Source: Mobula hypostoma (Eukaryota). From it: a stretch of 64,000 nt of DNA. The first letter of the stretch is position 1, and each line of letters begins with the position of its first letter. Positions 1-64,000 of the stretch are shown here, in pieces. The notes under the pieces are model-generated. The model did not search any database. It was not told the DNA's origin and was given only the letters and a program-made list of their open reading frames with translations. The stretch covers positions 26,848,001 through 26,912,000 of the forward strand of contig NC_086097.1 of the NCBI RefSeq assembly GCF_963921235.1. Direction: 5' to 3'. Both the position numbers and the translations under genes were made by a program.

Positions 1-58
1 TCACTGTATGTATGTTGTTTTTCACACTATTCTCCGTAAACTCTGGAGACTGTTGTGC

Positions 59-727
59 TGACAGGAAGATGGGTTGAGGGTGGATGTCCGGGAAATGGAG
101 GGGCCACCATTAGCAGTAGAGGAAGGGTAACCCCGTTCTTTGATGTCATGAAACCTAAAGTCCCATCTTGGAACAGATGCGGCAGAGATGGAGGAACTGA
201 AAAAAGGGAATGTCATTTTTACAGGAGACAGGATGGGAAGAGGTATAGTCAAGGTAGCTTGTCCGTAAGCTTATAAAATATATCAGTGGACAGCTTGTCT
301 CTAAAGATGGAGACAAAGTGATTGAGAAAGGGGAGAGGTGGACCAAGTGAATTTAAGAACTGGGTGGAAGTTGGAGGCAAAGCTGGTGAAATTGTTGAGC
401 TCAGCAGGGGTGCAGGAAGCAGCACCAGTGTAGTGCAGAGGGAGCTGGGGAGCATTACCAGGGAAGGCTTGGAACATGATCTGTTCCAAGTAGCCAGTGA
501 AAAAGCAAGTATAGCTAGGGCTCGTGCAGGGGCCCACGGCTATCCATTCTGTTTGGAGAAAGTGGGAGGAGCTGAAAGAGATATTGTTCAAGTTGAGGAC
601 CATTTCTGCCAGACGGAGGAGTGTGGTGGTGGAGGGAACTGGTTGGGTCTGTTGTTTACAAAAAGGCAAAAAGCATTAAGACCTTCCTGATGGAGAATAG
701 AAGTACATAGGGACTGGTCATGACATG
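59..727 (-). mobile_element. Degraded Penelope-like retroelement RT fragment
   Basis: Minus-strand peptides TTTLLRLAEMVLNLNNISFSSSHFLQT and SYLDYTSSHPVSCKN align with the Penelope RT at 28759-29690. Confidence 0.8.
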
Positions 728-815
728 GGGCTGCTGCTTAGCAGAGGTATTTATTTATATTTGTTGTAAATTTTTTTAATAACATTTATATGTTTTTAAC
801 GTTTTTATCTTTCAG

Positions 816-871
816 TTCAATTATTGCATCGATATTCCTTGGCTTATGAAGCAGTATCCTGAAGAATTCAG
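816..871 (+). CDS. TDP1: TDP1 coding exon (56 bp), FNYCIDIPWLMKQYPEEF(R)
   Basis: Acceptor ttttatctttcag, donor gtgagt. Peptide matches TDP1 FNYCFDVDWLVKQYPPEFR; phase fits the next exon. Confidence 0.93.
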
Positions 872-974
872 GTGAGTTGGGTCTTCAGGAAGTCGTCGAT
901 GCAGAAAATGCAGTCAGTAGTGAGAGATGAGTGCCTTGTTTAGAAAGGTGTTGAAGGACAAATGTGAGAAAATC

Positions 975-2848
975 TTGCTATGTTCATGGTTTTCTGCTGC
1001 TGTCGCCCATCCACTTCCAGGTTCAATGTGTTGTGCGTTCAGGGGTGCTGCACATCCCTGTTGTAACGTGTGGTTATTTACGTTACTGTCACCTTCTTGT
1101 CAGTTTGAAACAGTCTGGCCATTCTCCTCTGACCTCTCTTATTAACAAGACATTTCTGCCCCCTCATTGGATGTGTTTTTTTTTGTTTTTTTTTTAACAC
1201 CATTCTCTGTAAAATCTAGAGACTGTGTGCGAAAATCTCAGGAGATCAGCAGATACTGAGATGCTCAAGCCACCCTATCTGGCACCAACAATCATTCCCT
1301 GGTCAAAGTCAGTTAGATTACATTTATAGAAAAGTACTGCACAGAAACAGGCCTTTTGGCCCATTCAGTCCGTGCTGAGCCATTTAAACTGCTTATTCCC
1401 AGCGACCACAGCTCTCCATACCCCTACCATCCAAGTACCTATCAAAACTTCTCTTAAATGTTGAAATTGAGCTTGCATGCATCTCTTGCACTGGCAGCTC
1501 ATTCCACACTCTCATGACCCTCTGAGTGAAGGAGTTTCCCCTCGTGTTCCCCTTAAACCTTTCACCTTTAACCCATGACCTCTTGTAGTCCCACCCGACC
1601 GTGGAAAAAGCCTGCTTGCATTTACCCTATCTATACCCTCATAATTTTGTATACTTTTAACAAATCTCCCCTCAATCTTCTATGTTCCAGAAATAAAGTC
1701 CTAACCTATTCAATCTTTTCCTTGTTACTCTGGTCCTCTAGACCCGTCAACATCCTTGTAAATTTTTTCTGTATTCTTTCAACCTTATTTACGTCTTACC
1801 TGTAGGTCGGTGAGCAAAACTGCACATAATACTCCAAATTAGGCCTCGCCAATGTCTTATACAACTTCAACATAACATCCCATCTCCTGTACTGAATACT
1901 TTGATTTATGAAGAGCAATGTACCAAAGCTTTCTCAATAACCCTATCAACCTGTGGCACCACTTTCAATGAACTATGGACCTGTATTCCCAGATCCCTTT
2001 GTTCTACCACACTCCTCAGTGCTCTGCCATTCACTGTGTAAGACCTACCCTGGTTGGTCCTACTGAAGTGCAACGTCTCGTACTTGTCTGCATTAAATTC
2101 CAGCTGCCAATTTTCAGCCCACTTTTCCAGCCCGTTCAGATTCATGCAAGCCACAATAGTCTTCCTCGCTGTCTATTACATCCCCAGTCCTGGTGTGATC
2201 TGCAGATTTGCTAATACAGTTTATCACATTACCATCCAGATCATTGATATAGATGACAAACAACAATGATCCCAGCACCGATCCCTGCGGCACTCCACCA
2301 GTCACAGGCCTCTGGTTAGCGAGGCAACCATCTGCTACCACTCTCTGGCTTCTCCCACAAAGCCAATGTCTAATCCAATTTACTACCTTGTCTTGAATGC
2401 CCAGCGACTGAATCTTCTTGACTAACCTCCCATGTGGGATCTTGTCAAATGCCTTGCTAAAGTCCTTGTAGTCAACATCCACTGCCTTGCCTTCATCAAC
2501 TTTCCTGGTAACTTTCTCAAAAAACTCTTATAAGATTGGTTAGGCACAACCTACTATATATGAAGCAATGCTAACTATCTTTAATCAGTCCATGTCTATC
2601 CAAATATTTATATATCTGGTCCCTTTAGAATACCTTGCAATAACTTTCCCACTACTGATGTCAGGCCCACTGGCCTATAATTTCCTGGTTTATTTTTAGA
2701 GCCTTTCTTCCCCATTCTAATGTTTGATCTGAACAACAACTGAACCATTTGACCTTGTGTGCTGAGTTGCTGCCATATGATTGTCTGATTAGATATTTGC
2801 TTTAACAAGCAGATGTTCAGGTGTATCTAATAAAGTGGCCACTGAGTG
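975..2848. mobile_element. Non-autonomous Tc1-like element remnant interrupted by a CR1 LINE
   Basis: Segments 975-1325 and 2705-2848 join and match the uninterrupted copy at about 44050-44515. Ends ...taataaagtggccactgagtg followed by TA. Confidence 0.6.
1326..2709 (-). mobile_element. CR1-type LINE, 5'-truncated and degraded
   Basis: Minus-strand RT motifs PGNYRPVGLTSVVGK, DFSKAFDKIPH, GVPQGSVLG..LF.IYINDL and EKWAENWQLEFN. Confidence 0.88.
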
Positions 2849-3577
2849 TATACAAAGGGTTAAGTGTGACCAGGTATGGAGCGAAGGTGTCTTTGGGTAT
2901 TGGTTTAAAACCCCACTCTGATTTCTACACTGAGAGTGTCTGATATCTGGAACACGTTGTCAAATACGGTGGTGGAACCTGATGTTGTGACGATTGTCCG
3001 TCATATCTGAAACTTTGTGTGGGAGAGTTTTTAAAAGTGGAAAAGCCGTTGCACTGGGCAGTTCCCCTCTCTCGACCTTGGAGGTCTGAGTCCAGTGGTA
3101 CGAGTAGTCATCACAGCTGGGGTCTTCCTTAGTTGCAGTGGATGACCATGACTCCTTCTGTGCCTTGTCATGCTCTTTGCTCTTCACGGAGTGTCGCAGA
3201 GCCACCTTCCCGGCCGTTGGATCTCACTGGAGATCCCATCCGTCCCGTCCACAAAAGCTGGCTTCACGTGCCAGGACTGTCTCACCTGTGTCAGGTAAAG
3301 TAACTGCTTACTCTAGACAGTGGCTACACCCCGGTGGATCAGGTAAACTGGTGGTTATTGTTACACGTATCAAATTGCAGTGAAAAGCTTGTCTTGCAAA
3401 CCATTCATACAGACTACACGGTACACTGAGGTGATACAGGTAAAACAACCACAACGTAGAATGAAGTGTTACAGAGAACCTGCAATGCCAGCAGACAAGG
3501 TCATGAAAAGGCAGCTTGTGTGGTCAAGAGTCCATCTTGTCACTCTTGGGAATGGTTCAATAGTCAGTGGGGTAGAA

Positions 3578-3770
3578 CAGCGGTCCCCAACCATTGGGCC
3601 GCAGACAGGTACCGAGCCGCGAGGAAACGATATGAGTCAGCTGCACCTTTCCTCATTCCCTGTCATGCCCACTGTTGACTAACACCACCCCCCCCACCCC
3701 GTCGGCTGGTCCACAAGAGTATCGTCAATATTAAACCAGTCCGCGGTGCAAAAAAGGTTGGGGGCCCCTG
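3578..3770. mobile_element. hAT (Charlie-like) MITE
   Basis: TIRs CAGCGGTCCCCAAC / GTTGGGGGCCCCTG. Same family, reversed, as the outer element at 24467-25235. Confidence 0.7.
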
Positions 3771-4062
3771 GGACCGAAGATGTCCTTGAGCCATGCTCTC
3801 GGCTTTTGTATCTTCTGGCCGGGGGAAGAGAGGATGTTTGGGGTGGGTGGGATCTTTGATTTTGTTGGCTGCTTTACCTCAGCAGCAGGAGGTGTAGACA
3901 GAGTCCACGGAGGGGAGGACCCAGCAGCGATCGGTGGTCTATGTTCTGTAAGGTGGAGCCTGTGTCCTGTTGTGTCCTGGCTGATGCAGAAGAAGACTGA
4001 AATGCATCAGGAAAGCCCCTTCCCCTCACCTTCTCTATCTCTCTCTCAACCTTCGATTGCAG

Positions 4063-4159
4063 GACCAAGCCCTTGCTGATTGTCCACGGCGAGCAGAGAC
4101 TGGCAAAGGCACAGCTGCATGAGGAAGCTCATCCCTATCCCAACGTCCGCCTCTGTCAG
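4063..4159 (+). CDS. TDP1: TDP1 coding exon (97 bp), TKPLLIVHGEQRLAKAQLHEEAHPYPNVRLCQ
   Basis: Pyrimidine tract plus tgcag acceptor, gtaagc donor. Matches TDP1 [32 protein letters not shown]. Confidence 0.94.
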
Positions 4160-6535
4160 GTAAGCGTGTAGTCGGTCAGGAGCTCAGTCCCTCGTGCTGT
4201 TTAATGTGAAGCCCGCTGTACTAGTCACTGGTCAGACCACATTTGGAGTATTGTGAGCAGTTTTGGACCCCCTAACTGAGAAGGGATGTGCTGGCAATGG
4301 AGGGGGGCCCAGAGAAGGTTCGTGAGAATGATTCCAGGAATGAACGGGTCTGGGCCCGTTTGTGAAGATTTGGCATGTCATCTAAAACTTTGACAAACGT
4401 AGATAAGTGGTGGAGAGTACATTGGCCTGGTATGGAAACACCAATGCCCTTGGACAGAAAAGCCGAGAAAAAATAGTGGATACGGCTTGGTCCATGATGG
4501 GTAAAGACATCCCCATCATTTAGCACATCTATATGAAGTGCTGTCACAGGAGAGCAGCACCCATCATTGAGGATTCTGATTCTGACATGACCATATACTT
4601 CCCAACGCTGTATTCCATCTGCCTCCTCTTCGTCCATTCTCCTATATCCAAGTGAATTTCATCAGAATCGGGTTTATTATCATTGACGCTATGTGGTGGA
4701 GTTTGTTGTTCTGTGGCGGCAATGTAGTGCAAGGCATTTTTAAAAACAAGCTATAATAATGAAATAAATAGTGCAAAAGAGGGATAGTGAGGTAGTGTTC
4801 ACAGACCGTTCAGAAACCTGATGGTGGAGATTATTAAAAGTTGTTAATGTACCTGCCTCAACCCCCACCTCTGGTGGCCCATTTCATGTATGGACCACCC
4901 TCTGAGTGGAAAAGGCGTCTCCTAAGTTTCCTTTTAAATCTCTTCTCTCTCACCTTAAACCTGTGCCCTCTAGTTCTTGATTTCCCAACTCAACCCTTGG
5001 AAAGAGACTGCACATTCTGTGTACCTTTGCACGAATATTTCTTCACCGCACCATCCTACAGATGGTGAATAATTTATTTTTATTTATATAGAGATACGGC
5101 GTAGAGCAGGCAGCACCCGGAGGAAACCCACGCCTCATGAGAAGGATGTACAGACTTCTCAGAGAGGATGCTGGGGTTGAGCTCCAAACTCTTGTTGCCT
5201 TGGTATGTAATAGTGTAGCACCAGAAGTTACACTACCATGGCGTCCCTAGTGATAAATATTCACTGGTCTCTTGCATCCCATCCGGAAGTACAGGCAAAT
5301 GTTTTATCGTGTGTTGCATGTAATTTGCAACTCCATTCTCTGCAGTCCCCATTTCAATTATCCACCAATTAGTGAAAGTCAGGATTTCTCCACCAGAGGG
5401 CAGCCTTGCCTGCTGGTGAGTGGATTTGGGGGAATGTCAGGTTGATGATGTTGCCTGTACCGTGGTGATGCAGGTTCACCTTTCTGGGTGTGGTTCTCCT
5501 GACAGTGGTGTGCATGCATCCCACAGTAGCAGCTGATGGCTACTTTCCCACTTTTTAACCATAAAACAGGAGCAGATTTGGGCCATTTGGCCCATCGAGT
5601 CTGCTCTGCTATTCCATCATGGCTGATTTATTATCCCTCTCAACCGCATTTTGCTTGTTCCCTGTGACCCTTGACGCCGTTACTAATTAAGAACCTGTCA
5701 AATTTCAGTTTAAATGAACTCAATGACTCGCTTGTAGTATTGAATTCCACAGATTTACCACCGTCTGGCTAAATTCCTCCTCACTTCTGTTCTAAAGAGA
5801 TGGCTTTCTATTCAGAGGCTGTGCCTTTTGGTCCTAGACTCCCCCACCATAGGAAACATCCTCTTCACATCCAACCTAACTAGGCCTTTCAATATTCAGT
5901 AGGTTTCATTGAGATTACCCCCTCATTCTTCTAAACTCCAGCAAATACAGGCCCTGAACCATAAAATGCATTTCATACATTAATCCTTTCATTGATTATG
6001 CTGGCTGCTTTATTCAGGCATTGAGAAGTGTAGACAGAATCTGTGGAGAGGAGGACCCAGCACAGATCCACGCGGCACAGAACTGATCACAGACCTCTGA
6101 CCTGAACAACAACTCTTCCACTGTCTCCTTCTGCCGAACCAATTTTACATCCAATTGGTTAGCTTACCCTGGATCCGATGTGATCAATCTTACAAACCTG
6201 TTATGGAGTCGCCATAGAGGAGGACAGCACAGAAGCAGACCCTTCAGCCCATCTAGTCTGTGTCAGCCTCTTTTCTGCCTAGTTCCATCTACCTGCGACT
6301 AGACCATAGCCCTCTTTATCTCTTTCTTATCCATGTACCCATCTAAACTTTCCTTCAATCTTACAATTGAACCTGCATCTTCCACTTAGACAGCTTGTTC
6401 CACTCTTGCACCATCCTCTGAGTGAAGTAGTTTCCCTTCAGATTCTCCTGAAGTATTTCATCTTCCACTGTAAACCTATCACCTCTTGTTCTGGTCTCCC
6501 ATCCTGAGCTTGAAAACCCTGCAGGACTTTGTGGG

Positions 6536-8255
6536 ACATAGAAACATAGAAAACCTACAGCACAATACAGGCCCATCGGCCCACAAAGCTGTGCTGAACA
6601 TGTCCTTACCTTAGAACTACATAGGCTTTACCCATAGCCCTCTATTTTTCTAAGCTCCATGTAGCCATCCAGGAGTCTCTTAAAAGACGCTATCGTTTCC
6701 GCCCCCACCACCTCTGCCGGCAGCCCATTCCACGCACTCACCACGCTCTGTGTTAAAAAACTTACCCGACAGCTTCTCTGTACCTAGTTCCAATCACTTT
6801 AAAACTATGCCCTCGCGTGCTAGCCATTTCAGCCCTGGGAAAAAGCCTCAGACTATCCACATGATCAATGCCTCTTATTATCTTGTACACCTCTATCAAG
6901 TCACCTCTCATCCTCCATCGCTCCAAGGAGAAAAGGCCGAGTTCACTCAACCTATTCTCATAAGGCATGCTTCCTGGTCCAGGCAACATCCTTGTAAATC
7001 TCCTCTGCACCCTTTCTATGGTTTCATGTTTCCTGTAGTGAGGCGATCAGAACTGAGCACAGTACTCCGAGTGGGGTCTGACCAGGGTCCTATATAGCTG
7101 CAACATTACCTCTCTGCTCTTAAACTCAATCCCACGATTGATGAAGGCCAGTGCACTGTATGCCTTCTTAACCACACAGTCAACCTGTGTAGCAGCTTTG
7201 AATATCCTATGGACTCGGACCCCAAGATCCCTCTGATCCTCCACACTGCCTAGAGTCTAACCATTAACACTGTATTCTGCCATCATATTTGACCTACCAA
7301 AATGAACCACCTCACACTTATCCGGGTTGAACTCCCTATCGATGTCCTGCTGTAACCTCTGACAGCCCTCCACACTATCCACAACACTCCCAACATTTGT
7401 GTCATCAGCAAATTTACTAACCCATCCCTTTACTTCCTCATCTAGGTCATTTATAAAAATCACGAAGAGTAGGGGTCCCAGAACAGATCCCTGAGACACA
7501 CCACTGGTGACTGACCTCCATGCAGAATATGACCCGTCTACAACCACTCTTTGCCTTCTGTGGGCAAGCCAGTTCTAGATTCACAAAGCAATGTCCCCTT
7601 GAATCCCATGCATCCTTACTTTCTCAAAAAGCCTTGCATGGGGTACCTTATCAAATGCCTTGCTGAAATCCACCTACACTACATCTACTGCTCTTCCTTC
7701 ATCAATGTGCTTAGTCACATCCTCAAGGAATTCAATCAGGCTCCTATGGCACGACCTGCCTTTGACAAAGCCATGCTGACTATTCCTAATCATATTACGC
7801 CTCTCCAAATGTTCATAAATCCTGCCTCTCAGGATCTTCTCCATCAACTTACCAACCATTGAAGTAAGACTCACTGGTCTATAATCCTACTCCCTTTCTT
7901 GAATAAGAGAATAACATCCACAACCCTCCAATCCTCCAGAACCTCTCCCGTCCTCATTGATGATGCAAAGATCATTGCCAGAGGCTCAGCAATCTCCTCC
8001 CTTGCTTCCCACAGTAGCCCGGGGTACATCACCTCCGGTCCCGGTGACTTATGCAACTTGATGCTTTCCAAAACCTCCAGCACATCCTCTTCCTTAATAT
8101 CTACACACTCAAGCTTTTCAGTCCGCTGCAAGTCATCCCTACAATCGCCAAGGGCTTTTTCCATAGTGAATACTGAAGCAAAGTATTCATTAAGTACCTC
8201 TGCTATTTCCTCTGGTTCCATACACACTTTTCCACTGTCACACTTGATTGATCCT
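6536..8255 (-). mobile_element. CR1-type LINE, 5'-truncated
   Basis: RT peptides KSPGP, SQHGFVKGRSC, QGSVLGPLLFVIFINDLD and KFADDT. 3' tandem tail seen as ACATAGAA repeats at 6536. Confidence 0.9.
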
Positions 8256-8719
8256 TCTTGAAGGCCTTACTGAAGTCCAGGTATACAGTGTCTACCGTTC
8301 TGCCCTCCTAAATCTGCAAAGCTTGTTTGTTTTAAATGATTGCCCTCTAGTTGAAGCCCTATTATCCTGCCCTTTCTCTGCAATTGTTTCTGAGCACTGC
8401 CCCAATTCCACACTCTCCTGTCTACTCCAATTTCCATTGCTGTGGAGACCCTGCACTCCAAAATTCCTGCCCTAAAACCTTCCCACTCTGCTCTCCACAA
8501 CTCGTTTTTCTTTAGGTGGACGCTGGTTTTTAGAGCTCCTGATTGGCCAGTTTACAACTGTGCAGGCATTAAGTAAGCGCAGGTTAGGATTGTCTAAGAT
8601 AGCCTAACGGGAACAGAGACAGAGAGGAAGGAGCTGAAGGATGTGATTGTGTGGCCAGTCCTATTTGCTTTCTCACTGGAAAAGGGGAATGGGTCTGCAT
8701 TTTTATAGCATCAACACAA

Positions 8720-8920
8720 CAAATGCTGGAAATCCAAAGCAACATACAAAAGTTATTGGAGAAACTCAGCAGGTCAGACAGCATCTATGGAAATGAAGAA
8801 ACAACGGATGTTTTGGACTAAAACCCTTTTTCAGGACTCGGCCTGAAATATTGACTGTTTATTAATTTCCATGATGCTGCCTGACCTGCTGAGTTCCTCC
8901 AGCATTTTGTGTGTTTTGCT
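8720..8920. mobile_element. Palindromic short derivative of the Penelope 3' region
   Basis: Arms aactcagcaggtcagacagcatc / gatgctgcctgacctgctgagtt meet inside the degenerate hammerhead motif. Confidence 0.7.
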
Positions 8921-9064
8921 TTTTATAACACTCTGAGTTACCTTCCAGCCATTCAAATGCACATTTTGCAGTTTTGTATGGGGCACTTTGCGATTCCAGA
9001 AAACACAGTGATTGGATGATTAGTTCTGTTGCTCACGGTTGAGGAGCCTGATGGGTAAGTGTTT

Positions 9065-9400
9065 CCATGGCAGTGACTCGGTAAGAGCGCCAACATCAGG
9101 ACAGAAGGCATGAGTTCGAATCCCACCTCAGCTGCTGGGTAATTTAAATTCAGGTTATGAAGTAATCCTAGAATTAAAATCTAGTGCCAGTAAAGGTGGT
9201 GGTGGAATACACAGATTATAATAAAATTGCCTCCGGATCCCTTGTGTTGCCCTTCAAAGGAAATCAGCCACTTGACTGACCTGTACCGGACTCCGAACCC
9301 ATCTGCATGGTTGACTCTGAGTGCCCTTTGGAGTGACCAGAGGGGTGCAAATAAGGATGGACAATAAACATCGGTCTTTTCAGCCATTTGGCCCTCGTAG
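9065..9400 (+). mobile_element. Old tRNA-derived SINE
   Basis: B-box-like GAGTTCGAATCCC at about 9112, followed by a body resembling 32660-32850. Family not assigned. Confidence 0.45.
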
Positions 9401-9798
9401 AGAACGTACAAATTCCTGACAGACTGCGGCAGAGTTGAACCAGAGTCACTACCATGCCACCAAAGATAAGGCAGAGGCAAGTTCAGTTCTAGTGGTTAAA
9501 AGACAGGTGACAGGTACCTGGATGGGAGAAGTTTAGGGTAGGGGTTCCCAAACTTTTTAATGCCGTGCTTCAATACCATTAAGCAAGGAGTCATTCGACC
9601 CCAGGTTGGGAGCCCCTGGTTCAGTGGGATATGGGCCAAATGCAGCAAATGGGACTGGCTTGGATGTAAGTTTGGTCAGCGTGTGCAATTTGGTTTGAGA
9701 AGTGTTTTCCTGCGCTATTTGTATGCCTTATCGCAGTTTCTGTGTATTTTTGCTGTTAATTTGACGGCTGTGTAATAAAAGCTTTTTAATGTTTTCAG

Positions 9799-9833
9799 GC
9801 GAAGTTGGAAATTGCCTATGGGACCCACCACAC
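9799..9833 (+). CDS. TDP1: TDP1 coding exon (35 bp), AKLEIAYGTHH(T), with the first HKN histidine (nucleophile)
   Basis: ttttcag acceptor, gtaagt donor. Matches TDP1 AKLDIAFGTHHT. Confidence 0.93.
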
Positions 9834-10629
9834 GTAAGTAAGCAGGTTTTTGAGTACCAAGTACTGAATGATGTGTTATGAGGTACCATGGTGATGTTCT
9901 TTCCCGTTGGCCCAGAATTCACCAGGTCATTCAGAGTTTGGGAAGCACTGAAACTAATTCCCTCTCCATTGGAAAGAAATAAAGGCAAGAGAAAGCCATT
10001 CGTCCCTCACGCACACCTTACCACTCAACATCACAGCTGACACCACCAGGTTCAGGAGCAGTTGTTACCCTATAACCATTAGACTCCTAAGCCAGCGTGG
10101 ATAACTTCATCACTGAACTGATTCCACAATCCACAGACTCACTTTTTAGGACTTATGTTCTCAGTATTATTTTATTTGCAGAGTTTGTCTTTCTTTGCAC
10201 ATTGGATCAGAATACAAGCAAGTCCCTTTAGAACAGTGACGAGGAAGAATTTCTTTAGCCAGAAGATGGTAAATTGCTGGAATTCATTGTCACAGTCCAA
10301 AGACATAGTGGGTAGGTTAATTGGTCATTGTAAATTGTCCCATAATTAGGTTAGTGTTAATCGGGGTTGCTGGAATGGTATGGCTCGGAAAGCCAGAAGG
10401 GCAAACTCTGCAGCTGTATCCAATAGATGGCTGTGGAGGCCAAGTCACTGGGTATATTTAAATTAGAGGTTGATAGGTTCTTGATTAATAAGGAGGTCAA
10501 AGGTTATGGGGAGAAGTGGCAGATGACACAAAGGTTGGAGGTGTTGTGGATAGTGCGGAGGGCTGTCAGAGGTTACAGTAGGACATCGATAGGATGCAAA
10601 ACTGGGCTGAGAAGTGGCAGATGGAGTTC

Positions 10630-10659
10630 TTTCTTTCTTTCTTTTTAAATCTTTTTATT
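10630..10659 (-). terminator. L1 polyadenylation signal and patterned A-tail
   Basis: Minus strand reads AATAAAAAGATTTAAAAAGAAAGAAAGAAA directly before the TSD. Confidence 0.8.
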
Positions 10660-10990
10660 GAGTAAGTATACAAAAAAGGTAAGCCATATAAACATTAATA
10701 CAATGTTAAAGTATAATAAAATTCCAAAAGATAACAATACCAAAAAGAAAATACTACAAACAATGTAATTTAAGCATAAGAAACCAAGATAACATAATAG
10801 TATACTAGATTTTATATATATCAATGGAAAAAAAGAAAAAAAAAACCCCAAAAAAAAACCCACCGTGCAACTAACTAAAAGCAAAGCAAAGCAATGGGCT
10901 AACTTGAAACCAAACAGAGTTAAACTTAAAATCACGTCCTCAATCCCGACCTCCATTAAAACAGTGAAGAGAAAACAAGAAGGGTAAATA

Positions 10991-13900
10991 TTACATTAAA
11001 TGAAAATATCGAATAAAAGGTCCCCAAATCTGTTCAAATTTAAATGAAGAATCATAAAGGTTACTTCTAATTTTCTCCAGATTCAAACATAAAATCGTCT
11101 GAGAAAACCAAAAAAAGGTAGTTGGAGCATTAAGCTCTTTCCAATGTTGTAAAATACATCTTTTCGCCATTAAAGTAAGAAATGCAATCATTCTACGGGC
11201 TGAAGGGGAAAGATTACTAGAAATTTTAGGTAGTCCAAAGATAGCAGTAATAGGGTGAGGAGAGATATCTATATTTAATACCTTAGAAATAATATTGAAA
11301 ATATCTCTCCAAAAAGTTTCCAAAGTAGGGCAAGACCAAAACATATGAGTTAAAGAGGCTATCTGCCCCGAACATCTATCACAGAAAGGATTAATATGCG
11401 AGTAAAAACGCGCTAACTTATCTTTGGACATATGTGCTCTATGAACCACTTTAAATTGAATTAGGGAATGTTTAGCACAAATAGAGGAAGTATTAACTAA
11501 TTGTAAAATCTGCCCCCAATCATCCACAGAAATGGTAAGCCCCAATTCCTGTTCCCAATCTACCCTAATCTTATCAAATGGAGCTTTCCTAAGTTTCATA
11601 ATAATATTATAAATCATAGCCGATGCACCTTTCTGACATGGATTAAGGTTAATTATCGAATCTAAAATATATATAGGAGGAAGCATTGGAAAGGAAGTAA
11701 GTATAGTACTTAGGAAATTTCTAACTTGTAAATATCTAAAAAAATGTATTCTTGATAAGTTATATTTGTTAGATAATTGTTCAAAAGACATAAGGGAACC
11801 ATCTAAAAATAAATCCAAAAACCGTAAAATACCCTTAGTCTTCCAAATTTGAAAAGCGCGATCCGTAAAAGAGGGAGGAAAAAATATGTTACCTAAAATA
11901 GGAATCGCTAACCCGAATTGATTAAGATCAAAAAATTTTCTGAATTGAAACCAAATGCGCAAAGCATATTTAACTATCGGGTTAGAGACCTGCTTAAGAC
12001 GTTTCGAATCAAAAGGAAGAGAGGAACCTAAAATAGAACCAAGTGTATAACCCTGAACAGATTGTAATTCCAATGCTACCCATTTAGGAATAAATAGTAT
12101 GTCCCGATCAAGTAACCAAAATTTCATATGTCGAATATTAATAGCCCAATAATAAAATCTAAAGTTAGGTAATGCTAAACCTCCATCTCTCTTAGCTTTC
12201 TGTAAATGTATTTTACCCAGTCTCGGATTCTTGTTCTGCCAAATAAATGAAGAAATTTTAGAGTCAACTTTATCAAAAAAAGATTTAGGAACGAAAATTG
12301 GTAATGCCTGAAACACATATAAAAATTTTGGCAAAAAAAACATCTTAACTGCATTAATACGACCAATCAAAGTTAAATATAAGGGAAACCATTTAGATGA
12401 AAGTTGAGTAATATGGTCTATTAATGGTAAAAAGTTAGTCTTAAATAAATCTTTATGTTTACAAGTAATTTTAATCCCAAGATATGAAAAGTAATTATTA
12501 ATCAATTTAAATGGAAATTTATAATATAAGGGAAGATGTTTATTAATCGGAAAAAGTTCACTCTTACTAAGATTTAATTTATAACCTGAGAAAAGACCAA
12601 ATTGTGCTAATAACTCTAAAACAGCAGGAATGGATCTCTCAGGATTAGAAATATATAAAAGTAAATCATCAGCATAGAGTGATAATTTATGGGACTTTAA
12701 TCCCCGAGTTATCCCAGTAATATTTAAAGATTCTCGAATAGCAATTGCAAGAGGTTCTAATGCAATATCAAATAATAGGGGACTAAGAGGACAACCTTGT
12801 CGAGTACCACGAAAGAGAGGAAAAAAAGGTGAGTTTAAGGAGTTAGTACGAACCGAGGCTACAGGGGAGTAATATAACAGTTTAATCCAGGATATAAATT
12901 TCAAGCTAAAATTAAACATTTCAAGCACCTTAAATAAATAAGGCCATTCTACTCTATCAAAAGCTTTCTCGGCATCTAAAGAAATAACACACTCAGGAAC
13001 ATTTTGTGAGGGAGTATAAACGATATTTAACAATGTACGAATATTATAAAAAGAGTAACGACCTTTAATAAAACCCGTTTGGTCTTCCGAAATAATAGAA
13101 GGAAGTACTTTTTCTAGTCTATTTGCTAATAACTTAGAAAAAACTTTAGAATCAACATTTAATAAAGATATTGGTCTATAAGATGCACATTGAGCAGGGT
13201 CTTTATCCTTCTTTAGTATTAAAGAAATTGATGCTCTATTAAAAGATTCCGGAAGTTTACCAAGTTTCAAAGAAGCCTCAAAAACCTTATAGAGCCAAGG
13301 AATCAATAAAGAAGCAAAACATTTATAAAATTCAACGGTAAACCCATCAGGGCCAGGAGCTTTCCCCAGATTCATAGAAAAAATAACATTCTTAATCTCA
13401 TCCATTGTAATGGAAGTATCTAATAAAGAAGACATATCCTGTGAAATCAGAGGGAAGTCTAACTTATCTAAAAAATCATTCATATATTTAGAATCTCGAG
13501 GAGACTCTGATTGGTATAAAGAAGAATAAAAATCACAAAAGGTTTGATTAATCCCCACATGATCCAATATCAATCGATCATTTTGGTTATAAATCTGATT
13601 GATTTGAGATTTAACATAATTAGATTTCAATTGATTAGCCAGCAGCTTGCCAATTTTATCACTGTGAACATAAAAATCACTTCTTGTTTTCTTTAATTGG
13701 TTTACAATCGAGGACGAGAGTAGTAAACTGTGTTCCATTTGAAGTTCAGTTCTTTGTTTGTATAGCTCCTCAGAAGGAGCCATAACATATTTCTTATCAA
13801 TTTCTTTAATCTTGTCCACAATTACCATCTCCTCCTGCTTCTGTTTCTTCCTCAAAGCAACGGAATACGAAATAATCTGACCCCGAATATAGGCTTTAAA

Positions 13901-14767
13901 AGTGTCCCAAAGAGTGTTAACCGAAATATCTTCTGTATGGTTAATTGTAAAAAAAAGCTCAATCTGTTCATTCATAAAATTAACAAAGTCCGAGTCCTGA
14001 AGCAACAGCGAATTAAAACGCCATTGTCTATTGTTTGGTATATTGGCCATAATTTTAATAGAAAGCTTAAGTGGAGCATGATCCGAAATGGTTATAGAAT
14101 CATAATCACATTTAATCACTGAAGAAATGAGACGAGAATCAATGAAAAAATAATCAATTCTTGAATAGGAATGATGAACATGTGAAAAGAAGGAAAAATC
14201 TTTTTCCTGAGGATGCAGAAAACGCCAAATGTCCGTCGACCCAGAATCAGAAAGGAAAAAATTAATCAAATTTGCAGATTTATTAGGTAAAGTCCGTAAA
14301 GGAGCCGAACGGTCCAAAGCTGGAGATAAACAGGTATTAAGATCTCCGCCCCAAATCAATGAAAACTCGTTCAAATTCGGAAACTGATCAAACAATGATT
14401 TATAAAATTCCGGACAATCCATATTAGGAGCATAAACATTAACCAAAACTACTTTTTTATTAAATAATAAACCACTAACCAATAAAAATCTACCATTCGG
14501 ATCAGAGATAATATCCTGTTGTATAAAAGTAACTGAGGAGTCTATAAAAATAGAGACGCCTCGAATCTTAGCATTGGAGTTCGAATGAAATTGTTGTCCC
14601 TTCCAAAATTTGAAAAAACGTAGTCTGTCCCCCCTCCGTACATGGGTCTCTTGTAAAAATAAAATTTGTGCTTTAAGTCTCCGGAACACTTTAAAAACTT
14701 TTTTCCTTTTAATAGGATGATTAAGACCATTAGTATTCCAGGAGACAAAATTAATAATAGACTCCAT
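10991..14767 (-). CDS. L1 ORF2p: APE endonuclease + reverse transcriptase + CCHC domain (1258 aa from the first ATG)
   Basis: EN motifs SWNTNGL, LQETH, NVYAPN, GGDLN, SRIDYF, SDH. RT motifs KAPGPDG, YRPISLLN.D.K, DAEKAFD, RQGCPLSP, YADD, YLGI. C-terminal CDRC...HMFWSC. No stops or frameshifts. Confidence 0.96.
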   Translation of the reverse strand: MESIINFVSWNTNGLNHPIKRKKVFKVFRRLKAQILFLQETHVRRGDRLRFFKFWKGQQFHSNSNAKIRGVSIFIDSSVTFIQQDIISDPNGRFLLVSGLLFNKKVVLVNVYAPNMDCPEFYKSLFDQFPNLNEFSLIWGGDLNTCLSPALDRSAPLRTLPNKSANLINFFLSDSGSTDIWRFLHPQEKDFSFFSHVHHSYSRIDYFFIDSRLISSVIKCDYDSITISDHAPLKLSIKIMANIPNNRQWRFNSLLLQDSDFVNFMNEQIELFFTINHTEDISVNTLWDTFKAYIRGQIISYSVALRKKQKQEEMVIVDKIKEIDKKYVMAPSEELYKQRTELQMEHSLLLSSSIVNQLKKTRSDFYVHSDKIGKLLANQLKSNYVKSQINQIYNQNDRLILDHVGINQTFCDFYSSLYQSESPRDSKYMNDFLDKLDFPLISQDMSSLLDTSITMDEIKNVIFSMNLGKAPGPDGFTVEFYKCFASLLIPWLYKVFEASLKLGKLPESFNRASISLILKKDKDPAQCASYRPISLLNVDSKVFSKLLANRLEKVLPSIISEDQTGFIKGRYSFYNIRTLLNIVYTPSQNVPECVISLDAEKAFDRVEWPYLFKVLEMFNFSLKFISWIKLLYYSPVASVRTNSLNSPFFPLFRGTRQGCPLSPLLFDIALEPLAIAIRESLNITGITRGLKSHKLSLYADDLLLYISNPERSIPAVLELLAQFGLFSGYKLNLSKSELFPINKHLPLYYKFPFKLINNYFSYLGIKITCKHKDLFKTNFLPLIDHITQLSSKWFPLYLTLIGRINAVKMFFLPKFLYVFQALPIFVPKSFFDKVDSKISSFIWQNKNPRLGKIHLQKAKRDGGLALPNFRFYYWAINIRHMKFWLLDRDILFIPKWVALELQSVQGYTLGSILGSSLPFDSKRLKQVSNPIVKYALRIWFQFRKFFDLNQFGLAIPILGNIFFPPSFTDRAFQIWKTKGILRFLDLFLDGSLMSFEQLSNKYNLSRIHFFRYLQVRNFLSTILTSFPMLPPIYILDSIINLNPCQKGASAMIYNIIMKLRKAPFDKIRVDWEQELGLTISVDDWGQILQLVNTSSICAKHSLIQFKVVHRAHMSKDKLARFYSHINPFCDRCSGQIASLTHMFWSCPTLETFWRDIFNIISKVLNIDISPHPITAIFGLPKISSNLSPSARRMIAFLTLMAKRCILQHWKELNAPTTFFWFSQTILCLNLEKIRSNLYDSSFKFEQIWGPFIRYFHLM

Positions 14768-15635
14768 AAATCCTAAAGTCAACCCATAACAAGGAGGATT
14801 GACAATAGGCGCGACCCACAGACCCGGAGAGGAAACAGAACATACAAAAGATACCGGGGAAAAGGACGTAACCAATACTTCAATAATGTATATAGCCCAA
14901 AGAGAAACAAACTAAAACGTGAAGCCCCTCCCACCGCCCCCCACCCCAGGACCCCAAGGCGAAATCTAAAGCAGACCCGCCAGAAAGAAGCAAGCGCTAA
15001 AACTACCCCCATGACTTCCGGTATACGCTCCCTAAAAAAAAGGTATAAATATGAAAAGGATCAGCTAATTGTAAAACAGTAAAAAAAATAAGTAAAAAAA
15101 AGTTAGCTCAATTAAAATACACACAGAACAGAACAAAAGCCGGAAAGTATATATTAAAAAAAACCACAATAAACCTCAAACTCATGAATAGACACAGCAA
15201 CAAAAAAAATAGGATTATTAACATAAAATGATTATAAAAAGCAAAACAGAATAAAATTTAAAAAAAACTACAAAATTTAAGGCCGCACAGGAAATACGTA
15301 AGATGACAAAAGGGAAGTAACCACCCAGAATCCCCTGGGAAAAGAAAGAAATGACGCAGTTAAAAAGAAAGTTTAGCAGCCATATTAAGAAATCGAAAGT
15401 AAACTTTTCTGCCCAAATAGGGCACAGAAAAGTTAAAACCAACCAATTCACAGCCTCCGATCAACGGAGAAAATTAAAAAAAGACTTCCGGTAGCGCTCA
15501 TGGAGTGAAGTCGCGTTCTTGACTCGCTCCATTACCTCTGAGTTTTTTCTCTCTATGGTCAGCTATACTTTAATTAACTATTAAGGCATCAATTTTTACA
15601 ATACTTTGAATTAAACTGAATTCTCTGACAATTGG

Positions 15636-16535
15636 ATGATACTGAGATCGGCTATGTCTAAGAACGGGAAAGACGGCAAGGATGGTAAACCTCCGGTTAA
15701 ACCGAAAGCTACGGATCTCCCTCCGACTGAATCACCGGTGACTTTGGAAGCTATATCGGAGTTAATTCAGAGGGAAATTTCAACCTCTGTTAGGGAGATG
15801 ATTCGTACAGAAATTATGGGCTTTGTTAAAGACCTGATTCATATGGAAATCTCAACTAAGTTCCAGAAAATTGCCGATTTAATTGATAAGATGCAAACAT
15901 GTATTGCGGAACATCAGTCGGCTATATCTGGTCTTCAAAAATCCGCGCAACAAAGTGAGCTTAAGATGGGGAAAGTCGAAGAAACAATTAATGTAATGAA
16001 GAAGAAACTTGACTTTTTGACTTTTAAAAACTCTGACTTGGAATCTAGAATGCGACGGCAGAATTTACGAATGATTGGCGTCAGGGAAGCCGTGGAAGCT
16101 AACAACCCTATGAAATATTTCTCCCAACTTTTAAAAGATGCATTCCCTACTGTATTTCCTGACCAACCACCGCTACTGGATCGTGTTCACAGAATCCCAT
16201 CATACTCGTCTAGGTCAGATAGACCTAGGCATGTTATCTTACGTTTTCATTACTTTCAAGATAAGGAGAGACTGTTTCGATTCGCTCGATCTAAAGGTTT
16301 CATTGATTTTTCGGATCTTAAGTTCCGATTCGTGGAAGATTTCAGTAAACCAATCTGGGACCAACGGGTCCGTTACAGATCCGTGATGTCGGAATTCTAT
16401 AAGATGGATTTAAGACCAGCGCTGCTGTACCCTGCACGTCTAAGGATTCGCATGTTAGATGGAGCTCTTCGTTTTTTTGATTCTCCATCGGATGCCCAGA
16501 GTTATCTGGATCAACTTTCATCTTCAACATCTTAA
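15636..16535 (+). CDS. L1 ORF1p (coiled coil + RRM + CTD, Transposase_22-like), 299 aa, opposite strand to ORF2
   Basis: Heptad-rich region followed by DLESRMRRQNLRMIGV, LDRVHRI, PRHVILRF, EDFS and LLYPARLRI, typical of vertebrate L1 ORF1p. The start could be M1 or M7. Confidence 0.92.
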   Translation: MILRSAMSKNGKDGKDGKPPVKPKATDLPPTESPVTLEAISELIQREISTSVREMIRTEIMGFVKDLIHMEISTKFQKIADLIDKMQTCIAEHQSAISGLQKSAQQSELKMGKVEETINVMKKKLDFLTFKNSDLESRMRRQNLRMIGVREAVEANNPMKYFSQLLKDAFPTVFPDQPPLLDRVHRIPSYSSRSDRPRHVILRFHYFQDKERLFRFARSKGFIDFSDLKFRFVEDFSKPIWDQRVRYRSVMSEFYKMDLRPALLYPARLRIRMLDGALRFFDSPSDAQSYLDQLSSSTS

Positions 16536-19500
16536 TTGCCTTTTTTTAATTTTCTCCGTTGATCGGCAGATGGAGTTCAACCCAGATAAGTGTGAAGTGG
16601 TTCATTTTGGTAGGTCAAATATGATGGCAGAATATAGTATTAATGGCAAGACTCTTGGCAGTGTGGAGCATCAGAGGGATCTTGGGGTCCGAGTCCACAG
16701 GACGTGCAAAGCTGCTGCACAGGTTGACTCTATGATTAACAAGACATACGGTGTATTGGCCTTCATCAATCGTGGGATTGAGTTTAAGAGCGGAGAGGTA
16801 ATGTTGCAGCTAGATAGGACCCTGGTCAGACCCCACTTGGAGTACTGTGCTCAATTCTGGTTGCCTCACTACAGGAAGGATGTGGAAACCATAGAAAGGG
16901 TGCAGAGAAGATTTACAAGGATGTTGCCTGGATTGGGGAGCATGCCTTATGAAAATAAGTTGAGTGAACTTGGCCTTTTCTCCTTGGAGCAACGGAGGAT
17001 GAGAGGTGACCTGATAGAAGTGTATAAGATAATGAGAGGCCTTGATCGTGTGGATAGTCAGAGGCTTTTTCCCAGGGCTGAAATGGCTAGCATGAGGGGG
17101 CACAGTTTTAAGGTGCTTGGAAGTAGGTACAGAGGAGATGTCAGGGGTAAGTTTTTTTACGCAGAGAGTGGTGAGTGCGTAGAATGGGCTGCCAGTGACA
17201 GTGGTGGAGGCGGATACAATAGGATCTTTTAAGAGACTCCTGGATGGCTACGTGGAGCTCAGAAAAGTAGAGGGCTATGGGTCAGCCTAAGGTAGTTCTC
17301 AGGTAAGGACATGTTCGGCACAGCTTTGTGGGCCGAAGGGCCTGTATTGTGCTGTAGGTTTTCTGGGTTTCTAAAGCAGGAGAATGGGATTGAATGGGAT
17401 AATAAATCGGCCATGATGGAATAGCAGAGCAGACTCGAATAGCTGAAAGGCATAAATCTTCTCCTGTGACTTATTGTCATATGATTGTTTGTCAGTCTTT
17501 GCCTTTTTATGTACGTTTTTTGTAAATTCTGTTGTGTTTCTTTTTCCTGTAAATACCTGCAGGAAAATGAATCTCAGGGTAGTATATGGTGACACATACA
17601 TACTTCATACTAAATTTACTTTGACTTTCCTACCCCTTCCTACAATCCATGAATCCCAAAGTGAGCGTGACTTCACTCATCCCAACCTTGAATATGCTTT
17701 GAGTGGCTACAAGACTGGGCTAGTGAATTCCAGGTATGTGCCAAGAGAAGAAATCCCTCCCCTCGTTCTCATCTCAGTGCTCTTCTTCTCGAGCTGAAAG
17801 GCTTGAATTCTCTACTGTCCAGCATCAGCCCCATCTCGCACGTTATGGTTCAGGAACATGTCATCCAAACCAGGCCCAGTTTACAGTAAATACCCCTCTT
17901 CCCTCCCCCCCCACCCCCCCCCGCCACTCGTACTACCCTTCCATCGGAGGAGATTGGGATATCTAGATTTCACAGCCCTCCTGTAGCTCCATGTCCAATG
18001 GGTAACGTGCAGTGAAGGAGAGCCGAACCCCACGGCAACGTAAAGGATGTTTGGATTGTGTGATTGGAGGAGAAGGGACAGTGGCCTTTTCCAGTCCCTG
18101 CCCACCCCATTGGGCAGAAATGATAAAAGATTGAGAACCCTTGCCACCAGGCTCCAGGCCACCTTCTTTCCCACCTTTGGAAGACCACCAAACAGATCTC
18201 TTGTGGCTCCCAGTCTAACCCATCATGGTCCTTGCACTTTATAGTCATAGAAAAGTACAGCACAGAAACAGGCCCTTCGGCCCATCTAGTCCATCCCTAA
18301 GCCATCTAAACATAGTCATAGTCATACTTTATTGATCCCGGGGGAAATTGGGTTTCGTTACAGTTGCACCATAAATAATTAAATAGTAATAAAACCATAA
18401 ATAATTAAATAGTAATATGTAAATTATGGCAGGAAATAAGTCCAGGACCAGTCTATTGGCTCAGGGTGTCTGACCCTCCAAGGGAGGAGTTGTCAACTCA
18501 CATCGCCCTGCACCTCCATACCCCTACCATCCATGTACCTCCCAAACTTCTCCTCAACATTGAAATTGTGCTCGCATGCACCACTTGTGCTAGCAGCTCA
18601 TTCCACACTCTCACAGCCCTCTGAGTGAAGTTTCCCCTCTTCCCCTTAAACTTTTCACCTTTTACCTTTAACCCATGACCTCTAATTGTAGTCCCACCCA
18701 ATCTCAATGGAAAAAGCTTGCTTGCATTCACCCTATCTATAGCCCTCATAATTTCGTATACACCTGTCACATTTCCTCTCAATCTTCTATGTTCTAAGGA
18801 GTAATATCCTAACTTAAGTCAGTCCTTCCTTATGACTCAGGCCCTCTGGACATTTTCTCTGTACTCTTTTTCAACCCTGTTGATATGGAAATACATCTCA
18901 GTAACAAGCCCTTCGAGCCTGCGCCATCGGATTACACTAATCTGACCAATTGACCTCCTAATATCACAAACGAGAGAGAATCTTTAGATGTTGGAAATCA
19001 GAGGGACACACACAAAGTGCTGGAGGAACTCAGCAGGCCAGGCAGCATCTATGGAAAAAAAGTACAGTCAACGTTTCAGACTGGAAACCCTCCGGCTGGA
19101 CATTAAGCTACAAATGACTTTGGAATGTGCGTGGAAACCAAAGCACCCAGAGGAAACACAGGCAGCCAAGGGGATAACAGTAATATCTTACAGACAACCG
19201 CGGAATTAAACCCGTTACATTACTGCCCCTTTTATTTACCTGCACTGCACTTTCTCTGTCAGTGTCATATGATGTTCGGCAGTCTGTTGTTTCTTTTCCT
19301 CCTTTTGTACTACCTGTAGGTACTTGGGTATGAAATGGGTTGTCTGGATGTCACACACAAAAAAAAGCCCTTTCACTATACCTTTCCTTGTACCCATTTA
19401 CACAAATCTGACCTCAATCCCATTTTATTCTCCCCACATTCCCATCGGCTCCCCTCCACCCTGGACCTGAGCTTCTGGACCTGTTTCACTCACCTCTGGT

Positions 19501-19999
19501 CTGAACTAACTCCCTGGTTGTGGACTCGGGGACTGTGTGGTTCATGTTCTGAGTGTTACTTGTTTTACTTTTTATTGTTTGTATGATTTTCGCACGTTGG
19601 ATGTTTGTCATGGATTCTGTTGTTTCTATGTTTTGTCACTGCCTGCAAGAAGTGAATCTCTAGGTTCTACATGGTACACATACTTTGATAATAAATTTAC
19701 TTTGAACTTTGAATTGTCTTTGACTTGGAGGGGAACCTGCGGTCCGTGGTGTTTCTGTGCACCTGTAGTCCGTGTGGGCTGGTTTAAGATGGAGCGGGAT
19801 TTGGCAACCCCTGTGTCCTGTACACCTGCCACCCAAGTCCTGATTCGTATTAGCACAAGGTTGGTGATGTGCTGGCCATTTGCCCCAGTGTGTCTTGTGG
19901 ATTCTGTCACATTGAGGTAAATGGGAATTATAAGACCAGGAGACATAGGAGCCGAGTCTGGCCATTCAGCCCATCAAGTCTGCACTGCCATTTGATCAT

Positions 20000-20194
20000 A
20001 AACGAGAAAATCTGCAGGTGCTGGAAATCCAAGCAACACACACCAAATGCTGCAGGAGCTCAGCAGGCCAGGCAGCATCTATGGAAAAGAGTACAGTTGA
20101 TGTTTCGGGCCGAAACCCTTCAGCAGGACTGTACTGTTTTCCATAGATGCTGCCTGGCCTGCTGAATTCCTCCAGCATTTTGTCTGTATTGCCC
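20000..20194. mobile_element. Palindromic short Penelope derivative with 13-bp TSD
   Basis: GCCATTTGATCAT at 19987-19999 and 20195-20207. Inverted arms are joined through GACTG. Inserted in a CR1 3' end. Confidence 0.8.
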
Positions 20195-22743
20195 GCCATT
20201 TGATCATGATTTATTTTCCCCACTCAACTCCACTCTGCTGCCTTCTCCCTGTAACGTTTGACACCCTTACTAATCAAGAACCTTTCAACCACGGCTTTCA
20301 ATATACCCAAAAACTTGGCCTCCACAGCCATCTATGGCAATGAATTCCACAGATTCACCACCCTCTGATTGAAAAAATTCTTCCTTATCTCTGTTCTAGA
20401 GGGACATCCTTGTATTCTGAGGCTGTGCCTTGTGGCTCTCAGCTTCGCCACTGTTGGAAACATCCCCTTCACATCCATTCTAGCCCTTTTGATATTTGAT
20501 AGCTTTGGAAGGTGGCTCATTGTCCCAACTGGTCTTTGCCGACCAAGATGCCATAATACGTTATTGTGCATTGTTACTGCTTTACCTCGTTCTACCTCAG
20601 TGCACTGTGATCTGTATGAACAGTATGGAAGATGAGCTTTTCACTGTATCTTGGTACACGTGACAGTCATAAACCAAGTTCAATTTCGATGCCCATTCTG
20701 GCTGGTTGCATTTGCCTGCATTTTTGGTCCATATCCCTCCAAACCTTTCCTGCCCGTGCACCTGTCAAAAGCTATAACTTCCTCAACCACTTTCTCTGTC
20801 AGCTCATTCCATGTTTGTACGCCACCTCTGTGTGTGTGTCTATACAAAAAAAAAGTTGCCCCTCAAGTGCCTAATAAAACATCCCTCTCTCACCTTAAAT
20901 CCATGCCCTGTAGTTCTCGATTGCTCAATGCTTGGTAAAAGACTGATCGCATTCACCCAATCGATGCACCTCGGGATTTTATACACCTATATGAGACCAC
21001 TGTTCAGTCTCCAACACTCCAAGGAATAAAGTTCTAGACTATCCAAATTCTCCTTATAACTCAGTCTCTCAAGACCTGGCAACATCCTTGTAAATCTTTT
21101 CTGCACTCTTTCCAGTTTCATAAAATCGCTCCTATAGCAGGGAGACCAAAACTGTACACAATACTATCTCTGATAATTGTTCTGTTAAGTTCGGATATTA
21201 GTCATGTTCTAAGTTTGATAAGTGACATGCAGTGTAAAATGCATCTTGCACGTAGTTATTTTGCTCTTTCTCTGCCGCAGTTTATCCATCAAGGAATTAA
21301 TAGCTCCACCAAAATAACACACTGCAAAATTCACACGAGCATTAAACACCGACAGATGAGCTCATTCTAAATGATTCACTGAACCCGTTTCAGATGCTGG
21401 GAGAGCCTCTTCTCATTGGACAATGCCGAGATTAGTTTGGCTTCTGAATTATGAAAGGTCATAAAAGAAAAACAACTACAGAGCATGTTAAACTTGACAA
21501 GGTTGACAAAGGGTATTTTAGTGTTAAGTGCAATATCTCACTGCTTTACAGCACAGAAAATGGCCATTCAGCCCAAAAGATCCATGCTAGTCCACAAGAG
21601 TTTTCTTTCTCTCCTCTTCATCTCAACCAATCAAATCTCTTCCCGCCACCTTCCCCTCAAATACAGCTATACAATTCCACTTTCTCCCCGATTTCTGGAT
21701 AAAGATGCATCTGTGAATTTTCTGCAACACACTCAGAATGCTGGAATGACTCAGCAGATCAGGCAGCAGCTATGGAGAGATGAACATCGGACATTTCGGG
21801 CCAAGACCCTTTGTCAGGATCATTCACCCCAGTCCTGCTGAAGGGTCAGCAGGAAATATCAACTGTTATTACCCTCTGTCGATGCTACTCTTCTTGCTGA
21901 GGTCCTCGATACGACCTTGCACCTTATTGTTTATCTGTCCTGCACTTTCTGTGGAGCTGTTGCACTTAATTCTGCGTTCTTTAGAATGTAAAAGCAAGGT
22001 TGTAATGCTGAGGCTTTACGAGGCTTGGTCAGACCACACTTGGGGGGTATTGTGAATAGTTTTGGGCCACTTCCCTCAGAAGGAATGTGCTGGTGTTGAA
22101 GAGGGTCCTGAGGAGGTTCGGGAGAATGATTCAGGAAATGAAAGGGTTAAAGTAGAAAGAGAGTTTGCTGGCTCTGGGCCTGTACTCACTGGAGTTTAGA
22201 AGAATGGGGAGGTGTCTCATTGAGACATATTAAATATTGAAGGGCCTAGACAGAGTGGATATGGGGAGAATCAGAGGGCACAGAAGAGAAGGACATTCTT
22301 TTAGAGCATCGATGAGGAAGAATTTCTTTAACCAGAGGGTGATGATTATGTGGAACTCATTGCCATAGACTGCTGTGGAGGTCAAGCTATTGGGTGCATT
22401 TAAAGTAGAGGTTGATGGGTTCTTGATTAGTTAGGATATCAAGAGAAGGCAGGAGAATGGGGTTGTGAGGGAAATCAAATGAGCCGTGATTGGAGCAGAC
22501 TGGATGGGCTGAATGTCTCCTGTGTCTTGTGGTTTTACCTTGTTCTACTTCAGTGCACTGTGTAATGATTTGATCTGTAAGAACAGTATGCAGAACAAGC
22601 TTTTCGCTGTACCGTGGTACATGTGGCAGTGATTCCAAGTTCAATGCAAGTGTATAAATTAACTGTTAAACAGTAACAAAAGTGGTTGTTAAATTATTTA
22701 TGTGACCCACTGCGGTCAGAAAGGTACAGGAGCATCAGGACTA

Positions 22744-23189
22744 AAGGCTGATTTATACTTGTGCATCAAATGTACGTCGTAGGGTGACATGCACCTCCCC
22801 AAAAATGTAACTCACACGTCATGGCGATGCAGACCACAACAACTGTGATTGGTCCGCTTGGTAGCATCGCATTTCCTCCTACGCATTTCTGGTTGCTTTT
22901 CTCCGTCATGTCTGTGCACTGATGCGAAATAAATGGTTGGAGACAATGAACCAAGTCGTCAAATCTACCTGCTGACATCCGAAAATATTTGAAATGCATT
23001 TCCTCGTCCATGTCTCTCACAAAGAAACTCAACAAGGTGGCGTAGAAACCCCACCGCCAGCTAGCATTTTGGCGGTGAATTGCAGAGCAACGCAGACACA
23101 ACTACGCATGCTTGCTACGGCGTAAGGCTACGCAAAAGTATAAATCAGGCCTACGGCGTAGCCCGTACGCACAAGTATAAATCAGCCTT
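22744..23189 (-). mobile_element. Non-autonomous PIF/Harbinger-derived element
   Basis: Perfect 21-bp TIR AAGGCTGATTTATACTTGTGC with TA flanks. Internal remnant HFKYFRMSAGRFDDLVHCLQPFI resembles the Harbinger transposase N-terminus. Confidence 0.75.
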
Positions 23190-23708
23190 TAGACTGCCGG
23201 ACGAGGTAACAGCCTCTTTCCCTGGGCTGTGAGATTAATGAACAGCCTGCCACCACTGAGGTCTCATCTCTAGGACAGCGAGCTGTTACTGTTTACCTGT
23301 GCTGTGTATTGCACAGGCATTATGAATTGTATTTCGCTGACTTTTTTGTGGCGATGTCTTGTTTTGTCTGCTGTGCGTGATGCATATTTTCTGGGTTCAC
23401 CGGAGTCCGGAGGGGTGTTACCCTGTGACCGTGTGGATTTTCTCCGGGTGCTCCGATTTCCTCCCAAATTCCAGACATACCCGTTGATAGATTAGTTGGT
23501 GATTGTAAATTATCTGATGATGAGGTTAAATCGAGGGATGCTGTGCGGAGCAGGTTGAAAGGTCGGAAGGGCCATTTGTGCGTTGTATCTCAAAAAAAAA
23601 ATGTACAGTCAGATGACAATAAACTTGAACTTGTGTTCTGAGGTTGTGCAAGATGCTGCAAAGCTTCAGGACTTCCTTTCTGAATCCTTTTGAACTGATC
23701 AGGTGTAA

Positions 23709-23879
<171 letters not shown>

Positions 23880-24048
23880 TAAGACTTGGGAGAAGAAGGG
23901 GTAGGGAAGACTGGCATCAGGAATGTTTTGGGGTGGGAGATTGCTTCCAGGAAACAGCCAGGGGAAGATTGGCCTGGGAAAGCTCTGGGAAAACCAGCGT
24001 GTCCATTTCCATCGCAGGGGTGTCGTCACTGATGTAAGCTCGTGTCCG

Positions 24049-24455
24049 TTCCCCAATCACACTTTATTTAGTTGTACACAAGGAGGATAGCCCAGCCCCG
24101 TCACCACACTGTTCTGAAGTCGGAACAGTTTCTATACAGAATTGATTTGCCGTCATGGACAATGATTATTTGGTAAATTATGCATGCTCAAATTCCCTAT
24201 TTTTATGCTCAATCACCAAATACAACACAGGTGTTAGTAGTCAATGGAAACTAACAACCACCGATACTTCGAAGTTAGTAGTTGTCCCCTCATTAGTGTA
24301 TGCCCTCCTTCCTCGGTTTGCCAAATGGCTTTGGCTCCCTGCTGTACAATAGGGAAGTTATGTTCTCAAAGGCCTCTCTTTAATGACCTTTCTGCCCAAA
24401 CTGACTGCTACACTATCGGTAATCTGTCCTCTTCTGTACCTTAACCCTTGCCTTG
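24049..24455 (-). repeat. Unclassified old dispersed repeat (copy 1), possibly a solo LTR
   Basis: Collinear similarity to 37501-37945; minus-strand AATAAA at 24063-24068. Confidence 0.6.
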
Positions 24456-24466
24456 TATTAACTAGA

Positions 24467-25235
24467 CAGGAGTCCCCAACCTTTTTTGAACCGCAGACTG
24501 GTTTAATATTGACAATATTCTTGCGGACTGGCTGATCCGGGGGGGCGGGGGGGTGTTCAAGTAGGGTTAAACTCACCTCAGCCTGTCTTTTACAGTTAGG
24601 GCCAACTTTCTCATTCCCAAATAAGGGACAGAAGTAGCAGTCAAATACGGGACACTTGTGTTTACCCCGAGAAAGACCACCATGACCATGAAGCCTCGCA
24701 CCCACCTGTTTGCGTATGCATGACATGCGCATGCGCGTATGTGCCGATTTTTTTTCCCACAAATTAGTTTTGGCTTAATCTTCCTGACTACACTGTACAT
24801 ACGTTATTTCTACTTTATATAGGCTGTGCATTTATCATATCATTCCTGCTTTTACTGTATGTTAGTGTTATTTTCGGTTTTGTGTGTTATTTGGTATGAT
24901 TTGGTAGGTTATATTTGGGTCTGGGAACGCTCAAAAATGTTTCCCATATAAATTAATGGTAATTGCTTCTTCGCTTTACGCCATTTCGACATGAGAGGTT
25001 TCATAGGAACACTCTACCTTAGCGGGGGAAATACAGGAAAAGGGCGGTCCCGTATGAGACAAACCAGTTTAGCCCAATATACGGGATGTCCTGACAAATA
25101 CGGGACAGTTGGCAACCCTATGTTCAAGTTCAACAGTGCGTGACAGGGAATGAGTTAAGGTGCAGCTGACTCATATCGTTTCCTCACGGCCCGGTAGCAC
25201 ATGCTTTGTGGCCCGGTACCGGTTGGGGACCGGTG
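24467..25235. mobile_element. Composite hAT MITE containing a nested hAT (24562-25120) that carries a Tigger-end fragment
   Basis: Outer TIRs CAGGAGTCCCCAAC / GTTGGGGACCGGTG. Inner TAGGGTT...GGCAACCCTA with 8-bp TSD TGTTCAAG. Segment 24790-25030 is reverse-similar to 50711-51120. Confidence 0.75.
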
Positions 25236-26265
25236 CACGAGACTACCAATTACATCCCAGCCCAGAGATATCATTGGAGGTCTATTTGAGGCCGAACACA
25301 CCAGTACAAGATAGCAAGAGCAAAGTAGAACCCTATAACTCCATATTCCATAATCTGCCTCCACCTTTCATCGCGCTTCGAGTCCAGATGGTAGTGAATC
25401 TGTGGAATTCATTGTTGGATATATTTAAGGCGGAGGTTGATAGATTCTTGATTAGAAGGGATATCAAAGGTTATGGAGAGAAGGCAGGGGAATGGGGTTG
25501 AGAGGGATTATAATCTATTTCTACTATATCTTATGGATCTATGGAATCCTACATCAAATGCAGGAGGAACTCAAAGGGGTCAGGCAGCATTTACTGCGGA
25601 AAGTGGGCTGTTGACACCGGGTCAAGACCCTTCACCCCAATATGATCTGCCTGTGACATCTTGCTTTGAGCTTCTCTCCCCATTTCTGCAGTTTAACTGA
25701 GGCCAAACACTATCTGACATGCCACCTGTCCCTTCTGTGGCTGGGCGGAGTCAGTGTATCGAGTGTAAGTGGAATGTGAGAGGTTGCGGCCTCTGAATAC
25801 CTCGAGGGGCTGATCCTCAAGTCTTGGTTACACTTCAGCCCCACTCTCCTGACCTACAGGGGTGGGGGGGTGGGGAGAGAGACGCTCAGGAGAATCCCTT
25901 GGTTGGCTTGCCCCTGGGCCTGGGTGAGCTGAGCATTCACAGGTCCAGGTGGTGGGCAGATGAGGGAACGTTCCAAACTGACCTGCTTGCCCCTTGGGTT
26001 ACGTTGGTGGAGAAGGGCACAATGGGAGATTTCGGAGAACGCAGCTCAGTGGCTCAACTGTGTAATAATCGTATGTCAATTTGAAACTGTAAATAGTTTA
26101 TGAAACCCTGACTTATTGTATAACGTTTGTGAATAAACTCTTGTAACTTAAAAAAAGAGTTTCTTTAAGTCCTTAGGGATATCCTGAGGTCATAAAAAGA
26201 ATATTTCCAAAAATGGCTGTTTCTCTTTCTAAACTTTTATGTTTTCCTTCCTTCCTTGTTGCCAG

Positions 26266-26436
26266 GATATGGGTGAGTCCTCTGTATCCGCGGTTACCAG
26301 AAAGGAGTCCTGAAACAGCCGGTGAATCTGCCACTGGCTTCAAACGGGATTTGATTGACTACCTGGCATCGTACCGGTCATCTGGGCTGGCTGAGTGGAT
26401 TGATCACGTTAAGCAGCATGACTTATCGTTAACCAG
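26266..26436 (+). CDS. TDP1: TDP1 coding exon (171 bp), IWVSPLYPRLPERSPETAGESATGFKRDLIDYLASYRSSGLAEWIDHVKQHDLSLT(R)
   Basis: Pyrimidine tract plus ccag acceptor, gtaaac donor. Matches TDP1 IWLSPLYP...GES.T.FK.DLI.YL..Y....L.EWID....HDLS. Confidence 0.95.
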
Positions 26437-28408
26437 GTAAACCTCGCATTCTGACTTGCTAGGGCCCCCCTTTCAGAGAGTGGTGAGAGTGTGGGGGTAT
26501 GCCACCCTCACTGAGGGGTAAAGATGTTCAAGAGCAGACTAGATGATAGAGTTACACAGCACGGAAACTGGCCATTCAGCCCAACTTGTCCATGCTGATC
26601 AAGATGGCCAGCTAAGCTAGTCCCCTTTGACTGCATTTGGCCCAACTCAGTTTATTTATTTCCTTCTCAGTATTATTAATTTACTTACTTTATTTTGTAT
26701 TTACGTAGTTTGCACGTTGGTTGTTTGTCAATCTTTGTGTGTAGTCTTTCACTGATTCAATTGTATTTCTTTGTTTTTCTGTGAATGCCTGCAAAAGAAT
26801 GAACCTCAAACTAGTATACAGTGATGTATATGTACTTCGATAGTTAATTAACTTTGAACTCCCTCCAAACCTTTCCCAAACAAATGTTAATGTACGTGCC
26901 TCAACCACTTCCTCTCACAGCTCATCCCTTATACAAATCATTCTCTGTGCCCTTGAAATCTCAGTTAAATCTTTCCCCTCACTTTAGATCTGTGCCCTCT
27001 AGTGTTGTTGGAAAAAGTCTCTGTGCTTTCACCCTGCCTGTGCCCTTCATGTTTTTATGCACATCTATAAAACCTTAAGACATAGGAGCAGAATTAGACA
27101 TTCGACCCATTCAGTCACCTCCGTCATTCGATCACGGCTTATTTATTTTCCCTCTTAACTCCATTCTTCTGCCTTCTGTCCATAGCCTTTGACACCCTTA
27201 CTAAGCAAGAAACTACCAATCTCTCCTTTCAATATATCCAGTGACTTGGCCTCCACGGCCTTCTGTGGCAATGAATTCCACAGATTCAACACCCTCTAGC
27301 AGGGATTCCTTTAGCCAATCTCTTTTCTGAAGGGACATCCTTGTATTCTGAGGCCATACCCCATGGTTCTAGACTCCTCCACTGTGGCAACATCTTCTCC
27401 ACGCTCACTGGGCATTTCACTATTTGATAGGTTTCATTGAGATCCCCCCAACCCCTCATTTTTCTAAACCCCAGCAAGTACAAACCCAGAGCCATCAAAA
27501 GCTCCACGTACATTAATTCTGGAATTATTCTTGTAAACCTTCTCCAGACCCTCTTCAGTGCCAGCGCATCCTTCTTTGGGTCATTGCCATCATTATGTGC
27601 CAGGTCTTATGTGGGTGATCAAGGTCTCATCACCATGATTGATCTCGGCAAATTTTTCTACAGAAGTGGTTTGAAGTCGCCGCCTTCCGGGCAGTGTCTT
27701 TACAAGACGGGTGACCCCAGCTATTATTAATACTGTTGAGAAATTGCCTGATGCCAGTGGTTGTATAACCAGCACTTGTGAGATCCACCAGCTGCTCATA
27801 TGGCTTCATGTAACCCTGTTTGGGGGGTGGTGGGGGGGGGCTAAGCAGGTGCTACACCTTGCCCAAGGGTGACCTGCAGGTTACTGCCTTCCACCTCCTT
27901 TGGTAGAGGCCTAACTCCATGCCGCACCCGGATATGGGGCCCAAAACCCCTCATTCTCCGACACACCAAGAAGTCCTTGATTTTCCAACTTCTTCCCATA
28001 ACACAGTACATCAAGAGCCAGCAGCATCATAAATGTTTTCAGCACTCTTTCTAGTCCAGTAAACTCTTTCCTATAGCAGGACGACCAACACTGCAGCAAT
28101 ACTCCAAGTGCTGCTTCACCAGTGTCTGTACAACTGCAACATAATATCCCAACTTATACACTCAGTGCCAAAGTTGATGAAGGCCGGCGTGCCAGAAGCC
28201 GCCTTCACCGCCCTACCTACCTGTGGCAGCTCTTTCAGGAAAGGTTGTCACTGGAAGGAGAAAGGGATGGAAGTACAGCAAAAGTCTTGGCACATTAAAA
28301 AGAAAATCTGTAAAGTGAAGATAAAAATAATGGAATGAAATGTTTTTAAATATCAAAAAAAACTATAAAGAGCAGTAAACAGTTAAAAATAACTTAAATC
28401 AAATCAAT

Positions 28409-30549
28409 CTTATTTACCCCTCGTTCGTGACCCCACTAAAGAGCACCAGGCCATTGTCTCCCACACCATCACCGACTTTATCCGCTCAGGGGATCTCCCA
28501 TCCACTGCTACCAACCTTATAGTTCCCACACCCCGCACTTCCCGTTTCTACCTCCTACCCAAGATCCACAAACCTGCCTGTCCTGGCCGACCTATTGTCT
28601 CAGTTTGCTCCTGCCCCACCGAACTCATTTCTGCATACCTCGACACTGTTTTATCACCCCTTGTTCAATCCCTTCCGACCTATGTTCCTGACACTTCTCA
28701 CGCTCTTAAACTTTCCGATGATTTTAAGTTCCCTGGCCCCCACCGCTTTATTTTCACCATGGATGTCCAGTCCCTATATACTTCCATCCCCCATCAGGAA
28801 AGTCTCAAAGCTCTACGCTTCTTTTTGGATTCCAGACCTAATCAGTTCCCCTCTACCACCACTCTGCTCCGTCTAGCAGAATTAGTCCTTACTCTTAATA
28901 ATTTCTCCTTTGGCTCCTCCCACTTCCTCCAAACTAAAGGTGTAGCTATGGGCACCCGTATGGGTCCTAGCTATGCCTGCCTTTTTGTTGGGTTTGTGGA
29001 ACAATCTATGTTCCGTGCCTATTCTGGTATCTGTCCCCCACTTTTCCTTCGCTACATCGACAACTGCATTGGCGCTGCTTCCTGCACGCATGCAGAACTC
29101 GTTGACTTTATTAACTTTGCCTCCAACTTTCACCCTGCCCTCAAGTTTACCTGGTCCATTTCCGACACCTCCCTCCCCTTTCTAGATCTTTCTGTCTCTG
29201 TCTCTGGAGACAGCTTATCCACTGATGTCTACTATAAGCCTACTGACTCACAGCTATCTGGACTATTCCTCTTCTCACCCTGTCTCTTGCAAAAACGCCA
29301 TCCCCTTCTCACAATTCCTCCGTCTCCGCCGCATCTGCTCTCAGGATGAGGCTTTTCATTCTAGGACGAGGGAGATGTCTTCCTTTTTTAAAGAAAAGGG
29401 CTTCCCTTCCTCCACTGTCAACTCTGCTCTTAAACGCATCTCCCCCATTTCACGTACATCTGCTCTCACTCCATCCTCCCACCACCCCACTAGGAATAGG
29501 GTTCCCCTGGTCCTCGCCTACCATCCCACCAGCCTCCAGGTCCAACATATTATTCTCCGTAACTTCCGCCACCTCCAACGGGATCCCACCACTAAGCACA
29601 TCTTTCCCTCCCCCCCCCCTCTCTCCATTCCGCAGGGATCGCTCCCTACACAACTCCCTTGTCCATTCGTCCCCCCCATTCCTCCCCACTGATCTCCCTC
29701 CTGGCACTTATCCGTGTAAGCGGAACAAGTGCTACACATGCCCTTACACTTCCTCCCTTACCACCATTCAGGGCCCCAAACAGTCCTTCCAGGTGAGGCA
29801 TCACTTCACCTGTGAGTCGACTGGGGTGATATACTGCGTCCGGTGCTCCCGATGTGGCCTTTTATATAGGCGAGACCCGACGCAGACTGGGAGACCGCTT
29901 TGCTGAACATCTACGCTCTGTCCGCCAGAGAAAGCAGGATCTCCCAGTGGCCACACATTTTAATTCCACATCCCATTCCCATTCTGACATGTCTATCCAC
30001 GGCCTCCTCTACTGTAAAGATGAAGCCACACTCAGGTTGGAGGAACAACACCTTATATTCCGTCTGGGTAGCCTCCAACCTGATGGCATAAACATCGACT
30101 TCTCTAACTTCCGCTAAGGCCCCACCTCCCCCTCGTACCCCATCTGTTACTCATTTTTATGCACACATTCTTTCTCTCACTCTCCTTTTTCTCCCTCTGT
30201 CCCTCTGAATATACCTCTTGCCCATCCTCTGGGTCACCCCCCCCCCGTCTTTCTTCCCGGACCTCCTGTCCCATGATCCTCTCGTATCCCCTTTTGCCTA
30301 TCACCTGACCAGCTCTTGGCTCCATCCCTCCCCCTCCTGTCTTCTCCTATCATTTTGGATCTCCCCCTCCCCCTCCAGCTTTCAAATCCCTTACTCACTC
30401 TTCCTTCAGTTAGGCCTGACGAAGGGTCTCGGCCTGAAACGTCGACTGCACCTCTTCCTAGAGATGCTGCTTGGCCTGCTGCGTTCACCAGCAACTTTGA
30501 TGTATGTAGCTTGAATTTCCAGCATCTGCAGAATTCCTGTTGTTTTTGT
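28409..30549 (+). mobile_element. Penelope-like retroelement (RT + Cys-rich linker + GIY-YIG endonuclease), 5'-truncated and frameshifted
   Basis: DVQSLYTSIP, QTKGVAMG, RYIDN (YIDD decayed), LPFLD, CKRNKCYTC and VIYCVRCSRC...YIGET.RRL..RF.EH. 15-bp TSD TTAAATCAAATCAAT at 28394-28408 and 30550-30564. Confidence 0.92.
30411..30448 (+). ncRNA. Minimal type I hammerhead ribozyme motif in the Penelope 3' region
   Basis: CUGACGA (30416-30422), helix II AGG/CCU, GAAA (30436-30439), palindromic ACGU helix III, GUC cleavage triplet (30441-30443). Helix I TAGGC/GACTG has one mismatch. Confidence 0.7.
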
Positions 30550-30936
30550 TTAAATCAAATCAATGTTTGGTATGACCACCCATTGCCTTTAAAACAATTT
30601 AAATTAATTCTCTTAGGTACATTGTCGTGCGGTTTTATGAGAAAATTGGCTGGTAGGTTGTTCCAAGCATCTTGGAGAAGTTGGTACAGTTCTTCTGCAG
30701 ACTTTGGCTGCTTCGCTTGCTTCTGTCTGTCCGGGTAATTCCGGACAGCCTTGATGATGTTGAGATCAGGGCTCTGCGGAGGCCACACCATCTTTTACCA
30801 CGTGGCTGCCTTAGACTTCTACACAGTACTGTACATGATTACGAGGGAAAGGTGGACCTCGTGTGTGGCAGATGGCCAGATGGGCCAAATGGCCTGTTCT
30901 GTGCTCACTCCGATTCAGGTTTATTTGTCACATGTA

Positions 30937-32562
30937 CAGTTGAAGTCAGAAGTTTACATACACCTTAGCCAAATACATTTAAACTCAGTTTTTCACAATT
31001 CCTGACATTTAATCCTAGAAAACATTCCCTGTCTTAGGTCAGTTAGGATCACTGCTTTATTTTAAGAATGTGAAATGTCAGAATAATAGTAGAGAGAATG
31101 ATTTATTTCAGCTTTTATTTCTTTCATCACTTTCTCAGTGGGTCAGAAGTTTACATACACTTTGTTAGTATTTGGTAGCATTGCCTTTAAATTGTTTAAC
31201 TTGGGTCAAATGTTTTGGGCAGCCTTCCACAAGCTTCTCACAGTAAGTTGCTGGAATTTTGTTCCATTCCTCCAGACAGAACTGGTGTAACTGAGTCAGG
31301 TTTGTAGGCCTCCTTGCTCGCACACACTTTTTCAGTTCTGCCCACAAATCTTTTATCGGATTGAGGTCAGAAAATGATGTCAAGTCTGTTTCATCCTTGG
31401 GAGCAATTTCCAAATGCCTGAAGGTACCACATTCATCTGTACGAACAATAGTACGCAAGTATAAACACCATGGGACCACGCAGCTGTCATACCGCTCAGG
31501 AAGGAGACGCATTCTGTCTCCTAGAGATGAATGTACTTTGGTGCGAAAAGTGCAAATCAATCCCAGAACAACAGGAAAGGACCTTGTGAAGATGCTGGAG
31601 GAAACAGGTAGACAAGTATCTATATCCACAGTAAAACGAGTCCTATGTCGACATAACCTGAAAGGAAGAAGCCACTGCTCCAAAACCACCATAAAAAAGC
31701 CAGACTACAGTTTGCAAGTGCACATGGGGACAAAGATATTACTTTTTGGAGAAATGTCCTCTGGTCTGATGAAACAAAAATTGAACTGTTTTGCAATAAC
31801 GACCATTGTTATGTTTGGAAGAAAAAGGGTGAGGCTTGCAAGCCAAAGAACACCATCCCAACCGTGAAGCATGGGGGTGGCAGCATCATGTTGTGGGGGC
31901 TGCTTTGCTGCAGGAGGGACTGGTGCACTTCACAAAATAGATGGCATCATGAGGAAGGAAAATTACGTGAATATATTGAAGCAACATCTCAAGACATCAG
32001 CCAGGAAGTTAAAGCTCGGTCGCAAATGGGTCTTCCAAATGGACAATGACCCCAAGCATACCTCCAAAGTTGTGGCAAAATTGCTTAAGGACAACAAAGT
32101 CAAGGTATTGGAGTGGCCATCACACAGCCCTGTCCTCAGTCCGTTAGAAAGTTTGTGGGCAGAACTGAAAGAGTGTGTGTGAGCAAGGAGGCCTACAAAC
32201 GTGACTCAGTTACACCAGTTCTGTCTAGAGGAATGGAACAAAATTCCAGCAACTTACCGTGAGAAGCTTGTGGAAGGCAACCCAAAACGCTTGACCCAAG
32301 TTAAACAATTTAAAGGCAATGCTACCAAATACTAACAAAGTGTATGTAAACTTCTGACCTCTGGGAAAGTGATGAAAGAAATAAAAGCTGAAATAAATCA
32401 TTCTCTCTACTATTATTCTGACATTTCACATTCTTAAGATAAAGTAGTGATCCTAACTGACGTAAGACAGGGAATGTTTTCTCAGATTAAATGTCAGGAA
32501 TTGTGAAAAACTTAGTTTAAATGTATTTGGCTAAGGTGTATGTAAACTTCTGACTTCAACTG
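30937..32562 (+). mobile_element. Sleeping Beauty-like Tc1 transposon (IR/DR type), inactive, with two right-type ends
   Basis: TA flanks (30935-36, 32563-64) and termini CAGTTGAAGTCAGAAGTTTACATACACC with an inner DR. Transposase remnants SSLGAISK, WSDETK, KHGGGSIMLWG, FQMDNDPKH and FKGNATKY, with frameshifts and a stop. Confidence 0.93.
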
Positions 32563-33767
32563 TACATAGAAACATAGTATTGTTTGTGTTAGCAAACACA
32601 AGCACACACACTTCTTCAGCCTCAGGACAGGCCTCCAGTCTCCACATACCAGAGTTGCTGGGCCTGAGTTCAGTTTTCCTACAGTAAGTGGAGAATTTAA
32701 ATTCAACCAGTTAAATAAATCTGAAATACAAAACATCAGCAGTGGTGACTGTGAGGCCATAGTGTTGTTAAAAATTCATTGTCGGTGTTCTTCAGAAAAG
32801 GAAACTTGGCATCATTACAACTACCAGCCCTTGTGACTCCTAACCCACCTCAGAATCAGATGCATTATCGCTGGGATATGTTGTGAAATTTGTTGTTTTG
32901 TCCAGTGTGGGACATAAAGAAGTTTCTGTAAGTTACACAAACATTGTTAAAAAATAAGTAGTTTGAGAAAAGAGCGAAATAGTGAGCTGGTGTGCATGAA
33001 CCGTTCAGAAATCAAGCTGTAACTAAAACACTGAGTGAGTCTCTTCAGGTTCCTGTCAATGCCCTAACAAAAAAGATTTTAAGAAAAGATTAGCTTTATT
33101 TGTCATGTGAAAATCAAAACATACAGTGAAATGTGTTGTTTGCGTCAAATCAAATCAGTGAGGATTGTGCTGGGCAGCCCACAAGTGTCACCCTGCTTCC
33201 GGTGCCAACGTAGCGTGCCCACAAGTAGCCCTAACCCGTACGCCTTTGGAACGTGGGGGGAAATAAAGCACTTGGAGGAAACCTAAACAAGAGAAGATGT
33301 GCAGATGCTGCAAATCCAGGGCAGCGCACGCAGAATGCTGGGGGATCTCAGCAGGTCAGACTGCATCATTGGAAATGAGTAAACAATTAACATTTTGGGC
33401 TGAGACCCTTCATTAGTCCTGAAGAATAATTTGGCATTGTGTTTGGCACATGCATCATGAAGCATAGGAACTATTCCCATACTATTCTGTGTGCGGAGGA
33501 TCTAGTCAGCCTGACCTGCCAGGCATCCTCACCTGCTCTGTATTTTGAAACTCCCACATTCTTTTGTATATGTTCTGTTAGCTGTTCCCCTTCACTCATG
33601 GGCCAGGGCACCTTGTTTAAGGCTTAAGCCCATGGTTTACTCTACGAGAGACTTCACGACTCCTCCGCTTTCCCTGCAGCTTAACAAGTTTGATTTGTCT
33701 CCGACCTAAAACGTTAACTCCTGTTTCTCTCCGCACAGGTGCAGAGAATTTCCAGCATTTTAAGTTA

Positions 33768-34200
33768 GAAACATAGAAACATAGAAACATAGAAAACCTA
33801 CAGCACAATACAGGCCCTTTGGCCCACAAAGTTGTGCCCAACATGTCCTTACCTTAGAAATTACTAGAGTTACCCATAGTCCTCTATTTTTCTAAGCTCC
33901 ATGTACCTATCCACAAGTCTCTTAAAAGACACTATCATATCCGCCTCCACCACCGTTGCTGGCAGCCCATTCCACGCACTCACCACTCTCTGCGTAAAAA
34001 AAAAAAACTTACCCGTGACATCTCCTGTTTACCTACTGCCAAGCACCCTAAACCTGTGCCCTCTTGTGGCAACCATTTCAGCCCTGGGGGAAAAAGCCTC
34101 TGACTATCCACACGATCAATGCCTCTCATCATCTTATACACCTCTATCAGATCACCTCTCATCCTCCGTTTATCCAAGGGGAAAAGGCCGAGTTCACTCT
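33768..34200 (-). mobile_element. CR1 3' end with (AGAAACAT)n tail
   Basis: RRMRGDLIEVYKMMRGIDRVDS on the minus strand; three copies of the 8-bp tail unit at about 33767-33795. Confidence 0.85.
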
Positions 34201-34714
34201 ACCTGTTTTCAAGTTGTAAAGGGATTTGGGGAAATGATGTTGGGTGGCTGGAATGCACTGCCAGGGATGGTGATACAACAGGGATATTTAAGGGACTCTT
34301 AAATGGGCACGTGGATGTAAGAAAAATGGAAAGTTATGGTCTGTGTAGGAGGGATGGGTTAGGTTAGCAACGTCATGGGCTAAAGAACTTGTGCTGACAG
34401 TTCTACATCCAGTATCCTCAAGCTAAGTTGATCTAATCTAAAAGACTAGTTAACCATACCTCTGTCTCTGAAGATGTTGCCTGATCTGCTGTTTTGTGTT
34501 TTTACTGATCTAGCTGTCATCACGTAACTGTCTGTGGGATCTTGCTCTGTGCTTCTTTGCATTTACGACAGTAACTACACTTGTAAACAAAAATCCTTCA
34601 CTTTTGGACATGTTGAGGTTTACGAAAAGCTCGCCTTGTGCTGATCACTTCACAGTTGTTCTAGCTATTTTATCTTTGATGATTGTGGCTCTTTCCACAC
34701 CGTTCCCTGTGCAG

Positions 34715-34793
34715 GGTTTACCTCATTGGTTCCACTCCTGGTCGTCACCAAGGTTACGAGAAGCAAAAGTGGGGTCACCTGAAACTCCGAAAG
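34715..34793 (+). CDS. TDP1: TDP1 coding exon (79 bp), [26 protein letters not shown]
   Basis: tgtgcag acceptor, gtatgt donor. Matches TDP1 [26 protein letters not shown]. Confidence 0.95.
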
Positions 34794-35419
34794 GTATGTA
34801 AATCCAGCTCGGCCATCACGCTAACTGTGGGGCAGGGGTGGTGGAGAAAATAACTTCTGTAGGCTGGCACACTGATGCTGTATAAAAGTCTTGAGCATGA
34901 CACCGTGAATGGGACTATAGGGTGACCGACATCTGCTGGAATGCTTTAAGAGGCGATAGTGAAATATAAATTGAATTGTTACTGTCAGAAGTTGTGGGGT
35001 ACAACAAAAATCATTGTTTTGTATGCCACCCATACAGATAATTTCATTGAGGTGGCACGAAGGAAAAACAATAGCAGAATGTAGGATGAAGTGTGAGAGT
35101 CCCAGAGAGAGTGCAGTGCAGGCAGAGAGTTGGGGTAAGGTCATAACAAGGTAGATTGTGAGGTCAGGAGTCCATTTTATTGTACTAACAGGTCCATCTA
35201 ATAGTCCGATAACTGCAGGATGGAAGTTGTCCTTGAACCTGGTTATACTTCAGGCTTATGCATCTTCTGCCCGAGGGGAGGAGGGAGAAGAGGGAATATC
35301 CAGTGTGGGAGGAGTCTTTGATTATGTTAGCTTCTATACTGAAGCAGTAGGAAGTGTAGGTAGAGTCCATGGAGGGGAGGTTGTTTCTTGTGTTGTTCTG
35401 AGCTGCGAGCCAATGCTTT

Positions 35420-35957
35420 TGAATTTAATTCTACTTCCCATTCCGACATGTCAGTCCATGATTTCCTCTACTGCCACGATGAGGCCACACTCAGGTTGGA
35501 GGAGCAGCACCTACTATTCCATCTGGGTAGCCTCCAACCTCATGGCATGAACATCGATTTCTCGAACTTCTGGTATTGCCCCCCCCCCACCCCTTCACTA
35601 TTCCCCATTCCCATTTCTGTCTCTCACCTTATCTCCTTACCATCTCCTCCCTCTGGTGCTCCTCCCCCTTCCGTGGCAGTCTATCCCCTCCTATCAGATT
35701 CCCCTTTCTCCAGCCCTTTATCTCTTTCACTAATCACCTTCCCAGCACTTTACTTCACCCCTCCCCTCTCCCAGTTCCACCTATCACCTACTGCCTTGTA
35801 CTTCTTCCTCCCCTGCCCCCACCTTCTTACTTAGACTTCTCATCTCATCTTCTTCAGTCCTGCCGAAAGGGTCTCGGCCCGAAACGCCAACTGTTTACAC
35901 TTTTCCATTGATGCTGCCTGGCCTGCTGAGTTCCTCCAGCATTTTATGTGTGTCGCT
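35420..35957 (+). mobile_element. Penelope 3' fragment with degenerate hammerhead motif
   Basis: EATLRLEEQHLLFHLGSLQP.GMNIDF, then CAGTCCTGCCGAAAGGGTCTCGGCCCGAAACGCCAACTG. Confidence 0.8.
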
Positions 35958-36579
35958 ATCGAATTGAAAACCATGATAATCTGGATGCACAACACACTAA
36001 AAGCTAGAGATTCCCAGCAAGCCAAGCAGTATCTATGGAGAGGGATAAATCTTGCCCTTTCAGGCTGGGGCCCTTCATCAGGACTGACTGGAAAGAAAGG
36101 GAGGAAGGAAGACATAGTAAATCCCCTTCCTTTCTGATCACGATGAAGGTCTTGGCCCAGAACATTGAATATTTATTCCTCTCCGTACATGCTGCCTGAC
36201 TGGTTGAGTTCTTCCAACATTCTGTGTGCGTGTTGCTCAAGATTTCCAACTTCTCTAGAATCTCTTGTGTTATCGACAAGTATGTCAAGATCTTTTCAGT
36301 AGCGAGAGAATCTCAAACAAGGGGGCATAAGGCATCAGTCAATTAAAAGCAAGGTACATGGAAGTTCCTTCTTGCAGGAAGTCTCTAGAATTCTTTGCCC
36401 TGGAGTTTTCTGCAGCCATCTCCTCAGAAGAATTTAAAGTGAAGATAGGTAGATTGTTGAAAAATCAGGGAATTGCGGGGTTGTGGGTATCTGGCACAGA
36501 GGAGGGGTATGCACCTGGGGCAGATCAGCCAGGATTATATTGATGGGCTGAATGGCCTATTTCATTGTGCTCTTTCAGA

Positions 36580-37105
36580 GGAGATTTACCAGGATGCTGA
36601 GCATGTCTTAATGAGAATAGGTTGAGCAAGCTAAGAATTTCCTCCTTGGAGTGGAGGAGGATGAGAGGGGACTTAGTAAAGATGTACAAGATGATAAGAG
36701 GCATAGATGGAGTGGACAGCCTGAGGCATTTTCCCGAGGCAGAAGAGGCTAACATGTGGTAGCATGCTTTTAAGGTGTGATAGGGGTGAGGATGTTAGAG
36801 GTAAGTTCATTACACAGAGAGTTGTGGGTGTGTGGGAACGTATACCGGCGGTGATAGGGGTGAGGATGTTAGAGGTAAGTTCATTATACGGAGAGTTGTG
36901 GGTGTGTGGGAACGTATACCGGCGGTGATAGTAGAGGCAGATACATTAGGGGCATTTAGGAAAATGTTCGATAGGCACATGGATGATAGAAGAATGGAGG
37001 GCTCTGTCAAAGGGAAGTGTTAGATTGTTCTTAGAGGAGATTAAAAAGTCAACACGACATCATTGGCCAAAGGGCCCACTCTGAGCTATAATGTTCTCTG
37101 TTCTC
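36580..37105 (+). mobile_element. CR1 3' fragment with an internal 74-bp tandem duplication, ending at a TDP1 splice acceptor
   Basis: RRMRGDLVKMYKMIRGID coding remnant and CR1-type 3' end. Repeat unit starts at 36777 and 36851. Confidence 0.8.
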
Positions 37106-37112
37106 TCCCTAG

Positions 37113-37301
37113 GTGCTGAGTGGCTGTGCATCCTCCGTGGCAAGTCGGGAATCGTGGCCTCTGATTGGCCAGTTTTCTAGCATCGGCTCCCTGGGTGGTG
37201 ATGAAACAAAGTGGCTGTGCTCAGAGTTTAAGGAGAGTCTCGCAACACTAGGCCCAGATCAGAAATTCCTGAGCAGTATGAAGCCATCTCCTCTTCATTT
37301 G
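37113..37301 (+). CDS. TDP1: TDP1 coding exon (189 bp), [47 protein letters not shown]...PLHL
   Basis: ttctctccctag acceptor, gtgaat donor. Conserved GQFSSxGSLG and [10 protein letters not shown] motifs. Confidence 0.95.
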
Positions 37302-37500
37302 GTGAATATACTCATCAAATCGCACGTGGATACCTAGAAAGGGTGGGCTGGCTTATGAAGAATGGTTGTATAGGACCAATCTTAGAAGAAAGAGTGGGCA
37401 CTTGATTGAAATGGGTAAACCGGGTCGTGACAAGGTGGGTGCGTAAAGTACATCCCCTCTTGTTATCACCAACTAACTGGACTCTGAAAAGTCACATTCA

Positions 37501-37945
37501 TTTCCCAATCACATTTTATTTACTTGTGCACAAGGAGAACAGTATGCACCCCCGCCCCCCCACCCCCGTCACCAAATTGTGCTGAAGTTTGAACAGAGAA
37601 ATGCCATTCTTGTACAGAATTGACTAGCAGTTATGAATAATACCTATTTGGTAAACTGTGTACCGTCAAACTCCTTACTTGTGAGATTCATCGCCATTCG
37701 CAATATAGGTCTTAAAAGGCTATACAAACTATGAGCTAACAACTGATGCTACTTTGAAGTCAGTAAAGTAATTCTCCCTTAGGTTGTGTCTGAGGCCGTT
37801 GAATTTTTCTGTTATATTCTTATCTTGTCTCAGTAAGACAAGTGGTTCTGGTTCACTGCTGTAAAAAGCTCTGCTCTTCAAAGACCTTTCTTGCTTGGGC
37901 TGTCTGCATTCTCTCTGCCCAGACACAATGTTAACCCTTGCCTTG
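37501..37945 (-). repeat. Unclassified old dispersed repeat (copy 2)
   Basis: Shares CCCCGTCACCA, TACAGAATTGA, TATTTGGTAAA and TTAACCCTTGCCTTG, in order, with 24049-24455. Confidence 0.6.
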
Positions 37946-40195
37946 CTGCAGCTTGCACACTCTAGTGGGAGAATCCAGAACTGTGGGTTTGTTTATTGGT
38001 TTATTTTTGCCTGAATCAAAGCAGATTCGATAGAAAAGAGAAATACATAAGTGCTTCAAAGGTTTGCAGGGATAATTGTAGATCCATTAACATTGGCGTC
38101 CAACTGTGCTACATCGACACGAGTCAATAAATCGGGGCAGTGGGGTTGCAGACATTGGAATTGTCTCTGGCATTCAGTAAGATCATAGCCCACCTGACTG
38201 TAACATCAACTCCACATATGTAGCCCTCATAACCTTTCACATACTCCCCACCGCAACCATCAAAGACCACCCCCTCGTCAAGAATCTTATCTACCTCTGC
38301 CTTAAAAGTATTCAGATTCTCTGCTTACCCCACCCTTTGAGGAAAAGACTTCTAAAGACTCATAACACTGCAAGTGGAACAAATTCTCCTAATCTCATTG
38401 AAATCTAATGAATTTTGAAAGACCCAGACAAAGTGACCATGGAGAGGACCTGTGTAGTCGTGGGGGAGTCTAGGACAAGAGGACACGGCCTCAGAATGGA
38501 AGGACATCCACCATTTAGGACAGAAATAAGGAGGAATTTCTTTCGCCAGAGGGTGATGAATCTGTGGGATTCGTTGTCATAGGCACAGTGAAGGCCAAGT
38601 CATTGGGTCTGTTTAAAGCTGAAGTTGATTGACTCTTGATAAGTAGGGAGATCAAAGGTTGCCGAGAGAAGACAGCTGAAACCAGCTGGAGGGGAAGGAG
38701 GGACAAAGCAAGAAGCTGGGAGATGATAGGTGGAAGAGGTAAAGAGCTGAAGAAGGAGGAATCTGATAGGAGGGGACAGTGAACCTTTGGAGAAAGGGAA
38801 GGGAGTGGCACAAGAACAAGGTGATGAGCAGGTGAGGAGAAGAGGTAGGAGGGGAGCCAGAATGGGGACTGGCAAAACAGAGAAGAGGGAGAAGGGAGAA
38901 ATAACCAGAAATCAATATTAATACAGTTACACGGGGCAGGGAGCAGAGGGGATTCACCAACATGTTGCCCGGCTGGGGAGAGGTCAATAATAAGGGGGAA
39001 AGATGCGGCCTGTTCTTGTTTTCCTGGGAGTAGGGCAGCCTGAGGGGAGAACTGACAGCAGTATGCAGAACAACTACCTCCAAACCCTTCTAAAGGGGAT
39101 GGTAAGAAACTTATCCCCACTGAAAATGTGTCTAACACCAGAGAGAAGAGTTTTACGGAGAGCAAGAAGTTTCGAGGGGTTCAGAGGAAGAATCTTTTCA
39201 CCTAGCAAACGGCTGCAGTCTGGAACACACTGCCTTTGGAGGTGGTGGAGACAGAGACCCTCACAGCACTAATGAGGTATCTGGATGTGATGTAAGACAC
39301 TGGAGCAGAATTCGGCCATTCAGCCCATTGAGTCTGCTCCTATTTCTATCTTGGTTGATTTATTATCCCTCTCAACACATTCCCTTGTCGTCTTCCCGTA
39401 ACCTTTCATGCCCTTCCTTATCAAGAACCTATCGACCTCCGCTTCAGATATACCCAATGATTTGGCCACCACAGCCAACTGTGAAAATGGTTTCCACAGA
39501 TGTACCACCCTCTGCCTAAAGAAAATCCTCCTCATCTCTGTTCTAAAGGGGTGTCCTTGTACTCTGAAGCTGTTCTCTCTGGTCCTAGTAAATGAAACTT
39601 CCTCTCCACGTCCCCTCTATCTAGGCCTTTCAACATTCAACATGTTTAATGATCTCCCCTCCCATTCTTCTAAATCTGAGGTCCACAGACCACTTGGTCT
39701 ATGGTATCGGTCCATGGCGTATAAAAGGTTAGGCACCCCTATTCTAAACTCTGTAGCAAGTACAAGCCCAGAGCCATCAAATGCTCCTCATATGTTTACC
39801 CTTTCATTCCTGGGATTGTAAATGGCACATGGACGAAAGCTGAGTGAGGGGCTACTTGGAGGGAAGGGTTAGATTGATCTTGGAGTAGGTTAAAAGGGCA
39901 GCACAACACTATGGGCTGAAGGGCCTGTACTGTTCTGTGTTCTAACTTATATGCCAGGGCACTGTAGGTGATGGAGCAAGAACTGGTAAATAGGGCTGGT
40001 AAATGTGGGTACTGTTAGCACAGATTTGGTAGGCTGAAGGGCCTGTTTCTGTACACTAACAATTCAACAGCACTAAGACTTTCATCTCCCTACCATCTCC
40101 CAACGGCAAACAAATGATTTGGGAACAGGCTTGTTTAGTCCACAGTTGAAGCACAAATATTTACGTTTTATGTAAATTGGAACTTGTTTGACTAG

Positions 40196-40244
40196 GTTTA
40201 CCCAACTGTCGAGAACGTCCGAACAAGTTTGGAAGGATATCCGG
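40196..40244 (+). CDS. TDP1: TDP1 coding exon (49 bp), VYPTVENVRTSLEGYP
   Basis: tttgactag acceptor, gtaagt donor. Matches TDP1 IYPSVENVRTSLEGYP. Confidence 0.94.
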
Positions 40245-41269
40245 GTAAGTATCAACTTCCGCCTGTGTCATCCGCTCTGGGCTGTGTGCGTTGGAGTATG
40301 TGCGCGTGCGCTCATATTTAGGTGCATGTGTAATTGTATACATCAGGAATTCCTACATCCAGAGGGAGGCGCGTGTTTGGAATTCTGTACTTGACCAGTG
40401 TGTGATGCCTCCGACAATGAGTAACGATTTGCTTTCTCACATGGATCAGTAAATGCATTGAAAATTGACATTTGTGTCAACAGCAAATACAGTCCAAGGG
40501 TGTGCTTAGGGCAGCCGCATGTTTCAACATAGAATACCCGCAGCTTACTGACCCATGTGTCTTTGGAATGTGTAAGAAGACCTGAACATCGAAAGGACGC
40601 CCCCGCGGTCACAGGGTGACTGTACAAACCCCTTACGGGCAGTGGCAGCAATTTAACCCCAGCCACTGTAGAGTGTTATATTAATCACTACGTTACCGTG
40701 CCACCCAGTGCAGAGATCATGGGGTTAGAATCAGGTTTATTATCACCAATGTAGACTCACTGGCTACTTTTTAGGTGCCCCTGAGTGTATAGAAACATAG
40801 AAAATAGGTGCAGGAGTAGGCCATTTGGCCCTTCGAGCCTGCTCCGCCATTTATTATGATCATGGCTGATCATCCAACTCAGAACCCTGCACCAGCCTTC
40901 CCTCCATACCCCCCGATCCCCGTAACCACAAGGGCCATATCTAACTACCTCTTAAATACAGCCAATGAACTGGCCTCAACTGTTTCCTGTGGCAGAGAAT
41001 TCCACAGATTCACCACTCTCTGTGTGAAGAAGTTTTTCCTAATCTCAGTCCTAAAAGACTTCCCCTTTATCCTCAAATGTTGGTGTTCTTTCTCTTTATT
41101 CATAGCTTGTATAGATATGGGTCCTGCTGGCCAGGCTGCCTTTTGTTATGCATCTCCAGGTGGTCTTGTGTAGTGACAATGCCTTTTGCAGTACTGCATT
41201 TTGTCAGGTGGAGAGCCTCCCTTTCTGTTGTTGGGTTAGTATTTAAACTCTAAATCAGGAAGGTATGGC

Positions 41270-42320
41270 AGTTAACGCATTGGCATGGATTGGAAACTAC
41301 AGAAACTAGAAAAGAGTTGAAATAAATTGGGTCTTTTGAGGCTGGAGAGATGTACCCAGCACCGTACCATAGGATTCAATTCTTGGCCCTCAATTGTTTA
41401 ATATCTACATTAATGATTTGGAGGAGGGATTGAAATGTAGTTTTCCAAGTTTGTTGAAGATATGAAAATAGGTGGAAGGGAATGTTGTTAGGAAGACATT
41501 ATGATTCTACAGGTAGATTGAATGGTTGGGAAAAACCTAGAAAATGGAGGTTAATATAGGAAAGTGTGGTATGAAGAATCAAAAGGTGGATTATTATCCA
41601 AATGGAGGGAGATAGCAAACGAGTGAAATTCAAAGGGATTTATTGTTCTAGTGCATGAATTACAAAACAAGCAGGTATATTCAACCGCAGTTAAGAAGAC
41701 AAACAACTTATTGGCCCTTATTGTTTCATGTTTAGGAATAAGGAAGTTTCGTTACAGTTTTAAAGGATGCTGGTGTGGCCCATATCTGGAATATTGCACA
41801 TCATTTTGGACCTTTACCTGAAAAAGTATACAGTTGCTTTAGGGACAGTTCAAAGCAGATTAAACAGACTAGCTGCTGGGATGAGAGGAAAGTCCTATTA
41901 AAAGAGGCTAGGCAGATTGGATCTCTGTTCCTTGAAATTTGGAAGAATGAAGGGTTTTCTTATTCAAACATACAAGCTCCTAAAGGAGCTTGACATGGTA
42001 GATGTTGGGCAACATACACAAAGTGTTGGATGAAGGGTCACAGCCCAAAACATTGACTGTTTACTCTTTTCCATAGATGCTGCCTGGCCTGCTGAGTTCC
42101 TCCAGCCTCCTGTGTGTGTTGCTTGGATTTCCAGCATCTGCAGATTTTCTTGTGTTTATGAGGGTAGATGTTGAGATGTTTTCACTATTGGGACAATCAC
42201 AAACTAGTAGACATGGACCACAACTGGGAGGCTTGTCATTCAAAATGCAGGCATTGAAATTGCTTCTCTTGGAAGGGATTGAGTTTCTGCCCTTGAGAAT
42301 GGGGGAAGATAGATCATTTT
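41270..42320 (+). mobile_element. Old CR1 LINE fragment containing a short Penelope-derived insert (42008-42162)
   Basis: Degenerate GSILGPQLF.IYINDLE coding remnant. Insert flanked by GGTAGATGTTG at 41997-42007 and 42163-42173. Confidence 0.65.
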
Positions 42321-44049
42321 AATGCAATTGGTTCAATGATAATGTTACAATAGTACAATAGTGTACATATTTTTAAGATCATTCATGTCCTGCATTACTG
42401 CCCAGCAGATTCTCTAATACAGTGTTAAGAAGCCTCACATTTGATTGGTTATTTATCCTGCGATCTGAATTCTTTCATACTTTACGCCATGTCTCCTATA
42501 TTTCATTTCTTCCAGATTAAATCTGTAGAACCTTTCTTAATCTCTATGGAGAGAGAAACAAGATTAACATTTCAGGCCAATGACATGTCTTGAAAGTCAG
42601 TTAACTCTGCTTCACCTCCACAGGTGCTGCTTGACCTGTTGATCATTTTTATTTCGGATTTCCAGCATTTGTTTTTGTGCCCATGGCATTTCTCTGTGTA
42701 ATAATTCAGGCCATTCAAACATCAAAGGAGGTTTACTAACTAAAAACGACAAAATATATTCCCAGCAGGTAGATAATGCCTGATGCAACTTAAACCAAGG
42801 TATTGAGAGCTGCTCCTGACAGTTTTACGTACTGTACAGAATAGATTTGTATTTAATTTATTTCACAATATGTCACTCCTTTCTCCATGACTCAGTATGA
42901 CCACCACTTTCTCATTTTGAATACCATCTTCAGAGTAATTTGTTTAGGCCACAAAATATGGCTCAAGAAAACAGGCCTTTTTTGCATATTCTCTGTGCTC
43001 CCTGGCACCGTAATTCACTATCGCACTTTGACCTATGTGGCTGTAGCTCCTACACTATTCCAGGCAAGCCTAACACAGACATGAGGAACTGTGCTCCATC
43101 TTCCCTGAGGGCACAATGTTGCCTAAGGGACAATTACAATCATCAACAATTGCAGGCATCTTGCTTTTCCTGTTTGTATCACCATTGGCTGGTTCTGCTG
43201 TATGGTTATCCCTCCATAACAGTAACAAACTTCTCACTCTCCATAACCACTGCCTGATCTGTTGAGTATTTTCTATATTTAGAGATACAGTACAGAAACA
43301 AGCTGTTCCAGCCCAACAAGCCCATTCTGCCCATTTACACTCGTCTGACCAATCATCCCATACGACTTTGGAATGTGGGAGGAAACCTAGGTGGTCATGG
43401 GCAGAATATGCAAACTCCTTATAGACAGTGGCAGAATTGAACCCAGGCCGCTGCTGTTATAATTGAGTTCCGCTAACCACTAAGCTGTCGTTCCAGCCAA
43501 ACTCTTTCGGTTTTGTCTATCTCAATGTCTCTAGATGGCACAGAAACACATTACTAAAGCAACCATTACCATCTTAGCTTTCTTAACTACCCAAAGATTA
43601 TGATTAGAAAGCATTCGTTCTTGGTCATGTTTAACTCAGATGCTTTTGATGTTGTGATAGTTTATGTGGAGGAGTACCCTTCAATAGCTAGCAAGGACAA
43701 GTGGTTAACAATGGTATTGCAACACTAAGGGTAAAGTCGCTACCCTTTACTAGATTACTGATTTAATGACACTCAGGAAGTCACTGTCTCTTTTACCTGG
43801 TGAGTGATGAACATAAGAAAAAGCTGATCAGTTATAGGTCAGTTACACAGAATGGACAGCAATGCAAACCAGATTGTCAGCCCAAGTGATTCACGCTAGT
43901 CTCAACATAAATCTCCTTCTCCCATTCTTCATTTAACTTCTCTGATTTCACATTTGTTTAGTTGTCACACATACATTGAAACATCCAGGGTAACGCGTCA
44001 CTTGTGTTGACAACCCATACGACGTAAAGATGTGCTGGGAGCGTCCGTA

Positions 44050-44515
44050 TCTTCATGGTCTGCTGCTGCCGTACCCAGCCACTTCAATGTTGTGCATTCA
44101 GAGATGCTCTTCTGCACACCACTGTTGCAATGTGTGGTTATTTGAGTTGCTGTCACTTTCCTGTCAGCTTGAAGCGGTCTGGTTATTCTCCTCTGACCTC
44201 TCTCAGTAATAAGGCGTTTTGGATGTTTTATGGTTTTACACCATTCTCTGTAAATCCTAGAGATTGTTGTGCCTGAAAATCCCAGGAGATCACAGTTTCT
44301 GAGATACTCAAACCACCCATCTGGCACCAACAATCACTCCACAGTCAAACACACTTGAATCACATTTCTTCCCCATTCTGATGTTTGCACTGATCAACAA
44401 CTGAAAGTCTGGACCATGTCTGCATGCTTTAATGCACTGAGTTGCTGCCATGCGACGGGCTGATTAGATATTTGCATTAACCAGCAGGTGTACCTAATAA
44501 AGTGGCCACTTGGTG
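44050..44515. mobile_element. Non-autonomous Tc1-like element remnant
   Basis: Similar to 975-1325 plus 2705-2848. Minus-strand GFSGTTISRIYREW...RKVTATQITT resembles a Tc1 HTH region. Confidence 0.6.
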
Positions 44516-46848
44516 TATGTCATGAAATTTGTTGTCTTATGTCAGCAGTACAGTGCAGACATTAAAATTACTGTTACAATAAATAAATTGAACACAGAGG
44601 ATAGACTAGTACAGACCTCTCGATCCACAATGTTGCAGTGACCTTTCAAGATCAATATAACCCTCCTCCCACATAACTCTCCATTTTCCTTGCATCTATG
44701 TGAATGAAATGGGGTGGTATGGTAGTATGGAGGGAAGTGCAGCGCTGGTACAGCCACCAGTGACCCGGGTTCATTCCACCGCTGTCCCCATTGCCATGAG
44801 TTCCTCTGGGTACTCTGGTCCCCTCCCACAGTCCAAAGGCCTACGGGTTAGTACGTTAATTGGGCACACGGGTGTAATGGGGTGTTGCAGGTTTGTTGAG
44901 CTTGCTGCTGTGCTGTGTCTCTAAATGTGCCTATCTAAGAGACCCTTAAATCTCCCTAATCTATTTGCCTCATCTAAATAAATAAGTAGTGCAAAGGAGG
45001 AATAGTGTCCAAGGATCATTCAGAAATCTGATGGCGGAGGGAAAGAAGCTGTTCCTAAAATGTTGAGTGTGAGTCTTCAGACTCCTGTACCTCCTCCCTG
45101 ATACTAATAATAAAAAGAGGGCACTTTACGGGTGATGAGGGTCCCTAGTGATGGGAGGCATGGCTTTTTGAAGATGTCCTCGATAGTTGGGAAGGTTTTG
45201 CCCGTGATGGAACTGGGTGAGTGGAAAACCATCTGCACCCTCTTTCAACCTGCACGTTGGCCCTTCCATGCCAGGCTGTGATGCAGCAAGTCTGGATGCT
45301 GTCCCCCGTACATGTGTAGAAATTTGCTGGAGTCTTTGGTGACGTGTCAGATTTTGTCAGACTTGTAATGACACACCTTCTTCACAATTGCATCGAAGTG
45401 TTGGGCCCAGGATAGATCCTCTAAGCTGTTAACTTGAATCTGCTGACCGTTTCCACATAGATTCAGTCTTTAGATATTGCGCTGTATGGACACGAAAGAG
45501 CTGTCATTGACTACAGGAAGCACGGTGAGCAACACGCTCTTGTCTGTATCACTGGTGCTGAGGTAGAGATGGTTGAGAGCTTCAAGTTCACTGGTGTAGG
45601 TGCCACCTAGAACTTGTCCTGGTCCAACCACAGTTGAGAAAACTCACCAGCTCCTCTACTTCCTCAAAGGGGTGAGGATATTCCTGATGATCCTCACCAA
45701 TATACCACCTCACCTGATGGGAGAGGGGACCAGAGAGAATCTCCAAGGTGGGTAGGGTCTTTGATTATGCCGGCTACTTTGCTGAAGTATGTGAGAGAGC
45801 AGAAGAGTAATTGATAAATTCACTCTTGAGAGACGCTGTTGATGCCATGGGTTTAAATGGACGAGTGAGATAGAAATATATGAAAACAAATTGCTGCCAA
45901 TATGGTAAAGTATCCCAAAGGACAGTTGATTGAAAGTCTGGACAAAAAGGGATTTTTTTGTCAAATGAATTTAGGAGGATTTGGGATTGAATTTTAAATT
46001 CATTCTTATTCATGCTGGTGAGCATTTTGAAAACTCCTAAAAGAAAAAAAAACTTTTAAAATAAAAAAAACTGAACATTTGGAAAGATTTGAATGTCCAT
46101 TTTTCCCGTGTAAACTAGGAGTTATTGCAGTTTAAGAATTAATTTGTGTTAGAGGTTTCAGTGAAACTTAATTAGGCATTCTATCACTGTAAATGTACTT
46201 TCTTTCAGATACTGTATATCGAGTGTCAGAACAGAGGGACATCTCTTTAGAATGGAGATGAGGTGGAATTTCTTTAGCCAGAGGGTGGTGAATCTGCAGA
46301 ATTCATTGCCACAGTTAGCTGTGGAGGCCAAGTCATTGGGTATATTTAAAGTGGAGGAGATAGGTTCCTGAATAGCAAGGGTATCAAAGGCTACGGGGAG
46401 AAGGCAGGAGAATGGGGTTGAAAGGGATAATAAATCGGCCAAGATGGAATGGTGGGGCAGACTCAATGGGCCAAATAGCTTAATTCTGCTCCTTTGTCTT
46501 ACAGCCTTATGTAGCACTCAGACAGCTGGTCATTTAATACTTCAGAGCTAATAGTATCAAATGCCTGGGAATAAATCAGGTTCCTTCAAAAATCGTAGGC
46601 ACAGTTTTAATTTATATAGAAATACAGGCCCTTCTGGCCCAACAAGCCCAGGCCGCCCAGTTACACCATGTGACCAATTAACCTACTAACCTGTCTGTCT
46701 TTGGAATGTGGAGGGAAGCTGGGATGCCGGAAGGTTTCTTGCACAAAACCTTGTATACCGTACATTGTTTATGCTTTATTTCCTGTTCCTCTATCGTTAA
46801 GACCTGTGGAAGGGTGCCACTGCTAACAGATCCTGTTTCCTTCAACAG

Positions 46849-46915
46849 GTGGGGGTTCTCTGCCATATGCCATCGACACCGCTCAGAAGCAACCCTGGCT
46901 GACCTCATTCCTTTG
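46849..46915 (+). CDS. TDP1: TDP1 coding exon (67 bp), GGSLPYAIDTAQKQPWLTSFL
   Basis: ctaac branch-like motif, tttccttcaacag acceptor, gtaggt donor. Matches TDP1 [21 protein letters not shown]. Confidence 0.93.
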
Positions 46916-47289
46916 GTAGGTGACCTCCGACCTTCGCTACCATTTCACCCTTTGTTAGTGAGTAAATAGATTTCACACAAGTGGTGTCGGGACCTGTAGC
47001 TCGTTTGATTTTTTTACCACAAGTTTTCAGCCTTTTTATGTATGCATGAGTTAAGGCATAGAGGAACTGAAAAAACAGCAAAATATTCAACCTGCGGAGT
47101 GGATAGAAACATCCATAATTGTCGTGTTTTAGATTATATGAAATGTCTTAATGTGGAAGACAAAATTGATGCATGATACATGAAAAGAGCTTTGTAGAGT
47201 CACAGTCATAAAGCAATACAATCCTATAAAGTGTTATAGTGTATATATATATATATATAGTGTATAGTGTATATACTATAAAGTATTAA

Positions 47290-49020
47290 AGTGTTGAGGA
47301 GGTTGCCAGGAAAGTGGATGAAGGACAGGCAATGGATGTGTTCTTCATGGACTTTAGCAAAGCCTTTGACAAAATCCCACATGGGATGTTGGTCCAGAAG
47401 ATTTAATCACTTGACATTCAGGATGAGGTAGTAAATTGAATTCAACATTGGCTTTTCAAGAGAAGCCAGAGAGTAGCAGTAGATGGTTGTCTCTGGAGGC
47501 TTGCGACTAGTGGAGTGCTGCAGGGATCGGTGCTGGGCCTGTTGTTGTTTGTCATTTATCAACGATCTGGATGATGACATGGTTAACTGGATCAGCAAAT
47601 TTGCGGATGACACCAAGGTTGGGGGGTGCATTGGACAGCAAGGAAGACAATCAAAGCTTGCAGTGGGATCAGGACCATCTGGGAAAATGGGTTGAAAAAT
47701 ACCAGATGGAATTTATTGTAGACAAGTGTGAGGTGTTGCACTTTGTGAGGGGAAAATCAGTGTAGGACTTGCACATTGAACAGTAGGGCACTGAGGAGTG
47801 TGGTAGAACAGAAGAATCCTGGAATACAGATCGAGATGGATAGGGTCGTAAAGAGAGCTTTTGGCACATTGGCTTTCATAAATCAAATTATTGAGCTCAA
47901 GAGTTGGATGTTATGTTGATGTTTGTTTGTAAGGCCTAATTTGGAGTATTTTCTGCAGTTCTGGTCACCTACCTACAGGAAAGGTATCAACAAGATTGAA
48001 AGAGTACAGAGGAAGTTTACAAAGATGTTGCTGGGTCTTGAGGACCTGAGTTATAGCAATAGGTTGAATAGGTTAGGACTTTATTCTCAAGAGCGTAGAA
48101 GATTGAGGGGAGGGTTGATAGAGGTACACAGAATTGAGGGATACAGATAGAGTAAATGCAAGCAAGCTTTTTCACTGAAGTTGCGTGAGACTAGAATTGG
48201 AGGTTATAGGTTAATGGTGAAAGGTGAAATATCTTAAGGGGAACATTTTGACTCAGGGTGGTGCAGGTGTGGAACGAGCTGCCAGCAGAAGTGACGGATG
48301 TGGGTTCAATTTCAACACGCAAGAGAAATTTGGACAAGTACGTGATTTGGAGAGTACAGGCAGATGGGACTAGGGAGAAGACAAAACTAGCATGGACTAG
48401 CCGAGCACCTGCACTCTGTCCACCAGAAAAAGTGGGATCTCCCAGTGGCCACCTATTTTAATTCCACTTCCCATTCCCATTCCGATATGTCTATCCTCCA
48501 TTGTTGTGATGAGTCCACACTTAGGTTGGAGGAGCAACACCTTGTATTCTGCTTGAGTAGCCTCCAACCTGATGGCATGAACATCGATTTCTCAAACTTC
48601 CAGTAATGCTTCCCCCTCCTTCACCATTTTCCATCCCCTTTTCCCTCTCTGATGTTGTCTCCTTCCCCACCCATCGCCTTCCTGTGGTACTCCCCCTCCT
48701 TCCGTGGCTTTCTGTCCTCTTCAATCAAATTCCTCCTTCTCCAGCCCTATATCTCTCTCACCAATCAACTTCCCAGCCCTTTACTTCACCCCTTCCCCTC
48801 CCAGTTTCACCAATCACCTTGTGTTTCCCCCTCCCCTTGCCCCACCTTTAACTCAACTCCTCATCTTCTTTTCTCCAGTCCTGCTGAAGAGTCTCAGCCC
48901 GAAACGTCGACTCTTCTCTTTTCCATAGATGCTGCCTGGCCTGCTGAGTTCCTCCAGCATTTTGTGTGTGTGGCTTGGACTAGATGGGCTGAAGGACTTG
49001 TTTCTGTGCAGTAGTGCTCT
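47290..49020 (+). mobile_element. CR1 LINE fragment with a Penelope 3' fragment (48401-48975) in its 3' UTR
   Basis: MDFSKAFDKIPH, INDLD...KFADDTK and ERVQRKFT remnants. Insert flanked by TGGACTAG at 48393-48400 and 48976-48983. Confidence 0.8.
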
Positions 49021-49399
49021 GAGTCTAAGAAAAGGATATTAAGAGAAATGATGGACCTGAGGTTAGTGTAGGGAAATGGAGCTGAGCTGAGGTGCAAGAA
49101 CAGCTATGATCCCATTGAATGGCGGACCTGGTACAATGGATCAAGTACTGACTCCTGGGTCTAGTTGCTGCATGGCCGCAGTCTTGTTGCTCGTTTTCCA
49201 CAAGCTCAAGTCGAGCTTACTGCCATGTGCATTGTATGGTGAGGTGTAGTAGAATGGAAAACCTGCAGTAGTCTCGCAGGCCTGTAGGTACAGAATATAA
49301 ATTGTGAAAGACACCATAAAGAGCGAGAGCAAGCGAGCAAGAGAAAGGTAAATGAGAGCAAATTAAAAGAGAGAGACAGGCACAGACACAGAATGCAAA

Positions 49400-52300
49400 T
49401 GCCAAGGATGAACCTGGAGAATTTGACATCATCATCATCTCTCTACAAACCAAGCATTTGGCCGTTTTCTTCATAATTGCAGGAGACTTCAATCACATGA
49501 ACCTGCAGGACATTTCACCCAAATTCCACCAAGACGTCACCATGGCCACCAGAGAAACAAACAGACTGGACCATGTTTATATAAACTGATGTGATACTTA
49601 CAAAGCCATCCCACGCCCTCATCTTGGCCTCTCTGACCACATCTACATCGTGTTAATCCCAGCCTACTGACCGCTGCTGAAAATGGAGAAACCAGTCCAG
49701 AGGACCATCACTGTGTGGCCTAATGAGGCAATCTTTATGGTCCAGGATTGTTTTGAATGGACTAAATGGCAGATGTTCAAGGAGGCCCCCACAAGTAGAG
49801 AGCACACAGACCTTGAGGAATGTGCCTCATCTGTCACCGGCTACATCAGTAGGTGTGTAGATGACACTGGTACCTCAAGAACAGTCATCTTGTGACTCAA
49901 CCAGAAGCTCTGGCTGAACACTGGAGTGTGCACTCCCTACTGAAAGCCCAGATGCTGCCTTTAAATCTGATGGCAGAAAAGTTCTCAGAGCCAGCCAAGG
50001 GAAACTTCATCTTGTGTATCAAGAGGGCAAAGGCTGCCTACACACAAAAAAAAATTCAGGGGCACCTGTCCAATAATGATCCCTGGTGTATGTGGCTGGA
50101 CTTCACGAGGATTACTGACTATGCAAGGAAAAACAGCATCATGATGCCCCCTGACGTTCTAAACAACTTCTCTGTATGTTTTGAGGCATGCAATACAATG
50201 TTATTCCTGCCACACTGGACACTCACTAATATACTTACAGACAGAACCACTCTACAATAGATGCCATAGCCTCTGTCATGCACCTGGCACTGACACCTAG
50301 AAAACAAGGACAATTATGTCAGAATGCTTGTTTCCAGATTTCAGCTCAGCATTCAACACTATTGTTCCACAGACCTTGGTGAACGACTCCTCGGTCTAAG
50401 TACACCACTGTGCAACTGCATATTTGACTTTCTAATGAGCAGAACTCATGGTCAGGATCAAACTGCTCCTCCATCCTCATCCTCCTCACAGGTGCCCCCC
50501 AGGGCTGTGTGTTGAGCCCAATGGTGATACACTCTGCTCACACGTGACTGCACGGCCGAACACCCGAGTAATCACATTGTCAAGTTTGCTGTTGACACAA
50601 CAGAGGTGGGGCTCATCACCACAGGCCTATAGAGAGGAGGCGGAAGAGCTCAAGGCCTGGTGCCAGGAAAAAACCTCTTTCTCAATGTCAGCAAGACAAA
50701 GGAGATGGTACAGGTTTCCCCTGAGGGTAGAGCGTTCCTATGAAACGGTTCGTAAGCCCGTATGTCGTAAAGTGAAGAAGCAATTACCATTTATTTATAT
50801 GGGAAAATTTTGTGAGCATTCGCAAACCCAAAAATAACCTACCAAATCATGCCAAATAACACATAAAACCTAAAATAACAGTAACATATAGTAAAAGCAG
50901 GAATGATATGATAAATACACAGCTCATATAAAGTAGAAATACTTTTCCACGATCATTGCCTGAACTGTTCTCCATAGCGAAAAATCTCACGCAAGCGCCG
51001 TTGGCAAAAACACGGCGCAAGTGCTCTCCAGTAACCTTTAAGCTATGAAGCTGCCAAATCATACCAAATAACATAAAAATACACAGCCGATATAAAGTAT
51101 AAATAATGTATGTACAGTGTAGTATCACTTAGGGAATTGGGAAAATGCAGAGCATACTGATGGTGGTGTGTTAGACTGAGTCGTCGGAGTTTGGGTGGTG
51201 CAGTGGCCCCCACCCTCTGGGCAGCGAACCGATACTGATCCGCGAAGCATGCAGCGGTAGCTGGGAGGCACACAGCACATCTTTAAGAAAAAAACCGAAA
51301 TAAACATGCTAATTAATTAGGTGCCGCCCGGCACATAAATGTCAGCCCAGATCATTGCCGATTGCATCACCTCTGATCTGGGCCGACAATTACGTGCCGG
51401 GCGGTACCTAATTAATTAGCATGTTTATTTTGGCTTTTTTCTTAAAGATGTGCTGTGTGTCTCCCGGCTACCGCTGCATTCTCCGCGAATCGGTATCTAT
51501 CTGCGGCCTGGGTGTTGGGGTGGTGGGACACTGGGGTGTCATCTCATCGTCTGTTTCCATTAGAGCAGGCAGCTCATCTTCTCCTATGACTGCTCACCTC
51601 AATGTTGAAGGTCGAAGTTCGTCGTCTGCTGTGGCTGATGTGGAAGGCTTGCTTGACTGCTGAGCCTCGCGCATTTTTCCATCATACAGATCTTTGTAAG
51701 CACTCAAATATCCCCTAAACCGACGTACCCTTTCAAAATTAAAGTCGTACTTTATCATTCCTCATTCGATTTCGATTGTTATCTTTTCCTCTTCCAATTG
51801 CATCAGTTCTTCATCTATCAGTTCTTGGTCATGGGATGCCAAAACGTCTTCAACATCATCTTCGGCAGCTTCCACAAGCCAAACTCACTTAGTCCTTACT
51901 TCGTTCACCACGATCAAAACGCTTAATTATGTCTAATTTTACACTAAGTGTAACACCCTTACGAGCTCTTTTAGGCTTTTCCGATACCATAGAACTCATC
52001 TTGCAAATGGCTGCTCACAGATATGTGTTTAAGCAATGCCGGCAAGAATGCAGTTCCGAATCTGGGGGAGAGCGGCTGTTCGGGGCGCGCGCTGCCTTTT
52101 ATCACGCGCTGATTTTTTTTGCGTGCTGCTTTTTTCGTAACGGTGAAAACACCTGCTGTTAGCGAAAACAGGGTACTAATGTAAGTCTTTTGTAACAGTG
52201 AGGTTTCGTAAAGTGAGCGTTCGAAAAGCGGGGGACACCTGTAATCGACTCCAGGAGAACGCGCACACCTCTTTACATTGGTGCTGGGAAATGGCCAGCA

Positions 52301-52680
52301 ATATCATGAAGGATCCCACCCATCCTGCTCACAGACTGTGTATCCTACTCCAATCAGGAAGGAGGCTACATACCATCTACGCCAGGACAACCAGACTCAA
52401 AACAGTTATTTTCTCCAAGCAGCAAGGCTGATCAACACCTTCACCTACTAACCCCACCTCCACACCTCAAGACACCACTATTTTATCATTTCCCGTCAGT
52501 CACCATATGTACAGACACTCCTGTGCCTTGTGTCATTTTATAGACATCAATCTGTGTATATCCTATGTATTTATATTTATTGTGTTCTTAAGTTATGATT
52601 ATGTTTCTTTCTGTGCTGCATCAGATCCAGAGTAACAATTATTTCGTTCTTCCTTGCACTGTGTGCAGGAAATTACACAG
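49400..52680 (+). mobile_element. Rex1/Babar-like LINE remnant split by a Tigger-like element
   Basis: EN remnants IIAGDFNH, LDHVY and GLSDH. RT remnants DFSSAFNTI and GAPQGCVLSP. NVSKTKEMV|ID joins across the insertion. Confidence 0.7.
50711..52241 (-). mobile_element. Tigger/pogo-like non-autonomous DNA transposon with a large internal palindrome
   Basis: TA flanks (50709-10, 52242-43) and TIRs CAGGTTTCCCC / GGGGACACCTG. Minus-strand acidic remnant EDDVEDVLASHDQELIDEELMQLEEE resembles Tigger C-termini. Confidence 0.75.
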
Positions 52681-52684
52681 TGAA

Positions 52685-52835
52685 TCAGAGAGGGAGAGAG
52701 AGACACACAAGGATATGGGGTGTGTGAGAGAGATAGAGGGAGACAAGGACATGGGGAGTGTGAGAGATGGAGAGAGACAAGGACATGGGGAGTGAGGGGG
52801 GGGGGAGAGAGACATGGACAGACAGACAGAGAAAA
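52685..52835 (+). repeat. Purine-rich imperfect minisatellite
   Basis: Several copies of GAGA(G/C)ACAAGGA(C/T)ATGGGG.GTG at about 33-bp spacing. Confidence 0.6.
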
Positions 52836-53220
52836 GGAGACAAGCCCTCTTTCCCAGAATTGACACAAGTCCATGACAGTGCCAGAGGAGGTCTGGAGGG
52901 TTCCGTTGCTGAGATAGGGTTATAAAGTTGTACAGCTTGATTAGAGAAGTTCTTCAGATTAACTGCCTGGGGGAAGAATTTTTAAGATGGCATGAGGTTT
53001 TGATTTAATAGCCCTATAACGCTTTTCAGAAGGAGCTTTTGTGGAAAAGGCAGTTTGCAGGGTGGGTAGTTCCTGCAATGATTTTTCTTCTGCCGCTGCT
53101 TTGTGCTGGACACACAAAATGATAAATGCAAGTTGTGAGTGCTTCCCCAGCCAGCGATGAACCTGGTCTTGTCTTCATCTTCCATTCTTTGCTTCTTGAC
53201 CTTTGCGTGTTTCCCCACAG

Positions 53221-53328
53221 CCGGTGGTCTGCGGAGGTCACAGGTCGAAGTCGCGCCTTGCCCCACATCAAGACGTACATGAGGGTTTCGCCTGATTTTG
53301 AGGAGCTCGCGTGGTTTCTTGTCACAAG
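53221..53328 (+). CDS. TDP1: TDP1 coding exon (108 bp), [35 protein letters not shown](S), with the second HKN His and Lys
   Basis: tttccccacag acceptor, gtgaga donor, PHIKTY motif. Confidence 0.96.
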
Positions 53329-53677
53329 GTGAGAGATGGTTTAGTGTACATCGGTTGGTAAGGCTTAGATGCATAGGGGGTCAAGTGGTGGAGAAAGGTA
53401 AAGATAAGTAGTTCTTGGTGGGAAGAAGTTCCTGTTTTTGTGCTGTGTGAACATGGAACAGTATAACACAGGAATAGAAGTTTTGGCCCACAATGTTGTG
53501 CCAGACTAATTAAATGTATTATATTAAATGTATTAATGTCTTGTATTTACTTCCGCCACCACTCTTGGGGGTGCATTCCAGACATCCTCCTCTCTGTGTG
53601 TGTTTAAAAAAAATCTTGCCCCACACATCTCCTTTGCACTTAACCCCTCTCACATTAAATGTATGCCCTATTAGTAT

Positions 53678-53980
53678 AGGTGGCAAGGTAGCATAGGCAG
53701 GCTGAACGAGAGCATAAACTTCACAGTACCAACAAACAGGGCTCAGTTCCTGCCACCGTCTGTAAGGAGTTTGTACGTTCTCCCTCTGGCCACATGGGTT
53801 TTCTCCGAGCGCTCTGGTTTCCTCCCATGTTCCAAATTGTTCGGGTTCATGGGTTGTGGGCATGCCAGAAGCGTGGTAACACTTGCCCAGCACAGTCCTC
53901 ACTGATTTGGTTGGATGCCAAACGACTTATTTCACTGTATGCTTCAATGTACATCTGTACAGATAAAGCTAATCTTTGAT
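53678..53980 (+). mobile_element. V-SINE-like tRNA-derived SINE
   Basis: Central block gtctgtaaggagtttgtacgttctccc...gctctggtttcctccca. Related copies at about 56040-56340 (-), 62315-62610 (+), 40450-40705 (-) and 33090-33285 (-). Confidence 0.6.
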
Positions 53981-56909
53981 CCTTAATTATGCCATCTAGT
54001 TTGGTTATTAACAAGAAGTGGTAAGCTCCACTAATATCGGTGTCGTTTGGGGATCAGTACTTTTCTCTTTAATCATTGATCAACAAGTAGTGGGCTTACA
54101 CACACCACACGACAACATGCTGATACTGGAGTGTGGCTGGGGTGCCACTCTGACAGGGGTACTCCCTTGCAGAGGAGTTATGCAGTTGACCTCTCCGCTC
54201 ACTGCCATCTGCCCATCATCCTTCACCCTCTCAGTCCACCACTCACTTTCCGGTCCCTGTCTCACCAGTCCTCTCTGCTCTTTATTCCGACTATCTTCCC
54301 TCTCCATCCTCAACCCCCGATGCATCAAGAAATCCTCCCCCAGCCCCTCTCAAAGCCCCACAGATGCTGCTCAACCCACTGAATTCCTCCAGCAGACTGG
54401 TCTCCACTTTCCTGCCTCACTTCTCTCTTCCAAGGATCAATGCAGCTCAACTTCTGATGCATTATGCTTCAGAACTACAGCTCTCTGTGCTGGACCAGTC
54501 AAAAGGTTCATGACCACCTAAGTTTAAAAAAAGAACTTTGGTCTCTGTCTGGCCCTTACCTGAAGCTATCTACCCCAATCCGAGAACCCTCCCCCGATGT
54601 TTGCTTAATGCAAACCCCACTGTATTGGTCATTGGTCAGACTACATGTGAGGTATGTTGAGCAGTTTTGAGCCGCATGTCAAAGAAAGGTTTTGCTGGCC
54701 TTGGATAGGGTGCAGAGCAGGGTCACAAGAATGATTCTGGGAGTGAAAGGCTATGAGGAGTGTTTGATGGCTCTGGGCTTTTACTCATTGGAGTTTAGAA
54801 GAATGAGGGGGGTGTCTCATTGAAACCTATCGAATACTGAAAGGGCAAAATAGAGTGTGTATGAAGAGGATCTTTCCTGTTGTACAGGGATCTCTGACCA
54901 GAGGGCACAGCTGCGGAATACAGAGACATCCCCTTAGAACAGAGAAGAGGAGGAATTTCTTTAGCCAGGTGGTTGTGAATCTGTGGAATTCGTTGCCACG
55001 GTCAGCTGTGGAGTCTCTGTCGTTGGGTATATTTAAAGTGGAGGTTGATATTTTCTTGATTAGCAAGGTTACTGCGAGAGTAGGTTTGAAAGGGATAATA
55101 AATCAATTGTGATGGAATAGCAGAGCAGACATGATGGACCGAATGGCCTAATTCTGTTCTCACATCTTAATGGTGTTGTAGAAAACATGCTGACACCATC
55201 CACTCTGTGGAAGACCCAATGTCTTCAGTTTGCTTCGAAAATCATCAGGGGAATCTCCCTCAGAGCCTGAACCAACATTTAACGCTCAATCAACAGTTGA
55301 GTTATCTTCTCATTTATTAGATTGCTGTTTCTGACTATCTTATTATGCGCAGTCAAATCCCAACAATCTCATGCCATCTCTGAAGCCCTGAAATTTCTCA
55401 TTCATTTCTCCTTCAATTCTCCTTTGATTCTTTTTTCCACTTGACAACACAGAGGATAATTGGTAAATTGGTTTATTAGCATCATTTGTTCTGATACAGT
55501 GGAAAAACTTTGTTTTGCACACCATCCATACTGATTCTACAAAAGTGAGTACATCTAGGCAGTAAAGAGAAATGAATGAAAAATAGTGCTGCATTTACAC
55601 TTGCAGAGAAGTGCCGACAAATGAGGTGCAAGGGCCAGAGCGAGTTAGACTAAGAGATCAAGAGTCCATCTTTCAAAAGTTCATCTCTATTGTACAAGGG
55701 TCTTATGACAGCAGGATAGAAACTGTCCTTGACCCTGGTGATGTGTGCTTGCAAGCTTTTGTACTTTCTGCCTGATGAAAGGTGGGGGGGCTGTTAAGAG
55801 AGAACAACTGGTTTGGGTGGGGTCCTTTGCTTTTGTCAGATGCTTTCCTGAGGTCGCAAGATGCCTAGATGGAGTCAGTGGGCTGGAGGCAAAGGCTGGT
55901 TTGTGTGATGGACTGGGCTGCGTCCACAACTCTGCAGTTTCTTGTGAGCATTTGAAGCATCTGAATCACAGGATGCTCTCTACGGTACCTCTATAAAAGT
56001 TAGTGAATGTCAAAGATCAAGATTTAAAGATTAAAGATCAGCCGCCTTTGTCACATTTGAAACATGCAGAGAAATGCAATGTTTGTGTTAACAACCAACA
56101 CAGACCATATGTTGGGGCAGCCTGCAAGTGTCACCATACTTTCTGTGCCATCGTTGCATACCCACAACTTACTAACCCTAATTGTACGTCTTTGGAATTT
56201 GGGAGGAAACCAGAGAACTTGGAGCAAACCCACATGTCCACAGGGAGAACGTACAAACTCCTTACAGTTGGTGGTGAGAATTGAATTACGATCACTAGTG
56301 CTGTAAAGCACTATGCCAACTGCTACCTTACTGTACCACCGGCAACAGGGACATGCCCAATTTCCTTAGCCTCTGAGGAGGTAGAGGTGTTTGTGTACCT
56401 AACCAACCCCAACATCTTTAGAATGCAGGAAGAAACCAGAGCCCCTGTAGAATCTGAAATGGTCACTGAGGGAACTTGCGGACTCCACATAGGCAGCACC
56501 TGAAGTCAGGTTTGATGCCAGGTGTCTGATGCTGTGAGGCAGTGGCTCTACCCCCTGGGCAAGGTTCGAAGGTTTGTTTGGGCTGCTCATCCTTGCGTAG
56601 GAGAGGGATGGGTTGTCCTGAAGAAAGGTCTTGCCCTGAAATGTTGACTGATGTTCATTTGTATAGATGCTGCCCAACCTGTTGAGTTCCTCCAGCAATT
56701 TGAGTGTGTTGAATGTGTTGTTACCCAGTTTGCTTGTTACCTAGCTGCCTCCGGGAAGGTCATATCTGTGTTGCTTGTGTATCTTGAGACATTGATTGTG
56801 AGGGGTAGTTTAAGTCAGATTAATAAATCAGATGAATTATTTATCACCTGTACATCAAAATATAGAAAGAAGTGTGTTGTTTGTTAAAATTCAGCACACC
56901 CAAGGATGT

Positions 56910-57105
56910 AACACACAAAATGCTGAAGGAACTCAGCAGATCAGGCAACATCCATGGAAAAGAGTAAGTAAACAGTTGACGTTTTGGGCCGAGGCCCTTC
57001 TCCAGTCCTGATGAAGGGCCTCGGCCTGAAATGTCAACTGTTTACTCTTTTCCATAGATGCTGCCTGATCTGCTGAGTTCCTCCAGCATTTTGCGTATGT
57101 TGCTT
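56910..57105. mobile_element. Palindromic short Penelope derivative with a central hammerhead motif (57003-57040, +)
   Basis: Inverted arms of about 90 bp; centre CAGTC-CTGATGA-AGGGCCTCGGCCT-GAAA-TGTC-AACTG. Confidence 0.8.
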
Positions 57106-57566
57106 TGTTCAAAGTTCAAAGTAAAATTTATTATCAGAGTACATACTTGTCACCATGTACAACCCTGAGATACTTTTTCTGCAGGCAAATCTATAGGACA
57201 GTAACTGTAAACATCAGGAACTGTTAACTGTAAACAAACTGCGTACAAATGCAGATATAAATAAATAGCAATAAAACCGAGCATGAGATAACAATATAAC
57301 AGAGTCCTTAAAGGAATGTCGTTAACCCCTTTTGTTCAAGAGCCTGATGGTTGTGGGGTAGTAATTGTTCTTGAACCTGGTGGTGTGAATCCTGAGGCTC
57401 TTCTACCTTCTACCTGATGGCATCAGTAAGGAAAGAGCGCGGCCTGGGTGGTGAGGATCTTTGATGATGGATGCTGTTTTTCTATGGCAACGTTTCATAT
57501 AGATGTGCTCAAAGGTTGGGAGGGCTTTACCGGTGTTGTACTGGGCTGAATCCACTACCTTTTGTA
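57106..57566 (-). mobile_element. Rex1/Babar-like LINE 3' end
   Basis: LQKVVDSAQY...KTASIIKDPHHPG...PSGRR on the minus strand; tail of TTTGAAC repeats. Confidence 0.7.
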
Positions 57567-60500
57567 GGATTTCCAGCTTCTGCAGATTTTCTGGTGGTTG
57601 TAACGTCCAACGATGTGCCTGGACAGCCTGCAAGTGTCAGCACTCATTCCAGCACCAGCTTAGCACGTCCACAATGTTCGCAGGCAATAGCAACAGAAAA
57701 TAACAGCAAAACAGGCCCCTTGCACCCCTCCCAGCAACCCATCCCTTCTGCCTTCATTTTGTATGTAAGGCATGGCTTTGATGGGAATCTGATCTGAAGT
57801 GCTCCACGTTAAATGTTCGGGGTGTCAATCGTGATTCAGTTGTCGAGGGAAAAGCCCACCTCAGTTTGATTCCCTATTTCAATTTCATCTCAGAGAAGTG
57901 ATGAGGGTGCTGTACTCTGTCACTATCTACGAGCTTCCTGGTGTGATAGGCTTTTGGAGATTATTAGATCTGATTGTTATCTGCCTTTAGTGTGTGTGAC
58001 GCTCTTTCCCTGCAGATGAGCCTTCTGAGTGTAGCACACATATCTAACCGTTGGTAGTACTCTGCCTCGGAGTCAGAAGGACTTCAGTTCAAGTCCCATT
58101 CCAATGTCTAAAGCCCAAGATTATTGGTTGTCACTTTAGCGTATGTTTGCTTTGAGGGGGTGTAACCGTAACTGCTTCGGTTTGCATGCAGGTTCAGATT
58201 TAGGTTTATTTATCACATGTACGTCGAAACATACAGTGAAATTCGTAATTTGCGTTAACAGCCAACACTAAAGGTGTGCTGTGGGCAGCCCGCAGGTGTC
58301 CCACACACATTCCGGTGCCAACATAGTGTGCCCACAACGCTCAGCAGAACAACAGAGAACACAACAAGCAACAAAACTACAGTCTCTGGGCCTTCAGGCT
58401 TCGGCTGTCGGGTTACGATTTCTAGATTTGTGATCGACCTTTCTAAATGGTCCATGAGTCCATAAACAATACCTCACTGTGTTGCTCTGTTTTTGCACTG
58501 CTTTATTTTTCAATATTTCTTATTGTAACTTACAGTGATTTAACTTGTAGTCATTTTTTTTCTGCTGTCTTAAAAAGTCAGATTTCAGGGCGTATGTAAT
58601 TGACAATAAACCGGACTCTAATTCTGAGCCCAGTTACCAGAACTTGACCCACGAGGACCTGATTGTATGTGTTATTGGAATTGGTTTATTACTGCTGCAG
58701 TGAAAAACTTCGTTTTGCAAGCCACCCGTACAGATAATTTCAAAATGTAAGTACATCGAGGTAGTACGGGGAAAAGCAATAACAGAATGCAGAACAAAGT
58801 GTTACATTTAGAGAGTACTAATTTAAGGGAAGGATTTGGATTCAAATGCTTACCCATGTTGATAGGGGGGAAAAAAAGTAGTTACAGGTGTCATGCACTT
58901 GTACCAAAGTTACAGGCAACTTTTTGAAAGTTAATGTTACGTGACTTTGGATCTACATCAGTGGATACAGTTTCACAAGGAGAGTTCAAGTTTAATTATA
59001 TGAGATGGAGATCAAGAGTTCAGCTTTATAGTACAAGAGTGTCATAACAGCGTGACAGAAGTTGTCCTTGAGTCTGGTCGAGTATCTTTTCAACCTTTTG
59101 TATCTTCAACCTGATTGGGGGGGTGGGGGGAGGGAAGTATAGAGAACGTATGGGGTGGGAAGTGTCTTTGATTCTTTTGACTGCTTTCATAGAACGTAAA
59201 ACAGTGTAGCACAGTACAGACCCTGTAGTGTTGTGCCAGCCCTTTAACCTACTCCAAGATCACTCTAAACCTTTCACTCCATTTTTATTTCATCCCCGTG
59301 TCTATTTAGAGAGATTCTTAAATGTCCCAAATGTATCCACTTCGACCACCACCCTGGCTGGGTGCTCCATGAACCCATCACCCTCTACGTTAAAATAAAA
59401 ACAACTCCCTCTGACATCCCACTTGTATTTTCCTAAAATGATGCCCTCTCATATTAACCGTTACCACCTTGGGGAAAAGGGTCTCTGGCTGTCCACTCTA
59501 TCAATACCTCATATCATCTTGTACACCTCTATCAAGTCACCTCTCATCCTCTTTCACTCCAAAAGGAAAAGCCCCTAGCTCATTCAACCTTATCTGATAA
59601 GATGTGCTCTCTAGTCCAGGCCACGTCTTGGTAAATCTCCTCTGCATCCTCTCACACTCTTTGTATACTGAATCAACCAGAGTGGGAAAATTTGCAGTTT
59701 TTAAATTTAGTCTGTCAGATATTTATCCAGTTCCCTTTTCAAAGTAACTTAGATTTCCTGACACAGGGTCTCGACCTGAAACATCGACCATCGTTTTGCT
59801 TCCTCAGGTGCTGCCTGATCCGTCAGGTTGTTCCAGCAGTTTGCTTTCTTTTCACCTTTTTTTTCAGGCGATGCGACTTCTCCTCATCTTGTCCTGCTTT
59901 CTTTGTTAATTCACCTTACAGCTGAGTAATTACACGTTGTATCAGTTTCTGATGTGACTTCCTAATGAATGGTGCTGTTGAAATTGCAACATCATCATTC
60001 TGCTAATGTAAGTTGTAATTAACTCCCAGGATCTGTGGTTCCTTCAGTACTGCACAATTTGGCAAAGTAAATGTCATGACATTAACTTCTGCCATAAACA
60101 CAAGAGATTCTACAGATGCCGGAGGAACTCAGCAGGTCAGGCTACACCTATGGAGGGGAATAAACAGTCAACGTTTTGGGCCAAGACCCTTCCTAACCTG
60201 CTTGGTTCAAGTCAACTTTATTGTCTCTTAACTATGTACATGTATTCCGCCAAACAAGGCAACGTTTCTCCGGTCCAGGTGTGAAGTGCGGTAGTACATG
60301 TAACACGCAATAACTTGGGAAAGTAAGGATTAAATCTAAAATTGAAGTGCTCAGAGATAAAATGCATGTATTAAAAATTTGCAGGGTACAGTACAAATTA
60401 TCCAGTGACGCTTCAAATATGAAGTGGTCCAGAGTTCAGAAGCCTGATGGCCTGAGGGAAGAAACTGTTTCTCGTGCTGACCATTCTTGTCTTTATACAT

Positions 60501-60789
60501 TGGAGTCTCCTGCCTGATGGTAGAATGTCAAAGAGGATGGTGAATAGATGGGTGGGATACTACATACGTATCTGACTGACTGAAACACAATGTCCATTGG
60601 GTACACAAGAATCCTGCTTTGTAAAGTTTTGTTAATTCCTAACACAATCAACTTAATGTCACTTGGTTGGAAGACTGTACTTGTCATACAAGTCAGATAT
60701 AAATAACCTGATTTAGATTCTGGACAGCAGTAAAGTTCATCCCAATATCATGGCCAACATTCAATGTTCAACCAGCGTTAGATGATTTG

Positions 60790-61190
60790 CACAAGAGGTT
60801 CTGCAGATGTTGGAAATCCAGAGCAACACACACAAAACGCTGGAGGAACTCAGAAGGTCGGGCATCATCTATGGAGAGGAACAAATAGTTGACGTTTTGG
60901 GCTGACCTCCTTCATCAGGACTGGAAGGGAAGGGGGAGGAAGAGCAGTACAAGCTGACAGGTGATAGGTGAGACCAGGTGAGGGTGGGGAATGGTAGGAG
61001 GAGGGGCTCGAGAGTGAGGTGATGGTCATGTGAGGAGAAGAGGAGGGTAAAAAGGGAACCAAAATGGGGAATGGAAAGAGAGAAGGGGGAGAGGGAGAAA
61101 TTACCAGAAGGTAGACAATTCAATTTCATGATGTCTGGTTGGAGGTTACCCAGACACGATATGAATTGTTGCTCCTCCACCCTGAGAGCG
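60790..61190 (-). mobile_element. Penelope 3' fragment
   Basis: EEQQFISCLGNLQPDIM on the minus strand and a degenerate hammerhead CTGATGA...CCCAAAACGTC. Confidence 0.75.
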
Positions 61191-61934
61191 CCAAACTTTA
61201 GAAGACGTTTGAGAACTGACAGACGTCTGTCACTTTGATTCTGTACTCACTTGCCTTACAATCATGTTTGCTTTGAACAGGTGTTCTGAGAATTTGAATA
61301 AAACACGTCTTGCGAATTGTTGCAGCCAAGAGCCTTGCTTTGTTCATAACTTGGTTCTGACACTATCATAAACACAAGATATTCTACAGATGCTGGAAAT
61401 CTTGAGGAACACACACAAAATGCTGGAGGAACTCAGCAAGTCAGGCAGCAGCTATGGAGGGGATTAAGCAGTTGACGTTTTGTGCCAGGACCTTTCATCG
61501 GCTTGTTTATTTGGCAGCCTGTGCACTGTGTGCCGTCTACAAAACGCTCTGCAGTTACTCACCCAGGCTACTGCAGTCACACTTACTCAGACCCACCACC
61601 GGTAACACCAAGAGGAACAAGGGCACAAAGTGCTAGGGATCATCTCCTCCTGGGAAATATGTCGTAAGTCCTTCATTGTCACTAGGCCAAAATGCCACTC
61701 CCACCTTGCTGACGATGGTCCTCGGCCTAAAATGTCTACTGTTTATTTACCTCCATAGATGCTGCCTGGCCTGCTGAGTTCCTCCAGCATTTTGAGAATT
61801 GCTCTGAGAATCTTGGTCAGTATGGACCAGTTGGGCCGAAGGGCCTGTTTCTGTGCTATAAAGCTCTGCAGTGAATTACTAATGAGCTCAGTGCTGGTGT
61901 TGACTGACAGCTGTCCTTCTGTTTTGAACTTCAG

Positions 61935-62037
61935 CGCCAACCTCTCCAAGGCTGCCTGGGGAATGCTGGAGAAAAACGGCATTCAGCTGATGATCCGCTC
62001 TTACGAACTAGGAGTCCTGTACCTGCCTGAGGCCTTC
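61935..62037 (+). CDS. TDP1: TDP1 coding exon (103 bp), [34 protein letters not shown]
   Basis: acttcag acceptor, gtaagt donor. [10 protein letters not shown] and IRSYELGV motifs. Confidence 0.96.
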
Positions 62038-62639
62038 GTAAGTTCCCTTCTGAAACTATGTTCACGCATCACTTCATTTAACCATGGGCTAAGAATAGCC
62101 ACACATATCTGTTTCATTCTTAATGGCAAATCAGCTCCTTCACCTTCCCTTCTTGCTTTGTGGCGGTTGAAGCCATGATTTGCACGAGCGCTAATGGCTG
62201 ACAATGTTGGGAGGTGTGAATTTGTCTACTTTGACAATGGAACAGAAAAGAGCCACGTTGTCAGAATGCTGAGAGATTGCAGAGTCGTGAGACACGGCAG
62301 GCCCTGAGTATCTTTGTACGGTAGTGTAGCGATTAGGGTAATGCTTTAGACTGCCAGCGATCAGGGTTCGATTCCTGCCCCTGCTTGTAAGGAGTTTGTA
62401 TGTTCTCTGCATCACTGAGTGGATTTCCTTTCACATTAAAACAACATACTGATTGGTAGGGTTAGTAAGTTATGGGCATGCTATGTTTAGACCAGATACT
62501 TGGCGACTGACCCCCAGCACAAATTCTTGGACCACGTTGGTCATTGATACAAATGTTGCATTTCACTGTATGTTTCAATATGCATGTGACAGATAAAACA
62601 CATCTTTGTTTTTATCTTTTATCATTAAGGGGCTTTATC

Positions 62640-63330
62640 GTCAGTTTGCAGATACACCACAGTAGTGGGCCGTACTCCAATAATGATGATCAGAGTACAG
62701 GAATGACATAGCGAGCGTAGTGACATGGTGACATCTTTTTCTCGGTGTCATTGGCTTCAGGAAAGGCACATGCAGTGCACATGCTTCTCTCTACAACAGT
62801 ACTGAGGTCAAGAGGGTTGAGAGCTTTCATTTCCAGTAGACTATTCTGGTCCAACCACAAAGACACTCAGCAGCGCCTCTACTTCCTCAACACGCTAAAG
62901 AAATCTGACAAGTCCCCTTTGACCCTCACCAATTTTTATCAATGCGCCACAGTAAACATCCTATCTGGATGTATCAAGGCTTGGTATGGCAACTGCTCTG
63001 CCCCTGACCACCAGAAACCACAGAGAGTTATCGACACAGCTCAGCCAGTACAACAACCAGCCCACCCCACCCCCCAAACATGGACTCCATCTGTATTTCT
63101 CGCTGCCTCAGTAAAGCAACCAGCAAAGTCAAAGACCCCACCCACACCAGACATTCTCTCTTCTGCCCTCTCCCATCAGGCAGAAGATACAAAAATACAA
63201 AAGTACGTACCAGCAGGCTGAAGGGTAGCTTCTACCCTGCTGTTAAAACACGATTGAATGGTTCCCTAGGATGATATGATGGACCTTTGACCTCATAATC
63301 TACCTTGTTTGGATCTTGCACTTATTGTCG
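62640..63330 (+). mobile_element. Rex1/Babar-like LINE 3' fragment
   Basis: QQRLYFL..LKK, LTNFYQC...ILSGCIKAWYGN and KDPTH...LPSGRRY remnants. Confidence 0.7.
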
Positions 63331-63689
63331 AACTGCAGATAAGATGTAGTCATTGAAAACTTCATCAGTATCCTCTGTCTCCAGGCACAGACTGCCATTT
63401 GCAACACTAGTCTTCAGTAGTTCAAACCGAAAGTAAATTTATTATCAAAGTGCATGTTTGTCACTATATAAAAGCCATTCATTTTCTTGTGGGCATTCAC
63501 AGTAAATACAAGCAATCAATGAAAGACCGTGCCCAATAGGACAGACAAACAACTGATGTGGAGGAGAAAACGACAAACTGTGCAAATACAGAACAGAAAG
63601 AGGGGAAAAAAAGAAAAAACAATAAATAAATTAGCAATAAATATTGAGAACATAAATGAAACGTCTTTGAAATCTGTAAATTTGAAAGC

Positions 63690-64000
63690 TTAATATCTGT
63701 AGTCAGGAAAATGCTTGAAGCTGTCATTAAAGAAATAGCGAAACATTTAGAAAGGAGTGGTTCCATTAGACAGACGCAGCACGGATTCAGAAAGGGCAGG
63801 TCCTGTTTGACAAACTTACTGCAGTTCTTTGAGGACATAACGGGTGCAGTGGATAGAGGGGAACAGGTGGATGTCGTATACTTGGATTTCCAGAAGGCAT
63901 TCGATAAGGTGCTGCACAAGAGACTTACAAATAAGATACAGATGCATGGAATCCGAGGAAGTGTATTGGCATGGATAGTGAATTGGCTAACCAATAGAAG
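63690..64000 (+). mobile_element. CR1 LINE RT fragment running off the window
   Basis: QHGFRKGRSCLTNLLQFFE and VDVVYLDFQKAFDKVLH on the + strand. Confidence 0.85.

What the first reader, a model, noticed from the sequence alone, without database searches (positions are those of the whole stretch)
10616..16578. Full-length L1 with both ORFs intact but arranged divergently: the whole 5'UTR+ORF1 block is inverted
Seen: ORF2 (1258 aa, minus) and ORF1 (299 aa, plus) are both open and point away from each other inside one 14-bp TSD. The 27-mer following the ORF1 stop (16540-16566) recurs as a perfect reverse complement at 15457-15483, where it abuts the apparent 5' terminus GACTTCCGGTAGCGCTCATGG. 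Flipping 15483-16566 restores a canonical 5'UTR-ORF1-spacer-ORF2-tail element with no apparent loss. Known: twin priming produces 5' inversions in mammalian L1, usually with truncation. Inference: this is a young, apparently complete twin-primed insertion with its breakpoint in the inter-ORF spacer, in a non-mammalian vertebrate. The more exciting alternative is an L1 lineage that propagates with divergent ORFs.
Basis: partly seen in the sequence, partly recalled or inferred. Interest (0 to 1): 0.8.

Follow-up and report, generated by a model that had tools for sequence, protein, structure and literature searches.

The report
Twin-primed full-length L1, front flipped
A very young, complete L1 jumping gene sits in this genome with its front part (5'UTR and ORF1) turned around relative to ORF2, most likely through the known "twin priming" insertion accident; it is one of several independent accidents of this kind and not a new kind of L1.

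Summary
ORF2 (1258 aa, minus strand) and ORF1 (299 aa, plus strand) are open and head to head inside one perfect 14-bp target-site duplication. A 27-mer after ORF1 recurs inverted next to the element's true 5' end.

The inner junction occurs once in the 3.48-Gb assembly. All 71 other sampled copies carry ORF1, 27-mer, spacer and ORF2 in one line, at 95-100% identity to this copy.

The "divergent-ORF lineage" idea is refuted. Two further loci (L042, L045) have the same head-to-head layout with both ORFs open. Each has its own breakpoint and its own target-site duplication.

Inversions are common in this family: 5 of 71 long copies, and 5 of 40 copies sampled near the 3' end. The published human rate is about 18-22%.

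The contigs of public runs did not bridge the junction, so the assembly is not confirmed by reads. The anatomy cannot arise from a simple misassembly or a later inversion.

This is a known mechanism in a new family. The host was not identified here. Modest interest.

The parts
10616..10629 (.). Left copy of the 14-bp target-site duplication, GGCAGATGGAGTTC
   Evidence: exact repeat of 16565-16578; a 15th base does not match.
10630..10646 (-). 3' tail of the element, AAAAA(GAAA)3 on the minus strand. It is preceded by an AATAAA signal at 10654-10659 (-).
   Evidence: sequence. The same tail type ends the other copies.
10647..10990 (-). 3'UTR
   Evidence: It lies between the ORF2 stop and the tail. 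It aligns to the other copies up to C5911.
10991..14767 (-). ORF2, 1258 aa, open. It has an endonuclease, a reverse transcriptase (YADD) and a C-terminal Cys/His motif.
   Evidence: it aligns end to end with human L1 ORF2p (residues 4-1231 against 7-1230, E 1e-184).
14768..15456 (-). Inter-ORF spacer, the part that stays joined to ORF2 (C1085-1773)
   Evidence: sequence. It is collinear with ORF1 in 71 of 71 other copies.
15457..15483 (-). Inner copy of the 27-mer (C1058-1084). This is the 5' end of the non-inverted block, where the first cDNA stopped.
   Evidence: exact reverse complement of 16540-16566.
15483..15484 (.). Inner inversion junction: 27-mer against the element's 5' terminus (G)ACTTCCGGTAGCG..., with 0-1 nt of microhomology
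   Evidence: The junction 25-mer occurs once in the genome at up to 1 mismatch.
15484..15635 (+). 5'UTR, about 152 nt, inverted block
   Evidence: in the other copies unrelated flanks begin just upstream of (G)n(GA)GACTTCCGG, so this is the true 5' end.
15636..16535 (+). ORF1, 299 aa, open, inverted block
   Evidence: human L1 ORF1p, E 2e-15, residues 100-282.
16540..16566 (+). Outer copy of the 27-mer (C1058-1084). This is the internal priming site of the second cDNA.
   Evidence: Its last two bases (GG) are shared with the target-site duplication.
16565..16578 (.). Right copy of the 14-bp target-site duplication
15013..15023 (-). TACCGGAAGTC in the spacer, an inverted copy of the element's first 11 nt (GACTTCCGGTA, 15483-15493). 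It is not used at this locus. It is the microhomology at the inner junction of L042 and L082.

Best explanation
This is a very young, complete L1-clade retrotransposon copy whose 5'UTR+ORF1 block lies inverted against spacer+ORF2+tail inside one 14-bp target-site duplication. It was most likely made at the moment of insertion by twin priming.

Inferred steps:
1. The element's endonuclease nicked the window's plus strand at ...GGAGTTC/AACCC. That 3' end primed cDNA 1 on the GAAA-type tail of a full-length L1 RNA.
2. The second strand was cut 14 nt away. Its 3' end (...CTGCC) paired through 2 nt with GG at C1083-1084 of the same RNA, 31 nt past the ORF1 stop. It primed cDNA 2, which ran to the RNA's 5' end.
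3. cDNA 1 ran on to C1058, 27 nt past that priming site.
4. The two cDNA ends were joined with 0-1 nt of microhomology.

This gives TSD - reverse complement of C1-1084 - C1058-5911 - TSD, where TSD is the target-site duplication.

Shown: the anatomy, the uniqueness of the junction, the collinear family, and further independent cases. Inferred: the order of events.

As a unit the copy would be unable to copy itself, because no single transcript carries both ORFs in sense. Each ORF could still be expressed; that was not tested.
For: Anatomy of this copy:
- Searches give the layout.
- The 14-of-14 target-site duplication encloses both blocks, and the tail is only at the ORF2 end.
- The inverted block's internal end (C1084) abuts the right duplication with a 2-nt overlap.
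- The 26-27-nt overlap (C1058-1084) is present in both blocks.

L1 identity.

One-off event:
- The inner junction is found 1 time in 3.48 Gb.
- The 27-mer-to-spacer 29-mer is found 1145 times at up to 2 mismatches.
- Sample A is the first 72 exact-match places in genome order, minus the window's own: 71 loci. In 71 of 71, ORF1's 3' end, the 27-mer and the spacer run in one line. 63 of 71 reach C1-2.

The same kind of event elsewhere in the family:
- 5 of the 71 have a 5' inversion with adjoining or overlapping coordinates. L042 is C1-1534 / C1511-5910, L044 is C37-2292 / C2256-5911, L045 is C1-1345 / C1338-5907, L047 is C1-4857 / C4854-5911, and L070 is C513-2226 / C2211 onward.
- Their target-site duplications are 14, 16, 16 and 11 bp; L070 was not checked.
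- L042 and L045 also keep ORF1 (299 aa) and ORF2 (1258 aa) open and head to head.
- Sample B is the first 41 exact-match places of the C5300 pattern, minus the window's own: 40 loci. It holds 16 full-length collinear copies, 18 5'-truncated copies, 5 inverted copies and 1 unresolved copy. L104, L108 and L112 have duplications of about 12-15 bp.

Youth: 1 mismatch and 1 gap against L045 over 5.9 kb.

Agreement with published human data (passages read):
- Inversions occur in 18.4% of germline and 21.9% of somatic L1 insertions. The median cDNA overlap is 12 bp and the median target-site duplication 13 bp (PMC12016303).
- Inverted inserts have target-site duplications of 10-20 bp (PMC4245944).
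- Microhomologies are found at both ends of the inverted part (PMC2912911).
Against: - No read-level confirmation. No contig listed from four runs of one sample bridges 15483/15484. These are short unitig-like contigs and the tables are cut, so this neither supports nor refutes.
- The mechanism is inferred from the end product; nobody saw the event.
- A 27-nt overlap lies above the upper quartile (17 bp) of the human data. L108 shows 66 nt and L044 shows 37 nt in the same family.
- The samples are restricted. Sample A holds only exact matches to one 29-mer on contigs C1 and C2. Sample B holds only contig C1.
Confidence: 0.92

Rival explanations
1. Assembly artefact: the true locus holds a collinear full-length element, and the assembler flipped the 5' block.
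For: No listed contig of runs X1-X4 spans the inner junction. The family has more than 1000 near-identical copies, which is hard ground for assemblers.
Against: A collinear copy has only one 27-mer, so there is no inverted repeat for an assembler to flip between. The assembled form needs an extra 27-mer, a junction exactly at the L1 5' terminus, and a junction of C1084 to the target-site duplication with 2 shared bases. The same architecture, with other breakpoints and other duplications, appears at nine further loci; a target-site duplication was confirmed for eight of the nine (L070 was not checked).
Confidence: 0.03
2. Post-insertion DNA inversion: a normal collinear insertion was later inverted between its 5' boundary and C1084.
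For: The end product is an inversion. Inversions by breakage and repair, or by replication template switching, do occur and can leave short duplications.
Against: One break would have to fall exactly at the element/duplication boundary. It would have to do so again in each of the other inverted copies, all of which have their outer end against the target-site duplication. The copy is nearly identical to other copies, which leaves little time. No inverted repeat existed beforehand to drive recombination.
Confidence: 0.03
3. An L1 sub-lineage that propagates with divergent ORFs. ORF2 would be driven by its own or a bidirectional promoter.
For: Three loci (the window, L042, L045) have the head-to-head layout with both ORFs open. 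The inner junction of L042 occurs a second time, in L082. The spacer holds an inverted copy of the 5'-terminal 11-mer.
Against: The inner junctions of the window and of L045 are unique in the genome. The three breakpoints differ (C1084, about C1524, C1345). L082 and L042 have different flanks and different duplications, and outer ends about 4 nt apart. They are only 97.4% alike, while L042 is 99.3-99.8% like the window copy. They are therefore not each other's closest kin, and the shared junction sits on a 10-11-nt microhomology. Pattern counts show no excess of copies starting after the spacer motif: 1344 at the 5' end, 1141 at C1464 and 1374 at C1541.
Confidence: 0.01
4. Two separate insertions that happen to lie side by side: a 5'-truncated ORF2 copy and an ORF1 fragment.
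For: Nested and adjacent insertions of this family are frequent: 4 of 71 in sample A (L010, L014, L035, L037).
Against: The ORF1 block has no tail of its own and ends 31 nt after its stop codon. A single 14-bp duplication encloses both blocks. The two blocks' coordinates meet at C1058-1084. True nested cases look different: the older copy is split and shows its own target-site duplication (L048, L062).
Confidence: 0.01

Closest known systems
Twin-primed (5'-inverted) L1 insertions of human and mouse. The model is that of Ostertag & Kazazian 2001; that paper is not held and is recalled. The model is described in passages of PMC2912911, PMC4245944 and PMC12016303.
   Same: One target-site duplication of 10-20 bp; the tail only at the non-inverted end; the inverted block's internal end against the other copy of the duplication with microhomology; a short overlap between the blocks. 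The family-level rate of 12.5% (5 of 40) is of the order of the human 18-22%.
   Different: The inverted cDNA reached the very 5' end. The break falls in the 720-nt inter-ORF spacer, so nothing is lost and both ORFs stay open. Human breakpoints are described as spread over the 3' end of L1. The host is coded and was not identified here. PMC4245944 saw inversions almost only with human L1 in human cells.
Collinear full-length copies of the same L1 family in this genome (for example the copies behind L084, L096 and L109)
   Same: 95-100% identical over C1-5911. Same 5' end, ORFs, spacer and tail.
   Different: They have a single 27-mer and both ORFs on one strand. Of 14 uninterrupted full-length collinear copies examined, 7 have both ORFs open.
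Twin-priming-type RTE insertions noted earlier in this same genome (scan notes e1-7812926 and e1-9821082)
   Same: Same genome, same kind of flip.
   Different: A different LINE clade, and dead copies. I did not re-test those notes.

Membership tests
L1-clade LINE | ORF2 with an APE-type endonuclease, a reverse transcriptase and a C-terminal Cys/His domain, alignable to L1 ORF2p | tested here: met
   Exo_endo_phos and RVT_1 above their cut-offs; zf-RVT at 26 bits against a cut-off of 27.5; human L1 ORF2p E 1e-184, residues 4-1231 against 7-1230. YADD and CDRCSGQIASLTHMFWSC can be read in the translation; the motif names are recalled.
L1-clade LINE | L1-type ORF1p (coiled coil, RRM, C-terminal domain) | tested here: met
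   Transposase_22, E 8.7e-10; human ORF1p chains 2ykp/2yko, E 2e-15 over residues 100-282.
L1-clade LINE | Insertion by target-primed reverse transcription: A-rich or simple-repeat tail, target-site duplication of about 10-20 bp, nick at a T-rich/A site | tested here: met
   The tail is AAAAA(GAAA)3. The target-site duplication is 14 bp. The nick site reads ...GTTC/AACC on the primed strand. The resemblance to TTTT/AA is recalled.
Twin-primed (5'-inverted) LINE insertion | One target-site duplication encloses both the inverted and the non-inverted block | tested here: met
   10616-10629 equals 16565-16578. The flanks are continuous in other copies of the host repeat (table 7).
Twin-primed (5'-inverted) LINE insertion | The element coordinates of the two blocks adjoin, with a small overlap or gap | tested here: met
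   The blocks are C1-1084 and C1058-5911, an overlap of 26-27 nt.
Twin-primed (5'-inverted) LINE insertion | The internal (3'-most) end of the inverted block lies against the target-site duplication, with microhomology to the target's 3' end | tested here: met
   C1084 abuts the right duplication; 2 nt (GG, 16565-16566) are shared.
Twin-primed (5'-inverted) LINE insertion | Two priming events on one RNA during insertion | not testable with these tools
   Only the end product is visible.
L1 lineage propagating with divergent ORFs (hypothetical) | Several copies share the same inner junction, have independent target-site duplications, and are each other's closest relatives | tested here: not met
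   The window junction is found 1 time and the L045 junction 1 time. The L042 junction is found 2 times, but L042 and L082 are only 97.4% alike and sit on a 10-11-nt microhomology.

The most novel reading that the evidence does not exclude
The head-to-head copies (this one, L042 and L045) are not inert. The ETS-like 5'-terminal promoter core fires in both directions. Alternatively, its inverted copy in the spacer provides a start site. Either way ORF1 and ORF2 would be made from two divergent transcripts. Such loci would then act as trans-suppliers of L1 proteins, or as ORF1-less units able to copy their ORF2 half. More broadly, twin priming is about as frequent here as in humans, which argues against a requirement for human-specific host factors.
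Probability: 0.1. Interest if true: 0.55.

Novelty: new member of a known kind. Interest (0 to 1): 0.3.

Why it matters
The finding gives a clean natural example, repeated at several loci, of twin priming in which both cDNAs are complete. It shows that this L1 reverse transcriptase can run from an internal priming site to the RNA's 5' end.

It also shows that 5' inversion occurs in this family at a rate of the order of the human one. One cell-culture study saw inversions almost only with human L1 in human cells (PMC4245944, passages), so natural data from another host bear on whether host factors limit twin priming.

For annotation there is a practical point. Such loci look like two divergent genes but are single, dead-end insertions.

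It does not reveal a new kind of element.

Tried and rejected
**Read support.**
- Four runs of one sample (X1-X4) and two possible RNA runs (X5, X6) were laid.
- All are short contigs. No listed piece bridges 15483/15484, and the tables are cut (636 and 10445 pieces not shown).
- In X5 and X6 only the collinear joint of the other copies was seen (15456 to 16566, 27 letters shared).
- This gives no verdict on the assembly and no evidence on expression.

**Internal ORF2 promoter or ORF2-only copies.**
- Pattern counts at up to 2 mismatches were 1344 at C8-36, 1145 at C1070-1098, 1141 at C1464-1492, 1374 at C1541-1569 and 4030 at C5300-5328.
- There is no pile-up of 5' ends after the spacer motif. 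Differences of about 200 are within what conservation of the pattern can explain.

**Enrichment of breakpoints in the spacer.** Two of the 5 inverted copies in sample A break there, against 12% of the element's length. The one-sided binomial p is about 0.11, which is not significant.

**Empty-site search in the window.** 0 matches; it was uninformative.

**Candidates that turned out to be nested insertions.** L014/L043, L035/L046+L062 and L037/L048 looked like inversions. Each is a full-length copy nested in an older copy.

**Papers.**
- Ostertag & Kazazian 2001 and the two Ichiyanagi & Okada papers on zebrafish and vertebrate LINE junctions are not held. I cannot say whether L1 5' inversions in fish are already in print.
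- Searches brought up only mammalian L1 work on twin priming.

**Earlier scan notes.** There is nothing near this place and nothing similar in sequence.
Full report
**1. What is there**

In window coordinates the element runs from 10616 to 16578.
- ORF2 (10991-14767, minus strand, 1258 aa) and ORF1 (15636-16535, plus strand, 299 aa) are both open and point away from each other.
- ORF2 carries the endonuclease and reverse-transcriptase domains (Pfam). It aligns from end to end with human L1 ORF2p (E 1e-184).
- ORF1 matches the L1 ORF1 RNA-binding domain and human ORF1p (E 2e-15).
- On the minus strand the element ends in AATAAA followed by AAAAA(GAAA)3, at 10659-10630.
- The 14-mer GGCAGATGGAGTTC stands at 10616-10629 and again at 16565-16578.
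- The 27-mer at 16540-16566, which begins 4 nt after the ORF1 stop, is the exact reverse complement of 15457-15483. There it meets (G)ACTTCCGGTAGCG.
- The right flank belongs to a still more abundant repeat (word depth about 1.2 million against about 0.1 million). Loose ends of other copies of that repeat, placed before 16565, end in the window's own left-flank sequence (table 7). The two flanks were therefore contiguous before the insertion.

**2. The family**

The window lies at G000:C1:26848001-26912000 in a 3.48-Gb assembly.

I use "C" coordinates for the collinear order of the element:

| Feature | C coordinates |
|---|---|
| 5'UTR | C1-153 |
| ORF1 | C154-1053 |
| 27-mer | C1058-1084 |
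| Spacer | up to C1773 |
| ORF2 | C1774-5550 |
| Element end | C5911 |

Pattern counts at up to 2 mismatches:

| Pattern position | Hits |
|---|---|
| 5' end (C8-36) | 1344 |
| C1070-1098 | 1145 |
| C1464-1492 | 1141 |
| C1541-1569 | 1374 |
| C5300-5328 | 4030 |

About a third of the copies therefore reach the 5' end.

Upstream of (G)n(GA)GACTTCCGG the flanks of the different copies are unrelated. This is the true 5' terminus, and the window copy is complete to within a few variable bases.

Of 14 uninterrupted full-length collinear copies examined, 7 have both ORFs open. The family is young and probably still active.

**3. One-off event or lineage?**

The inner junction, as a 25-mer at up to 1 mismatch, occurs once in the genome.

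Sample A is the first 72 exact-match places in genome order, minus the window's own, giving 71 loci.
- In 71 of 71, ORF1's end, the 27-mer and the spacer run in one line.
- 63 of 71 reach C1-2.
- Identity to the window copy ranges from 95% to 100%.

The divergent-ORF lineage is therefore refuted.

**4. The same accident elsewhere**

Five of the 71 loci carry a 5' inversion whose two blocks adjoin in element coordinates:

| Locus | Inverted block / other block | Target-site duplication | ORFs |
|---|---|---|---|
| L042 | C1-1534 / C1511-5910 | 14 bp | both open, head to head |
| L045 | C1-1345 / C1338-5907 | 16 bp | both open, head to head |
| L044 | C37-2292 / C2256-5911 | 16 bp | ORF1 open, ORF2 broken by the inversion |
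| L047 | C1-4857 / C4854-5911 | 11 bp, low complexity | ORF1 open, ORF2 broken by the inversion |
| L070 | C513-2226 / C2211 onward | not checked | not examined |

L045 differs from the window copy by 1 mismatch and 1 gap over 5.9 kb.

Four other loci that looked similar are nested insertions: L010, L014, L035 and L037. In L014, L035 and L037 a full-length copy sits in an older copy, which is split and shows its own target-site duplication. In L010 the host copy (L009's) is split by a same-orientation insertion. L075 remains unclassified.

Sample B is the first 41 exact-match places of the C5300 pattern, minus the window's own, giving 40 loci. It holds:
- 16 full-length collinear copies;
- 18 5'-truncated copies;
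- 5 inverted copies: L094 (the same locus as L042), L120 (the same locus as L044), L104, L108 and L112;
- 1 unresolved copy (L114).

L104, L108 and L112 have target-site duplications of about 12-15 bp.

By BLAST coordinates the overlaps between the two blocks are 27, 24, 37, 8, 4, 16, -2, 66 and 15 nt. The value of 24 is inflated by a local homology.

In humans, passages of PMC12016303 report inversions in 18.4% of germline and 21.9% of somatic L1 insertions. The median overlap is 12 bp and the median target-site duplication 13 bp. Passages of PMC4245944 report duplications of 10-20 bp for inverted inserts.

The picture here matches the human one, except that many inverted blocks reach the 5' end.

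**5. A shared junction explained**

The inner junction of L045 is unique in the genome. That of L042 occurs twice.

The second locus, L082 on C64, is an independent event, for these reasons:
- it has different flanks and a different target-site duplication;
- its outer end lies about 4 nt away from that of L042 (about C1520 against about C1524, read from the printed flanks);
- it belongs to an older subfamily, 95.7-98% identical to the window copy and 97.4% to L042, whereas L042 is 99.3-99.8% identical to the window copy.

The junction sits on a 10-11-nt match between the element's first bases (GACTTCCGGTA) and an inverted copy of them in the spacer (window 15023-15013). I read the two loci as independent events resolved at the same microhomology, not as parent and offspring.

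**6. Mechanism (inferred from the end product)**

1. The first nick fell at ...GGAGTTC/AACCC on the window's plus strand. cDNA 1 was primed on the GAAA-type tail.
2. The second nick fell 14 nt away. That 3' end (...CTGCC) paired through CC:GG with C1083-1084 of the same RNA and primed cDNA 2, which reached the RNA's 5' end.
3. cDNA 1 ran on to C1058.
4. The two cDNA ends were joined with 0-1 nt of microhomology.

A later inversion would need one break exactly at the element's boundary, here and again at every other inverted locus. A collinear copy also has no second 27-mer for recombination, or for an assembler, to use. I therefore give about 0.03 each to a later inversion and to a misassembly.

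Contigs of public runs did not bridge the junction. That leaves the assembly unconfirmed at read level.

**7. What the locus can do**

No single transcript carries both ORFs in sense, so the composite should not be able to copy itself (inferred). Consistent with this, no copy of its junction exists elsewhere.

Whether ORF1, which now reads outward into the flank, or ORF2 is expressed was not tested.

**8. Comparison and novelty**

This is a member of a known class, the twin-primed L1 insertion, in a family and host where I found no published description. Searches returned only mammalian L1 work. The two most relevant papers on fish LINE junctions are not held, so prior description cannot be excluded.

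Earlier notes of this scan (e1-7812926 and e1-9821082) report twin-priming-type flips of an RTE family in the same genome. I did not re-test them.

Interest is modest. The case is tidy, recurrent and complete at both ends, but it is not a new kind of element.

Noticed in passing
window 15013-15023 (-) and 15483-15493 (+): The element's first 11 nt (GACTTCCGGTA) recur inverted in the inter-ORF spacer about 250 nt upstream of ORF2, next to a G-rich GGGGCGG-like stretch (about 14930-14945). The CCGGAAGT core resembles an ETS-type binding site; that is recalled and was not tested. The pair could form a long-range RNA stem or mark a second or antisense promoter. It served as the joining microhomology in L042 and L082.
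   Followed up: partly
loci L010, L043 (=L014), L046+L062 (=L035), L048 (=L037): Four of the 71 sampled long copies are nested in another copy of the same family. By a rough estimate from about 4000 copies, the family makes up well under 1% of the genome. This suggests a preference for inserting into its own kind or into shared regions. A passage of PMC12016303 reports a similar tendency in humans.
   Followed up: partly
window 16579-17232 (+) and 10500-10615 (+): The insertion target is a much more abundant repeat (word depth about 1.2 million). Its frame ...WQMEFNPDKCEVVHFG... stays open for about 220 codons to the right of the insertion. The 257-aa ORF at 16459-17232 is a chance fusion of an L1 out-of-frame stretch with that frame. 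Pfam gave no family for it. A resemblance to CR1/L2-type reverse transcriptases is only recalled.
   Followed up: no
5' ends of L002-L021: Full-length copies start with a variable number of extra bases (G, GG, GGG, GAG) ahead of GACTTCC. This looks like start-site scatter or untemplated G added opposite the RNA cap.
   Followed up: no
L002/L083 (C172-256), L025 (C627-658), L033 (C93-164): Several otherwise full-length copies carry small internal deletions in the 5'UTR or the start of ORF1.
   Followed up: no
runs X5 and X6 laid on window 15300-16800: Two small runs that are only guessed to be RNA hold contigs of this L1 family at depths of about 700-5000, including the collinear ORF1-spacer joint. 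If they really are RNA, the family is expressed. This could not be established.
   Followed up: no
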